Of a stretch of DNA of 64,000 bases, positions 1 through 64,000 are shown piece after piece. Position 1 is the first letter of the stretch; each line of letters starts with the position of its first letter. This stretch comes from an uncultured virus (IMG/VR IMGVR_UViG_2541047319_000002) (Duplodnaviria > Heunggongvirae > Uroviricota > Caudoviricetes): the IMG/VR virus record IMGVR_UViG_2541047319_000002. One strand, given 5' to 3'. The notes below the pieces were generated by a model that was given only the letters and a program-made list of their open reading frames with translations, had not been told where the DNA came from and did not search any database. A program made the translations under genes and the position numbers.

Positions 1-1484
1 AGGAAAAGTTTATAATTATTTTTATATTCAGTATCATAGTAATCAAAATCAGCAAAGAAAATGTTAGGCTTAAAATCTAAATTACTAATTTTAACCCAAG
101 TACCAGGTTTAAAAGTTCTGTCGGTTAGATATGGATAAGCAATTTTAGCACTATCCGCAAAAGAAGTGACTGTTCCACTAGCAACTTTATATTTAGAGTT
201 TAATTGCGATATAGTATTATTAGCTTGTGTTAACTGATTCATCAAATCCTGTAAACTAGCGTCTCCACTATCAAAAGACTGCTTTATTTTCTCTGATAAC
301 TCAACAAGTGTGTTATTCAAACTTGCTTCTATATTCTTTAATGCTAAAGTGTTTATAATACTTGTTTTCCCAACTTTAAATCCTGCATTAACCTCAACTA
401 ATTTTGTTGATATATCATTTAAATTTACATTTTCGGGCAGTGGCATTATATTCTTACTTATACTTAAAACTTTTTCAGCAGTTGCATTATTGCTGTCTGT
501 AACAACTATTTTAAGCGTGTGCAGTGCATTATCTTCTAATGTATAGTTAATTGTTTTCTCTGTTGTTAAATCTGTTGTTATAGTTTCTTTTAGCACATCA
601 TCTATAAAATATTCTATCTTAGTTAATAATGTAGGGTCTGTGTGGTCAGCTTTAAATGTTGCTTGTGTAGAATTATAAGATGATATATTTAAAAATGGTA
701 ATGATTGAAGTAAAGTTATTTGTGCGTAACCATAAGCACCAGCAGTATTTCCACCCGGTGTCATAACAATATTATCAAAATAATATTCAGATGTTGGTGT
801 GTAGCCAGTAGGCTTATAACTGTCTTTAGTCAATACATAACTACTTCCACCTCCACCTGCTCCTACACCATTCATGCCTGCACCACCAAACCAGCCACCT
901 CCGCCGCCTTCGCCAGTTGAATCTTTAACAGAACACCCTTTTCCAAAACTTCCGTTTTCTGTATTTACACGACCAATACCACCTTGATATTGAGTACCAC
1001 CGGGACGGTATCTGTCATTAGAACTATACCCAGTACCTCCTTCTAATCCTCCTCCTGCACCACCAGTGTAAGGATGATATGAACCTCCGCCACCACCTGC
1101 GACAATTATACGAGATAGCAAACCTTGCTCATTATCCCAAGCACCACCAACGAGCCTTATATCAGTAGCACCACCACCGTACATAGAATAATAAGTACCC
1201 ATAACCTGTTGATTTAAATAACCTTTACCACCGCCATTAAAACCACTTTTAGTGTTATTACTCGTAGATGAAGAAGCAAAACCACTTTCGCCGACGTAAA
1301 CATATAATGTAGTTTGTTTTTTTAATGTAATTTCACCTTTAGAATATCCGCCTTTAGCATCAGTATGCCAAGAAGAATTGTTGATACCTCCAGAAGAACC
1401 CCAGCATTCAAATTTATATTTGCCAGGTTTCAATATAACACTTTGTGGCGAACCATTGTACCCAAAGTTCCATTCTGTCTGCAT
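1..1484 (-). CDS. Glycine-rich tail fibre / receptor-binding protein (runs off window end)
   Basis: Not in ORF track because it is truncated. ATG at 1484 after AAAGGAGAG RBS; reads MQTEWNFGYNGSPQSVILKPGKYKFECWGSSGG...GGGATDIRL...IIVAGGGGG, typical of Gly-rich clostridial phage fibres; open to position 1. Confidence 0.8.
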   Translation of the reverse strand, partial: MQTEWNFGYNGSPQSVILKPGKYKFECWGSSGGINNSSWHTDAKGGYSKGEITLKKQTTLYVYVGESGFASSSTSNNTKSGFNGGGKGYLNQQVMGTYYSMYGGGATDIRLVGGAWDNEQGLLSRIIVAGGGGGSYHPYTGGAGGGLEGGTGYSSNDRYRPGGTQYQGGIGRVNTENGSFGKGCSVKDSTGEGGGGGWFGGAGMNGVGAGGGGSSYVLTKDSYKPTGYTPTSEYYFDNIVMTPGGNTAGAYGYAQITLLQSLPFLNISSYNSTQATFKADHTDPTLLTKIEYFIDDVLKETITTDLTTEKTINYTLEDNALHTLKIVVTDSNNATAEKVLSISKNIMPLPENVNLNDISTKLVEVNAGFKVGKTSIINTLALKNIEASLNNTLVELSEKIKQSFDSGDASLQDLMNQLTQANNTISQLNSKYKVASGTVTSFADSAKIAYPYLTDRTFKPGTWVKISNLDFKPNIFFADFDYYDTEYKNNYKLF

Positions 1485-1498
1485 TTTCTCACTCTCCT

Positions 1499-2038
1499 TT
1501 AACAATAAGTTATCAATTCATTTACACTTGTTGCAATGTTAGATAACCCACCACTTAATTTTTCTTCTATATTAACCAATCTATCTTCGATTTTCTTAGA
1601 TGAATAAGTAGTCATTTCAGATACTCTGTTATCATCTACAGTTGCATTAATAAAATGAGTTTCTGCATTTCCATTAATAACATAAACATTTAACTCAACT
1701 TTTACTTCACTTCTAATCTCAATTGAATTATCATCAACTATTTTAAAATTTGGAACTACATTTTCTTTTGTAGTAGCATCTATAATATTTACAACTATTC
1801 TCTGTGTTAATAAACTATGTGTTACAGTTGCTTTGAATCCATTTTCTGCATCCTCCACCCAATCATCAATAGTTATTGTTTGAGTAGATGCAACATTTGA
1901 ACCACCCGCTATAAGCTGGTCAATCTTAGTATTCAACTCTGTTTTAGCAGTTTCTATATTTGTATTAACTTTTTCTATTTCTGTATTAGTGTTATTAGGT
2001 ACATTCTTTATTTTTTTTACTACCTCTTCATTTAACAA
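1499..2038 (-). CDS. Tail-associated protein sharing a domain with the BppU-like protein
   Basis: W..D....F...V.H.L.T..I.V.I.D..TK...IVD.N.IEI segment is shared with 7742-9820; lies in tail fibre module. Confidence 0.65.
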   Translation of the reverse strand: MLNEEVVKKIKNVPNNTNTEIEKVNTNIETAKTELNTKIDQLIAGGSNVASTQTITIDDWVEDAENGFKATVTHSLLTQRIVVNIIDATTKENVVPNFKIVDDNSIEIRSEVKVELNVYVINGNAETHFINATVDDNRVSEMTTYSSKKIEDRLVNIEEKLSGGLSNIATSVNELITYC

Positions 2039-2116
2039 TTTATCACCTTCTTTTTTATTTAGAGAGCTACATTAGTAACTCTCTATTTTGAACATAAAAA
2101 AAGAACTCTTACAGTT

Positions 2117-2440
2117 CTATGATAATGAAATCTCTAGTGCTTCACACATTTTTCTTACTTCTTCTCGATATTTAACAGGTACTTGGTCAATTGTTTTTAA
2201 ACCTCTCTCTATCAATCCTACATAAATTGCTGCCATACTACTTCCTCCTTCATTTAATTTTATATTTTTTAATGACATAGTAGATGCCTGTTGACTACTT
2301 AATACCATTTCACATATTTCAGCAGTCGCTAACATTAAATCTGTTATGTCATTATCTTGCGTTTTTTGACTTGAATCTAAATCATCTAATTCTTTTCTTT
2401 GTCTTGACTTCTCAATTTTTTCTTTATCTATTTTTATCAT
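2117..2440 (-). CDS. CD1375-like small tail/fibre-associated protein
   Basis: C-terminal MAAIYVGLIERGLKTIDQVPVKYREEV resembles CD1375/XkdX-type proteins; directly follows the large RBP. Confidence 0.65.
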   Translation of the reverse strand: MIKIDKEKIEKSRQRKELDDLDSSQKTQDNDITDLMLATAEICEMVLSSQQASTMSLKNIKLNEGGSSMAAIYVGLIERGLKTIDQVPVKYREEVRKMCEALEISLS

Positions 2441-2451
2441 TTAATCACCTC

Positions 2452-5400
2452 TTAAAGTGTTTCAACATCTAAATTGAATAACATAGATGGTTTTTTTATA
2501 GTTGTATTAGTGTTTCCTTCTTCTACTATTACTTTAGGTTGTGCAGATTGTATATTCATATCTTTTAACTCATATATCTCCTTATATCCATTCTTAGTTT
2601 TTCTTGTCTCTACTTTAACCATATCTTTAAATGTATCTGATTCATTTATCTTTAATTGTACTTTTAATTTATTTACTAAATGATAAATTGGATTGTTAGA
2701 ATTTAAATCTTCTAACAGACCTTTATTGAGTGTAAGTACTACATCTTGTGAATTATCAACTATACTAGATACATTATAAGTATTCCCATTGATTAATACA
2801 GTTGAATCTTTTACTATAGTTGCTCCTGCTTCTTTTTTATAAATATAAACATTTATATATAAATTATTTCCAATGTCAGAATGTGCTTTAAATACAATCT
2901 TATTTTCTCCAAGAACTAAATCCTCTGGATTAATCTCAAACGTAACTGTTCCTGTAGATAAGTCTTCTATTATACTTGAACTAATATTATTTATAAACAT
3001 CTCTATTTTTGTCAATTCATTATTTGGATTTTGCAAATCTATTTCAATAGATGAGTATGACTTATTCTTTATTTCCAAACAAGTTTTCTCTGAATCTACT
3101 TTTGAGATTATATATAATGTTTCATCTTTTATTAAAGCATCCACTATATCATTAACATCTCTTGGAATATATATTTGTGAGAAAGTATATAACATAGAAC
3201 CAATCTCTACATCTTTAATTTTATATGTTTCCTTATTTATCCCTGTAACATACAAAGTCTTATCATTTTTTATAACAAATATATGTTTATCATCATAAGA
3301 TTTTATATATTTTACATTTTCTAATACTTTAGTAAATAATTTAATAATTGTATTTTTTGTATTCTCATTCAGTCCTAAGATTCCATTTATATTATATCCT
3401 TGTACGTATAATTGACCTTCTGTAGTTATAGCCAATATATAATTACTATAAGCATATATCTCCCTTATATTAGAAATAGTTAATACTTCTTGTAACTCAT
3501 TAACCTCATCATTATGCCCTATTCCAAGTTGATATTCTGAGTTTTTACCAATAGAAAACAATGAGCCATCATTTTTTAAGAAGTAAGTAAAATTATCACC
3601 ACAAGCAACATCTATTATATTTGTTAAGTTAATTTTTATAAATTCAGAAGTTGTTGTTAGCTCAGATTTATTTATAGCAAGTTCCCCAAATTGATTTGAA
3701 CCACAACCATAGACATCCCCATTTTCTAATATCAAAATTGAATGAGTTGATGATAAAGACATCTTTTTTATATTATCAAAAGGCAATGAAGTTGAATAAT
3801 TTCCAGCATTTGTGCCAAATGGTATTCTATAATTAATACTATCATCATTATGTAAAAATATCTTCTTATTTACTAATAGTCCATAATTATTTCTTATAAT
3901 AGACATTTCATTAGAAAAACTTAAATCACTAGGATTATCACTAGAAGTGTTTGCAATCTGATTTTCTTCATGTCCATTAAAAATACCTACTTGACCAACT
4001 ACAGCATTACCTTTTCCTTCTAATTTATTATTAGTATATTGAACTATAAGACCATTATGCTGTGTATATACCTGTTTTACATTAAGGCAATTTCTAACAG
4101 GTGTTTTTTGTACAACATCAGAATAATTATTGATTTGACCCAATTGTCTACTACCAAACACATATAAGGCATTATCATTATCTATATAATAAGCATTTTT
4201 ACCATTTGCATATATGTGCTTTATATTACTTGTTAATTTTTTTAATACTACAGTACCAGATTCATTAAAACCTATACCATCATCAGCATTTCCTCCAGAA
4301 TATAAATCTCCATTTTCAAGTAAAACAAAAATAGTGTATTCTCCTAGAGCAACCTCTTTTATATTACTATTAAACGCTAAATCCTTATATCCTTCAATAT
4401 ATCCTGATGAATTATTATATGAAGTACCAACACCTAAACCTCCTAATGAGTTATATCCTGTGACAAATATTCTATTTTTCATTGTAATTATAGTTTTGCC
4501 TTCTTCCAACATTAAATTTGATATAGTTGATGGGTCTGTTAATCCTTCAATATTTATTTTAGTTAAACTGTTTGAATTTGTATTTGAACTTATGTAATTT
4601 CTATTTCCACAACCCATTAAAGAAATTATATTATCATTCTCCAATAATATAATAAAAACATACCTTCCACAAAATATATCCTTTATTGTTCCAGAAATAT
4701 TTACTTTAGTAAAAGTATTTCTATTAATATCATCCCCTAATCCTAATTGACCATAGCCATTTGAACCAGTTGAAAATAATTCATTGTCATAGGTTAGAAT
4801 GTAAGAAGATTTGTAACATGTTATTACTTTTTTTACATTATCAATAGGCACCTTAGTAAAAGTACCCCTATCAATATTATCTCCTAAACCTAATTGCCCT
4901 AAGTCATTTGTTCCAATTGAATAGACTTGATTATTATTTGTAAGAATAAATAAACAATCATTCGATGGAATAAATTCTTTTATATTATCTATAGGAACTT
5001 TTATAAATTCAGACCGAGCTTTAATTGTCCCTAACTTGTTACCAGCATTATTACCACAGACATATCCTTCGCTATTATTTAATAATATATATAAAGCTTG
5101 TCTATCACTTTTAATTTCTTTTATATTTGATATGATATATTTTTTAGAAAATTGTTTTGATATATTTACAAAACCATCATGTCTAACATCATAAGGTTTT
5201 TTTATGCCAAAACAGCCATGAGAATTTACTCCAGAACAATATATGTTCCCAAAATAATCTTTAATTACTATCCTTAATCCACTAGCATATATTACTTGTG
5301 AATTATATGCAAAAAAAGCATTTGATAATGTGTATTTTTGACTATTAGAATAATAACTACTGTCTCCTCTTTGCCCACCTGCATTTCTACCTCTTATTTC

Positions 5401-7731
5401 AAATTTAGACTCCATCCTTGTTTTACTTGTTGTATATAAAAGATTGTCTGTTCCAAGATAATGATTATAATAAGGCATAGAAGACGATATAAGACTTCTT
5501 AAACCTAAATTCTTGTCTTGGGATGAAGCTCCAAAAGTCGAAGGTCTTCCTGTGAATTTTATTTCTTTATATCCTCCATCACTAGCATCTAATAATAAAC
5601 ATAAATTATAGTTAGAAACCAGAACTTTTGATAATTTAGGTTCATCTATTAAAACTGCGACTTCATTTGCATTTGAGTTTTTACTTCCTACAAACTCTCC
5701 AAACCTTGAATAATAATCATCAGTTACAGAAATTTTAATACTTGTGCTATAATAATTATGTCTCCCAGAAACATAGTAGTTATTAGACGTAGTTCTAATT
5801 AAACATCCATTATTAAAAGGAATAATTTCAGCAATGTTAGATACATCTGATACTGTTGTATCTGTTTTATATCTTGAATATCTCATCTTAACAAAAACGC
5901 TCCTACTTGAGGTATCATTAAGACTTAATTCGCCAAAAACATTATATCCTGCTGCATAAGATATTCTGCTATTGTCTATGTAATATGAAGAATTTGAATA
6001 TGCAATAATTTCATTTACATAAGTTACAGTACTTACTTTAGTAAAAATATTTCTATTAGTAGCGTCATTAAGTCCTAACTGCCCATAATTGTTTAAACCA
6101 GTTGAAAATAATTCATTAGTAGTTGTTTTTAATAACGCATGGTTATCTCCTACAGAAATTTTGTCAACAGAAGAAATATTTACTTTAGTAAAAGTATTTC
6201 TATTAATATTATCCCCTAATCCTAACACTCCAAATACATTATATCCTGTTGAATATAATGTATTATCACTTAGTAATATAAACGTGAAATATGAGCCTAG
6301 ATTTAAATATATATCTTTTATAGTAACTCCTTCTTCTAATTCCAATGGCACTCTAGTAAACTCATAACAATGACGATTATGACCTAAACCTAAACCTCCA
6401 TAAGCGTTGTATCCTGCTGCGTATAGTTCATTACCATTCACAACAATAAATGTAGAGGTGTCATTTGCTTTCACTAAAGAGATATTCACAAAATTATTTT
6501 CAAGCCCTATATCTAAAACTCTTTCATCATTTTTATTTATTAATAATCTATTATCAATAGACTCAATATGATTACATTCTTCAATATCAAAGTCCTCAAA
6601 TTTTTCAAATCCATATATAAATTTATCATATCTTTTTAAATAAGAAAAACTATAATTGTTATTTCCTGTCATATACAATTCATTGTTGCTAGTTAATATA
6701 AAGCTTATAGCATAAGCACATTTAATTTTACTTATATTTTTAATACTAATAGAAGATTTTCTAGGAGTATATGTTGATGTATCACAATTTATTTTATCTC
6801 CTAAACGCCCATCTGGGTTGGCTCCAGTTACATATATATCATTATTATTAGCTATATAAAATTTATGATATCTACCACTTTCTATATTTTTTACATTAGA
6901 TATAGATAGTTTTGTTAAGACTGTTACTGTAGCTCCTCCACCAACACCAACTTGCCCACTTGAATTATCTCCACAACCATAGACATCTCCATTTTCTAAA
7001 AGAAAATTTACAGCACCTTGAGCAGTAGAAATCTTTATTACATTATCTAAATTTACTTTAGTAAAAATATTTCTATTAGTAGTGTCATTAAGTCCTAACT
7101 GCCCATAGGAATTTGTACCTGTTGAATAGACTTCATTATTTAAAGTTAATATATATGAACAACTGACTCCTGCAAATATTTCTTTAACACTCAAATTATC
7201 AATTTTAGTAAATGTATTTACAGTAGATGTATTTCCTAAGCCTATCCTTCCAAATTTATTATTACCACATACATAAAGCTCGTTGTCATTTGTAACTAAC
7301 ATAGAATAGCCATTCCCACAAGCAATTTGTTTTACATTACTTATATTTATCTTAGTAAAAGTATTTCTATCAATATTATCTCCCAAACCTAACTCCCCAT
7401 CTGTGTTTAAGCCAGTAGAATACACATCTCCGTTATTTTTAAGTAAAAGAGAATGAGTTCCAGAAGATGAAACATACTTAACATTGTCAATATCTATTTT
7501 TGAAAAATATCTTATAGGTGATACTTTATTTCCAAGTCCTAAATTGCCAAAAACATTATATCCTGCTGCATATAACTTTAAATCATCCTTAATTATAAAC
7601 ACAGAACTAGAATCCATATCTGTAAATATATCTTTAACATTAAAAGTATCAAAATTTTTATTAAACTCTTCTATTTTAAATTCTTTGTTTCCAAATAAAG
7701 AACCTCTTTGTAATAGTTTATTCTTTTTCAT
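2452..7731 (-). CDS. Large RCC1/BLIP-II repeat receptor-binding protein (1759 aa)
   Basis: Many G.N.YGQLGLGD...R..FTK repeats (RCC1 blades); located in tail tip module. Confidence 0.8.
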   Translation of the reverse strand: MKKNKLLQRGSLFGNKEFKIEEFNKNFDTFNVKDIFTDMDSSSVFIIKDDLKLYAAGYNVFGNLGLGNKVSPIRYFSKIDIDNVKYVSSSGTHSLLLKNNGDVYSTGLNTDGELGLGDNIDRNTFTKINISNVKQIACGNGYSMLVTNDNELYVCGNNKFGRIGLGNTSTVNTFTKIDNLSVKEIFAGVSCSYILTLNNEVYSTGTNSYGQLGLNDTTNRNIFTKVNLDNVIKISTAQGAVNFLLENGDVYGCGDNSSGQVGVGGGATVTVLTKLSISNVKNIESGRYHKFYIANNNDIYVTGANPDGRLGDKINCDTSTYTPRKSSISIKNISKIKCAYAISFILTSNNELYMTGNNNYSFSYLKRYDKFIYGFEKFEDFDIEECNHIESIDNRLLINKNDERVLDIGLENNFVNISLVKANDTSTFIVVNGNELYAAGYNAYGGLGLGHNRHCYEFTRVPLELEEGVTIKDIYLNLGSYFTFILLSDNTLYSTGYNVFGVLGLGDNINRNTFTKVNISSVDKISVGDNHALLKTTTNELFSTGLNNYGQLGLNDATNRNIFTKVSTVTYVNEIIAYSNSSYYIDNSRISYAAGYNVFGELSLNDTSSRSVFVKMRYSRYKTDTTVSDVSNIAEIIPFNNGCLIRTTSNNYYVSGRHNYYSTSIKISVTDDYYSRFGEFVGSKNSNANEVAVLIDEPKLSKVLVSNYNLCLLLDASDGGYKEIKFTGRPSTFGASSQDKNLGLRSLISSSMPYYNHYLGTDNLLYTTSKTRMESKFEIRGRNAGGQRGDSSYYSNSQKYTLSNAFFAYNSQVIYASGLRIVIKDYFGNIYCSGVNSHGCFGIKKPYDVRHDGFVNISKQFSKKYIISNIKEIKSDRQALYILLNNSEGYVCGNNAGNKLGTIKARSEFIKVPIDNIKEFIPSNDCLFILTNNNQVYSIGTNDLGQLGLGDNIDRGTFTKVPIDNVKKVITCYKSSYILTYDNELFSTGSNGYGQLGLGDDINRNTFTKVNISGTIKDIFCGRYVFIILLENDNIISLMGCGNRNYISSNTNSNSLTKINIEGLTDPSTISNLMLEEGKTIITMKNRIFVTGYNSLGGLGVGTSYNNSSGYIEGYKDLAFNSNIKEVALGEYTIFVLLENGDLYSGGNADDGIGFNESGTVVLKKLTSNIKHIYANGKNAYYIDNDNALYVFGSRQLGQINNYSDVVQKTPVRNCLNVKQVYTQHNGLIVQYTNNKLEGKGNAVVGQVGIFNGHEENQIANTSSDNPSDLSFSNEMSIIRNNYGLLVNKKIFLHNDDSINYRIPFGTNAGNYSTSLPFDNIKKMSLSSTHSILILENGDVYGCGSNQFGELAINKSELTTTSEFIKINLTNIIDVACGDNFTYFLKNDGSLFSIGKNSEYQLGIGHNDEVNELQEVLTISNIREIYAYSNYILAITTEGQLYVQGYNINGILGLNENTKNTIIKLFTKVLENVKYIKSYDDKHIFVIKNDKTLYVTGINKETYKIKDVEIGSMLYTFSQIYIPRDVNDIVDALIKDETLYIISKVDSEKTCLEIKNKSYSSIEIDLQNPNNELTKIEMFINNISSSIIEDLSTGTVTFEINPEDLVLGENKIVFKAHSDIGNNLYINVYIYKKEAGATIVKDSTVLINGNTYNVSSIVDNSQDVVLTLNKGLLEDLNSNNPIYHLVNKLKVQLKINESDTFKDMVKVETRKTKNGYKEIYELKDMNIQSAQPKVIVEEGNTNTTIKKPSMLFNLDVETL

Positions 7732-7741
7732 ATAATTCCCC

Positions 7742-9820
7742 CTATCTCACTTCGTAGGAATACTTGTTTATTTTTATTTCAGTATCACCTTTTTGATAAG
7801 ATTCTTCTGTTTTAGTTTCACTATAGTTGCTTCCTAAATCATGAATATATCTTATTTTGTTGCATAAAAAAGGAACTGTTACATTTTTAAATAATACAGT
7901 TCCACTATTTGAAAGTAACTCTAATTGTTGCTTAAATTTATTAAGCTTTAAACCATCTAAATTACTTATGTTTTTAGAATCATATAGGGTATCATACCAA
8001 TACCCAGCTTCATCTGCTGTAGCTTCCTTATCTAATTCTAATTCAAATAGAATTTTAAGTATTTCCACAGACATTTTATTATAATTTTCTTTTAATATTT
8101 TCAATTGCTCGTTTGTATTTCCACCAGATTCAAGAACTTTAACACTAGCATCTAATTCATTTACCGCATCTGATATATTTTTAGATACTGTACTTAATTC
8201 ACTCGAACCAACTTTACTTTGTATTAGATTTATCTTATCTAAATTAGTAGCTATATTACTTTTATTTTCATTTATCTTAGTTAGACTCTCATCAAATTTT
8301 GCATTAATTTTAATACTAGAGTAAGTACTATCTAGTGTTGTTATATTATCATTTATTGTATTTGGTATAACCTCTTTATTTGTATTCCCATTTACAACCG
8401 TTACTCTTACATTTATAGCTAGTTCATTGAATATCTCTATTGTATTAGAATCTACTATAGTATAAGAATTAGTCATACTTTTCTTGGTTGCTTCATCTAA
8501 TATTGCTACAAATATATTTTCTGTAACTAAATTATGATTAACTATAAGTTTAAAATATTCTCCATCAGCAATCCAATTCGATTCAACATAAGATTTACTA
8601 AATGCTACATTAGTTGCAGCAGACGTCATCTCAGCTATTTTCTCATTAACTTTATCAAAATCATATGTTAATCTATCTTTTAAAGTATCCTTTACAGTTC
8701 CATCAACACTTTCTCTAGCTTGTATTAATTCGCCTCTAGCATCAAGACTTTCTAATTCTTCAAACCTATTTTCAAATTCAGTTATTTTATTACTAACAGT
8801 AGTTGTCATATCAGTTTTAGCAGTATTTACTTCAACTATTTTGTCATCTACTTCTTTTATCTTTGTATCTAATTTTATAGTACTTTCATCAATACAATCT
8901 TCCACATCAGATATAGCTTGATTTACTTCATCAAGTTTGTAATCAATTTGCTCTTGGTTATCTGTAAGTTTATCTTCAAATGTCTTATCATACAAATCAA
9001 AAGTACTATTAGCTCTAGTATCTAAGTCCTGAAACTTCTTATCTGTCTGAACTTGAACATCAAGCATTTTATCATCAACTATATTATCTATTTCTTCAGA
9101 CTTAGCATCTATAATCTCGTCTAATTGGAGTTGGCAATCTGTAAGTTTATCATCGACTTGAATTTGCATATTTTGAATGGATTCTTCACGATTTGCCTCT
9201 TGATTTTGACGTGTTAACTCATTAAACTCTCTTTCTTCTTCTTGTATGTTTCTTATATCTTCATTATAAATCCTAATCTGCTCTGCTTTATCTCTAACTT
9301 CTTCATTTCCAAGTATAGTTATTTCAAGTTGTTCAACTCTTTTAGTTAGCTCTTTATTATTCTTTATAATTTCTTCTGCTTGAGATATTAAGACTAATAA
9401 AACTCCATATTCATCTGTACTGGTCAAATCATCATCATTAATCATACCTTCTTCAACACGATAATAAAGATTAGTAGTATTAATAAGAGTATTTCCTTTT
9501 ACTAGAGAAAGTTGGAATGTATTTATACCAACACTTGCAAGTGCTTGTCGGCTAAGTTCTATCTCTACAACACCACTAGTAGCATCTACAACTTCACATT
9601 CGCCATTAACTTTTTGTCCGTCTGATTTTGTAATGCTAACTAAAACCCTGTCATATTCAGATAAATCTATTATTTCATCTTTGTTTTTCAATATTGCTTC
9701 AATATAAGCTGTTTTGACATCATTTTCATTATAAATAAAATAATCTAGTAATCTTTTGTTTATTCTATAATTACTAAAGTCGACCTCTATGGTATGATTC
9801 TTTATTTCATAATTTTTCAA
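7742..9820 (-). CDS. BppU-like upper baseplate protein
   Basis: N-terminal ENDVKTAYIEA..K.DG..V...EV.DATSGVVEIEL BppU-like domain followed by long coiled coil. Confidence 0.7.
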   Translation of the reverse strand: MKNYEIKNHTIEVDFSNYRINKRLLDYFIYNENDVKTAYIEAILKNKDEIIDLSEYDRVLVSITKSDGQKVNGECEVVDATSGVVEIELSRQALASVGINTFQLSLVKGNTLINTTNLYYRVEEGMINDDDLTSTDEYGVLLVLISQAEEIIKNNKELTKRVEQLEITILGNEEVRDKAEQIRIYNEDIRNIQEEEREFNELTRQNQEANREESIQNMQIQVDDKLTDCQLQLDEIIDAKSEEIDNIVDDKMLDVQVQTDKKFQDLDTRANSTFDLYDKTFEDKLTDNQEQIDYKLDEVNQAISDVEDCIDESTIKLDTKIKEVDDKIVEVNTAKTDMTTTVSNKITEFENRFEELESLDARGELIQARESVDGTVKDTLKDRLTYDFDKVNEKIAEMTSAATNVAFSKSYVESNWIADGEYFKLIVNHNLVTENIFVAILDEATKKSMTNSYTIVDSNTIEIFNELAINVRVTVVNGNTNKEVIPNTINDNITTLDSTYSSIKINAKFDESLTKINENKSNIATNLDKINLIQSKVGSSELSTVSKNISDAVNELDASVKVLESGGNTNEQLKILKENYNKMSVEILKILFELELDKEATADEAGYWYDTLYDSKNISNLDGLKLNKFKQQLELLSNSGTVLFKNVTVPFLCNKIRYIHDLGSNYSETKTEESYQKGDTEIKINKYSYEVR

Positions 9821-9831
9821 AGTATCACATC

Positions 9832-9993
9832 CTATTGTTCTTTATTTTGTTTAGTTTCTACTTTTTCTTTTCTTAACTCATTTATCTCTTCTTGTAATTG
9901 TCCATTTAGTGCCTTATAAAGTATTAATTCATTTTGCAATCCTCTTATTTCTTCTAAAGCTATTGTATATGCTCTTTGCATGTTTACTTCCAT
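9832..9993 (-). CDS. Small coiled-coil protein (53 aa)
   Basis: MEVNMQRAYTIALEEIRGLQNELILYKALNGQLQEEINELRKEKVETKQNKEQ*; AGGAGG RBS; fills the gap between tail genes. Confidence 0.7.
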   Translation of the reverse strand: MEVNMQRAYTIALEEIRGLQNELILYKALNGQLQEEINELRKEKVETKQNKEQ

Positions 9994-10008
9994 AATTATT
10001 ATCCTCCT

Positions 10009-10329
10009 TTATATATCCAAAGAATCTTTAAATTTTTCTATGTTTTCTTTTAAATAGTTATATCCTGATTCAAGTGGGTTTTTACCTGTTGCATCTAGTG
10101 TATTAATTCCAAAATAGTTATCAAAATTATCTTCTAAAATAGATATATTTTCATATTCAACAGCATCTAAACCTTCTCTTCTTGCTTCCTCTGAAATATA
10201 TCCTGATACTTTAATCTGAGCCATTTTATTACTATAGGATATATTTACAGTTGATATCCTCCAATAATAAACTTGTTGACCTGTTGCTAATAACTTACTC
10301 TTTCCAATCGCCATGTTGTTCTTCACCAC
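10009..10329 (-). CDS. Hypothetical tail-module protein (start probably 10314)
   Basis: ORF track; overlaps end of upstream gene. Confidence 0.65.
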   Translation of the reverse strand: MVKNNMAIGKSKLLATGQQVYYWRISTVNISYSNKMAQIKVSGYISEEARREGLDAVEYENISILEDNFDNYFGINTLDATGKNPLESGYNYLKENIEKFKDSLDI

Positions 10330-12220
10330 CCATTATTTTGTAATATGTATGTTCGTATCCTATTCTTTTACCTATTATTCTAAAATCACATTTACCTGCA
10401 TATCCAACTACTTTAAAATAATCCTCACCTTTTTCAACAACCTTGCAATTAGCATTAGAACTAAATACTGCAAAATTTAATATACTCTGAGCAAAGATAT
10501 TATTTAATTTTATTATTGTACCAGTTTCTTCAACTTCTACATCAAATAAAACGTCTTCAATTAGAAATTTAGGACTATCAACTGGAGACATACCAAATTT
10601 CGTACCATTTATTTCTATACTTCCTCCGACTTTTGAACCATTTCTACCAAAATTGTGACATTCATCTCCTCTAATCATGAAAGATATTGCTCCATCACTC
10701 CAAATAACAATACCATTGTCAGCCCTTTCGTCAGCAGATGTATAAAACCTAAAATGTCCACGTGAAAAGTCCATTCTTGTGTTTCCATCAGAACCAACCT
10801 CTATTTTATTAGCTCCCAATTTTGCTTCATTTAAATCAAATTTATAATTCTCATACGCATCTACATATATAGCAGCACCTCCATCTCCAACAAAAAAATA
10901 ATTATTACTATTATATTTTAATCTTATAGCTGATGCTTGACTAGAACCATCAGACCTTCTTGCATCTATTGCAAATCCAGACCTGCTACTTCCAAATAAT
11001 CTGATTATTGGTTCATGGCCAGGTGGAGTAGTTAATATATCACATGCTATAGCTCCTTGATTTACTGTTAAACCACTCCTGCTTATCTCTACATAATTTG
11101 ATATATCATTAAATCCAAATTCAATTTTATCAGGTTTAATTCCTACAATTGAACCTAAGCCATTTCTTGTAACCATCATTGTTATATCGTCTTTGGTTAA
11201 TTTAATTTCAGCAGCATTAGTTTTAGTCACACCATCTACTCTAGCTACTTCTAATTTTATTTCTTTAGCTGTAGCATTTATTTGAGAAAATTCTTCTGAT
11301 ATACTTCCACCCATACCTGTTATATAAATTCTATCCACTGTATTTTTAAGTTCATTTATCTTTAAGTTATATTGAGCATTTGCATTTATAGCTAAAATTC
11401 TGTCTGAAGGTGTAATTATACTATCTGAAATAACTGAATTGATTATAGAGTTTAGATTGGTACTTGCTGCATCCAATGCTGTTTTTGAAGTGTTTATTGC
11501 TACTAAGTCTACTCCAGTAGTTCTATCAATAAGTTTTTGTAGCTCTGTATATAAACTTGCTTTGTCTGTATCTAATAAATTAAGTTCAATATCAATCTTT
11601 TCTTTTTCTTCATCTGTAATCTCATTATCATTAAAATAATTAGACATATTAGAACTAAATGTACCTAAATCTGCATTTAACTTAATTATAGACTTATTTA
11701 TGTTTTCTCTTAATGTTATATTTTCTTGTGAACCACCAAAATTTTTAGTAACTTCTTTTACTAATATATTTACATTTTCAGCTCTCTGGTCTATAAGAGA
11801 CATATTTTCTTTTATATGAGATGCATCTTCTTGTACCTCTAAAACTGTCTGATGTATCCCATCTATGTCTTTTTCAATAACTACAAATTTTTCATTGTGT
11901 TTTTCATCTGTTTCATACAATGCCCAGATTTGTTCTTCAGTATTTTTTCTTGAATTACCATCAAAAGATATATTGAATATTGATGAGTTTATAGGAACTT
12001 CTGTATGCTTTCCATTGTCATTTACAACTACTAAAAATTGTGTGTTTCCCTCTGGTAATCTTACATTAGAAACTTTTAATGTCCCTGGATTATCAGCATC
12101 CCAGTATATATATTTTTTATTTGTCTCTTTATCTACTACTTGATAAAGTGTGTTGTTATAAGTAACAATTACTCCAGTAATTCTAATCCATGAATCTGCT
12201 GGTGAATTATCCAATATCAA
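10295..12220 (-). CDS. Minor tail structural protein (tail tip/central fibre)
   Basis: Coiled-coil with D..IT..EK motifs and beta-rich C-terminus; follows Tal-like gene. Confidence 0.65.
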   Translation of the reverse strand: MILDNSPADSWIRITGVIVTYNNTLYQVVDKETNKKYIYWDADNPGTLKVSNVRLPEGNTQFLVVVNDNGKHTEVPINSSIFNISFDGNSRKNTEEQIWALYETDEKHNEKFVVIEKDIDGIHQTVLEVQEDASHIKENMSLIDQRAENVNILVKEVTKNFGGSQENITLRENINKSIIKLNADLGTFSSNMSNYFNDNEITDEEKEKIDIELNLLDTDKASLYTELQKLIDRTTGVDLVAINTSKTALDAASTNLNSIINSVISDSIITPSDRILAINANAQYNLKINELKNTVDRIYITGMGGSISEEFSQINATAKEIKLEVARVDGVTKTNAAEIKLTKDDITMMVTRNGLGSIVGIKPDKIEFGFNDISNYVEISRSGLTVNQGAIACDILTTPPGHEPIIRLFGSSRSGFAIDARRSDGSSQASAIRLKYNSNNYFFVGDGGAAIYVDAYENYKFDLNEAKLGANKIEVGSDGNTRMDFSRGHFRFYTSADERADNGIVIWSDGAISFMIRGDECHNFGRNGSKVGGSIEINGTKFGMSPVDSPKFLIEDVLFDVEVEETGTIIKLNNIFAQSILNFAVFSSNANCKVVEKGEDYFKVVGYAGKCDFRIIGKRIGYEHTYYKIMGGEEQHGDWKE

Positions 12221-12221
12221 T

Positions 12222-13937
12222 TTACATCAGCTCCTTTTGTATATTTTTCCTAGGAATATATTCATCTGGTAGGTTAATTCTTTTCTTCTGTTGCTGAATA
12301 AATAAATGTCTTTTAGAGTTCAATGTTCTTGTTGCATGTTCAGCTTTAGTCAAATAATCAGCTATAGTTCTTTTGTCATCTTCTTTTATTTTTTTATTAC
12401 TTAAAGTTAATTCTAAAGTATCCAATTTCCCATTTTTTAAATTCTGGGTAAAAGATGTAAAATATACTAATTCTTCTTCTTTAGATTCTTTGCTATGTAA
12501 CACTATAATATCTCCTAAACTCAAATCTCCCTTCCAATGTTGTCTAAAATTAATATCTATAATTCTATCTAAGAAGTTTATAACATCCAGAGTCCATTCT
12601 CGTGTTGGAATACATTTCAAACTTAATTGCCTTTTACCTTCTGCTATTAAATCTTCAACTTTTAAAAAAGCATCATTTGTATAAGTGTCATAGTAGAGGA
12701 ACTCATTTAATTCATCTAATAGAACCTCATTAAATATTAAATATCCATCCTCATCAGTTGAAGTCTCCCTCTTACAAAGAATATTTATATCTTTTATACT
12801 TTCATCTAACTTAGCTATTTCTTCTTCTAAATGTTTTATTTGAACATCCAATATGACTTTTTTATCTTCTAGTTCACTTATCTCTACTGCTATTTTAGCT
12901 GAATTTATTTCATCTTTATGCTGTGGATTATCATATGTCTTTTTTATATCTTTTTTCTTACTTATCATCTCTATTACCATTTGCCATTCGTTGCTTTTAC
13001 TATCACGTTCTCTTTGTTTCTTAAGCTTTGTATCTATTAGTTCTCTCCAAATTGGCTCTCTTATTTCATTCATTTCTTGGTATTTCTTTATAGCTCTACT
13101 AAGTTCTTCACTCATTTCTTTATTGTCTAAGAAATAAGAATAATTCTCAATGTAATCATATCCTGTAACTGTAGCTCCTATTACATTCATATCTTCACTA
13201 CCTTCAAGCTTCAGTCTAGTTACTATATCATCACTATTTGTAGTTCTTTCAAGTGATTTTATGTAGTTATCATGAGATAAATATAACTGAATGTTATCTC
13301 CAAAACTATCTATATGATACAAATTAACTAAATTATTATAAGTATCAAAATCAGCTATACATTCAAATTGTTCTTTTAGTTCATTATTAAAATAGTCTAA
13401 CCAGTTAGAATTAATACTTTCTTGCCATCTTACCTTTTCTCTCTTATTACCTTCACTATCAGTTTCATAAGCAATTGAATCATCCACATAACCAAGTTTC
13501 CAGCCTGTCTCTTGTTTTAAATAATCATTAAGAGATATAATAGATGCTTCTTCATCTTTGGTAAACATCTGTAATCCATAGTCCTCAATATTCACATCAA
13601 TTTTTCCTAGTTTAACTTCTTTAGATTTAGCTGTTACTACTTTTAACTTATCATCTGTTGTTACAACATTCTTAATTACAAAGTACTCTTTATTATTAAG
13701 ACAAATAAGACGTTCTTCTTTTACTTCTTCAAAAATGGGATTTATTATTTTATTAAATAAAAATCTATCTGTAATATATTTTGGAATGGTCAGTTGTATT
13801 TCATCTACTCCACCAAGTTCACGCTTTATAGAATTTAAAAAGTTGATTGGGATTTGACCTAAAAATGACTTGTTCATCTTGTGAATGGTTAATGTGTAAT
13901 CAGATTTTATCTGTTTAAGATTCACATTAAAATGCAT
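12222..13937 (-). CDS. Prophage tail endopeptidase-like / Tal hub protein
   Basis: NYIKSLERTTNSDDIVTRL and GYDYIENYSYF motifs; downstream of tape measure gene. Confidence 0.7.
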   Translation of the reverse strand: MHFNVNLKQIKSDYTLTIHKMNKSFLGQIPINFLNSIKRELGGVDEIQLTIPKYITDRFLFNKIINPIFEEVKEERLICLNNKEYFVIKNVVTTDDKLKVVTAKSKEVKLGKIDVNIEDYGLQMFTKDEEASIISLNDYLKQETGWKLGYVDDSIAYETDSEGNKREKVRWQESINSNWLDYFNNELKEQFECIADFDTYNNLVNLYHIDSFGDNIQLYLSHDNYIKSLERTTNSDDIVTRLKLEGSEDMNVIGATVTGYDYIENYSYFLDNKEMSEELSRAIKKYQEMNEIREPIWRELIDTKLKKQRERDSKSNEWQMVIEMISKKKDIKKTYDNPQHKDEINSAKIAVEISELEDKKVILDVQIKHLEEEIAKLDESIKDINILCKRETSTDEDGYLIFNEVLLDELNEFLYYDTYTNDAFLKVEDLIAEGKRQLSLKCIPTREWTLDVINFLDRIIDINFRQHWKGDLSLGDIIVLHSKESKEEELVYFTSFTQNLKNGKLDTLELTLSNKKIKEDDKRTIADYLTKAEHATRTLNSKRHLFIQQQKKRINLPDEYIPRKNIQKELM

Positions 13938-13988
13938 ATTTTATCACCTTCTTTACATAAAAATAACTCATCTAATGATGAGTTATTT

Positions 13989-14324
13989 TTATTCAGTTGT
14001 AGTTGCCATTTCTTTTACTCTTTCACTTGCAATGTCATAAACTAAACTATCTTCTCTGACTGATATTACTATTATTCTCATAATATTGTTTTCCATTACT
14101 AAATTATAAACTACTCTTATTCCAATACCTCTTAACTTTATCTTAAAACAATTTGTGAGATTATTATTCCCTTTATTACCTAATGGTTTACCATATCCAT
14201 CAGGACTCGGTAGAGGGTTATAAGAAACTTTTTCAATTGCCTTTAAAACTTGTTTTCTTTGAGAATTATCTAATTTTTTTAAATCTTTATGTGAATCTTT
14301 TGTATAAAAAATATTCCATTTCAT
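13989..14324 (-). CDS. relE: RelE/ParE-family type II toxin
   Basis: W.I.YT..S.KDLKKLD...YGKPLG....NL...FKIKLR..GIRVVY motif; coupled to upstream antitoxin. Confidence 0.85.
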   Translation of the reverse strand: MKWNIFYTKDSHKDLKKLDNSQRKQVLKAIEKVSYNPLPSPDGYGKPLGNKGNNNLTNCFKIKLRGIGIRVVYNLVMENNIMRIIVISVREDSLVYDIASERVKEMATTTE

Positions 14325-14659
14325 TATTCAAAATCCACCTCAATATTTTCAAGGTCTTTTTCACTAATATCCAAATCTTTCATAAGCTCACTTTGAGATA
14401 TTAATTCTTCTTCATTTATATTTTTCATTCTTTTTTCTGTTTCAAGAAGAAGTTTGTAGTCTTCTATGGCATTTATCATTTCTTCATACTTTTCAGGTGT
14501 AATCAAAACACATGTTGGAATATTATTTTTCACAACAATTTTACTTCCAGATTTTTTTACTTCATCAAATATTTTATTTGCTTCCCCTTTGTTGAATCGA
14601 GAAATAGGAACTATAGTATTCAACATATTAGCCATCAGTAAATCTCTATTGTTCAACAT
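14324..14659 (-). CDS. Phd/YefM-family antitoxin
   Basis: IVPISRFNKGEANKIFDEV....KIVVKNN.P.CVLI.PE.YE; stop overlaps toxin start. Confidence 0.85.
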   Translation of the reverse strand: MLNNRDLLMANMLNTIVPISRFNKGEANKIFDEVKKSGSKIVVKNNIPTCVLITPEKYEEMINAIEDYKLLLETEKRMKNINEEELISQSELMKDLDISEKDLENIEVDFE

Positions 14660-15012
14660 AATAACACCTCCTAATAGTATATATAAATTATAACATAACC
14701 ATTAATATTTATCAATTAATTAATATATAAATACATCAATAAATTTAACTATAATAATTTATTTTAGTATAAAAAGAGCCACTTGTTTAAGGTGGCAATA
14801 GATAAGTAGTAATTCTTGTGTAAAATTTTTAAATTTTCTGTTATCTGTATTATATCTTTATTCTACTGCTGTCGTCAATATAATATTAAATTTAACATAT
14901 TGGTAATTTATGGTATAATATTTTTAGAGACTACATAAAAAAACTATTAGGGTGAATCTTCATGTACATAAGCCTTCCCATGTCATATCAAGATGGGAGG
15001 TGATATGATATT

Positions 15013-15192
15013 ATGAAATATTTAATTTGTTTGCTAACGATAATAACATTTCTTACAACTATAATAATCAGTTTGATAAAATTGGTTCAGAGTTTGAATA
15101 GACTTCTTAAAGAAATAGATGAGTTTAAGAAAACGTTGCAAAAAATTAAGAATCACCCGAATGCCAGTTCAGGTGATTCTTCTTCCAATTAA
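15013..15192 (+). CDS. Type I toxin-like small membrane peptide (59 aa)
   Basis: MKYLICLLTIITFLTTIIISLIKLVQSLNRLLKEIDEFKKTLQKIKNHPNASSGDSSSN; GGGAGG RBS inside CTTCCCAT/ATGGGAGG hairpin; extended -10 TGGTATAAT at 14911-14919. Confidence 0.7.
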   Translation: MKYLICLLTIITFLTTIIISLIKLVQSLNRLLKEIDEFKKTLQKIKNHPNASSGDSSSN

Positions 15193-15285
15193 TTTGCAAT
15201 GCTTATTTATGAAGAGACATCCTAGTGCAAATAGTTTGTAGTCTCTTTTTTTTATGTCTTTATGATATAAATTTATATCATTTAT
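15140..15285 (-). ncRNA. Putative antisense antitoxin RNA of type I TA
   Basis: Convergent extended -10 (TGATATAAT, minus, ~15292-15300); AAGAATCACC/GGTGATTCTT hairpin followed by a U-tract on the minus strand; ends approximate. Confidence 0.55.
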
Positions 15286-15423
15286 ATTACTATTATATCA
15301 TAAATACGTTTTTTATAAACAATATTTTTTATTAGATAAATATATATTTTCAAAAAAAATCTGACTATAAATTATAAAACGTAAGTAAATGAGTGAATAA
15401 TAAATAAAGACCAATTACATATA

Positions 15424-18400
15424 TTAAGACCTAGTATTAGAAATAATTTTTTTGTTATTTTCTTCAATCATTTTCCTCATCTTCTTTTCAAATTCAGGCA
15501 TTACATCTTTAGTTACATTCCCTTGTACAACAACAAATGGTGAATTATAATTAACTGCTGATATTGGAGATGTACTTCTTGAACGAGAATTTGAAGGAGG
15601 ATTATAATTAGGCATAGCAAATTTACTTAAATCTAATTCATCCAATATGTCATTAATATCTTCTAATGTATCTTTACCTTCTTTTAATCTATCGAGCCAT
15701 TCCTGCTTAGTGACAGAACCCATTGCCAACATACCATCTTCATATTTATTTATGTATTCAATAATAGCATCTTGAAGTTTCTTAACCTCTCCATCAAGAC
15801 CTACAAATTTACCACTTGAAATTGCTTCATTAATTAAATCAACTAAATTTTCATCTGAGTATTTTTTCTCTAACTCTTCTTTTAATTTATCTGCTTCTTC
15901 TTGTAGTCTGTCAGACTCCTTATCATACATATCATTGACTTGGTCGTCCACATGGTCTTGTACTAAATCCTGTAATTTCTTCTGTTCTTCTTTTAATTGT
16001 TTTTGTAAATCTTTAAGTTTCTTCTGACCACTTAAAGAACTATCTCTTTCAGCTATTGCTATTTGCTTTTCTAAATCACTTATTACATCTTGTTGTTCTT
16101 CATAATCATCTTTATATTTGGCTTCTTTTCTTGAATCATTGTAAGCATCTTGTTGCTTTTTAAGAGAATCAATTTTAGCTTTAGTTTCTTTATCTATTTC
16201 TTTAAGTCTCTCTTCAAGCTCTTTTTTATACATGTCTCTAATTTTCTCTTGTAGACTTTGAGCTTCTTTGAGCTGTTCTTTATAAGCATCTTGAATCTCT
16301 TTATTTAAATTTTCTATTTCTTCTTTATTTTGCTTAATTTGATTATTAGCATCAGGTAAATCTTTAAGAAGTAAATCTAAATATTTTTTAGCATTTTCTT
16401 CTATTTCTTTATATTTATCTGCATCTTTGTTATTTTTTAGAAACTCTAATTGTTGCCCATAATTCTTTATATCTTTACCATCAGCAGAAAATTCAAACCC
16501 TTCTTTTGATAACCCTTCTCTTAACTCTTTTGCAGTATCTTCATAGACTTTAATAACATCTTTAATTTCCTTAGCTTGTTTGGCTAATAATTCTTTTTTC
16601 TTTTCAATTAAGTCTAACTTTTCATCTCCTTCAGCATTTTTCATAAGAATGTCTATTAAGTCTATTTCATTTTGTATCTCAGTAACATGTTTTTGTGCTG
16701 AGGTTAAATCCGCTTCCCTAGCAATCTCTTTTAATTCTTTTTTAAATTCCTCTGCTGCTCTAGTTGATTCTATAAGAGAATTTGTTACTTCTTGTTGAGC
16801 ATCTGCAACTTTCGGTATCTCAGTAAAAGCAATCTTTAAATATTCTTCAACAACCTTTTTTTCTTCTTCTATTTTCTTCTTACGTTCTTCACTCTTTTTA
16901 CTACCTTTGTCGCTCTCTGATTGCTTATCTAATTTCTCTAATTCTTTTTCTAATGATATTAATTTTTCTTCATAACTAGTTAAGTTATCATCATCTGAAA
17001 AAGTGTACTTATAATCTTTTTTAAGTCTATCTTTTAGTCTATTCTTTTGAGTATTAAGTGCCTTATCTTTTTGGTCTAACAATGTTAGTTCTTCTTTATA
17101 TAAAGCGTTTTGTTCTTCAAGATATTTAAGTTTATCTTTTCCACTTGAATATTTCATTTTCTTATCTAAAAGAGATATTCTATCTGTAACTTTAGATATC
17201 GCATTTTCTAATTCTTTTAGTAACTCAATGCTATATTTTACTGCTGCATCAATAGATTTTGTATCTAATGCTATTTTAGGAGTTTTAGTTATACGAGAGA
17301 ATTTCTCTGTAAGAGTTTTAATTGGAGATGTGGCTCTTGATACTGTTCTTGAGAATAAAGATGGTTTTGTTACAGGAGTTTCGTCACTTATTGGTGCTGG
17401 TTCTGATGTTCTAGGTTGGGCTGATAGATTAGCTGGAATTGCTTGTGGAGTTTCTATAGAATTTATGGATTGCACACTTTTTCTATCACTCTTTAATCCA
17501 CCTAATATATTATTTGCAAATTGAGAAGCAATTCCTCCTAGAGTCCCTACTGTACGAAGATGTGCTGTTATTGTAAAACTCTTATCACTTAGTTTTTTAT
17601 TTTCAGTTTGACGAATTGTTTCTAAAGCAGCAGAATTATTCGCTTTAAGTTTAGCCCACTTGTCTTTTATTGTTTTTTTATCAACACTATCTATGCCCTC
17701 AATAGCTCCTTCAATAGCTGCAATTACTTCAACTTGTTTTTCAGGAGGTAATTTTTCTATTTCAGCAATTAATGAATTAATATCTCCATTAGTTAGTGAT
17801 TTTATTATATTTATTTTTACGTCTTTGTCTAGGTCTAAAGCATTTAAATTCTCAACTTCATCTAATGCATCTGGATTATTTACTATAAGATTAGCTATAA
17901 TGTCTTTGCTTTCAGGGAAATCATTATAAAGTTGTTCTATTAAATATAACTTATCTTCATTATTTAACATAAAATTAAGAACTTGATTTTTTTGTTCATC
18001 TGGTGTTGATTCATATAGTTTTGTAGCTCTCTCAAGCTCATCTGCATTTTCTACAGCAAAGCTAACAACCTTACTTTTTGTTTCTTCTGGAACATTATCA
18101 TATAGTTTTTGAAATGCTTCAGCCTTTTCTGGATTTTTAATTATAACTTCGGCAAATACTTTTTTATCTTTTTTGTCTTCTAATCCATCATATATAGATT
18201 TCATTTTATCAAAATCATCTAAACCATTTAAATTTATGCTATAATCCATAGCTATAGTTGGATTATCCATAAGCCATTTTTGTACGGCTTCATAGTCCTT
18301 TAGATTTTTTAAACTATCAACATTATCAGTTATAAATTTATTAGTAAAAGTTGAATTTGTTGGAAGATTTTTTACTATATCAGCAAAAATTTTAACTTGT

Positions 18401-21400
18401 TCAGTCTCAATACCTGATGATTCTAATTTTAATTTTACATCATTTCTTCCTTCAAGCTGTTTAAATGAATTTAAAGTATTTCTAAGCTCTTCATTTTTCT
18501 TTAACTTAAGTTCAATTTGTTTTGTTGGAGGTGTATTTAATATATCATCTACAAGTTTTTCTGCTTCTTTATCTTTTGAAAATGCATATCCTTTAGGATT
18601 CTGCTTGTCTTTTAAAGCTTCTTTAGTAGCTTTTTTAGCTTCTTTAACAGGGTCTTTCTTATCTTTATCGCCATTTATTTCTTTTAATTTTTTTTGAATC
18701 CATTCAATAGCATCTGATGCTAAGTCTTTAACCTCTATAGTAAAAATTTTATTTGCTATTTCAGAAGAACTAATAGTCTCAATATCATCTTTAGCTTTTT
18801 CTATTTCAGCAATTATTTCTACTCGTTTATCTGGTGGTAAACTTTCAATAGCTTTGCCTAAAGCATCTATATCTCCATCAGATAAGGCTTTGTATATATT
18901 TATTCTTACATCCTTATCTAAAGGAATTTTATCCAATGATGTTATTAAATCCTGAACCCCTAATTTACCATCATTTTGCTTCAAATATATTTCTGTAATT
19001 TTCTCATCAGGTATATGTTCTAAGGCATCTTTTAAATTAACAGAATTATACAAAGCCTCTCCCGCTTCTGCTATAAAATATGTTTTAAGTTCCGCAGGTA
19101 CTTTCTTATATATCTCTGATACTTCAACAGCTTTTTCTAGTCCAACTCCATCAGCTTCTAATTTAGTTTTGAGTTCAGAAGGTACTTCGGCATACTTAGA
19201 TGTTAAATCTAATATTTTTCTACCACCTTCGTCTGCTCCTTCTTCTTTTATGATAGTTTTTACTTCTTTTGGAAATTTATCATAAATTCTTTTTACTGAA
19301 TCAGCTTCTTCTAATGTTGTAGTTGGATTAGCTTTTATGACTGTGATTACTTCTTCTGGAAGCTCCTCATATCTTTGCTTTAAACTACTTATTATTTGTT
19401 CTGCATTAGCTTGACCTGAATCATTACTTAAAAGTATTTCTGGAGTTATAGTAAACTTACCTTTTCCAAATTTATTATCTAAATCATTTTGAAGTTTAGT
19501 TATATCTGGGTCACCAGTCTGTAATTCCATTAATACATCCATAGTGAATTTTAATACATCAGTAGAACTTGCCCCTGTTCCTAATAGAGCATCTATCATG
19601 CCTTTAACTTGACTAGGAACTTCTTTAGTATTCTTAATGTCAGTTAATATATTTGCATCAACTTTTACATCTCCAGTTATTGTTGTTGTATCTAATATAT
19701 TCTGAATACTATCAAATTGATTTTGGAGTTGCATTGCAAGTTTATCACCATTTGCTAAATCTAGTTTTGTTTTACCAAACTTAGCTAATAATGTATTTAT
19801 AGATGTCATATCTTTAATTCCATTTGGATTTACTTGCCCAAATAAATTTTCCCATATATTAGCATCTGTGTTAGTTGCTTTAGCTATACTCTTAGCTGTT
19901 TTATCTATTGTTTGATTATATTTTTCTATATCTTGTGTTCTAGCAAATTCTTCATTTGCATCTTTAAGAGTTTTAGATAAATCTCCTACATCAACTTTCC
20001 CACTTCTAACAGCAGTAAGCAATTTGTTGACTGCCTGTTCTGTGTCTACTAGAGTATCTGGTGTAACTTCACTAAAATCAAATAAACTTTCAAGTCCAGC
20101 AAAATTAGACTTATCATTGCCTTCTAATCCACTATAAAGAGTTTTATTCTTAATGTTAGAAAATATTCCATCTCCTATTTCTTTTGAATACCCTTGAATT
20201 TTATCTACTTGATTTCTATACATTTCATCATATTTGAAATATATTTTTTCTTCTTCTGCTTTAGCTGACATTAATTCATTTCTGGCTTTATCTCTTGCTC
20301 TGCCAGTTGAATTATTATATTTCTCGATTGCTTTTTCTTGTCTTTTTTTATTCTTTTCAACTTCTGCTGTATAATCTTCTTCTATTTTTACAAGCTTACC
20401 AGTTTCACTTTCTCTCATTCTTTCTTCTAAAGTTTTATTTACATCTTTACTTGGAGAATTTAATTTTTTAGCAGCAGTTTTCGCATTATCATGTTTATCA
20501 TAGGACATCAATCTTTCTTTTGCATTGATAGCTCTATCTATTTCAGCAATTAAATCAGTAACCTGACCTTTTAAAATAGGTATACCATTTTCATCTGTTC
20601 CTATAACTGCATCTGGTTTTATTTTTGCAATCTGTTGTTTTAGTTCATTTAATCTATTATTATCTTCTTTAGACTTATTTTCTTTTTTAGATAAATTATC
20701 ATATTCTTCTGCAAGTGCTTGTAATTGAACTTTTTGGCTTTCATATGAATTAATTTGTTGTTTTGAAGCTTGAATATTTTTCTTTCTAGCTTGATAAGCA
20801 TTTTCTTCTCTATTTGCATAATTTTCCATAGCTTGTGCTAATAGACTTACACCTGCAAATGCAGCAGTTAAAACTAAAGAATTTCCAACTGTAGTTGCTA
20901 TACCTTTACCAAAATTTACAATGCTACTCCCTGCAAATGCCTTACCAATATTACCAAGCCCATCACTTATTGTATCTTTTCTACTTTTAGAAACAACTTT
21001 TAATTTTTGATTATATTTTTCATATGACTTTGTTCTGTCTTCATTTATTTTTATTTCTTTAGCTGTTGCCTTTTTTAAACTATTGGTTGTTGATGTATAT
21101 TTTCCTACAATGCCATTTTGACTATTTATAGTTCTATTAACAACTTGATTTGATTTAGCATTGTTTTTTGAAGCATTAGTATTTTTATTTATAGCACTTG
21201 TATATTGATTAGTAAATTTTGTAGCTCTTTCAAAGTCTTTAAATTTAACAGATTTTCTATTGTTTTGAAAGGCACTAAATATACTTCCTCCTAAATTCGT
21301 GATTGGTTTACTGGTACCTAATGCTTTAATTGTCATAAATAAAGACGATAAACCTGCTAGGGCTACAGGAAGCGAAACATGCATTTTGTCAGCCGCTTTA

Positions 21401-24400
21401 GTTATACCATTTAAAATTCCAGTAACACCAGATAATCCATCTAAACTAGTCTTAAACATATCTGTAGATATAGTGTCTGTGACTAATTGTTTAAGACTTT
21501 CTTTTAATTTTATAATCTTACCTTCTGCTGAATTTATGAATCTCTCATTCTCTTTTTCAGCAGAGCCAAATACATCCCCATCTAACCATGCACTTTGGAA
21601 TTTTTTTCGATTGTTATTAACCAGTAGCTTTTTATCTACTGCTCTGGAGGTTTCCCTCATTTTCATCGACTTGTCATTTCAAGTCCAGTCTAGCATATCT
21701 TTTGTACTCATAACAAAGACCATAAAACCACAGAGCCTCTTGGAGATATTATATTCTATTTCTAGTTTCAATCTCTATGCGTTGCGGATGGAAAGCCTTT
21801 TAAAACTTACCTTCACCTCTGATTAGCGTATTTATTAAAATAAACTTAGCTTTCCAGATTTTCTCTCTGTTAATACTCTTAATTCTTCTATGGTAGTTGA
21901 ATTAAGACGGCAATTTATTTTTACCTGATTCCAATTATCCATGACAGCCATGAATGTATTGATGTGGTTTTTACCTGAACAAAATCTTCAATTAAGTTCG
22001 CTATACTTAACTCGTTCTCTTATGAACTGCTATATGTTTCCATATAGATGAGACTATATCTTCATCCTATAAGGATGCTCCCCATTTCCACTATCAATAG
22101 CTTATAGTGTACGGTTTATAACCTAGTCGTTGAACCTTACTCTCTTGAGTCTTGGTTGCTGATTATCCCTATCTTTTAATTTTTCACACTTTGGTACTAA
22201 AAGCCTAACGGGAGTTTCCAGCAATTAAAGGAGTTTATCATTATATATTACTATATAAGGCGACTAAAATTAATCGCTTCGGCAATACCACTTTTTTGAT
22301 TTTTAGTTAAAGCATCTTCTCCAACACTATGCCACTTTTCTGCCAACTCATCTAAAATTGACATCATATCTCTTACTTGGCCAGTTTGCTTATCTAACAC
22401 ATTTATTTTTGCTGTTTCTTGTAATGTTTTAGCAGTTTTGTTAAGGCTGATTTTTCCTGAATCTGCTGAAGCTTTGATACCACTCATGTTTATACCAATT
22501 GTTTTGAGTGCTGTACCTACTTTTTCAGCATTTTGTACAGATTCATTTCCTCCAACTATCAAGGCAACAGAGTCTTCCATTGAAACGCCTGCTGATGATA
22601 ACATACTTGCACTTCTTTGTAATGCAGCTCCTACATCGCCAGTTGTTATTGCAAAATTATTACCTGCATAGTTCGATAAATCAAGAAATTTTGTAAGATT
22701 ATCATAATCTTTACTCATTCCTTTGATTTGGACTCTAGTATCTTTAATTGGTTTTAATGCTTTTGTCATTCCACCATAAGCGGACATAACACTAGTTAAG
22801 TACTTATCAGCAGTTTCTTGGTCTAAATCCAATTGTTATTAGCTCAAGGTTTTTTATCCTTGACTCTGGAGGTTTCCCTCATTTTCATCAGTTAGTTAAT
22901 TCTAACTCAGCTTAGCATATCTTTTTTACTTATAATTAAATCATAAAGTAAATGGGAACTCTTGGAGATATTATATTCTATTTCTAGTTTCAATCTCTAT
23001 GCGTTGCGTGTGACCAATCTTTTAAAATTAGCCTTCCACTCGGATTAGCATTTTAAAGCTTTCCCGTTTCTTTCCCATTAATAATCCTAATTCTTCTATG
23101 ATTGTTGAATTAAGACGGCAATTTATTCACCAACATTTGCAAAAACTGCTGATTGTTTAGCTATCTTCAAACTGTCTGATACCGATTTTACACCAGTTTG
23201 TAGAGCTTTAGATGCCCCCTGAATTATATCTTCTGATGCTCTAGCCGTATCCTTCCCTATTGAGATTGCTTCATTTTTTACACTCTTTAATTGCTCACTT
23301 GTTCCTTCAAAATTATCAGGTGCTACTTTCATCATATCTCTTAAGGCACTATCTAGTTCAACAATAGTTGTTTTAATATTTCTTACACCATTTGTAATAG
23401 ACATACCTATCATATTACCCAAAGTATAGGTTCTCATTGAGCCATATAAATCACTAAAGAAACCATTTGTTGTTTTTACACTAGTTCCTAATCCTGTGAA
23501 ATTAGATTTCATATTGTTTAATCTATTTTTTATTGCATCTAATTCCTTTACTTTTTGACCTAGAGGCATCCCATTTAATTGCATTAATTCTTTTTCGAGT
23601 TTATCAATCCCAGCAGTTGACTGACCTAATTCTAAACATTTTTGTCTAAGCCTATTCAAATCCGAAATTACTTTAGAAAGATTCATATTAAATTTAACAT
23701 CTAGTTTAGTATTTTTAATAGCACCTTCTACCTCTTTAACCTTGTTTTTCATTGATTCTAAGCCAGTAATTGCTGCGGTCATCCCACTGCTATTCATATT
23801 TCTAAAATCTAAACTTTGTATTTTCTTTAAATCATTTAACATGGCATTTAACTGAGAAGAATTCGCATATTTAGAATTTGATAATTTAGCTATTCTTGAT
23901 TCTAATTGAGATGCATCTTTTTGAAGTGTTTTAAATTGAGCTGACATACTATTATTTATATTTGGAAGTTTAAATTTAGAAATTCCATTTTGAACAGCTT
24001 GTACATCAGATAGTAATTTTGACATACTTTCGAACTTCAATCCCTTTAATTCTGTACTAGATAATCTAGTTAATTTCGAAGACAATGCATCTAATTCACT
24101 TAACTGAGCATTGTTTAAAAACTTACTTTGTTTTAGCTTACTAATCTGATTTTGCATTTTTTCTATATCAGCTTGAGCCTTTTGGAAAGTTGTTGCTAAA
24201 GACCTTTGCATACTATCAAATGCACTATCATTAACCTGAGTTTTTCCTTTTAGATTATCCAACGCAGAACCTAGATTAGAGATTTGATTAATAGTTCTAG
24301 TTAATTGACCATTTAATTCTGTATAAGACTGAACATTTGTAGTCTTAGACATTTGCTTTTCAATTGTATTTTTCTTATTAATTAGTTTTTGATAATCTGA

Positions 24401-24655
24401 TAGTAAACTATTTACTCCTAAACTAGAGCCTTTATTAGATTTACCTCCAAATAAGTTATTTTGAGTTTTTGCACTCAAAGCGTTGATTTTAGTTAAGACG
24501 CTTTCTAATTGTTTTAAATTATTTAATGAAGATGTATTCATCTCTACATTTAACTTTATATTATTTTCTTTTGCAGATGCCTTCAGTGATTCTAATTGTT
24601 GTCTAGCTTTTTTATCATCAAGCTCTATACTGGTTCTAATCTTAAACTCTGACAT
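15424..24655 (-). CDS. Tail tape measure protein, four exons: 24655-23129, 22829-22273, 21979-21923, 21607-15424 (2774 aa spliced)
   Basis: Joined exons total 8325 nt in one frame: ...FANVG|DLDQE..., ...IAEAI|SGKNHINTFMAVMDNWNQV|KKFQ...; TMP core motifs (ELDSALRDMMKV, GNNFAIT, GTALKTI). Confidence 0.9.
21608..21922 (-). ncRNA. Group I intron 3 of tape measure gene (315 nt, no ORF)
   Basis: Exon ends CAGGU; IGS UUGCC gives U.G splice pair; R GCAACGCAUA and S AAGAUAUGCU; ends in G; paralogue of intron 1. Confidence 0.85.
21980..22272 (-). ncRNA. Group I intron 2 of tape measure gene (293 nt, IA-like, no ORF)
   Basis: P1 GCGAU/GUCGC; canonical P AAUUGCUGGAAA, Q AAUCAGCAACC, R UUCAACGACUA, S AAGAUAUAGUCU; terminal G. 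Confidence 0.92.
22830..23128 (-). ncRNA. Group I intron 1 of tape measure gene (299 nt, no ORF)
   Basis: Exon ends GUUGGU; IGS UUGCC; P AAACGGGAAA, Q UAAUCCGAG, R GCAACGCAUA, S AAGAUAUGCU; ends ...CAAUUG. Confidence 0.85.
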
Positions 24656-24715
24656 TAAATCACACTCCTTTTTTTTGCATAAAAAAAAGACAGTCTATAA
24701 CTGTCTTTTATACTT

Positions 24716-25429
24716 TTATTTAATTTTCTCTAATAATACTTTTTTCTTTTCATTAAATTCTTCTTCTGTTAATATTTCTTGCTCTTTTAAACTCTGTAAT
24801 TCTTTTAATGCATTTGAAATTTTAGATATATCCTCATCATCCTCTTTTTTTATATCATTATTACTTTCTATTTTAGCATTTTTAAATTTAGCTGCTTCAT
24901 TCTCTACAACTAATTTAAATCTTTCCATTTCTTTTATTTTTTCTTGAATATCTGCATTATTTATATTTTTATGTTCTGGAATATAAAATACTTCATAAGT
25001 ATTAAGTTCAAATATCAAAGTTAAATATATCTTTTCTACAAAAGTATATTTATCATATGTAGGAACTATTGATATTATTCTCATCTGATTTTTTTCACTA
25101 ACTCGCATGTTAAATTTAATGCTTACTAAATCTTCTATATTTTTTTTAACTGCTGTCTTAAATCCAGCATGAATAATAGATATTTTACCATTATTACTTA
25201 ATATCACACTATCACTGTTTGAATTACCAAAAGCTTGACATTTAGCCATTGAAATATTTTTTTGTATAGCCTTTTCCACCTTTGTTTTTTCTCTATTTCT
25301 TTCTGCTATTCTTTCTAATCTAGCTTCTTTTTCTTTAGCATTATCCATTATGTTTCTTATAAAGCAATAAACAATAATATATCCTACACCTAGCCCTATT
25401 AAAATAAAATGACCTAAATATTCTTCCAT
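24716..25429 (-). CDS. Membrane-anchored protein with C-terminal SHOCT domain (moron)
   Basis: N-terminal TM helix; C-terminal LKELQSLKEQEILTEEEFNEKKKVLL. Confidence 0.75.
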   Translation of the reverse strand: MEEYLGHFILIGLGVGYIIVYCFIRNIMDNAKEKEARLERIAERNREKTKVEKAIQKNISMAKCQAFGNSNSDSVILSNNGKISIIHAGFKTAVKKNIEDLVSIKFNMRVSEKNQMRIISIVPTYDKYTFVEKIYLTLIFELNTYEVFYIPEHKNINNADIQEKIKEMERFKLVVENEAAKFKNAKIESNNDIKKEDDEDISKISNALKELQSLKEQEILTEEEFNEKKKVLLEKIK

Positions 25430-25488
25430 AACATCTCCCCCTATCTTGATACTTCAATTATATCAAGAATATACTATTAGGAAAATTA

Positions 25489-26628
25489 TTACAATTCGAC
25501 ATTATTTTCTTTTAATTTTTTCTTTAATACTATAGTAGTTATTGGTTCATCATAATTCCAATAAATTAATTTAATATTATTTTCATCACATAGCTTTTTC
25601 TTTTTTTTATCTCTTATCTTACTCTTCTTAAGACCCTCTTCTCCACCAAAAAAATCTATACTTTTTGAATGTTGTTGCCCTTGATACTCAAACCCAACCT
25701 TTAATGAAGGTATAAATATATCTAAACTTTGTCTATGCAACCATGAAGGATTATATTGGAATATCGCATCTTTAAAATGATTAGATATTAAATCAAATAA
25801 TATTTTTTCACTTTTCCATTTTGTCTTTATTGTACCCTTCTTTATTAATCTAGTATATATCTCATCTTTTTTTGATTGAATCTTTTCTATATTTCGTTTG
25901 TATTTTTTTAATATTGATTTTGTTTCTTCATGATATCTCTGAATAGGAAACATTAAATATTCTCTTAGTGCTATAAATATTTCTAATTCATTTTTTATAT
26001 CATTGTTTTCTTTTATATAATCTATAACTTTTCTGCCATAACCTATATGTGTATTAATAGAACCTGATTCATATTCTCCTAAAGTATTCGTTGAGAGAAC
26101 TCTTCCCCAAAAATAACAAATTGAATCGATGCCTCCCAACTTATCCTGTAAATAAAACAAGTATTTAGTTTGATTAGTTACCCTCTCATCATTTCTATTT
26201 GAAATAAGTAATTCAAAATACAAATCTCCTACATAATTTCCATTCCATTTTACTGAAGAAATAATGTCACTTATATCAGTTTCGTATATTCTATAATTGT
26301 TATTGTATAGATATTCATACAATTGAGCATAAAATATCTTCTTTTTATTAAAAATAATTAAATAATTCTTACTTGAATCATTTTCAAATATATTTTCTAA
26401 AAGAAGATATTTATATGAGTATTTCTCCATAACATATTTTGCAATCTCTAAACGAGTTTTTTGTTCATAGCTAAACAAATATACCAATATATCTTCACCA
26501 GTTTCTAATTTTATCTCATTATAAGTATCCTCAATTATCTTACCCAAATTACATATTCTTTGTGTAATAGCATTGCTTTTACAATTTTCATAGGCTATTT
26601 TTAAATCATTATTAAAGTTCCAACCCAT
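25489..26628 (-). CDS. Protein with C-terminal PD-(D/E)XK / Vsr-like nuclease domain
   Basis: QSLDIFIPSLKVGFEYQGQQH...RDKKKKKLC..NNIKLI motif; start moved to MGWNF after GGGGAG RBS. Confidence 0.65.
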   Translation of the reverse strand: MGWNFNNDLKIAYENCKSNAITQRICNLGKIIEDTYNEIKLETGEDILVYLFSYEQKTRLEIAKYVMEKYSYKYLLLENIFENDSSKNYLIIFNKKKIFYAQLYEYLYNNNYRIYETDISDIISSVKWNGNYVGDLYFELLISNRNDERVTNQTKYLFYLQDKLGGIDSICYFWGRVLSTNTLGEYESGSINTHIGYGRKVIDYIKENNDIKNELEIFIALREYLMFPIQRYHEETKSILKKYKRNIEKIQSKKDEIYTRLIKKGTIKTKWKSEKILFDLISNHFKDAIFQYNPSWLHRQSLDIFIPSLKVGFEYQGQQHSKSIDFFGGEEGLKKSKIRDKKKKKLCDENNIKLIYWNYDEPITTIVLKKKLKENNVEL

Positions 26629-26728
26629 AAATTCTCCCCTTATACTCTGATACTTCAATTATATCAAGTCTAAAGGAAAATTTATACTACAAAAGGAAAT
26701 AGAAGCCAAAACTCCTATTTCCACAAAA

Positions 26729-27772
26729 TCATTTACTCAAGTATTTATTAATATCTTCTTTACTAGCTTCCTCTATGTAATCTATCATACAGATTGGAAT
26801 ATCCCTACTGCTAGAAACATCACTTATTTCTTCTACTCTTATTTTCTCATTTCTTACACTCTTTAATATTCCAATAAATCCATAGTACTCATGGTCATAT
26901 ATAGCATATGTTTTGCCTATCTCAACCATTACACCTTTTATGTAATCATTATTTATCATAAATCTCTTAAGTACCTGACTATTCTCTTTCAATATTTTGT
27001 TAAGAAAATATATTTGTCCTTTTCCAGTTACAATAGGAGTATATCTAACTATCGTATTTCCATCTTTATCTATCCCAGTACTCTCAGAAACCTCTAATAC
27101 TTTCAAATCCATTGACTTTTGAGTTGGAGTATTATGGTCAGCTCTTTTCTTCCTAATTAGATATTCATTATTTCTCATCCACTCAAATAATCTATTCTGC
27201 CCTATATCTACTCCATTCTGATTTAATATCTTAGATAGTTGAGCAATTAGTATTGAGCTTGATGAACTTTCTATAGCATTAGCTAGTTCAAGTTTAGGTT
27301 TATTTTTCTCTTGCTCTACTTTTAACTTTTCTTTAGTAGCTCTCTCTTTCTTTAGTTCTGTAAGTAATTTTATAGTCCAATCTGGGTCATTGATTGCCTT
27401 CTCTAATGCTTCATTAGTCATATAAGCTCCATGTTCTCTTATTGATGGAAGAACTTCATCAAATACCCAACGCTCAAATTTTTCAGCACTTGGTAATTCG
27501 CTATTTGTAATTAATCTATACATATCACCTTCCGGTATTATATTCACTTCCAAAGTTTTAGTTTTACTTTGTGGGTGAGGTATGTGGTGTTTCACCACCC
27601 ACTTACAATGTTGTTTAATTGCATTTGTTGTGTCCTTATACCCAAGAGCTTTTGCAATATCTGTTGCGACAAAATAGGGTTCATTTTCAATTCTAATTGT
27701 TCTTATTTCTCCAAATAATTCATTGTTAAAGCTTATTATTCTTTTTTCATTTTCTCTATTAATTATCTCCAT
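26729..27772 (-). CDS. BRO-N / ANT (KilA-C) phage antirepressor
   Basis: FGEIRT...EPYFVATDIAKALGY, AEKFERWVFDEVLPSIR (Bro-N); IGQNRLFEWMR and TGKGQIYF (ANT). Confidence 0.9.
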   Translation of the reverse strand: MEIINRENEKRIISFNNELFGEIRTIRIENEPYFVATDIAKALGYKDTTNAIKQHCKWVVKHHIPHPQSKTKTLEVNIIPEGDMYRLITNSELPSAEKFERWVFDEVLPSIREHGAYMTNEALEKAINDPDWTIKLLTELKKERATKEKLKVEQEKNKPKLELANAIESSSSSILIAQLSKILNQNGVDIGQNRLFEWMRNNEYLIRKKRADHNTPTQKSMDLKVLEVSESTGIDKDGNTIVRYTPIVTGKGQIYFLNKILKENSQVLKRFMINNDYIKGVMVEIGKTYAIYDHEYYGFIGILKSVRNEKIRVEEISDVSSSRDIPICMIDYIEEASKEDINKYLSK

Positions 27773-28032
27773 AATTAATCCCTCCTTATAAGTTGTATTT
27801 TTTATAAGAAGCTGATATAATCATTCTATTCAAGTTGATAATTATATCAGCTATTTAAGAAGTCTTACTCGCCGTCCAAAGTTTGTAAGGCTTCTTTTTA
27901 ATTACTAAAAGTAATTTTATCACTTAAAGTAATTTATATTTTTATAATACACTCCACATAATGTAATGTCAAGTATAATATTTTATTACTTTATGTGGTA
28001 TAATAATTATAAAGATATCTTGGAGGTGAAAA

Positions 28033-28482
28033 ATGTTTGGAGAAAGATTAAAAAAGCTTAGAATTAAGTTTGGATTAAAGCAACATGAATTAGCTGAAAT
28101 ATTAAATGTATCACAAAGCACTATAGGTATGTATGAAAACGACCAAAGAACTCCACCAGCAGAGTCTATAGTTAAACTAGCTGAATACTTTAATGTCACT
28201 ACAGATTATCTTTTAGGTCATACAAAAACCAACTATTCAGTCAGTGCAAATATACCTGGTATGCCATCAATCATATGCGAAGATACTTCCATCTATGATA
28301 TAGTTGATGAAAAAAAAGACATTAAGTCTTTAGAAGATATAAATAAATTCTTAGAAAATAATAATTATAATGACGAAGTCAAAGAAGTTCTTAAAAAATA
28401 TATGCAACTAGATGAAATGGATAGAAAAGCTATAGAGAGAATGATAGATAATGCATATGAGAGACTAAAAGAGGATAATTAA
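28033..28482 (+). CDS. XRE-family HTH repressor, divergent from antirepressor
   Basis: FGERLKKLR...LKQHELAEILNVSQSTIGMYE...FNVTTDYLLG. Confidence 0.9.
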   Translation: MFGERLKKLRIKFGLKQHELAEILNVSQSTIGMYENDQRTPPAESIVKLAEYFNVTTDYLLGHTKTNYSVSANIPGMPSIICEDTSIYDIVDEKKDIKSLEDINKFLENNNYNDEVKEVLKKYMQLDEMDRKAIERMIDNAYERLKEDN

Positions 28483-28617
28483 TATATACCTCTTTTTTAA
28501 AATTATGATTGTCATATACCTGTCACTATTGAAATCGCTAATATACAAATCACTCAATTAAAAAAGACAATCAACTGACTGCCTTTTATTTATATATAAT
28601 AATTTTTACTTATCTGA

Positions 28618-29718
28618 TTAATTCTCTTCATCTGAATATTCTACTTGAAGACCATATATAGCTACATATGCTCTAAAGTCAAATATTTCATTTTTAAATT
28701 TTTCCAAATCATCTTGAGAATTAGATTTTTTATATGCCTTAGCATATTTAACCATATTGTCATAGGAAGTCTTAGCTGCTGAAAAATGGTCTAATGCTTT
28801 ACTAACTCTTTCATCATTTTTAAACTTTCCTTTATTATTTTCTATATAACTTACATCAATATTTTTATCTGAATAGAAGTCAGGAACAATCTTTTTAACT
28901 TTTTCATAAAGATTTTCATCTAAAGGGTCTATATCTTTAGGAATAGAATCTGAAATAATCTCATACTCTTTCATTGCTTTTTCAATGTTCATCATCATGG
29001 TTTCTGAAGTAGATTTAGCCTTGTTTAATTCACTATTTGATTTTATGGAATTCTCTAAAGCTCTATAATTTGATAGAAATTCATCTGTTTTAGTATTATT
29101 ACTAGCAGAATAATCTACATAACTTCCACTTGGCTCAGTTGCAAAACTATGAAAATCTGTGTATGAATTATAGAATTTTTCTATTGTACTCAAAATATCA
29201 TTTAAATCCTCACTACCTTCAGGAACAGATTTCAATTTACTATATATTTTTAGAAGTTCATCATCATATTTTTTTGACTTCTCTATTTCGTCACCTTTAT
29301 CCAACATTGCAGCGAAAATAGCAGCATCAATATTAGAACCATGTTTCTTTTCATAAATATTTTCTTTCCAATAAGTTTGAATGGTGTCAGCAATATCTTC
29401 TAAATTAGCACCTGCTACATAACTTTTTTCTTGAAAATCTTTAATAGTCATTATGTATTTCGCCCTAGCTTCTTGTTGTTTTTTTTCCTTGATATTGATA
29501 CTGGTGAAAATCCCCACTATGACCATCAATATTATACCAGCAAAAATATAAATATACTTTTTATTTATTGATGCTTTTTTACTTATTACAGTCTTTTCAT
29601 CTACCTTCTTACCACACTTAGAACAAAAAAGTTGTCCTTCTAATAACTTTTCTCCACATGATGTACAAAATTTAGTACTATCATTTTCCTGTGATACTTT
29701 GTTTTCATCTTCACTCAT
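28618..29718 (-). CDS. Zinc-ribbon membrane protein (moron)
   Basis: FCTSCG...FCSKCG double zinc ribbon, then TM helix and large helical domain. Confidence 0.75.
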   Translation of the reverse strand: MSEDENKVSQENDSTKFCTSCGEKLLEGQLFCSKCGKKVDEKTVISKKASINKKYIYIFAGIILMVIVGIFTSINIKEKKQQEARAKYIMTIKDFQEKSYVAGANLEDIADTIQTYWKENIYEKKHGSNIDAAIFAAMLDKGDEIEKSKKYDDELLKIYSKLKSVPEGSEDLNDILSTIEKFYNSYTDFHSFATEPSGSYVDYSASNNTKTDEFLSNYRALENSIKSNSELNKAKSTSETMMMNIEKAMKEYEIISDSIPKDIDPLDENLYEKVKKIVPDFYSDKNIDVSYIENNKGKFKNDERVSKALDHFSAAKTSYDNMVKYAKAYKKSNSQDDLEKFKNEIFDFRAYVAIYGLQVEYSDEEN

Positions 29719-30262
29719 ATAAATTACCCCCTATAATATCTGTCATAAGCTTACAGTAGCTTTACTGTCCCTCAAAGCTTATTCTACTAACACTATAATT
29801 ATAGCAGGAAACATGTAGAATTACCTCCACTAATTGTATATATTTGTAAAATAAAGAATTATAGGTAAAAATCTTTTAAATGTATACTTGTCATGCCTCT
29901 ATCATCATTGAATTATAACAAAAAAAAGCCTACTTAAAGTAGACTTTCTATTTTATATAAAAAATATAACTTATCTGGTTTTTAAATATTTATAAATTTT
30001 AAATTTAAGGCTAGTTAGGAGCTACGGAATTTAATTCACATGATAAACCATTCCAGTAAATCATCTACTCTCAAGTAATAGCTCCTCAATCCCATCACAC
30101 TCAAACATTAAAATAAGCTCTTATAGTAGCTAAACACCAAACAAAATGTTCCTCTCAGGAACACTTGTTGAAATTCCAATACTTTCAACCATAAAAATCA
30201 ACCTCTTATGTTCGATTCTAAGCAATTAAGGTATAAACACAAGCAGTCATTTTTACAAAACC

Positions 30263-30421
30263 TTAGAGAGTCCTACATGAAGTTATAATGTTTAAAAGTC
30301 TTTCATTTCTTTCTATTTCCTTTTGACTTGGCTTACTGAATACCTGCCTTATAAATAATTCAGCGTCTTTACCTGATAATTCAGGTGTTGCCTGAATTGG
30401 TTTTATTTTATGTTGACTCAT
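30263..30421 (-). CDS. Small protein (52 aa)
   Basis: MSQHKIKPIQATPELSGKDAELFIRQVFSKPSQKEIERNERLLNIITSCRTL*; GGAGGTG RBS. Confidence 0.6.
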   Translation of the reverse strand: MSQHKIKPIQATPELSGKDAELFIRQVFSKPSQKEIERNERLLNIITSCRTL

Positions 30422-30949
30422 ATTGTCACCTCCATAATTAATAAAAGAAAATTATACTTCTCAAAGTCGCCAATAGCAACGACTATTTATTACTTTTAAT
30501 AATATCTAGTATTATATGTCCTTCAATATTTCCAAGTATCTTATATTTGTCATACACATGTCATCATTGAAATAACTACAACATAAATGATTCAATTAAA
30601 AAAACAATCTAAATTGATTATCTTTAATATTTATTAATACATCTTGATATTTATATTACAATAGAATAAACCTTCTATTATCTTATAATAATAAAAGGTT
30701 TATTCTATCTCCACACCTTAAAGGTGTACTATGGCCACTCGCCTTATCTATATTAATATAATAATAAACGTCTTATAAATTTTACAATTTAATCTCTAAA
30801 ACCTATCTTATAACTTATATATTCATCATCTACAAAATAAATTATATCATTGAACATAAAGAAGTTATAATCATTTTTCTTTGCCTGATTAGCCATTTTT
30901 ATAAAATAAGGCGTAAAACCACTATACCTTTAGGTTAGTGGATGTAAGC

Positions 30950-31182
30950 TTATCCCTGATTATGTATATATCTTTCAATAGTTTCTTTAGAAATATTCCC
31001 TATACTACAAGCAAAATATCCATCTGACCAAAAAGTCTTTTCCTTCCAAAAATATTTGTTAAGATATAATTGATTATTATTAATTCACCAAATTTAATTA
31101 GCAAATTTTTTCTGTATTTACATACAAATATCAGATGTACTAATAACAAATACTTAGAATGGTTTCTACTAACATAATCCAT
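30950..31182 (-). pseudogene. tnpA: IS200-type Y1 transposase TnpA with internal deletion
   Basis: N-terminal HLIFVCKYRK in one frame, C-terminal FWSDGYFACSIG.IS.ETIERYI.NQG in another; central HuH region missing. Confidence 0.85.
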
Positions 31183-32521
31183 GACTCCAATTTAACCCCT
31201 TCTTAAAGATATATGGCTTAATTAGTTTTACACTTGGTACTTTTTTGATTTCTTTTAAAGCTATGTATTTACCCTCATTTTGACTGCCTTTAACTGTATA
31301 AACATTTCCATTATATTTAATCAAGTCATTTGGCTGATACAATGATTTTTGCTTCCTTATTCTTCTTTGACCTTTAGATATTTTTTGACCTCTAAACACC
31401 CTAAGATTTTCAGAATTTAAATTTTTATTTCTAGTTCTTCTTCCACAATTAAGTTCACTTGCAGAAACCTTCTCACCAGTTCTATTATCTATATATTTAG
31501 CATCATAGAATTTTTCAAGACTTCTATTATTTAATCTTGACTGTTCAACTTTAAATATTTCTAAATTTCTAACTTGATTAACACCTTTAGCTATAGCAAA
31601 AGCATCATTAAAATGACTTTTTTCTATACCATGTTCAATTCTATGATTTTTAGTCAAATAACCATAAGTTGCTTTAATGTTAGTATATTTTTCTTTCAAC
31701 TGTTCCAATAAGTACCATCTTATCATTGACATAAATGTAGCATCTCTAAAACCTCTGACCTTTTTACCATTTTCACACCAATCATACAAAAATTTCCCCT
31801 TTTTATGATTAGGAGATGTATGACATTTATTACACAAAGTTATTAAATTACTAGGAGCATCAGAACCACCCTCACTCTTGTACTTAATATGATGAATTTC
31901 TAATATCTGTTCTTTACTCTTATTCTTACAATTAGGATTTTGACATTTATGTCCATCTCTATGAAGTACATATTCTCTAACATTCCAGAAACCCATTTGT
32001 TCTCCCTGTTGATATTCTACACCAGATATATCAGGATTCTTGATTTTTTGTATATCAAAATTAGCAACCTCTAATACTATATTTCTGATAGGCAATATAG
32101 TATTAAGATAATCTATAAATTTAACATGAGTATCCAATTTATGTTGTAAACTTGGTGCTAACCATCCTTGTCTTATTTTTCTATTGTTCCATCTAGGTTT
32201 TCTATATCTTAACCTTTGTCTCCTAATTCTTCTATACTGACTTTTTTCTAATAATCTATCTTTCATACCTTGAAGCAATTTTACTTCTCCAACTATTAAT
32301 TCTTTACTATCTGTTATAGCTGAAAATCCTATATTTAAATATCCACTATCTATCCCCAATGTTATAGTTTGAATATATTCAGTATCTGTCTTATATAATA
32401 ATTGTATAATAAATGGATTAACTCTTTTAACAGTAGCTTTCTTTTGTTTTAATAATTTTCTAGCCTTTGCATTAGTAGTAGGCATTAATGGTTTTCCTTC
32501 AAAATTAATTACATATACCAT
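31169..32521 (-). CDS. iscB: IscB RNA-guided endonuclease (PLMP, RuvC, bridge helix, HNH)
   Basis: GKPLMPT; RuvC-I LGIDSG; Arg-rich RRIRRQRLRYR; RuvC-II VLEVANFD; HNH EIHHI...SNLITLCNKCH; RuvC-III SHFNDA. Confidence 0.93.
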   Translation of the reverse strand: MVYVINFEGKPLMPTTNAKARKLLKQKKATVKRVNPFIIQLLYKTDTEYIQTITLGIDSGYLNIGFSAITDSKELIVGEVKLLQGMKDRLLEKSQYRRIRRQRLRYRKPRWNNRKIRQGWLAPSLQHKLDTHVKFIDYLNTILPIRNIVLEVANFDIQKIKNPDISGVEYQQGEQMGFWNVREYVLHRDGHKCQNPNCKNKSKEQILEIHHIKYKSEGGSDAPSNLITLCNKCHTSPNHKKGKFLYDWCENGKKVRGFRDATFMSMIRWYLLEQLKEKYTNIKATYGYLTKNHRIEHGIEKSHFNDAFAIAKGVNQVRNLEIFKVEQSRLNNRSLEKFYDAKYIDNRTGEKVSASELNCGRRTRNKNLNSENLRVFRGQKISKGQRRIRKQKSLYQPNDLIKYNGNVYTVKGSQNEGKYIALKEIKKVPSVKLIKPYIFKKGLNWSHGLC

Positions 32522-32529
32522 AGTATAAT

Positions 32530-32764
32530 CCTTTCAGATAATTTAACCTCACCTTACGGTGGTAAGCTCTCTTCGCCAATGTTATGAAAGGTTTTAAATA
32601 TACCACACTTCACCTGCCATCAGTGATGTTTAATGATATACCGTAGAGTTTAGGACTAGAGAAGTATCCTAAAGTACCTATATATTCTTACATAACGTAG
32701 TGTAAACTTAGGCTATTCAACTAGCTTTTACAAGCTACTACCCTTTAGGGTGGTGGCAGTTGAC
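32530..32764 (-). ncRNA. omega RNA (HEARO-like) scaffold of IscB; guide derived from flank at 32765 and above
   Basis: Begins GUCAACUGCC..., contains GUUGAAUAGCCUAAG, CUACGUU, CAUUGGCGAAG elements and multiple hairpins directly upstream of iscB. Confidence 0.82.
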
Positions 32765-33247
32765 TATGTCTCCAGTCCAAATATCATCATCATAATTATA
32801 TATTAAATATTTTGGAATATTGACTTTATTATTTGTAAAACTATCTTTTTTTAATTCTTACTTTTCTATTATCTTACCACAAGATTCCCTAAAATGTATA
32901 TTAGGATAATCTAATTTTCTTGTAACCTCTAATACTTCCTCGATGTATTCAAATTTAAATGTTAATTAAAACAATTATACCTCTCTCCTTATATCAATAT
33001 GTTATATACAAGTATATTTCACAATATACTTGTATATGTTTTTGCATCAATCAATGTATTAGAACATTGAGAAACAATTCTAAACCGCTTATCTAAGCAA
33101 ATCAACTAAACTACCTATCTAGGTTAAATTGCTCACTATATGTTAGAGCATCACCGCTTTTTAATTTTCCACTTATGATATACATCTACTAGTGGATAAC
33201 ATACAACCCTTAGAAAACTCTATAACTTAATAGACACTCGATATTAT

Positions 33248-33688
33248 CTATTTTACTGGTACGCCTAATTCATTCATTTTAGACTTAAAACACTTAGGTA
33301 CTCTCTCTTGTGCTTTAGAATTACTCTCTTCCATTATATTTGTTTGAGGTCTATATCCGCCAACACCCCAGACTTTCCCCTTTTCTAATCTTTCCATTGG
33401 AAATGCTGAATTACGTGTAAATGCATCCACCCAATTTCCATTATTTTGTATCTCTGAAGTGACAGAATTAGAAGAGAGTTCTGTAACATCTATAGCATCT
33501 AATAATTGTCCTGTTCTACCTCCCCAAACATTAGGATTCCATTCTCCAACTGGAGTATAACCAGAATAAACTTGTTTGTTTACTTCTTCTTTTACTATCT
33601 CTTTCATTTCTTTTCCAACTTCAGGCATAGATGCAGCAATCTTATTTTTTGTATAAGCAACCAATTCATCTAATGATTTAAATACCAT
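33248..33688 (-). CDS. Putative tail completion/neck protein (HK97 gp10-like)
   Basis: RTGQLLDAI motif; structural operon context. Confidence 0.5.
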   Translation of the reverse strand: MVFKSLDELVAYTKNKIAASMPEVGKEMKEIVKEEVNKQVYSGYTPVGEWNPNVWGGRTGQLLDAIDVTELSSNSVTSEIQNNGNWVDAFTRNSAFPMERLEKGKVWGVGGYRPQTNIMEESNSKAQERVPKCFKSKMNELGVPVK

Positions 33689-34138
33689 CTAATTCACTAC
33701 CTTTTCTTTAATATTATTCATTTTTTCAATTTCTTCAGTCTCTTTTAAAACTCTGTCCTGCAATATCTCATTCTTCATCTGACCTAACTTAACCTCAGTA
33801 TTCATTAATAAAGATGCAGTTAATTCATTTTCTATTTGACCTATATAATACATCACAGTTTCTAATTCACTAGATACTTCACTATTTATTAAATTTTCTA
33901 TTTCAATATTTAATTCTATATTAGTCAATTTATCAATCAACATTTTAAGAATCTCTTCTTGAGACAATGCTAAATCAGGATTCTCCATACCAACCCATAT
34001 TTTATTTAATATATCTTCCTTAGTTTTCTTATCAGGATTTCTAACTTCTATATATTCCTCTTTACCATTCTCATCTACAATTGGTATTATAGCCCTAACT
34101 TTATCTTGTATTAATTTATCTACTTGTATTTTATTCAT
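33689..34138 (-). CDS. Hypothetical protein (possible tail chaperone)
   Basis: ORF track; acidic helical; tail operon. Confidence 0.55.
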   Translation of the reverse strand: MNKIQVDKLIQDKVRAIIPIVDENGKEEYIEVRNPDKKTKEDILNKIWVGMENPDLALSQEEILKMLIDKLTNIELNIEIENLINSEVSSELETVMYYIGQIENELTASLLMNTEVKLGQMKNEILQDRVLKETEEIEKMNNIKEKVVN

Positions 34139-34151
34139 ATCTATCTCTCCC

Positions 34152-34937
34152 TTATTTTATTATTGGATATTTACACTTAATAGAAACTTTACAGTTTCCA
34201 GTAAACTTCAATATATTTACACCTCTTCTTAACCTAATCCACTTTCTATTAACAATATTGAATCTATTCTCACCATTACTATTTAAAACAGTGTAATACA
34301 AATTATCTATTGTTATTTTTTCATTTAATCCTAATCCACTTATAACTAAATTGTCTTCTTCATTATCGCTGATAGTGGAGTTTCTAATTGTTATATCTCC
34401 TTCTTTTAGACATTCAATATCAATTACTGGAGCATATTCTTCATCTACATTAGACACATTATTTAGTTTAATTTCCCTTGTATCCTTGACAGTTATAACT
34501 TTTTGAAAGCTTCTATAAGCATAATTTGTATATGGTTGAAACTCTATTTCTAATACACCTTTTTTATCTTTTGTATATCTTTTTATTATCTTTCTCGCTT
34601 TGAAATAGTATATTTCTTCTATATTGTCATAACTGATAAAAGGTTTAAATTCTCTCTGCCAAAACCAATTGCATATGTTTTCTAGCGTATAGTCATCCCA
34701 CTCATAAGCCTCCCCATGTTCGCTACATAAACAGAATTGTAATGTTATAGGTTCTATAGTAGTTTCATCTTCACTGTAACAAGGATTTTTATTAAAACTG
34801 CTATCAGATTTAATTGCTTCTTCATAAGGCAATCCATATTCATTCAGTATTTCATCATCACCTAATGTAACTAATTTGATGTTCATAGATTCACTTGAAA
34901 CATTATCAAATAAAAACTTATCATCTAAAAATACCAA
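34152..34937 (-). CDS. Distal tail protein (Dit)-like
   Basis: F.FDNVSSESMNI N-terminus and WIRLRRGVNILKFTG C-terminus; start set to TTG after GAAGGTGA because the longer track start lies in a terminator hairpin. Confidence 0.65.
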   Translation of the reverse strand: MVFLDDKFLFDNVSSESMNIKLVTLGDDEILNEYGLPYEEAIKSDSSFNKNPCYSEDETTIEPITLQFCLCSEHGEAYEWDDYTLENICNWFWQREFKPFISYDNIEEIYYFKARKIIKRYTKDKKGVLEIEFQPYTNYAYRSFQKVITVKDTREIKLNNVSNVDEEYAPVIDIECLKEGDITIRNSTISDNEEDNLVISGLGLNEKITIDNLYYTVLNSNGENRFNIVNRKWIRLRRGVNILKFTGNCKVSIKCKYPIIK

Positions 34938-35034
34938 TTTATCACCTTCTTTCATTTTTTTAAGTTCAAATCCGATTAAAACCACATTTAAACGTAAAAA
35001 ATAATCCCTACTCAATTAAGAGTAGGGTATTTTA

Positions 35035-35852
35035 CTATTTCTTAGGTTTAGTATCTTTTTCATCTTCTAATTCAACACCTAGCATTGAAGCCATTCTAGC
35101 AGGATTAAGATTTTCATCTCCTATAAATGTGAATGTAGCATACTCTTTATTTTCATCTGGTAAAACATCTAATGTCATATTAAATCCAGATGGATTCTCA
35201 GCAGTAAGATTTAACTCTATACTTCTTTGTGCTTTTGCATTTGGAACACTCATGTATAAAACCATATATTCACCATCCACAGTTTTAACCATTACCTCAG
35301 CTTCTACAACGTAATTTGGTGCAGTAGATTCTTCTTTTATTTTTACAACTTTTGCTTTTGGTATTTCTTCTAAATAGAATACTGCTACTTTATCTCCCGC
35401 ATTAAAATCGGCTGTAGATATTGTTATTTCTGTATTAGCTCCTGTAACTGATGAAGTGAATTGTAATTTTTTAATTATAGATATTCCATCACTTTCTATA
35501 CTATATACAGATATGCTATTTGCAACTGGCTTTATATTTTCTAAAGTAACTTTCTTAGTACTATCAGATGTTAATACTTTTCTTTTCCCAACCTTTGCAG
35601 TTTTCTCATCTATATCAGAAGATAATAACATCGCTAATTGTGCCATTTGTATTACTTCTTGTTCCATTGTTAAACTTGCTGTTATTGCTCCATCAAAAGC
35701 TATTGTATTTGCACCTTTAGCTTTTCATAAACTGATTCTGAATCCATCTTAAAATTAAAAGCATTTAAATCCTGTGAATAAAACAATACTTCTCCTGTTA
35801 CTTTATTTTTTACTATTACATTACCTGCATCTTTCACTGCAAATCTTTTCAT
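35035..35852 (-). CDS. Major tail tube protein, frameshifted near 35725
   Basis: ATG 35852 MKRFAVKDAGNV...SESVY; frame changes to KAKGANTIAFDGAITASLTMEQE, joining track ORF 35035-35667. Confidence 0.7.
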
Positions 35853-35896
35853 ATTATAAAATCATCCTCTCATTTTTTGCATAAAAAATAGCACTG

Positions 35897-36700
35897 CTAT
35901 TTAACAGTGCTAAGTGGTATTTTTATCTCTTTAGACCAATGCTTCATTTTATCCATATCTGTTTGATATTTAAATGACCATGCATAGCCTAAACTTTCAT
36001 TATAGTTTTTAAATTGTATCTTAGTCTTATAAACATTAATTAATTGCCAATAAGTCATTTTTAAAATCACATCTATTTCTATATATCCATTTATATTTTG
36101 AACTATATTTATATAATCACATAAATGGTATGCTTCTTTTTCTCTTTTCTTTCTTTCCTTTTCTTTAAAGTGTGCAATCAACTGTTTTTCTCTTTCAGAG
36201 CCAGTATTTTCAATCCACTTATCTTCATCATCTTTAAATAAATTCTTTTTATCAATACAAAACGTCTCTAAAATTAAATCTGATACTAGTCCAAAATCCT
36301 CTCTACTTATAAAAGCATTTTTCTTTTTATCATCAAATTTAATTAAAATACCAATTTTAATCTTATTCATATATTCAATATTTTTAATATCAGTTTTATA
36401 TAATATAGATAAAGATTTTTTTATCTTATCACTAAGTAACTCAATTTCTTCAGAAGAATCTCTTCTTGATGTTAACATCATCAAATCTAAGATAGGTATA
36501 GCATCATATTTACATTTCAATTCAAATGATTCCTCGTTACATAGCTGAGAATAGCTCTTTTCAAGTACTAAAAATGGATTAACTATCTCTAAATTAGCCA
36601 TATCAAATTTAATAAGTTCTTCAATAGTAGGTTGATATACAGTTCCTAATGTTTCACTTAGCTTAATTGGTAATCCTGTAATATAATAATTTTCCAACAT
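35897..36700 (-). CDS. Phage structural-operon protein
   Basis: ORF track; coupled to neighbours. Confidence 0.65.
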   Translation of the reverse strand: MLENYYITGLPIKLSETLGTVYQPTIEELIKFDMANLEIVNPFLVLEKSYSQLCNEESFELKCKYDAIPILDLMMLTSRRDSSEEIELLSDKIKKSLSILYKTDIKNIEYMNKIKIGILIKFDDKKKNAFISREDFGLVSDLILETFCIDKKNLFKDDEDKWIENTGSEREKQLIAHFKEKERKKREKEAYHLCDYINIVQNINGYIEIDVILKMTYWQLINVYKTKIQFKNYNESLGYAWSFKYQTDMDKMKHWSKEIKIPLSTVK

Positions 36701-37194
36701 TACATATCACCAAAACTTTCAGATGATACAACTATGCTAAATCCATTATAACTTGTATCTAAATTAAACATGGGGGAACAGCTCTCTAATTTTATTTTTC
36801 CTATACCTGCTATCTCCTCATTTTCAGTGATTGTGTCCACTATACAACATACTAATGCAGCATCTCTTAGTCCATTAAAAGTATCTTGGCATTCATCATG
36901 GCATACTACACCAATTTCAATATTAGTAGTTTTTATTATTCTACTTCTATCTTTATAAAGATTATATTTAAATAATGTTATGTAAACAGAAACATCTGCT
37001 TCTTTTAATACTTTTTCTACTCTTCTATTAAAAAACACTTTCTTGTTTCTAAGCTCTTTAACTGGATTTTTTATATCAGGCATGGATAAAATATCTTTTT
37101 GTGATTCATTATTATAAATCATAAATTTAGCGAAGTCTTGATTTGACATTAGAGTTGTTCCTATATTACTTATCATCTTGTTAGGGAAAGCCAT
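36700..37194 (-). CDS. Putative tail terminator
   Basis: Size and position in head-tail cluster. Confidence 0.5.
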   Translation of the reverse strand: MAFPNKMISNIGTTLMSNQDFAKFMIYNNESQKDILSMPDIKNPVKELRNKKVFFNRRVEKVLKEADVSVYITLFKYNLYKDRSRIIKTTNIEIGVVCHDECQDTFNGLRDAALVCCIVDTITENEEIAGIGKIKLESCSPMFNLDTSYNGFSIVVSSESFGDM

Positions 37195-37208
37195 ATAGAC
37201 CCATATAT

Positions 37209-38216
37209 CTACCCCCTTAGTGTTATTTTTTTAGTATCTATTATTTCATTTATATCTTTATCTTTAGCCAATAGCAATGCTTCTAAGCCAGAATACTTAG
37301 CCAATGTATTAGCCTGTATGACACATCTTTTCTCATCTTGATAAATTATATCACAATATCTGTATTGCTTGTCTAAGAGCCATTTAACTCCTTGAGAATG
37401 GTCTATTCTGTATTCATTTTCTTCACCTAGATTAATAAATCCATCCCCTATAATCTTACTGAAAGGAATAATTACACTATCATTTTCAGATAAATCATTC
37501 CAAGCTATATTATTTACTGTATCATCTTTTGAAATCAATGCATCTTGTAAACAAATAGCTTTAATAAGACCATCTGCTCCTGTTTCTCTGCCATTATACT
37601 CAAAGTCATTAATACTAGTAACTCTAAATACAGTTTTACCAGTTAACATTATTCTAGTGTCAATATCTATAGTTTTAGTGATAGGATTACTTCCAAAATA
37701 AAGTTGTCTTTTTGTATCTGAGATAGAAGTATATTTATTATCTGCCATACCATCAGAATATAAGGTTAAATTTTCAACAGCTATAGGGATTTTATACATC
37801 TGACCTTTATATTTATAATTAAAGAATTGATTGCATCTTTTTATTATGAAATGTTTATATGTATCCATTTCTTTATGTTCTTTAAATATAGTTAACCAGT
37901 AACAATTATCATAGAAAAGATAACAACCCACATCTACATCTAAATCAGATTCAACTAATAGATTTTTTTCATCTAAAGCTCTTTTATCATTATTAGTTAT
38001 ATCATTAATTGCAACTACAGCTCTTTTAGTATCATCTGTTATACAAATTTCATCTATATCAGTTATTTGTACTTCAATACAGGTTGGTGTTTCTTTTAGG
38101 TATTTCTTAAAACTTAATCTAAGTTGTAATATTCTTTTTTCTTTAGGAGTTGAACAACCAAGTCCAATTCTTTTTTTTATGTCACTTAAGTAACTCATGC
38201 TAGTTCCATCCTTCAA
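37209..38216 (-). CDS. Putative head closure/neck protein (start probably 38198)
   Basis: ORF track; position after adaptor. Confidence 0.5.
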   Translation of the reverse strand: MKDGTSMSYLSDIKKRIGLGCSTPKEKRILQLRLSFKKYLKETPTCIEVQITDIDEICITDDTKRAVVAINDITNNDKRALDEKNLLVESDLDVDVGCYLFYDNCYWLTIFKEHKEMDTYKHFIIKRCNQFFNYKYKGQMYKIPIAVENLTLYSDGMADNKYTSISDTKRQLYFGSNPITKTIDIDTRIMLTGKTVFRVTSINDFEYNGRETGADGLIKAICLQDALISKDDTVNNIAWNDLSENDSVIIPFSKIIGDGFINLGEENEYRIDHSQGVKWLLDKQYRYCDIIYQDEKRCVIQANTLAKYSGLEALLLAKDKDINEIIDTKKITLRG

Positions 38217-38841
38217 AATTTTTTAGCATGTATCTTTGTTGATATTTATTAAATCTAGTTCTCAATTGCTCTTCTCTTGCTTGAAGTTTAGCCAACATAT
38301 TAGCACCTGATTTAGCATTATAATCAGAATCAGTTAGCATCTGTTTTAAATTTTCTTCTCTATTTATCTTAGGTTGTAACCAATGTATTTGCATACCATA
38401 TGATAATATTTTAATTTCCTCTAAATCTAAATCAGATACTATTTCTCCTAAATATTTGTATTTGAAAATTATCTCTTCTGTAGTTTCTACAACAAAACTT
38501 ATTATAAATTTTTCATCTTCAAAGCTTATTGTATAATCTTTATCTAATTCGTATTCTTCTTTTGTATCTTTTCCCATCAAAGTTATCTCTGCATTTTTAT
38601 TACTATAATTAGATGTATAACTTAGTTGAGCAGCAGGAATAATTTCCTCGCCTTTTTCATCAACATATTTTATAGTCAAATCTTTTTTACATTGATTAAA
38701 ATCAACTATAGCATCTTCTAAATAACTGTACATCATTTTTTCTATTATTTCATTTGATAGTAATAACATCTCTTCATCATTAATAGCATCCAAAAACTTT
38801 TTATATATTTTTACAAGTGGAGTACCCAAATATTCCACCAC
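38200..38841 (-). CDS. Putative head-tail adaptor
   Basis: GTP...IY.KFL..I.D and ILSYGM...WL...I motifs; position after capsid genes. Confidence 0.55.
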   Translation of the reverse strand: MVEYLGTPLVKIYKKFLDAINDEEMLLLSNEIIEKMMYSYLEDAIVDFNQCKKDLTIKYVDEKGEEIIPAAQLSYTSNYSNKNAEITLMGKDTKEEYELDKDYTISFEDEKFIISFVVETTEEIIFKYKYLGEIVSDLDLEEIKILSYGMQIHWLQPKINREENLKQMLTDSDYNAKSGANMLAKLQAREEQLRTRFNKYQQRYMLKNFEGWN

Positions 38842-38843
38842 CT

Positions 38844-39476
38844 TTAACTAAACAAGTACAAATCTTCTATTCCAATTCTTTTAGCTAATAGTTTAGCCTT
38901 TAGCCCAGAATCAAATTTTTTCTTTTTATGTAAATCTATTGCCCTCTCAGCTAATCTTCTTGTTAACTCAACATTATTTTTATTTAATATTTTTTCAAAA
39001 GAATTTATATCAACTTTATCAGATAAGAAATATTCTAAATAGTCTTCATTAGGATTTCTTATATGTTCATATAAACTATTCAATCCTAGAAAATCTATTA
39101 TGTCCATTGGGGTACATTCAACATCTAAAGAATCTACATCCGAAATTATTAATCTATGTTCTTCAAAAAAACCTGGACTTCTTCTCACTATTCTATAAAG
39201 AGTATCTAAATCTATAAATTCAGTTGAATCTTTTGAACCTACTTTAGATAAAGAAAAAATTTGTTGTTTTTCTCTTGGGTCAATATAATCAACATCCCAT
39301 GTGGATATATTTTTTATTTCTATATCTATTTCCTGTTTTTTTTGTTTTAGCTTTCTTTGTAGTTCTAATCGGTTTAATCTAGCTTCTTTTTTATTTAAAG
39401 TAGACTTTATATCTTTTTCTAAAGTATTAGCTTTGACTTCTGTTTTAGAAATATTTTCTTTTTTAGCTCTTGCCAT
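38844..39476 (-). CDS. Hypothetical head-module protein
   Basis: ORF track with GGGAGG RBS. Confidence 0.65.
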   Translation of the reverse strand: MARAKKENISKTEVKANTLEKDIKSTLNKKEARLNRLELQRKLKQKKQEIDIEIKNISTWDVDYIDPREKQQIFSLSKVGSKDSTEFIDLDTLYRIVRRSPGFFEEHRLIISDVDSLDVECTPMDIIDFLGLNSLYEHIRNPNEDYLEYFLSDKVDINSFEKILNKNNVELTRRLAERAIDLHKKKKFDSGLKAKLLAKRIGIEDLYLFS

Positions 39477-39528
39477 AATAATCTCCCTCCCATAAAAAAA
39501 GAAGGTGGATAACCACCTTCTAATTCAA

Positions 39529-40551
39529 TTATTGTATTTTATAAACTCCAAATTTAGCAGCAGTTACAACTCCTAAATGTATTTTTTGAGCCATAAAATA
39601 TTCTATTTGTTGGTCATCTCTTTCTTTTTCATCAGTATTTTCTATGACCAATACATCTCCTTCAGTACCAAGTTTGATTATCTTCTCTCCATCAGGTATT
39701 ACATAGATAGCCTTATTATCTAAAGCCCACTCTTTACCTTCTGCTGCATTTTCATCATAAGCATTTGGTAAACTAAGTACTTTATATCCACCTCTAAATG
39801 TTTGTATAAAACCATATTTTCTTTTTTCTTCTTTTTCTAAATCAGTTTGAACACCTTCTAAATTACTTAATGCAAGTGGAGTACCATATATAATAGGCTT
39901 TTTACCAGTAGCCCCTTCTACCTTAGCTATCAATTCCAATAATACTTTGTCTGAATTACCTGTAGCTTGAAACTTAGCATTTATTGTTGAATATGCACCT
40001 TCAAATGTTTTTGCTATTCTTCTAGCAATATCATAATGATATGAATCTGATACCCTATTCACAAATACAACCCAATTTATTCTTCCTGTTATAAATCTCT
40101 CTGCTTCTTCATATATAGCAACAGATAATTTAAATGCTGTTGTAGGAACTTTTTTGTTAAGTAATCTTTGTCTTCTTGTACTATTAACACCATCTGCTAT
40201 ATTTGCAACTTTAAATAAATTAGTATTTTCAACAGTAAATTCTTTTTTATCTCCTAAATCAAAATTCTCAAAATCACAAAATGGACTAAATACTTCCTCA
40301 TTTAATCTATTAATATCATCAGATATTAATTCTGATATTAAATTATAAAATCCCCATTTATTTTCTTGGAATTTATAATAATTATATTTTTCTCCTCCCA
40401 TCATTTCTTTTAATTTATTCTTTATTGCACTTTCAGCATCTCTATATGTTATTGTGTTTCCATCTCTATCTGTATATTCTCTAAATGTATCTGTATATAG
40501 CTCATGAGCTATTCTCTTTAAAGTTTTTGCTGTTGCCATTAATTTACACAC
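39529..40551 (-). CDS. Major capsid protein (start probably 40539)
   Basis: ~340 aa after scaffold and decoration genes, followed by a terminator; SPbeta-like order. Confidence 0.75.
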   Translation of the reverse strand: MCKLMATAKTLKRIAHELYTDTFREYTDRDGNTITYRDAESAIKNKLKEMMGGEKYNYYKFQENKWGFYNLISELISDDINRLNEEVFSPFCDFENFDLGDKKEFTVENTNLFKVANIADGVNSTRRQRLLNKKVPTTAFKLSVAIYEEAERFITGRINWVVFVNRVSDSYHYDIARRIAKTFEGAYSTINAKFQATGNSDKVLLELIAKVEGATGKKPIIYGTPLALSNLEGVQTDLEKEEKRKYGFIQTFRGGYKVLSLPNAYDENAAEGKEWALDNKAIYVIPDGEKIIKLGTEGDVLVIENTDEKERDDQQIEYFMAQKIHLGVVTAAKFGVYKIQ

Positions 40552-40626
40552 TTCCTTTTCTATTTTTTTGCATAAAAAAATAACAGTTATAGACTGTTAT
40601 CTCCTGTTTGTTAATTTTATTTGATT

Positions 40627-41124
40627 TTATAAAACTTTTATTGTAACTGAATCTTGACCTTCATAGTTCCATAATTCTAATACTTCTGCTACTGGAGTTT
40701 TAGCATCTGCTGTAGGCAATTTTTCAAACTGAAACGAATCAGATTTTAATTGTAACTTGTCTTTTACTGCAATACTTTTATCTGCTATATGTAATAGAGA
40801 TATAGTTACCTCATCTCCTTTTTTTAGTCGTCTACATCTACATATCTGACCAGGAGAAACTTCGTAATCTCTTTCATCTAATCTTTCATCATACATAGTT
40901 GCTGGGTCATCAACTATACCCCAATCTAATGTGTCATTTGTAACTTTATATATTTTATGGGTATCCCTACCATACTCCGTGTCTTCAAGTTCTCCAATAT
41001 TTATTACAGCACCATTTTCTAAATTTATTGGATTGGTATCCTCTGATGGAACAACATATTTACCTGTTAAAACATCAGGATTTTTTACTTTATCTGTTTG
41101 TATTATTGCTTTATCTTTCTTCAT
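40627..41124 (-). CDS. Putative capsid decoration/minor head protein
   Basis: 165 aa beta-rich, between scaffold and capsid genes. Confidence 0.55.
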   Translation of the reverse strand: MKKDKAIIQTDKVKNPDVLTGKYVVPSEDTNPINLENGAVINIGELEDTEYGRDTHKIYKVTNDTLDWGIVDDPATMYDERLDERDYEVSPGQICRCRRLKKGDEVTISLLHIADKSIAVKDKLQLKSDSFQFEKLPTADAKTPVAEVLELWNYEGQDSVTIKVL

Positions 41125-41138
41125 GTAAATTCCTCCTA

Positions 41139-42572
41139 TTATTCTTTATCTGAATATTTTTTTATAAAAGATATTTCTTCTGGTTCACTAAAACTATCAT
41201 TATTATTACTTATAGGTATTTTTATCGTATTATTTTTATCATCATTTATACTAAAATTTTCCTTTTCGCTTTGTTTATTGCTAAGAGTTTTTAATGCAAA
41301 TATGTAACCCAATTCTTTCTTGTATTCATCTAATGTGATTTCCTTATTATAAGCTTTTATTTTTATATCTTTAATTTCATCTTCTGCTAATTCAAATTTT
41401 TGAGCTACATCATCAACTTTAGATTTAAATAACTCAAATTCTTTTTCTTCTTTGAATGCCTGTAATGGCTCTAAACTGGCTTTTAAATTAGATATTTCTT
41501 TTTGTTTTTCAGTAAATTTCTCTATTATTTCTTTTTTTAATTTTTCTTGTCTACTAAAAACCTGTACTATTTCTCCTTCTTGTTTTTCCCTCCAAGTTTG
41601 TATATATGATTTTTTATTTTCATAATCCAAAATGACAGCATCTTCATTAACTATATATGGAATGCCATAATAATACCCCCAGTTAATTTCATCTTCAACT
41701 ATAGCAATATTCTCTTCTGGTATTAAATCATTATAATAAAAAGCTTGTACTTCAACTTTTTCACCATACCAATTCTCAGTTTCGACTTTGTATTCTTTTA
41801 ACTTATTTCTTATTTCAGTACTAAGATTACTCACTGCTAAAGCATATCCTTCAGAATTTTTATTAAGTTTTTGATTCTTATTTGGCAAATTCTTTTCCCC
41901 CTCTCCATGTTCTAATGCATAAATTTCTGAGCATATTTTTGATATTTCTTCTTTATAATTAATTTTTCTTGAAAATTTAGTTAAACAACAATTTGAACCC
42001 ATAGCTCCCTTTACATCAGAACCAAGACATGTAATTCCATGATATACATAGTCTTTTATATTATAAAATCCATCTGAATCATCTAATTGATAATCATTTA
42101 TATCTATTTCCATTGAAATTTCTATTTCATCAGAATCCATAATTATATCGTAAGCATGATTACTATATGATTTATATATATATCCTTTACATTTAACATA
42201 CTTCTGCCCATCAATTTCAACTTTTTCATATTTATTTGTTTCTGGTATAACGCCAATTATTCGTTCTTCATAATATTCTTCTAATATAAACCCTTCATCT
42301 GTTTGAACTACTTGTGTTAAAACATTATGACCATCAAAGTCATATTTTCCATCTTCATTTATTTTTACATATCCTAGAATTGGAACATTTTTTAATGTTG
42401 GTTCAGCTTTATCAATAGCTTCTTCATAAAATTTAGTTCCATTTGGATTTGTACCTTCATGCATAACATAGATATACACTGGCAAAAGATTACTATTTAG
42501 TTCTTCCAATTTTTTTTTATCTGAATAATGTTTTAAATTACAAGGTAATTTTAATATTTTTATTTTTTTCAC
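41139..42572 (-). CDS. Prohead protease/scaffold protein
   Basis: MHEGTNPNGT.F, NVPILG, SMEI, GITCLG protease-like N-domain plus coiled-coil C-terminus. Confidence 0.7.
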   Translation of the reverse strand: MKKIKILKLPCNLKHYSDKKKLEELNSNLLPVYIYVMHEGTNPNGTKFYEEAIDKAEPTLKNVPILGYVKINEDGKYDFDGHNVLTQVVQTDEGFILEEYYEERIIGVIPETNKYEKVEIDGQKYVKCKGYIYKSYSNHAYDIIMDSDEIEISMEIDINDYQLDDSDGFYNIKDYVYHGITCLGSDVKGAMGSNCCLTKFSRKINYKEEISKICSEIYALEHGEGEKNLPNKNQKLNKNSEGYALAVSNLSTEIRNKLKEYKVETENWYGEKVEVQAFYYNDLIPEENIAIVEDEINWGYYYGIPYIVNEDAVILDYENKKSYIQTWREKQEGEIVQVFSRQEKLKKEIIEKFTEKQKEISNLKASLEPLQAFKEEKEFELFKSKVDDVAQKFELAEDEIKDIKIKAYNKEITLDEYKKELGYIFALKTLSNKQSEKENFSINDDKNNTIKIPISNNNDSFSEPEEISFIKKYSDKE

Positions 42573-42578
42573 CTCCTT

Positions 42579-42770
42579 TTAAAAACGTATTTTGCTAGTA
42601 AATATAAATCTTTTCATTTCTTCATTACTGAAATTATTTATTAATTTTGATTTATTTTCAAAAACATATAAAGTCTTATTATTCAACTTGTTTTCACATA
42701 TAAAACGATATCCTTTTTCCATTAATAATTTCTTATCATCTTCAGAAAAAGCATATATAAACTTACTCAT
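42579..42770 (-). CDS. Small hypothetical protein
   Basis: ORF track; GGGGAG RBS. Confidence 0.65.
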   Translation of the reverse strand: MSKFIYAFSEDDKKLLMEKGYRFICENKLNNKTLYVFENKSKLINNFSNEEMKRFIFTSKIRF

Positions 42771-42772
42771 AA

Positions 42773-44250
42773 TTAATCATTCTCCCCATTTCCTTTTGCT
42801 TGAGTAGAATTACCATTATCTGTCCCTATATCAGATTTATCTGGTCTACCACTGCTTTGAGTATGAGATGTTTGTTGAGGTATTAAAAACTCATCAAATC
42901 CCATTAATTTTTCTGCTTGTAAAGTGTTTATAGCTTGAAGTGGAGTAAACCCAGTACTTGCAATAAACAAGCTTTTACTCCCTCCGTATCCCATATCTTC
43001 TCGATACTGTTTGGATAAATTCATTTTATTAAAGTGAGTAGTTCCAATAAACTTCATATTAAATAAATTTGCCTTCTTGTCTTTATTTAGTTCAAAGTTA
43101 ACCCAATTTTCTATCATTTGTTGAATCCTCATAGGAATTAAGCTATCTGCAATAATACCATTTAAGATAGATTCATTATTTATCTTGTCAGAGTTAAGTA
43201 AGGCTGTATTTATTCCAGCGTTATCAAATATGAACTCTTTTGCTTCTTTTACATAATCATTTATTTTAGATTTTCCATCTGAAAGAGTATGTGTTTCCAA
43301 CTCTAAAGGATTTGTAGTTATTGCTGTTCCTTTTGGTAAATTTGCTTTGTTGAATTGTGGTATATGGGAATTAAATTAAGGTCTACTAGTGGTTCATCAT
43401 TTTTGCCAAATGGTATCTTTTGATGTATTAATTTAATACTTTCTATTACTGCATTTGTGCTTTTTAAATCTTTCATATCTTCAAGCTCCATTAAATCGTC
43501 AAATATAAAGCAAAAAAATGGAACTCCTTTCACTGAATCTAAATCATAATTAAATGCTACTGCTTTATCACTTAATTGAAAATATGTATTATCAATTAAT
43601 TCTTCTCGTGTAAGTAAATTAGATTTATATTTTTTATATATGTTTTTAATTTCTTCTGGAAAGGATATTATGTTTTTGTCAGTAAGTTTTTTTATATTTA
43701 TAGCGTATCTCATTACATTATTTTCTATCATTGTTATCATACAAAATTTTGCTGGTATCTGTTGTAAAACCATCCCTGAATTATCTTCTATCTTATATAA
43801 ATAAACCTCTCCTAATTCCAATACTTTTTCGGTTATCCAAGCTGATGTAAATTTTATATTATATTTTTCTAATTGACTCGCCGAATTCATATATGCTTTT
43901 GTTATTTTTTCTTTTGTTTTTAATCTACTTATGTCTTTTGGGTATAAGATATGGTCAAAAGTATTCATATTAGATATTAAATTTAAAACTCTTCTATATG
44001 TACCAGATGTAGCTTTTAATATCATACTTGCATCCTGAAGTATATCTGTATTTGAAATTTGATATGGATTGGAGAGAGCTTTTCTTAATTTGTCTCTGCT
44101 TATACTTCTTAACTTATACATTTCTGTTGCTAATGTTGTGGATTCTTTTACTGAGGCATATTTTCCAATTTGAGCATTTAGCATATTGATTTGATTTTGT
44201 GTAGAATTGTTGTCTTTAGACTTGCTTTTATTATTATTTTTTTTGCCCAC
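42773..44250 (-). CDS. Portal protein, frameshifted near 43347
   Basis: Track ORFs 43318-44250 and 42773-43300 join on adding one base: HNSTK|ANLPKGTAITTNPLELETH; follows terminase. Confidence 0.75.
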
Positions 44251-44266
44251 TTATTCACCTCATCTC

Positions 44267-46015
44267 TTACCAATAAATCATAACAGTTTTTTGATTATTT
44301 CTATTTTTTCTTTTCTCTTTTTCTTCCAGATAATCTGCTAAGAAATTCGTATAAGCCAAACTAGAATATCTATCTTTTCTTGCTCCACTTTTTTCCTTTA
44401 TTTTAATTTTTCCTCCATCAGCACTATATTCTAAATTTATTAACTCATTCACTAAAGCCGTTGTTTGAAGATAAGGGGCAATATATTTTGCTTCCAATTC
44501 TGCCTTTTTATCTATTTCGTCTGCCTTTATCATTTCTTTTTCTAATATCATTTCTTTTGCTTCAATATCACTTATAGGAAGTTCTAAGGTTCTATTTGTA
44601 AGGACATCTCTTAAAGACATAGCCATTTTATGATTTTCATCAGCGTAAGCTTTCATGGAGTATACAACAGGAAGTGATTTTTTTGCTAGTGACTTGTCAA
44701 CAGTATTATCTTCATTAAAACATGTGTAAGCATCATACCATTCATCTCTATCTGAATCATAATTTGCTTTCTGTATATAGCTCCATACAGTTGTTCCTAT
44801 ACCTTGTGTATCTAATATCATATAATCTGCCTGAAAATCTGAAAATAATTGTTTTAATCTTATTGCTTGTTTTTCAGCTTCCATACCATTATAAGCTTCT
44901 ATATGGACAACACATCTTTTATATGTGCCTTCATTTGGAAGCATCCTCATCAAAGTATAAATAGAATTATCATTCTTAACTCCTCTGGCCAAAGCTATAT
45001 CTGCACCAATAATCCGTATTTCTCCTTTTATCTTATTAAGATGATATTTCTTATCTCTTTTTTTCTTATTTTCAAGATACTCTATATCACTAGGAGGATA
45101 AAACATACTTTCTAATACCCTACATGGATTCACCCAAGATGACTTGAAGAAAGCATCATCTGATTCATTATAAAACACTCCACAATACTCCATCATGAAA
45201 GAAGCATCACTCATACTCTCTTTTTTCATTTCTTTAAGTATTCTTTTTTTAGTTAATAGTCCATGTTCTAAAGAGCAAGTGAATGGAATACTACATGCAA
45301 ACATATCTTCACCACTAAGCATACCTTTTACTGTTTCCATAAACTTTTTATAACTCCAATGCTGAGAATACCAGCCTGAACTAAGATAAATTTCTTTATT
45401 CTCTTCTTGCATATATCTATATTTAGGATTCTGTAAATATCCTGGTTGTCTTGGGTTTGTTAAAAATGGAACTAAAACATCATTCACAGTTCCTTCATCC
45501 ACCATTCTATATTCATCAACAATAAGAACATTAGCTCTGTAACCTCTTGCATCATCATTAGATACAACAGCTTCTATTCTACTTCCATTCCAAAAATCTA
45601 TAGATACTTCTTGTGCATTTACTTGGAAACTTTTAATTTCTCTTTTCAGAGTATCTGATTTTAAATATAAATCACCTAAAATTTTACTTGTAATAAGTAG
45701 TTTTGCTTGTTTCTTTCTTTTTGCTGCTATTAAAACACAAGTACCTGGTTTTAATACAGCTATAACACAACAAAACACTCCTAGAAGCCATGATTTTCCC
45801 AGTCCACGAGAAGCAATAAATACAAATTGGTCAGACTTCATCATCATATAAATTAATATCTGTTGAAATAAATGTAGATTAAATCCAAAGTAATCCATAC
45901 AGAATCTATGTGGATTTGCGAGATAAAAAGCACCCCAATACTCTCCTATACTCTCTAGTAGATTTCGGGATGAATCATTAGATGACAGCTCTCTTTTTTC
46001 ATATTTAGTCCTCAT
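44267..46015 (-). CDS. terL: Terminase large subunit
   Basis: Walker A ASRGLGKS, Walker B LIVDE, coupling motif YLSS, nuclease ADIA and KDRYSS. Confidence 0.92.
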   Translation of the reverse strand: MRTKYEKRELSSNDSSRNLLESIGEYWGAFYLANPHRFCMDYFGFNLHLFQQILIYMMMKSDQFVFIASRGLGKSWLLGVFCCVIAVLKPGTCVLIAAKRKKQAKLLITSKILGDLYLKSDTLKREIKSFQVNAQEVSIDFWNGSRIEAVVSNDDARGYRANVLIVDEYRMVDEGTVNDVLVPFLTNPRQPGYLQNPKYRYMQEENKEIYLSSGWYSQHWSYKKFMETVKGMLSGEDMFACSIPFTCSLEHGLLTKKRILKEMKKESMSDASFMMEYCGVFYNESDDAFFKSSWVNPCRVLESMFYPPSDIEYLENKKKRDKKYHLNKIKGEIRIIGADIALARGVKNDNSIYTLMRMLPNEGTYKRCVVHIEAYNGMEAEKQAIRLKQLFSDFQADYMILDTQGIGTTVWSYIQKANYDSDRDEWYDAYTCFNEDNTVDKSLAKKSLPVVYSMKAYADENHKMAMSLRDVLTNRTLELPISDIEAKEMILEKEMIKADEIDKKAELEAKYIAPYLQTTALVNELINLEYSADGGKIKIKEKSGARKDRYSSLAYTNFLADYLEEKEKRKNRNNQKTVMIYW

Positions 46016-46904
46016 TTTTATTACCTTCTAAAATGTCTCTTACATCATCTTTAAATTTAATATCTTTATCGCCATCATTTATCGAATACTTACCTGTAGC
46101 TAAACCTAATGCAACAGCAAGTGGTTTTTTCATATGTTTATTTACATAAGCTTCAAATCCATCTACATCTTCATATTCCTTTAACCTATCCTTTACAGGT
46201 TGATTTTTTTCATATATCATCATTTTCATTCCAAATGTATCATCTTGCGAATCTCCAGCTTTCTTTTTCTGACTAGGCTTTATTTCAGCATCTTGCATTT
46301 TACTTGATACTAATTTAGATAAATCATTAAAAGCTTTCATATCTCCCTTTTCTCTTGATTTATCTTTTTCTAATTCAATAATACAAATCTCTTCAAACAA
46401 TTTTCTTTCAGTTAATGACTCTGGTTCATAATATTCTTTATATTCCTTATATTTTCTTTCTAAGATTTTATACTCATAATCATCAAAACCTCTTCCCCAT
46501 TTTAATTTAATTTCATCATTTATGACTATATTTTTATCATTATTATTTTCTGTATATATTTCTTTCAATAAATTATCTAAAGATGTCTTTCCCTTATATT
46601 TTGAATTTCTATTAATAATTTTCATATATTCATCTATTAATTCATCTTTATTTTTTTTATCTGCAAGTTCTTTAGCTAATTTTTCATCAAAATAAACATC
46701 AAAGTTGAAACATATATGTTTTAGTGCCTTTACAAGTTCTCCATTGTAACACCCATTTAATAGTAAAAACCTAGCTCTAAAACATTCTTTGCATACTGGA
46801 AGTCTTTTATTTAAAGTAAATATTTCACTATGACTTTTCCAAAAATATCTATCTGTATATTTTTCTTCACCACAATTCAAACACTTTGTTTTACTAATTG
46901 CCAT
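46005..46904 (-). CDS. Zn-finger protein upstream of terL (possible small terminase)
   Basis: CLNC...CKEC; overlaps terL start. Confidence 0.55.
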   Translation of the reverse strand: MAISKTKCLNCGEEKYTDRYFWKSHSEIFTLNKRLPVCKECFRARFLLLNGCYNGELVKALKHICFNFDVYFDEKLAKELADKKNKDELIDEYMKIINRNSKYKGKTSLDNLLKEIYTENNNDKNIVINDEIKLKWGRGFDDYEYKILERKYKEYKEYYEPESLTERKLFEEICIIELEKDKSREKGDMKAFNDLSKLVSSKMQDAEIKPSQKKKAGDSQDDTFGMKMMIYEKNQPVKDRLKEYEDVDGFEAYVNKHMKKPLAVALGLATGKYSINDGDKDIKFKDDVRDILEGNKNED

Positions 46905-47034
46905 TCATAACATCACCACCATTAAAAAAGACCACTAGAGATTTAATTCTCTAGTGGTTAATAGGGAGATTCAACTCAATTAAGAGCTGAATTAAATTTA
47001 CAATATAAACTTAACTCAGCTCTTAATAAATAAC

Positions 47035-48258
47035 TTATAGCTTACTTAAATTTATATTGTAAGTACATATTCTCCCACTTTCATTAAATATCATTAATTT
47101 TTGCATTGCGTGTGAACTTAATCTTAGATTCTTAGCATAAGAATCCGTTCCGGAGAAACTTCCATTTACACATATTTCACTTTCTCCATAATTATCTTCC
47201 TTACAATTGTGTAGATGAGCCATAAAGATATAATCAGGAATTAATTTTATAAGAGAGGTCAGTTTAGGAATTGCTGTAGACATTTTATCTTTATCTCCAT
47301 GTACTGCGAAACATGTATTTCCACATATTTTAGCTACTATTATGTCATTATCATATATATTTTCTTGGAATATTACATTGCCTAAACTTTTAATTCTTAG
47401 CTTTATATATTCATCTATTAATAGTGTAAAATTATCTTTATCTAAATTTTCATCTTTTTTAGGAAGAATTCTATCATGATTTCCACCAACTGAATAAACA
47501 ATAATTTTATCAATTTCTTTAGATAATTCATATATAAATTCACTAAGTATTTCAGATACTTCTATAATTTGCTCAACTATATTTTCTCTATTTTCTAATC
47601 TTATAGAATTATGTATGTGACCAGAGATTAAATCTCCAAGTAGCATTACATGCAGTCTATTAATCTTATGCAACTTACTATATTCAATAATTTTATCTTT
47701 TAAATATTGTATTCTTATCTTGAATATTTCTGAATTATATCTATTAAATGCATTAATAATCTCTAATCCATAATGTATGTCTGAAATTAGCATAATAGCC
47801 TCTTGATTTGAAGATTCATAGCATTTGTAACTAGAATCACTTAGAAATGGCTTATGAAGTGATATATCATCTATTTTATTATTAAATAAATCAATTATAT
47901 TATCTATTCTTGAATATTCTCTTATTTTCTTATTTACTAATGACCTTTCATCAGATAACTGTACTTTTATCTTTTTCAGCTCTAATATTTTCTCATTTAT
48001 TTTATCAATCTCTTCTTGAGCAGAATTATCTTGTACTTTAGAATTAAGATAATCAAAAGCCTCTTTCAACCCATAAGAAACCTTCCTACAATGGTCTGGA
48101 GAACATTCTAACCCTAATAGTTCAACTATCTCTCCCCAATCCAAATCTATCTCTTTATTAACCTTTGCTAGTCGTATTCTAATCCTATAGTCAACTAGTG
48201 ACTCATCTTCTTTTTTCTTCAATATGTCTTCCATATTTAATATCTCCCTGTTTATCAC
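47035..48258 (-). CDS. Calcineurin-like metallophosphoesterase (SPbeta YonJ-like)
   Basis: SDIHYG, GDLISG, GNHDR, HGD, HLH motifs. Confidence 0.85.
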   Translation of the reverse strand: MINREILNMEDILKKKEDESLVDYRIRIRLAKVNKEIDLDWGEIVELLGLECSPDHCRKVSYGLKEAFDYLNSKVQDNSAQEEIDKINEKILELKKIKVQLSDERSLVNKKIREYSRIDNIIDLFNNKIDDISLHKPFLSDSSYKCYESSNQEAIMLISDIHYGLEIINAFNRYNSEIFKIRIQYLKDKIIEYSKLHKINRLHVMLLGDLISGHIHNSIRLENRENIVEQIIEVSEILSEFIYELSKEIDKIIVYSVGGNHDRILPKKDENLDKDNFTLLIDEYIKLRIKSLGNVIFQENIYDNDIIVAKICGNTCFAVHGDKDKMSTAIPKLTSLIKLIPDYIFMAHLHNCKEDNYGESEICVNGSFSGTDSYAKNLRLSSHAMQKLMIFNESGRICTYNINLSKL

Positions 48259-48310
48259 ATAAATATCATTATCAATATATTAAGTAAAAAATAAATAGTC
48301 CAATATTGAT

Positions 48311-48499
48311 TTATTGGACTATTGTTTCACTTAATCTTATCGTTATGTTTAAATCTGTATCACCAGTATACTTATCCAAAACATCACTAAGTAATACTTC
48401 ATGGTCTCCATCTTTCAAATGTTCTATAATTTTATATGTATTATTTTCTTGTTTTATTATTTCACATTTTTCTAATACTGTTCCTTTATTATTTTTCAT
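48311..48499 (-). CDS. Small acidic protein (YonK-like)
   Basis: 62 aa; L.DVL.KY.G...NITI resembles SPbeta YonK; adjacent to YonJ-like gene. Confidence 0.5.
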   Translation of the reverse strand: MKNNKGTVLEKCEIIKQENNTYKIIEHLKDGDHEVLLSDVLDKYTGDTDLNITIRLSETIVQ

Positions 48500-48548
48500 G
48501 CACTTTCACCTTTTTTATAATTTTATTAACTCTACTGGGAATATATTT

Positions 48549-48846
48549 ATTTGCAAATTAGGCAGCCTTGTAGCTAACAATAGCTAATATAAGTTAACGC
48601 ATTTAGCATTTATCAAGGATTTTCTATAACTTTTTTATTTTATTTTTACTATTTTAATAATTTAATCTTTTATCCTTGAGATTTTATATTTGAATTTTTA
48701 ACTTTAAACTTTATATCTATTGTTCTCTTTTATACAGTACAATCGTTTCGTTTGTATGTACCCATCACTTTTATATAAGCAGTTTGATTTTTAACCCAAA
48801 ATCAAATGGGAACTTATAATTTATGTTATTCGCCTAACCTGCAAAT
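48549..48846 (-). ncRNA. Candidate structured ncRNA with 7-nt periodic A-rich repeats
   Basis: 15-bp closing stem AUUUGCAGGUUAGGC/GCCUAAUUUGCAAAU (two G.U on this strand), internal hairpins, heptamer run. Confidence 0.6.
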
Positions 48847-48868
48847 TAAAAAATAGTCCAATTAAGGA

Positions 48869-49486
48869 CTATTTTAAATCTACATCTATAATTGTAAGTG
48901 CATTTGATGTACTCAATGCAAAATCAACTTCTTTTTCAAATTCTTCTATTTCATCCCTTAACTTTTCTATTTTCTCTCTTATTTTTAAAGGGTCTACTAA
49001 AGACCATTCTTGTTGTTTTTTATAAAATGAAATAAGTTCTGCTCCATCTTTACTTTTTTCTTTTTCCTCAAACATTCTGTCTGTATTTTTTTGCACTTCT
49101 TCATTTCTACGATTTACTTCAGACATCATACAATCATAGTTACTAACCATTTGTCTCAACAAGGATTTATCTAATTCTATACTATTTTTTCTTTTTATTG
49201 CTTCTAAAACTGTATAATTTTTATTACAAATTTGAACATTTGTTATAGCATTAGAGATATTAATTGCTTTATCTAATGCGTTATAATTATATATTAAATC
49301 TTCTATTTGTTGGTATTTACTTGAAACTTCTACATTAAAATCTTCTACACTTGTTTTTGTTTCATATACATTTTTATCAGAGCCTTTTTTAGTACCTACA
49401 ATTTTAAAATTACTAATGCATCTATCTATCTTATCTTCTAATAACTTCTTTTCTGCTAAAGCTTTATGAACATTATATTTAACCAT
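48869..49486 (-). CDS. Coiled-coil protein (DIP1984/DUF6847-like)
   Basis: N-terminal VHKALAEKKLLEDKI, TVLEAIKRK, LVDPL and C-terminal EVDFALSTSNALT.I. Confidence 0.6.
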   Translation of the reverse strand: MVKYNVHKALAEKKLLEDKIDRCISNFKIVGTKKGSDKNVYETKTSVEDFNVEVSSKYQQIEDLIYNYNALDKAINISNAITNVQICNKNYTVLEAIKRKNSIELDKSLLRQMVSNYDCMMSEVNRRNEEVQKNTDRMFEEKEKSKDGAELISFYKKQQEWSLVDPLKIREKIEKLRDEIEEFEKEVDFALSTSNALTIIDVDLK

Positions 49487-49542
49487 AAAAACATCTCCCT
49501 TTTAATTAAGATATTATTTAAAAATAACAAACTTTTTTTTAT

Positions 49543-49633
49543 TGGAAGAGAGGAAGGGATTTGAACCCTCGTATCAAATTAATTGACCTAATAGTTTAGC
49601 AAACTATCCTCTTTACCACTTGAGTACCTCTCC
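49543..49633 (-). tRNA. tRNA-Ser(GCT)
   Basis: GGAGAGG acceptor, anticodon arm ATAGT-TTGCTAA-ACTAT, long variable arm, GAGGG-TTCAAAT-CCCTT T arm, encoded CCA. Confidence 0.93.
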
Positions 49634-49644
49634 ATATTTCTATA

Positions 49645-50190
49645 AATTACAAACAGCAAGTCGAGTATCGCTACCTTCGACCATGGTCAAGTGCTGTATT
49701 TTAAAACTCCGACAGCTCGGATAGCGTGGCTGTTTTTTCACACTAAAGAATCTTTTTTAATTGTCCACTATTTGGTAGAACATCACCACTTTTTTATAAA
49801 TAAATCCACATAAAAATTACTTAGTTCAAAAGACTATTTGATTTATTCACAATTTCTTCAGTTTTTTATTAGCCAGGTACACCAACAAACTCCTCTAATT
49901 TTAAAAAGCAGAAGTAGAATCTGTTACCTCAAATTCTACTTCTTTATTCTTACACCTTTAAGGCATACTAGGGCATTCACCGTATCTATTTCAAGTTATA
50001 TGTTGCTCATCAACCTCGTGTATATTTGCCACGCTATATTCATTTTAGCAGCATCATCATCTTATATTTGTAAAATACCTATTACCAGCCACTAGAGCTT
50101 CTCAAAATGAGCTATCTCTGCTAATTGTATTAATTTTTAGCATATTCTAGGTTTGCTACCATATGTCACCATATGAAAGGGCTTTTAACC
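49645..50190 (-). ncRNA. Candidate large structured ncRNA between HU gene and tRNA
   Basis: No credible ORF, raised GC, many hairpins, 10-bp long-range pair 50028-50037/49721-49730. Confidence 0.5.
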
Positions 50191-50200
50191 CATACACTCT

Positions 50201-50479
50201 CTATATAATTGCATCTTTTAAAGATTTAGCTATTTTTAATTTTGGAACTCTTTTTTCCTCAGTTTTCCAAGGTTTTTTAGTTCCATCTTTAAGAGTTATT
50301 TCTCCTTCTTTACCTTTTTGTATTTTAGTTAGGTATTTAACTCCCATCAACGTCAATTCTTCACCATCTTGTAGTACTTCGTTTCTTTTTTTTTCTATCA
50401 CATCAAGTATCTCTCTTACTCTTATCTGTGATACACCTAATTCTTCTGCTACTTCTTTTAAAAAATCTACTTTTTTCAT
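50201..50479 (-). CDS. HU-like DNA-binding protein
   Basis: MKKVDFLKEVAEELGVS...GEELTL.GV...VPKLKIAKSLKDAI HU/IHF pattern. Confidence 0.8.
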   Translation of the reverse strand: MKKVDFLKEVAEELGVSQIRVREILDVIEKKRNEVLQDGEELTLMGVKYLTKIQKGKEGEITLKDGTKKPWKTEEKRVPKLKIAKSLKDAII

Positions 50480-50612
50480 ATCTTCTTAATCTCCCTTTTC
50501 TTATATAATTTTCATTTGATAATAGTAAGGAATAATTTTATTATTTTTATTAACCCCTTACATAAGTAATATGTTTTAAGCGACCCTTTTTTAAACCACT
50601 TTTCCCCACCAG

Positions 50613-52054
50613 CTAATTACAGTTTTTACAATTTGAGCGATATCCCTTTTTACCATTTTTATCAAACCTAGATAGCAACTTAATTTTTCCACATCTGCTA
50701 CATTTTTTATATTTTCCTTTACAAACAGATATATAATAATAATTTTCTTCATAGTTTTTCTGATATGCATCTATTATTTTGTTCACTATTTTATTTATTT
50801 GATTATTTATTGCTTGAGGAGTTATATTCATTAAATTTGAAATAAACTCTAATGATTTATCTTTTCTATATAAATTTAAAATATCTTTTTGTACTGTGGT
50901 AAATTCAATTTTAGATATAATATTATTTAAATCCATAACTATACATGTTAAATCATCTTGCAAATCATTACCCTTTTGAATCTTTAAAAGCTCTTTAACA
51001 TGTGATTTATCAAACATATCTAAATAGTCCCATTCTGGGCTTCCTGCATCTGCTAATGGTGCTTTCCATATAATTGGTCTCTCTATAGAATTTTTAACAT
51101 CAGTCATATCATTTTTTAATGCATTTAAATTTTTCCTAACCATTCTCTTAAGTTTTAACTCTTCTTTACTTAATTGTTTATGTCCTAATTCTTTATATTT
51201 AGCTTTATACCATTCATAAGTATCTGAGTATGTTTTTATAATTGGATATTTTTTAATATCTTTAGGTTTAACTTTTATATCTTTTATTTTTTTATAGTTT
51301 TTAGGTAATTGAAAAAATGCAAAGGAATTGTCTTCTAGGAATCCATCTTTATTAGAAGTGTTTGAATTTATATTTCCACCATTTGCAGGTGCTATTTTAT
51401 TTAGAAGTGCTTCTTCCTGACATGCTCTATTAAATAACTCTTTTGAATTGTATATTCTTATTTTAGTTTCCTTAGGTTTATCATCTACTGAGAGTATATA
51501 GCTCCCCATTATTTCTAATGTTTTTGCTATATTAGAAGTAGAATATATACTGTCATCTTTATTTAATATCAACTTAATTTTCGATGTATTATGATGTGTG
51601 TACTCCCATGTACCATTACTATTACTAAAAGGATTTTTAACATTTATATATTCGATTGGATTAATTTGATTATAGCCACACCAAGTAATGAATCTATTAT
51701 AATCCATAACTACTTCTTCTCCATCAATAGTAACATAATATACACCATCTTTATCTAAAGGACTATCTGATGTTTGCTCAAATATATTTTCCCAAAATTT
51801 ATCATTGAATTGTTTTTTTTCTTGATATTTCACTCTAGTAATAATATTCTCATTTCTCTTTGTAAGAGTATTATAAAATGTATCTATATAATTTCTATTT
51901 GACTCTTCAAACCACGTGTGTTTTACCCCTAATCGTTCTCTATGTATTTAATTCTATCTTTGCTATTGTCTATGCTATAATCTAAATTCTTTATGTAATC
52001 TTGTGCAGATTTGCCATCTATTTCTTCATAAAAATTGTTATTATTATATATCAA
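50613..52054 (-). CDS. Putative transcription regulator with sigma-region-4-like HTH and Zn finger, frameshifted near 51938
   Basis: TTG 52054 after AGGAGG reads MIYNN...LDYSIDNSKDRIKYIE, then shifts into the frame of track ORF 50613-51833; C-terminal FTTVQKDIL...ISNLMNITPQAIN and CSRC...CKNC. Confidence 0.6.
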
Positions 52055-52056
52055 TA

Positions 52057-52305
52057 TTATACCTCCTTTCCTTGCAATCCATCATCATAATCTGTATCAT
52101 CATAATCCCATAGTTCATCCTTAAAATCCTCCTTATGCCTTTCATTTACAATATCATATGAAGACCTTTTACTCATCTCTGTGTATGTATCTATCATTTG
52201 TTCATATTCCTCATTTAATATTTGATACCTATTTTTATGTACGCCTGTTTTCTCTGATTCATCTAAATCTTCTAAATATATTAATTCTATTTTTTTCTCT
52301 TTCAT
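52057..52305 (-). CDS. Small acidic protein
   Basis: ORF track; AGGAG RBS. Confidence 0.65.
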   Translation of the reverse strand: MKEKKIELIYLEDLDESEKTGVHKNRYQILNEEYEQMIDTYTEMSKRSSYDIVNERHKEDFKDELWDYDDTDYDDGLQGKEV

Positions 52306-52346
52306 ACTTCTCCTTTTCTATATTATAAGATTTTAAATTAATTTTC

Positions 52347-52397
52347 TTGGTCACATTTCTGTGCCGTTTTTTTGCCTTTTGGTCACATTTCTGTGCC
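52347..52397. repeat. Two 19-bp direct repeats TTGGTCACATTTCTGTGCC (iteron-like; candidate origin)
   Basis: Exact copies at 52347 and 52379 (32-bp period) just downstream of rep, in AT-rich flanks. Confidence 0.7.
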
Positions 52398-52482
52398 ACC
52401 CCTAAATTTAATTTTTTAACTGTTTTTCCTATATTTTTGTTAATTTTTACAGTTCATTACCTCTTATTCTTAGACAGACTTT

Positions 52483-53424
52483 CTAAATACAATTAAAAAA
52501 GCATAAATCAATTGTTTTCTTTGCTAAATTTAAATTATTTCCCTTCCATATTACACAAGGATTTATAATGAAATAGTCTGTATTTTTGTTATTCCCTTCA
52601 ACGATTACATATTTAAAAAAATAATATTTATCATCTTCTACCTTTATATAAAATCTAAGTAATTCCTTTTTAAATTTGTTCATATCTTGTTTTATTGTAC
52701 TAATATTTAATAATTGACAAATTTTATATAAACTAATTTTTTTTATTTTTGAAATATCTGTTTCATGAGGGTTTAAACATAAGATATTACTCTCGAAATG
52801 TATATATGGTATGAGTTGATATATATAACTTAATTGTTTATGTTGTCTTGGTGTGCAATGTTCAAAAAGAAATCTACTAGTATTTATATATATTCTTGTA
52901 TATTCTTTATTTTCAAAATTAGGAATTCCTTTAGTAAAATACTTTGGATTTATATAAAATTTATTATTAGATTCATATAATAACTCACATTTTTTTACGT
53001 CTGCTAAAAAATTTCTAAATGCCCTATCTTTAAGATTTAATATTTCTCTCATGTTTTTTCTATCTATAGGAATCATTTCTTTAAACTGAGAATATCTAAC
53101 CAATAAATTTTCTTCTCCTGTATTATAGTTTAGATATGTTGCGAGATATATTAATCTACTTATATTAGCTTTACTTATATTTACTTCATTAAATAATAAT
53201 TCATTTTTAACATAAGTACAAAATACAAAACCTCCTAATTTAAAATTATGGTATGGTAATTCTTTTTTATTATTGATAATAGCCCTTTGCTCTGGAGAAA
53301 AACTCTTTTTTCTCTTTCCAATTTCAAGTACCTCACCTCTTTTCATCCCTTTATGCTCCAATATTTCTCCTGTTCTTTTGTCTGTTACAATAACATCTTT
53401 TATAAATTCATTACCTCTAACTAT
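52483..53424 (-). CDS. Plasmid-type replication initiator (Rep)
   Basis: VTDKRTGEIL N-terminal motif, HTH-like segment MREILNLKDRAFRNFL, YINP/IINP motifs; next to parMR and iterons; frame open upstream of track TTG to an ATA at 53424. Confidence 0.65.
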   Translation of the reverse strand: MVRGNEFIKDVIVTDKRTGEILEHKGMKRGEVLEIGKRKKSFSPEQRAIINNKKELPYHNFKLGGFVFCTYVKNELLFNEVNISKANISRLIYLATYLNYNTGEENLLVRYSQFKEMIPIDRKNMREILNLKDRAFRNFLADVKKCELLYESNNKFYINPKYFTKGIPNFENKEYTRIYINTSRFLFEHCTPRQHKQLSYIYQLIPYIHFESNILCLNPHETDISKIKKISLYKICQLLNISTIKQDMNKFKKELLRFYIKVEDDKYYFFKYVIVEGNNKNTDYFIINPCVIWKGNNLNLAKKTIDLCFFNCI

Positions 53425-53617
53425 AAATATCTACCTCTTTTCTTATAAATTTTATTTCAATTACAAGATAAAAACCATCTTGCAATTGTTCTTCGCAACA
53501 TGTTGCTTCAGAAATTTTATTACCCTCTATGTTCTATTTCTATTATATCATATACCCTCTATGTTCTCAATATTTTTTTTAATATCTACCCAAAATTTCT
53601 TGAGTAGATATTTTCTT

Positions 53618-53890
53618 TTAATCTGGCATATTATTAAATATATTCTTAATAATAGGATTTTCTCTTTTTATATCTTTTTTTTCTTCAGTAACACTTGTCT
53701 TTTTATTTGTCCTATATACACCATTGCCTAAACATTGTTTTAATAATTTATTTTCTTCTTGAAGATTTTTCCACTCTAATATTATTCTTTCCAAAGCTGT
53801 ATTTCTACTGCTTATATTTTTATCATTTTGATACTTTTCTATTTCACCAAATATATCTTCTTCTAAATAAAAGCTAGATGATTTTTTCAT
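53618..53890 (-). CDS. ParR-like ribbon-helix-helix adaptor
   Basis: KKSSSFYLEEDIF..I..YQ...ISSRNTALERII; downstream of ParM. Confidence 0.7.
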   Translation of the reverse strand: MKKSSSFYLEEDIFGEIEKYQNDKNISSRNTALERIILEWKNLQEENKLLKQCLGNGVYRTNKKTSVTEEKKDIKRENPIIKNIFNNMPD

Positions 53891-53902
53891 ATAATATCAC
53901 TC

Positions 53903-54817
53903 CTAGAATTGTTCCATACCTACTTCAAATAATCCTTTAGCTGTAACCATTTGAGCATCTTTAGAGACTTTGAATCTATTATCAAATGTCATATGTAGTG
54001 CAGTACCTCCACTTACATATACATCCATTTCGTCTATATTTTTCCACTTAGAAGCTATTCTTTGAGCTGTACTTTCAGATGCCATAATATAGGCAGCCTT
54101 TTTAAGTTCATCATAATCATTAGAACTATCTATTTCATTAAGCTCTCTTATTATACCTCTATCTTTAAGTTGTTTTTGAACTATTGTTAAAGCATCTTGA
54201 TTTCCAGCTTCTAATGTATCTGATAGTTTGTCATTAAATACAAAACCTTTTTCAAAGTAGGATAATTCTGTGGTTCTAAATCCTATGTGAGCCACACCAA
54301 CTGCCTTATCTTCATTCACTTCTCCTTCTAATAAATGATATAAAGCAGCATCCCCTTCTCTAAATATGGATATGTCAGATATTTTTATTTCTTTATACCC
54401 ACCCTTTATTTTATCTTTTATTTTGAATGTCTTACCTTTATATGCCTCTAGAACCTCTTTAAGTGTAGTTTTCCTAAATGATTTATATGGAACACCCAAC
54501 ATTATTTTTACTTCATCAGCTACAGTTATTTCATTAAGAGCAGCAGCAACTAATATTCTCATTGTCAAAGATATTTTAGAGTCATCAGAATTCCTTATAG
54601 GTGTTATGCTTTCTTTTTCTGCTAATAAGCCAATAAAGTAACTTACGCTTTCAAAATCTATGTATATTGGATTTTCATATTTCTCAAAATCTATGTTTCT
54701 TCCATCACCAAATACTGATTTGAATAAACATTCTTTAACCATTCCATTGTACTTACTATATCCTTTTACGTATCCTCTTCCTATATCTAAGCCTATAACT
54801 TGGTAATTTTCTTCCAT
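53903..54817 (-). CDS. parM: ParM/StbA actin-like partition ATPase
   Basis: GLDIGRGYVK, LGVPY, REGDAA, HIGFRTT, SGGTA actin-fold motifs; start set after AGGAGG. Confidence 0.85.
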   Translation of the reverse strand: MEENYQVIGLDIGRGYVKGYSKYNGMVKECLFKSVFGDGRNIDFEKYENPIYIDFESVSYFIGLLAEKESITPIRNSDDSKISLTMRILVAAALNEITVADEVKIMLGVPYKSFRKTTLKEVLEAYKGKTFKIKDKIKGGYKEIKISDISIFREGDAALYHLLEGEVNEDKAVGVAHIGFRTTELSYFEKGFVFNDKLSDTLEAGNQDALTIVQKQLKDRGIIRELNEIDSSNDYDELKKAAYIMASESTAQRIASKWKNIDEMDVYVSGGTALHMTFDNRFKVSKDAQMVTAKGLFEVGMEQF

Positions 54818-54882
54818 TTTCATTCCTCCTAAGTAAATATTTGCTAAATATATTATACCATATAAAAACTTGATAATTACAT

Positions 54883-54977
54883 TAAATTTGCACAAAAATT
54901 CAACTATAAAATGACATTTTTTAGTTATTAGTTAAAATTAGCACTAAATTAGAACTATATATAATTTAAATTTAAAC
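54883..54977. repeat. Degenerate 11-bp tandem repeats (parC centromere candidate)
   Basis: TAAATTTGCAC, AAAAATTCAAC, TATAAAATGAC ... AAAATTAGCAC, TAAATTAGAAC, TAAATTTAAAC upstream of parM. Confidence 0.55.
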
Positions 54978-55922
54978 CAATAATTTATTATTAAAAATTT
55001 TTAGTTAATATTTAAATTATATATCAACTATTTCCAAACCAATAAATCAATTTCTTTAACTATACTATTTATGTTTTTTTAGATGTCAATTTTAATTTTA
55101 AGTAAAATATTGAAACTTATTTTCTTACAGACGACATTTTCATTCTAATTTAATAAATCTTCCTATATTTCAAGTTATTTTTTGTATTTAATATTTTTAT
55201 ATGTATTAGTTATTTTTATGTAATCAATACATACACTTTTATTTTATATTTTCCTTGTTGAGAATGTAATTTAAGAGTAAAAATCTAAGAAATATCTTTA
55301 GATAAATATTTGTTTTATGAGGAAAATACAGAGCTATTTCGTCTGTAAATCCGTCTGCAATTTTTTTGAAATGTGGAAATGAAAGGACTACACACAAAAT
55401 CCTACTGACAAACAAGCCACTTTCCATAAAATACCCCCTACTTCATTTTTATTTATTTTAATATGTAAAATACTCTATTTACTTTATTTAATTAATAAAA
55501 GTATTACTTTTATCTTATTTTAAAAATCTGTGTTTTTGTCAGTAAAAAAGGACATAAAAATTAGTATTTTATGCCATTTTTCTAAAACCTAGTATTTTCA
55601 ACACTTACAACACCTACACTTTCTATTTTGTCAGTAAAATGTCAGTCATTATAATTCTTAGACTACAAACCTGTTGTAATCACTGCATTTCAATTTTTAG
55701 TTATTGATATCTATATAAAATATTATTTGCTATAGAATAAATTTTTTTATTATGGATTATAAAGTCTTATATACATCATTTTAGCATTAATCTGACATCG
55801 TCGAATATCAACCCACAACCTTATTGCCATATTTTTCTTGACAAATTTGTCATTATTGTATATAATTTAATTAAGATAAGAATTAATCTTATCTATACAA
55901 TTCAATATTAGGGGGTGACGTT

Positions 55923-56081
55923 ATGAGAATAACAAAAGGCAAAATAAAAGAGCTAATCGAGTTGTGCCACCAACTTGAAAAGCTCTTTGTACAAGTATTT
56001 AAATCACTTGAACATATTTTGATTTCTTTATGTTCTTGTATCGGTTGGTTATTAATACTTATATACATAATTAAACATTAA
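55923..56081 (+). CDS. Small protein with C-terminal TM helix (52 aa)
   Basis: MRITKGKIKELIELCHQLEKLFVQVFKSLEHILISLCSCIGWLLILIYIIKH*; GGGGGTG RBS; TTGACA...TATAAT upstream. Confidence 0.6.
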   Translation: MRITKGKIKELIELCHQLEKLFVQVFKSLEHILISLCSCIGWLLILIYIIKH

Positions 56082-56165
56082 TAACCAATGCAATATACCT
56101 ATAAAAATATATCTCTATAGGTATATTGTAACACACCTAATATTGAAAGTAAACGAGGTGATGAC

Positions 56166-56267
56166 ATGAGTCAACATATTAAAAACACTTTAAAAATAAT
56201 AAAGATACTAGGTTTATTATTCTTCTTATATTTTGCACTTAGAGCAATATATATTGTTTATCTTTAA
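56166..56267 (+). CDS. Small hydrophobic peptide (33 aa)
   Basis: MSQHIKNTLKIIKILGLLFFLYFALRAIYIVYL*; GAGGTG RBS; terminator follows. Confidence 0.55.
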   Translation: MSQHIKNTLKIIKILGLLFFLYFALRAIYIVYL

Positions 56268-56333
56268 TATCTTTATTGAGTTGCTTAATGTATAAGTAAC
56301 TCTTTTTTGTTATAATATTAATGAGGTGATAGC

Positions 56334-56525
56334 ATGAAATTAGAAAAATTAATTGATATAAGAAAAGAAAAAAAATATTCTCAAGAGGATATTGCTAGAA
56401 TGTTAGACATATCTTTAAGAAATTATCACAGAAAAGAAAAAGGAGAGAATCAATTTACAGTAAGTGAACTAGAAAAAATATGTAGCTATTTAGATATAGA
56501 ATCAAAAGAACTACTTGACATATAG
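56334..56525 (+). CDS. Cro-like XRE HTH protein
   Basis: LIDIRKEKKYSQEDIARMLDISLRNYHRKEKG. Confidence 0.85.
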   Translation: MKLEKLIDIRKEKKYSQEDIARMLDISLRNYHRKEKGENQFTVSELEKICSYLDIESKELLDI

Positions 56526-56738
56526 TAATATAATCTACTCAAGGTAGTACTTAACATTAAATAAAATAATTTAATAATATAAAATAGACTAGCTATAATC
56601 TAGTCTATTTTATTATAATAACATATTGTACAAGCCATTTAAATCCATTCTAAGCACATTTCAATGCATTCACCTTATGTTTATACCTTTAATCTTTAAA
56701 ATTAAATATAAAAATAAGCTAGACATATATACTCTAGC

Positions 56739-57050
56739 TTACAGTAATTTTTTTAATGTGTTGACTTGTTCTTGTACTATTGTTTTACTCTTAGTGTCTA
56801 ACTCTCTATAATTATTTAATAGTTGTTTTTCTTCTTCTTCTAGTTGTATATTTTCTCTATTGTCTGTAAGACATAATATATAATCTATACTTACATTATA
56901 TATATTAGATAATTTTATAAGCGTCTCATTGTCAATTTTTCTTCTGTTTGTTTCATAGTTTTGTATTGTTACATAATGTACGCCTAATAGTTCTCCCACT
57001 TGTTGAGTTGAATATCCTTTTTCTTTTCTTAGCTCTCTCAATCTATTCAT
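56739..57050 (-). CDS. CI-like XRE repressor
   Basis: MNRLRELRKEKGYSTQQVGELLGV...YNVSIDYIL; GAGGTG RBS before 57050. Confidence 0.85.
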   Translation of the reverse strand: MNRLRELRKEKGYSTQQVGELLGVHYVTIQNYETNRRKIDNETLIKLSNIYNVSIDYILCLTDNRENIQLEEEEKQLLNNYRELDTKSKTIVQEQVNTLKKLL

Positions 57051-57107
57051 TAAATCACCTCTTAATTCTAAATATAACATATTATAAATTTAATTACAAT
57101 TGTATTC

Positions 57108-57199
57108 AAAACGGTATGTTTTATATATGACATTATTTAAAACATTTTGTTTTGTTTTTTATATTTTATATTGACAATCAAAACATTTTGTTTTATAAT
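57108..57199 (+). promoter_or_regulatory. Immunity switch: three AAAAC-N5-GTTTT operators and a consensus sigma-A promoter
   Basis: Operators at 57108, 57139, 57180; TTGACA 57171 - 17 bp - TATAAT 57194. Confidence 0.8.
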
Positions 57200-57204
57200 T
57201 AAAT

Positions 57205-57700
57205 CATAGCAAGGGAGAACAAGAAAACACAAAGCCACCTCTCAAATGAAGTAACAGGCAAAGAACCTTCTTAAAACTCTAGCTAATATCTTAAAGGGTT
57301 CTATTAAAAAATATTAAACTACTATTAAAAAATTACTACCTTTAAGTTGACCTTTTAAATGGTGTGAATGGTGAAAGGCACACAACACAAATATTACACA
57401 TAGTTTTTTCTTCATTTTTTAACTACAAAAATGAATTAGTCATACCAGTTGGTGAGGTGTTCCCAACATTAAGTAATTAAATAAATAAAATTAATAAAGG
57501 TTTCCAATTAAAGCCTACAAAAAATTGAGGTATCAACTTAGTTGCTTCTATAATGGCACTCAATACAATTTAATATGACATAGCAGTTGTGAGGTACTGC
57601 GTTATAAAAAGTACTAAAGATTGAGCATTAAAATTATAGTTTGTACTGCTTGACACCTACATGGTTATAAACTATCTAATATTTACTAGTATAATTTAAA
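57205..57700 (+). ncRNA. Candidate structured early RNA/leader
   Basis: ORF-free ~500 nt after strong promoter; nested stems; repeated UGAGGU hairpin loops. Confidence 0.45.
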
Positions 57701-57772
57701 CTATTTATTAGATTATTTTAGTAAGTGTTAGAATACAACACTTAAATTATGATATAATAATAAAATAGGAGT

Positions 57773-58105
57773 GTGAACGGCATGGATGAAAAAATATTAG
57801 AATTATTACAAAAAATGGATACTAGTATTAATGATATACAAGGAGAAATAAAATGGATTAATACTAGACTAGATAGTATGGATGGTCGTTTTGATGGGAT
57901 TGAAAACCAACTTAGTGATTTAAAAGAAGGACAAGAAGAAATTAAAAAGAAACTAGACTTAACTTATAATCAAGTTGCTAGAAATATGGAAGGCATAACA
58001 GAAGTTGGAGAAAAAATAGACACTTTAAAAAATGACATGAACTTTGTAGAAATGGCTACATCTAAAAATTGGAATGAAATAGCAAAGTTAAAATCAATTA
58101 AATAG
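57773..58105 (+). CDS. Coiled-coil protein (paralogue A)
   Basis: MDEKILELLQ...KSIK; heptad repeats. Confidence 0.75.
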   Translation: MNGMDEKILELLQKMDTSINDIQGEIKWINTRLDSMDGRFDGIENQLSDLKEGQEEIKKKLDLTYNQVARNMEGITEVGEKIDTLKNDMNFVEMATSKNWNEIAKLKSIK

Positions 58106-58116
58106 GAGTAGATAAA

Positions 58117-58350
58117 ATGGATGAGAAAACATTAGAATTGCTACGAGAAATACAGGAAAGTATTAAAATTTTAAATGACAAGCTTGACGAATTTGATTAT
58201 ACACAAGATAAAATAAAATCTAATGTTGAGGGACTTTTAGAATGTTTTAGTCGTATTGATTTTAGAATTGAAGACCTAGAAAATGGTCAAACCTCATTGT
58301 ATACTAAGCTTGATATAGTGCAAAATGAAACAGCAAAATCAATTAAATAG
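58117..58350 (+). CDS. Coiled-coil protein (paralogue B)
   Basis: MDEKTLELLRE...KSIK. Confidence 0.75.
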   Translation: MDEKTLELLREIQESIKILNDKLDEFDYTQDKIKSNVEGLLECFSRIDFRIEDLENGQTSLYTKLDIVQNETAKSIK

Positions 58351-58444
58351 CAGTACATAAAAAGACACTTGAATTATTGAGTGTCTTTTCTACAAGCTCT
58401 TAGTATGGTATTATTAAACAATAATATCATTGGAGGTATAACGA

Positions 58445-58633
58445 ATGTATGAGCAGAGAAAAGCAAAAGTAATATTCAATAAAGGAGCTGGTAATTCTAG
58501 GGGAGAATCATATACGAATAGGGTTACAATTCCAACTACATGGATAAAACATATGGACATAACTAAACTAGACAGGGAAGTTTTGTTGACTTTTGATGGT
58601 AATAAAATAGTAATAGAAAAAATAGATGAGTAG
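58445..58633 (+). CDS. AbrB/MazE-like DNA-binding protein
   Basis: RVTIPTTWIKHMDIT..DREVLLTFDGNKIVIEK. Confidence 0.75.
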   Translation: MYEQRKAKVIFNKGAGNSRGESYTNRVTIPTTWIKHMDITKLDREVLLTFDGNKIVIEKIDE

Positions 58634-58658
58634 ATAAAAAATCTACTCAAAAAAATAC

Positions 58659-58731
58659 TTGACAACTCGTGACGAGTCGATTATAATTAAATCATAAAAT
58701 AAAATTTTTTACAAAATGACTAGTAACGAGT
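58659..58731 (+). promoter_or_regulatory. ardA promoter with palindromic operators
   Basis: TTGACA 58659 - 17 bp - TATAAT 58682; ACTCGTGACGAGT in spacer; related ACTAGTAACGAGT at ~58719. Confidence 0.75.
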
Positions 58732-58754
58732 CAGTAAAAAGGGAGGATATAAAA

Positions 58755-59468
58755 ATGCTAAATATATACATAACTAATTTAGGGAAATATAACGAAAGTG
58801 AACTAATAGGGGAATGGGCTGAACTTCCAGTAAACGAGGAAGAATTACAAGAAATATTAGATAGAATAGGGATAAATGAAGAATATGAGGAGTATTTCAT
58901 AACAGATTTTGAAACAGATATAGAAGGGTTAGAAATAAGTGAACATAGCAATATAGAGCAACTGAATGAATTAGCAATGAAACTTGAGAGGTTAGAAGAA
59001 TATGAGATTGAAGAGTTAAAAGCTTTACTTGAACGTGGATACATTGATTTTTACGACATGATTGAAAGTGATATTTGTAGCTTGTCAGATAATTATACTT
59101 TTATACAACTTGACGACAGGTCACAATTGGATGATGAAAATTTAGGACGTAGTTACATAGAAGAAATATATTGTGGTGATTTATCTTATATAGAAAATAT
59201 TGCTTACTACTTTGACATAGAAGCATTTTCAAGAGATTTACGTTTTGATAAAGACATGATTATTGAAAATTTATACGAAGAAGATATAGAATATTATGAA
59301 AATATGACAGATATTGAATTTGCAGAGAATTATATTGAACGATTAGGAGATATTGAAGAGTTAAGTCAAGAAACACTTGAAAGATACTTTAATTATGAGC
59401 TATATGGAACTGACTTACGTTATGAGAATATTTGTATAGCATCAAATTATTTAGCTATAGTTTCTTAA
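58755..59468 (+). CDS. ardA: ArdA antirestriction protein (DNA mimic)
   Basis: IYITNLGKYN..ELIGEW..LP...EEYFITDFE, YFDIEAFSRDL; very acidic. Confidence 0.9.
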   Translation: MLNIYITNLGKYNESELIGEWAELPVNEEELQEILDRIGINEEYEEYFITDFETDIEGLEISEHSNIEQLNELAMKLERLEEYEIEELKALLERGYIDFYDMIESDICSLSDNYTFIQLDDRSQLDDENLGRSYIEEIYCGDLSYIENIAYYFDIEAFSRDLRFDKDMIIENLYEEDIEYYENMTDIEFAENYIERLGDIEELSQETLERYFNYELYGTDLRYENICIASNYLAIVS

Positions 59469-59535
59469 ATAAAAAGTTTTAGGGCGTTCTTTAAAAACGC
59501 CACTTCCAATAAAAAATTGAAAGGGGAATAAAATT

Positions 59536-59676
59536 ATGAAAAAATTAATAATCAAGATAAAATCATTGTTTAAAAAGGATTTAGATAGTAGCTATTGGAG
59601 TACTACAGAAAGTATTATTTTAAAATGTGGAAACAGCAATCAATTAAAATTATTGAAACAATCTAATAAATTATAA
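59536..59676 (+). CDS. Small early protein (46 aa)
   Basis: MKKLIIKIKSLFKKDLDSSYWSTTESIILKCGNSNQLKLLKQSNKL*; AAGGGG RBS. Confidence 0.55.
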   Translation: MKKLIIKIKSLFKKDLDSSYWSTTESIILKCGNSNQLKLLKQSNKL

Positions 59677-59692
59677 AGGGGGATTATTAAAA

Positions 59693-59914
59693 ATGAAAAT
59701 AAATAGCAAAATATCAAATGTAGTATGGGACATAAAAACAAAAGAGTTAAATAAGCAGGATATACTTTTTATAGAAAATTTCAACCCAACAATATATCAT
59801 AATGATGTTGATTGTTACCTGTGGTCACTTGATGAAAAACTACCAAGTGGTGTATGGTTGGAAAATATAAAATTTAATAATGAAATAACAGAAGCTAAAG
59901 CTATTGTTTTATAA
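59693..59914 (+). CDS. Hypothetical early protein
   Basis: ORF track, RBS. Confidence 0.7.
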   Translation: MKINSKISNVVWDIKTKELNKQDILFIENFNPTIYHNDVDCYLWSLDEKLPSGVWLENIKFNNEITEAKAIVL

Positions 59915-59958
59915 AATTCAATTCTTAAGATAGATGTAAAATATTAGGAGGGTTAAAA

Positions 59959-60195
59959 ATGATAAATTATTCTAAATATATGACTGCAACAGATTTAATA
60001 AATATATGTGACATTTTAGAAGGTGAAACAATAGGAGAAGCAGGAACTTATAATTCCTTAAGTACTAGACTAGGAAACTTAATCGGATTAGATTGGGCTT
60101 TAAAAGGAGAAGAATTGAGACAGCAATTAATACAAAATATTAATAATATGATGTATTTAGATAATGAAAATAAAATTCAATATAAAGAATTTTAA
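59959..60195 (+). CDS. Hypothetical early protein
   Basis: ORF track, AGGAGG RBS. Confidence 0.7.
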   Translation: MINYSKYMTATDLINICDILEGETIGEAGTYNSLSTRLGNLIGLDWALKGEELRQQLIQNINNMMYLDNENKIQYKEF

Positions 60196-60229
60196 ATAAA
60201 AAATAATTAATTTATAGGAGGAAAATAAA

Positions 60230-60733
60230 ATGAATAAAATAATCGTATTTTATGATATAGAAGGGAATCCAGTTTTCCAAATACTTGTAAGAAATGTAAA
60301 AAAATATACTAGACAAAATAGAATATTTAAATTGGTTGATAGTTTTATTAAAAAAAATATAAATAATATTAATTTAAATGATGGGAAAATATATGATAGC
60401 TCTAGTTGGATAATTTTTACTATATCAAAAACAGGACATTATAAATTAAAACTTAATCTTGATATAGACTATGATATATTAATTAAAAAGTTAGATATCA
60501 AAAAAAGTAAAAGAGAAAGTAATTCTAAAACAGAGAGAGAATTATTTTATATAGGAACAGGATGGTGTAAAAGAAAAGAAATATACAATTTACTAACTAG
60601 ACAAAATCAAATTGGATACGAAGATTATGATACTTTAACAATAGATGGCGATGTTTATATAAGAACATATAATGAAAAATGTAGAACAATATTACTTCAT
60701 AGTAATTATCAAAAAATATTAAAAGAGATATAA
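60230..60733 (+). CDS. Hypothetical early protein
   Basis: ORF track, AGGAGG RBS. Confidence 0.7.
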   Translation: MNKIIVFYDIEGNPVFQILVRNVKKYTRQNRIFKLVDSFIKKNINNINLNDGKIYDSSSWIIFTISKTGHYKLKLNLDIDYDILIKKLDIKKSKRESNSKTERELFYIGTGWCKRKEIYNLLTRQNQIGYEDYDTLTIDGDVYIRTYNEKCRTILLHSNYQKILKEI

Positions 60734-60770
60734 ATAAAATTCAACTTTTAATATAAATGGAGGGTTTAAA

Positions 60771-61133
60771 ATGAATAAGTATTTAATTGGTTGCATAGGT
60801 AATTGCTTAAGAAGTATGAAAGCAATAAAAACTAGATTTTTTTTAATAGATAATAATAACATTGAGGATGTCACACTAAAGTTGTGTAAAGGAGTAGAGC
60901 ATATAGCACCATTTAGATATAAATATGGATTAGCAAATTATAGTTTTGGTTGTGGTTTATCTCATTATTTAGATACATATAATTTAAACACTGTAAATGG
61001 ATTAGATTTGAATAATACACATTTAATAATGCTTACTTTAAATGATTTAAAAAATATAGTAGGGTGTAAAACTGTCTTTGATATAGATGTAGAAGAAAAA
61101 CTATTAAACTATATAAAGAGTTATTACAGATGA
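60771..61133 (+). CDS. Hypothetical early protein
   Basis: ORF track, GGAGG RBS. Confidence 0.7.
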   Translation: MNKYLIGCIGNCLRSMKAIKTRFFLIDNNNIEDVTLKLCKGVEHIAPFRYKYGLANYSFGCGLSHYLDTYNLNTVNGLDLNNTHLIMLTLNDLKNIVGCKTVFDIDVEEKLLNYIKSYYR

Positions 61134-61186
61134 AAATACAAGTACTTAAAATATTAATTTTAATATAAAATTAGGAGGGCGTAAAA

Positions 61187-61489
61187 ATGGAAAGAAGATA
61201 TAGAACAAAAGAGGAAACAATTGGATACTTTAGAATAATAGCATCTAGTTATAAGAAAGATGCAGATATAAATAATAATGAAGTAGCAAAGGGACAAGTT
61301 GAAGCATGGGAGATGGCAGCGTTTGAGCTGGAAAGAATTACTAAAACAAAAAAAGAAATAGTTAAATATTTTAAACAATTAGAGTTTGAACGTGAGAGAG
61401 ATGCATATAGAAATGAGGACGAAATAGCAAAAGAACAAGCAGAGGTGTATGGATTGGTAGCGTTTCAGATAGAAAGAAATATGAAATAA
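61187..61489 (+). CDS. Early protein with internal duplication
   Basis: TKEETIGYF...AFELER / TKKEIVKYF...AFQIER. Confidence 0.7.
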   Translation: MERRYRTKEETIGYFRIIASSYKKDADINNNEVAKGQVEAWEMAAFELERITKTKKEIVKYFKQLEFERERDAYRNEDEIAKEQAEVYGLVAFQIERNMK

Positions 61490-61520
61490 CAACATTTAAA
61501 TACAAATTGGAGGTTTAAGC

Positions 61521-62105
61521 ATGAATGAGTATATTTTGATAAGTTATACAAAAGGTAAAGGAGCTTGTGACCACTGTGGAAGAACTATAAAAAATATAGC
61601 TACAATAAAAAATAATGTTACAGGAGAAGTTTTTCATGTTGGATTAACATGTGTAGAAAAAATAATGAAATTGAATGTTACATTTTACAAAGCATTGTCG
61701 AGAGAGATAAAAAAACATTACAAATGTATGGAGTACTACAGTAAGGGTTTAGATATAGAGACAAATCTTAATAAAATAGTGAAGAATAATACTAAATACA
61801 AAGAAGGTTCTTATGCTTATAAATCTAATGAACAAATGTTAGAAGATGCAATTGCGGAAGTGGCTTGGTCTTTGGCTCGTATGATAGATAGTTGTATGAG
61901 AATGAATAAACTTAGTAAGTCTGGATTGATAGATATAGATATATTAAACAGTTTGTTTATCAAGTATAAGGAATATATGAGTAAATTTGATGAAAATTAC
62001 AATAAAAACAAATATAAATATAAAAGTTGTTATACTATGAAACCTTTAAAAGTAATATTAGATGAAAATGAAGATTTAAAAGAACTATATAAAAGTATGC
62101 AATAA
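61521..62105 (+). CDS. Zn-binding early protein
   Basis: CDHCGRTIK...HVGLTC. Confidence 0.7.
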   Translation: MNEYILISYTKGKGACDHCGRTIKNIATIKNNVTGEVFHVGLTCVEKIMKLNVTFYKALSREIKKHYKCMEYYSKGLDIETNLNKIVKNNTKYKEGSYAYKSNEQMLEDAIAEVAWSLARMIDSCMRMNKLSKSGLIDIDILNSLFIKYKEYMSKFDENYNKNKYKYKSCYTMKPLKVILDENEDLKELYKSMQ

Positions 62106-62422
62106 ATGTATGTAGGCGATGAATTAATGACAATGAATTTTATATAGATGAGGATTATATTTTATATAAAAGAGTGTCATATCTTTAATATAGGACATGA
62201 AGTAATAAAAGAGTTTAAAATTATATTTTTAATAGGATATATGAGTTATCAAATCGCTATTATTATAGCTATATTATTATAATTCAAATGATAATGATAG
62301 TGATTTGATAAAAGGATTTTAAAGATTATAAAAATCAAAAGGTATAAATACATTAAGATGATTTTCAAACAGCTTATAGAGGCTTGTACGGGGTCATAAT
62401 CATAAACTAGGAGGGTGTAAAA

Positions 62423-62920
62423 ATGAAATTCAAAAATATAGCTATGGGAATGTTATTAGGTTTAATTATTGTTGGAGTTGCAGGAGCAACAAAAGTTAAG
62501 GCTGCCGAATTAGATAATTTTTATGTAGAAACTACAGACAGAGTTATTGAAGTTTTAGAAGATGAAAGTATAGTTTTATATGATACTAAAGAGCAAGTTT
62601 ATAATTTCTATCCAGTTTGTCTAGGTGACTGGAACTATAGCTTTAAAAATAAAAAAGATTTAGATAGAGCAGTTGCAACTTACAAAGAGCTGTCAAACAA
62701 TATAAGTCACTCAAAGGATGTATATGTGATTAATAAGTTAAATAACAATGGAAACATTAAAGTATTTTTAAATGATGGAAGTTCAATTGTTTATATAAAA
62801 CAGGATAATAAATATTACTTTTATCCAGCCTGTATGGGTGATTGGTATTTAATATTAGATAATAAAATAAATTTAAAAAACTGTATAAACACTTATTTTA
62901 ATATGGGAGGTGCAATATGA
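62423..62920 (+). CDS. Secreted protein with duplicated FYPxCxGDW domain
   Basis: Sec signal peptide ending VKA-AE; FYPVCLGDW and FYPACMGDW repeats. Confidence 0.7.
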   Translation: MKFKNIAMGMLLGLIIVGVAGATKVKAAELDNFYVETTDRVIEVLEDESIVLYDTKEQVYNFYPVCLGDWNYSFKNKKDLDRAVATYKELSNNISHSKDVYVINKLNNNGNIKVFLNDGSSIVYIKQDNKYYFYPACMGDWYLILDNKINLKNCINTYFNMGGAI

Positions 62921-63051
62921 TACGATATATAAAAGATATAAATAATATAAGCTTAGAAGATGCAAAAGAATTAAGTGAAAAGGGGGTTTATTTCATTATA
63001 AAAGATGGGAAAATAAAAGGTATTAAATTTGAAAATATAAAAAATATATGA
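62917..63051 (+). CDS. Small protein (44 aa)
   Basis: MIRYIKDINNISLEDAKELSEKGVYFIIKDGKIKGIKFENIKNI*; ATGA overlap; GGAGG RBS. Confidence 0.6.
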   Translation: MIRYIKDINNISLEDAKELSEKGVYFIIKDGKIKGIKFENIKNI

Positions 63052-63138
63052 TGTCTATAAGATAAAATCTCAATTGGTACAGATATAGTTCACTGAGTAT
63101 TGTTATAATTAACATATAGATTAAATGGAGGGGTAAAA

Positions 63139-64000
63139 ATGGAAACTTTATTGGAAAAAAATTTATTAAAAGAATATAAATTATGGCAAGGTGGAGAACA
63201 TAGACGAATTTACATAAATAAAGTTCCTTCTAAAATTAATTTCAAAGAGTTTATTAAAAATAATGATTTTGGAATTGGACTAGGAGAGGGACTAGGAATA
63301 ACTAAGATAGCACAGCGTGTTGAAAATTCTGGTAATATTTCTGAATTAAAAATTTATTATGATTGTAACAATAAAAATTTTTACTTCATAAAACAATACT
63401 CAGATGTGTTGAAAAAATTCATAGATTTGCTTACTGATGAAATAATTGAAATATATTCAAAAGAAATTTATAGAGAAGATAATGTCAGTCAAGAAATAAA
63501 AGAAAATTCATTTAATGTATTAACGTTAAATGGTTCTGAAAAACAAGTTGAATTGGCTAATGAAATAAGAGATAATGTTTTAAATTTTGTTGACGAACTA
63601 GAAAAGATTAAAATGAAAAAAATAGAAGACGGAGATTATAAAGTAAAAGACAAGAGCATAGAAGAAATGACAGAAAAATGTAAAAGAAAGTTTAAAAGAA
63701 TAAAAGAAGAAATGAGAAGTATAGAAAGTGCTAAATTCTTTATAGATAATTTCAAAGATATTTTAGAACATAATTCTTTAGAGCAAAAAGCATTTCATAT
63801 AAATCAGACATTAAAAGATTCTCAATTTGCAGAAGAAAGTAAAATATGGAGCTTACTGGAATATGAAACACAAGTACCACACAAATTAAAAAAGGTTAAA
63901 GATTATAACATAAGTTATGAAGAAGCTAAGAAGATAGCTAGAGAAATAAAATTTAACAACGCATGGGCTAATGAGATAAAAGAAAATGTACTTAAAATAG
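63139..64000 (+). CDS. Hypothetical protein (runs off window)
   Basis: ATG after GGAGGGG; open to end; LNGSEKQVELANEIR motif with a second partial ..AWANEIK copy. Confidence 0.7.
   Translation, partial: METLLEKNLLKEYKLWQGGEHRRIYINKVPSKINFKEFIKNNDFGIGLGEGLGITKIAQRVENSGNISELKIYYDCNNKNFYFIKQYSDVLKKFIDLLTDEIIEIYSKEIYREDNVSQEIKENSFNVLTLNGSEKQVELANEIRDNVLNFVDELEKIKMKKIEDGDYKVKDKSIEEMTEKCKRKFKRIKEEMRSIESAKFFIDNFKDILEHNSLEQKAFHINQTLKDSQFAEESKIWSLLEYETQVPHKLKKVKDYNISYEEAKKIAREIKFNNAWANEIKENVLKI

Follow-up and report, generated by a model that had tools for sequence, protein, structure and literature searches.

The tape measure locus

The window analysed here is the whole 64,000-nt stretch of DNA from an uncultured virus of the Caudoviricetes (IMG/VR record IMGVR_UViG_2541047319_000002), and its list of minus-strand open reading frames (ORFs) contains three fragments of a tape measure gene, at 24655-23123, 22832-22251 and 21666-15424. 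A first-pass annotation, made from the sequence, had proposed that the gaps between these fragments are three ORF-less group I introns. When 23128-22830, 22272-21980 and 21922-21608 were removed in silico, a single 8325-nt frame (2774 aa) with one terminal stop was obtained, and the junction peptides were ANVG/DLDQ, AEAI/SGKN and WNQV/KKFQ (slashes mark junctions here and below), which reproduced exactly the intron coordinates, frame, product length and peptides of that annotation. The features of the locus are listed below.

Tape measure exon 1: 23129..24655, minus strand; 1527 nt, 509 codons, 3' end ...GTTGGT
Intron 1 (I1): 22830..23128, minus strand; 299 nt, group I, second (AR9-gyrA-like) family, no ORF
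Tape measure exon 2: 22273..22829, minus strand; 557 nt, 3' end ...GAAGCGAT
Intron 2 (I2): 21980..22272, minus strand; 293 nt, ORF-less group I intron of the RF00028 type
Micro-exon 3: 21923..21979, minus strand; 57 nt, the length of 19 codons, with entry in phase 2
Intron 3 (I3): 21608..21922, minus strand; 315 nt, group I, I1 family, no homing-endonuclease ORF
Tape measure exon 4: 15424..21607, minus strand; 6184 nt including the stop, frame continuous once spliced

As the first-pass annotation had stated, the final base of every 5' exon is T (U in the RNA) and the final base of each of the three elements is G; the splice-site contexts read GGT/G...TTG/G (I1), GAT/T...TTG/T (I2) and GGT/A...TCG/A (I3). 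Alignment of the DNA to intron-less relatives leaves a freedom of 1, 1 and 5 nt in placing the boundaries of I1, I2 and I3, respectively, and within this range both the U rule and the G rule are satisfied only by the boundaries chosen in the first-pass annotation. Read by eye, the P1 pairings are UGGU with GCCG (I1), GCGAU with GUCGC (I2) and GGU with GCC (I3), the P1 of I3 being short (5 bp, also by eye).

The longest stop-free stretch is 33 aa in I1, 33 aa in I2 and 72 aa in I3, and an ORF antisense to the gene that overlaps I3 (21299-21823, 175 aa) matched no Pfam family. No homing endonuclease was found inside or near the introns, the sole HNH protein among the 47 ORFs of the window being IscB (31172-32521). 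Further introns of either family were absent from the rest of the window, and a search of an identical public record and of two relatives for extra copies found only the three known introns. Exon 2 carries a match to PF10145 (PhageMin_Tail) of 62.5 bits (E 6.6e-17; curated cut-off, 33.2 bits).

Empty sites in related phages

The region is part of a ~130-kb element of Clostridioides difficile that resembles phiCD211/phiCDIF1296T. Positions 21500-23300 are 100% identical to the circular records NZ_CP037823.1 and NZ_CP037807.1, both deposited as plasmids, and phages AR1086-1, phiCDIF1296T and phiCD211 match the same stretch piecewise at 95-97% identity; exon 4 is 98% identical to the tape measure genes of phiCD211 and AR1086-1. 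The gene neighbourhood includes a tail protein (DUF6558), an antirepressor, repressors, an actin-like segregation protein and ArdA, and the IscB gene, with its HEARO RNA, also lies in these surroundings.

Comparison with intron-less homologues, a check that the first-pass annotation had itself suggested, found its fragments to be continuous. In phiCD211 all three elements are absent to the base and the sequence reads on uninterrupted at each of the three sites, for example GTTGGT/GATTTAGAC; in AR1086-1, I1 and I3 are absent to the base and I2 is present. Exon 1 is continuous with exon 2 in both phages, and the 57-nt micro-exon directly adjoins both neighbouring exons in phiCD211, whereas in AR1086-1 it runs on into exon 4. 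The natural fusion of exons 1 and 2 in AR1086-1 gave a PF10145 score of 73.9 bits over profile positions 2-190, with a match that spans the I1 junction. The empty sites and the contiguous micro-exon in these relatives rule out three independent genes, and the elements are discrete insertions within one reading frame.

The ribozyme of intron 2

I2 matched the Rfam group I model RF00028 with 103.6 bits (E 4e-27; cut-off, 50 bits) over model positions 1-253, corresponding to 22030-22281 of the window on the minus strand. A whole-window scan in the default gathering mode missed I2, which was detected in permissive mode. About 50 nt of I2 lie beyond the end of the model and form, as read by eye, one more hairpin at the 3' end, ahead of the terminal G.

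A second group I family for introns 1 and 3

I1 and I3 share 76-77% identity. The covariance-model check that had been proposed for all three elements succeeded for I2 and failed for these two, which scored 13.1 and 13.2 bits with RF00028, below the cut-off, in a local match restricted to model positions 62-94. With a family profile (nhmmer), I1 and I3 were recovered at E 1e-39 and E 2.6e-35, respectively. None of 20 other members of the family matched RF00028 at E <= 1, and the low score therefore reflects the blindness of the model to this lineage and is not evidence against the fold. The closest sequence relatives include introns in gyrA of three phages, the Bacillus jumbo phage AR9/PBS1, BpSp and Yersinia phage phiR1-37; those of AR9/PBS1 and phiR1-37 are 72-74% identical to I1 over 84-86% of its length, and the annotated CDS of AR9 gyrA joins three pieces. 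Also among the closest relatives are introns that interrupt the terminase gene of a C. perfringens phage and the major tail protein gene of a staphylococcal phage. A motif taken from the core of the family occurred in at least 108 contigs of viruses and in at least 120 contigs of bacterial genomes, most of them from Bacillota.

For the covariation analysis, 101 distinct viral stretches were taken from among the matches listed; 29 were dropped because the S-like motif was absent from the extracted range, and the remaining 72, together with I1, I3 and six members from phage records, gave 80 sequences, which were reduced to 74 at <92% identity and aligned with MAFFT, a structure-blind procedure. 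The C. perfringens terminase intron was excluded since it matches just the 3' half of I1, as was the staphylococcal intron, which diverges past P8 and has an apparent inserted ORF. The structure drawn by hand on I1 comprises P2, P3 (AAUGGGAA with UUCCCAUU), P4, P5, P6, P6a, P7, P7.1/P7.2 and P8; P3 encloses P4-P6, P7 (GCAUA with UAUGC) crosses P3 to form a pseudoknot, and the P7.1/P7.2 arm carries a GAAA loop. Subgroup IA is marked by an additional arm located between P7 and the 3' strand of P3, and the family may be of IA type.

Across the alignment, the 53 pairs (11 helices) of the hand-drawn P2-P8 structure were paired in 77.3% of 3778 cells, compared to 58.2% in shuffled controls and 33-47% with slid partners; double-changed cells numbered 895 vs 359, and the covariation score was reached by none of 500 shuffles. 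Double changes were found in 7 of 8 pairs of P3 and 3 of 4 pairs of P7.1, while P7 was invariant, which counts for little because the selection motif fixed its 5' strand and the regular expression its 3' strand. RNAalifold, applied to five full-length members, independently found P2, P3, P4, P5, P6, P6a, P8, P9, P9.1 (GAGG-GAAA-CCUC) and P9.2, with 38 of 63 consensus pairs compensatory. The differences between I1 and I3 are likewise compensatory in P3 (UGGGA/UCCCA vs CAGAG/CUCUG, the slash here separating the two strands) and in P4 (CGGG/UCCG vs CUGG/UCAG). In this modelled structure I1 and I3 show the P3-P8 core and P7 pseudoknot by which a group I intron is defined, and the three introns represent two ribozyme lineages in one gene.

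Joined exons in RNA contigs

Four RNA-seq runs, of which X1, X2 and X4 come from one study, were used as contigs and not as reads; an RNA library can contain DNA, and contigs can drop rare forms. The contigs of X1, X2 and X4 have no differences from the window, and X5 derives from a relative that is 90-95% similar. RNA spliced at I2 and at I3 was found, and micro-exon 3 is joined on both sides in these contigs. The I2 joint, which skips 293 nt, had a depth of 52.6 in X1 and 17.5 in X2, while the X4 joint formed part of a 23,865-nt contig with a mean depth of 402.5; unspliced I2 contigs had depths of 6.1 (X1), 4.8 (X2) and 35.8 (X4). The I3 joint, which skips 315 nt, had depths of 33.4 (X1), 8 (X2) and 123.8 (X4), compared to 31.3, 8.83 and 115, respectively, for a 370-nt contig of unspliced I3. 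The ratio of joined to unjoined forms was thus ~9:1 (X1) and ~4:1 (X2) for I2, and ~1:1 for I3. A joint that skips the 299 nt of I1 was present in X4 and in X5. The joints and the intron-less alleles of the relatives agree with the intron coordinates of the first-pass annotation. Its claim of ORF-less group I introns was borne out by the covariance match of I2, the covariation of I1 and I3, the precise empty sites, the RNA junctions of I2 and I3, and the lack of any stop-free stretch above 33 aa in I1 or I2.

The case of I1 differs. No I1 sequence was covered in the X4 contigs despite deep flanks, and the runs contain 0.85 of the sampled words; a hole in contigs proves nothing alone, but the X4 strain probably lacks I1, and its 299-nt joint is therefore not proof of I1 splicing. 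We infer that I1 is spliced. Alternatively, I2 and I3 might splice while a decayed I1 would leave only a 510-residue exon 1 product, with no tails and persistence of the element as a plasmid. To this reading we give a small chance: the deposition of the element as a circular plasmid would suit it, as would the origin of the I1 joints, none of which comes from a strain shown to carry I1, but I1 has kept every helix, the U.G pair and the terminal G, its changes relative to I3 are compensatory, and the 2265 codons downstream of its site remain open.

The first-pass annotation had also suggested that skipping of the 57-nt exon could yield a second tape measure isoform, 19 residues shorter. Because the length of exon 3 is divisible by three, exon 2 joined to exon 4 would stay in frame, and exon skipping has been reported for Twort orf142, the Coxiella 23S rRNA (a 34-nt exon) and a SIOphi polymerase gene, in the accessible parts of PMC10136302 and PMC11878797. 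However, no 21607/22273 joint is listed among the RNA contigs, in which rare variants can be lost; I2 and I3 come from different families, which makes a single composite ribozyme impossible; and the end of exon 2, GCGAU, mismatches the GCC guide of I3 for GGU, as read by eye. The isoform found no support in the contigs, and we give it an even smaller chance than a decayed I1.

Since RNA libraries can hold DNA and natural intron-less alleles exist, the joined forms could in principle be DNA of a co-resident intron-less phage variant. This is highly improbable, because the ratio of joined to unjoined forms differs sharply between I2 and I3 within one run, which argues against a mixture of two DNA alleles, and because the flanking sequence shows no difference from the window and the result is the same in three runs. 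Least probable of all is that each of the three pieces is a gene of its own or a pseudogene fragment, with non-splicing gaps between them, the tail being built from fragments or the phage being defective, as the three CDS of NZ_CP037823.1 (hypothetical, tape measure, hypothetical) and the annotation of phiCD211 ('Minor tail protein' and 'Tail tape measure protein') might suggest, since it conflicts with the exact exon-exon joints in RNA, the I2 model match, the covariation of I1 and I3, the contiguity of the 57-nt exon and of all junctions in relatives, and the PF10145 match across the I1 site in AR1086-1.

Proposed splicing of the tape measure transcript

We conclude that 24655-15424 is very probably one minus-strand late gene for a tape measure protein of 2774 aa, interrupted by three ORF-less group I introns. 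Each of the three has exact boundaries, a ribozyme fold recognized by the model or by covariation, and natural empty alleles. After transcription, each intron would fold into a group I core; free guanosine would attack 3' of the exon-terminal U held in the U.G wobble of P1, the last G of the intron would then occupy that place, and the exons would be ligated, as predicted for self-splicing.

In unspliced RNA the reading frame meets a stop 6 nt into I1, 22 nt into I2 and 88 nt into I3, so that the full-length protein requires all three excisions. The late stop in I3 would let ribosomes in up to P5; as a speculation, this might explain the ~1:1 ratio of I3 compared to the 4-9:1 ratio of I2.

An intron hot spot in the PF10145 region

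Related elements carry introns at other positions of the same gene, with boundaries read by eye in the three alleles below.

phiCD211: a single third-lineage intron (41.7 bits with RF00028), located at window 22494/22493; no micro-exon
Plasmid of strain CD161: phiCD211-type intron after ...GCAGGT (22662) and I2-type intron after ...GGCGAT (22635); 27-nt micro-exon
p840101_2: second-family intron, then I2-type intron (RF00028, 103 bits); 54-nt micro-exon

Across six alleles there are at least eight insertion sites within codons 509-714 (~1.2 kb), occupied by three ribozyme lineages, and in three cases tandem introns enclose a micro-exon, of 27, 54 and 57 nt. Six sites fall inside the PF10145 match, whose end is 13 codons short of the I2 site and 32 codons short of the I3 site. 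The 5' exon ends in GGT at four sites and in GCGAT at three. Judged from these alleles, the ~1.2-kb stretch in and beside PF10145 is an intron hot spot in phiCD211-like C. difficile phage-plasmids.

The I2-type intron of p840101_2 occupies a different site, and its 13-nt 5' flank (TTGCCGAAGCGAT) equals the flank of I2 here. This shared flank would fit movement with co-conversion of the exon, either by reverse splicing or by a recombination event that a trans-acting nuclease initiates, and endonuclease-less introns may have spread in this way. That the PF10145 region is an active landing pad, on which endonuclease-less group I introns of three lineages are still moving, is a tentative and rather unlikely extension of the hot spot; in that case the efficiency of splicing could gate tail assembly, at ~1:1 for I3, with its stop 88 nt into the ribozyme, compared to 4-9:1 for I2.

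Comparison with known systems

The arrangement is not categorically new. The first-pass annotation had called multi-intron late genes rare and named Twort orf142; tape measure introns in the Bacillus cereus group had been overlooked. Tourasse and Kolsto (2008; PMC2504315), in the part of the text available, describe subgroup IA group I introns at three tape measure sites of B. cereus-group prophages (TMP-IVS1, IVS2 and IVS3a/b), and state for TMP-IVS3b that a complete endonuclease gene is lacking. As in the present gene, related introns occupy different sites of one gene (IVS1 and IVS2 are 80% alike, compared to 76-77% for I1 and I3), and site occupancy varies between relatives. In contrast, the same portion of that paper describes at most two introns per gene, where three are found here; that study concerns another host clade and another tape measure, and section 8 of the paper describes no micro-exon.

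The orf142 of Staphylococcus phage Twort has three group I introns (Landthaler and Shub 1999, as cited in the available parts of PMC10136302 and PMC11878797), and these two sources place it among the late tail genes and name it as what was subsequently recognized as the gene of the tail tube. According to the same passages, a 23-nt exon lies between two of its introns, like the 57-nt exon here; however, the Twort introns around the short exon (introns 2 and 3) are highly similar and of subgroup IA2, whereas those flanking micro-exon 3 come from different families, and exon skipping was shown for Twort, while none was seen here in RNA contigs.

Within the same phage group, gene and PF10145 region, phiCD211/phiCDIF1296T has a misc_RNA annotated as 'Intron_gpI' in LN681537.2, but phiCD211 has a single intron, of the third lineage and at another site, and lacks I1, I2 and I3. 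The gyrA introns of AR9/PBS1 and phiR1-37, although the nearest relatives of I1 and I3, interrupt a DNA-metabolism gene of lytic jumbo phages and have a P1 guide suited to other exons. In Cluster J mycobacteriophages, as far as the accessible text of PMC3706429 goes, group I introns lie in capsid and minor tail genes, with efficient late splicing reported; these too are virion genes interrupted in only some of the related genomes, but there is one intron per gene and the tape measure gene is unaffected. A search of the accessible literature, which does not include the 2018 phiCD211 paper and was judged in part by titles and abstracts, found no publication that deals with tape measure introns of C. 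difficile phages, that of phiCD211 included. With precedents in the B. cereus-group prophages, Twort orf142 and phiCD211, the increments of the present gene are the three introns in a tape measure gene, the 57-nt exon, the two lineages in one gene, support directly from RNA and a hot spot that extends over several alleles.

Implications for C. difficile phage-plasmids

RefSeq presents three unrelated CDS for what is very probably one 2774-aa product: the exon 2 piece alone is named 'phage tail tape measure protein', exon 4 is a 'hypothetical protein' whose CDS starts at an ATG within I3, and the 19-codon micro-exon is lost from the CDS, as the first-pass annotation had anticipated for ORF callers. 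This misannotation passes an error on to tail-length estimates, proteomic databases and phage clustering of a widespread C. difficile phage-plasmid group. Because RF00028 is blind to the common lineage of I1 and I3, intron surveys based on Rfam only undercount it. Finally, close phages that differ almost only in the occupancy of their tape measure sites offer a natural series for the movement of endonuclease-less introns.

Genomic surroundings of the tape measure gene

The tape measure gene (minus strand, 24655-15424) is separated from the other tail genes by a lysogeny-type block lying upstream of it:

26732-29718: lysogeny-type block, with a Bro-N/KilAC antirepressor, a divergent CI-like HTH repressor and a zinc-ribbon protein

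The tape measure gene is closely followed, on its downstream side, by two adjoining ORFs of 111 aa each (13992-14659, minus strand), and since the upstream ORF of the pair (14327-14659, minus strand) matches the Phd/YefM antitoxin family, these probably encode a toxin-antitoxin pair. Elsewhere in the window, a tRNA gene was located within the phage structural region, a large repeat protein of 1759 aa sits in the tail or host-recognition region, and a HEARO/omega RNA lies directly upstream of an IscB gene, the unit spanning 31172-32764 on the minus strand:

2455-7731, minus strand: RCC1-like repeat protein, in which the RCC1-like repeat domain occurs several times (PF25390, 522 bits)
31172-32521, minus strand: IscB gene, 450 aa, RRXRR and HNH domains; RefSeq, RNA-guided endonuclease IscB
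32562-32764, minus strand: HEARO/omega RNA, full (133.6 bits)
49546-49633, minus strand: tRNA gene (57 bits)

Detection and relatives of the tape measure introns

A permissive Rfam scan identified intron 2 as an RF00028 match of 103.6 bits (22030-22281, minus strand), and this same match did not come up when the whole window was scanned against Rfam in the default gathering mode; strong AT-rich intron matches can escape fast-filter scans. Other tandem group I introns, with boundaries read by eye, were found in the same tape measure region of two related phage-plasmids, enclosing a 27-nt micro-exon in NZ_CP029155.1 (~1847-2428) and a 54-nt micro-exon in NZ_CP132148.1 (~2190-2860). The intron of the intron 2 type in NZ_CP132148.1 has a 13-nt 5' flank identical to that of intron 2 in the window, yet its insertion site is different. 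Among the matches listed for the core motif of the second family, to which introns 1 and 3 belong, are chromosomes of numerous Bacillaceae, such as Neobacillus, Mesobacillus and Virgibacillus, as well as MAGs that include Bacteroidota and Ignavibacteria.
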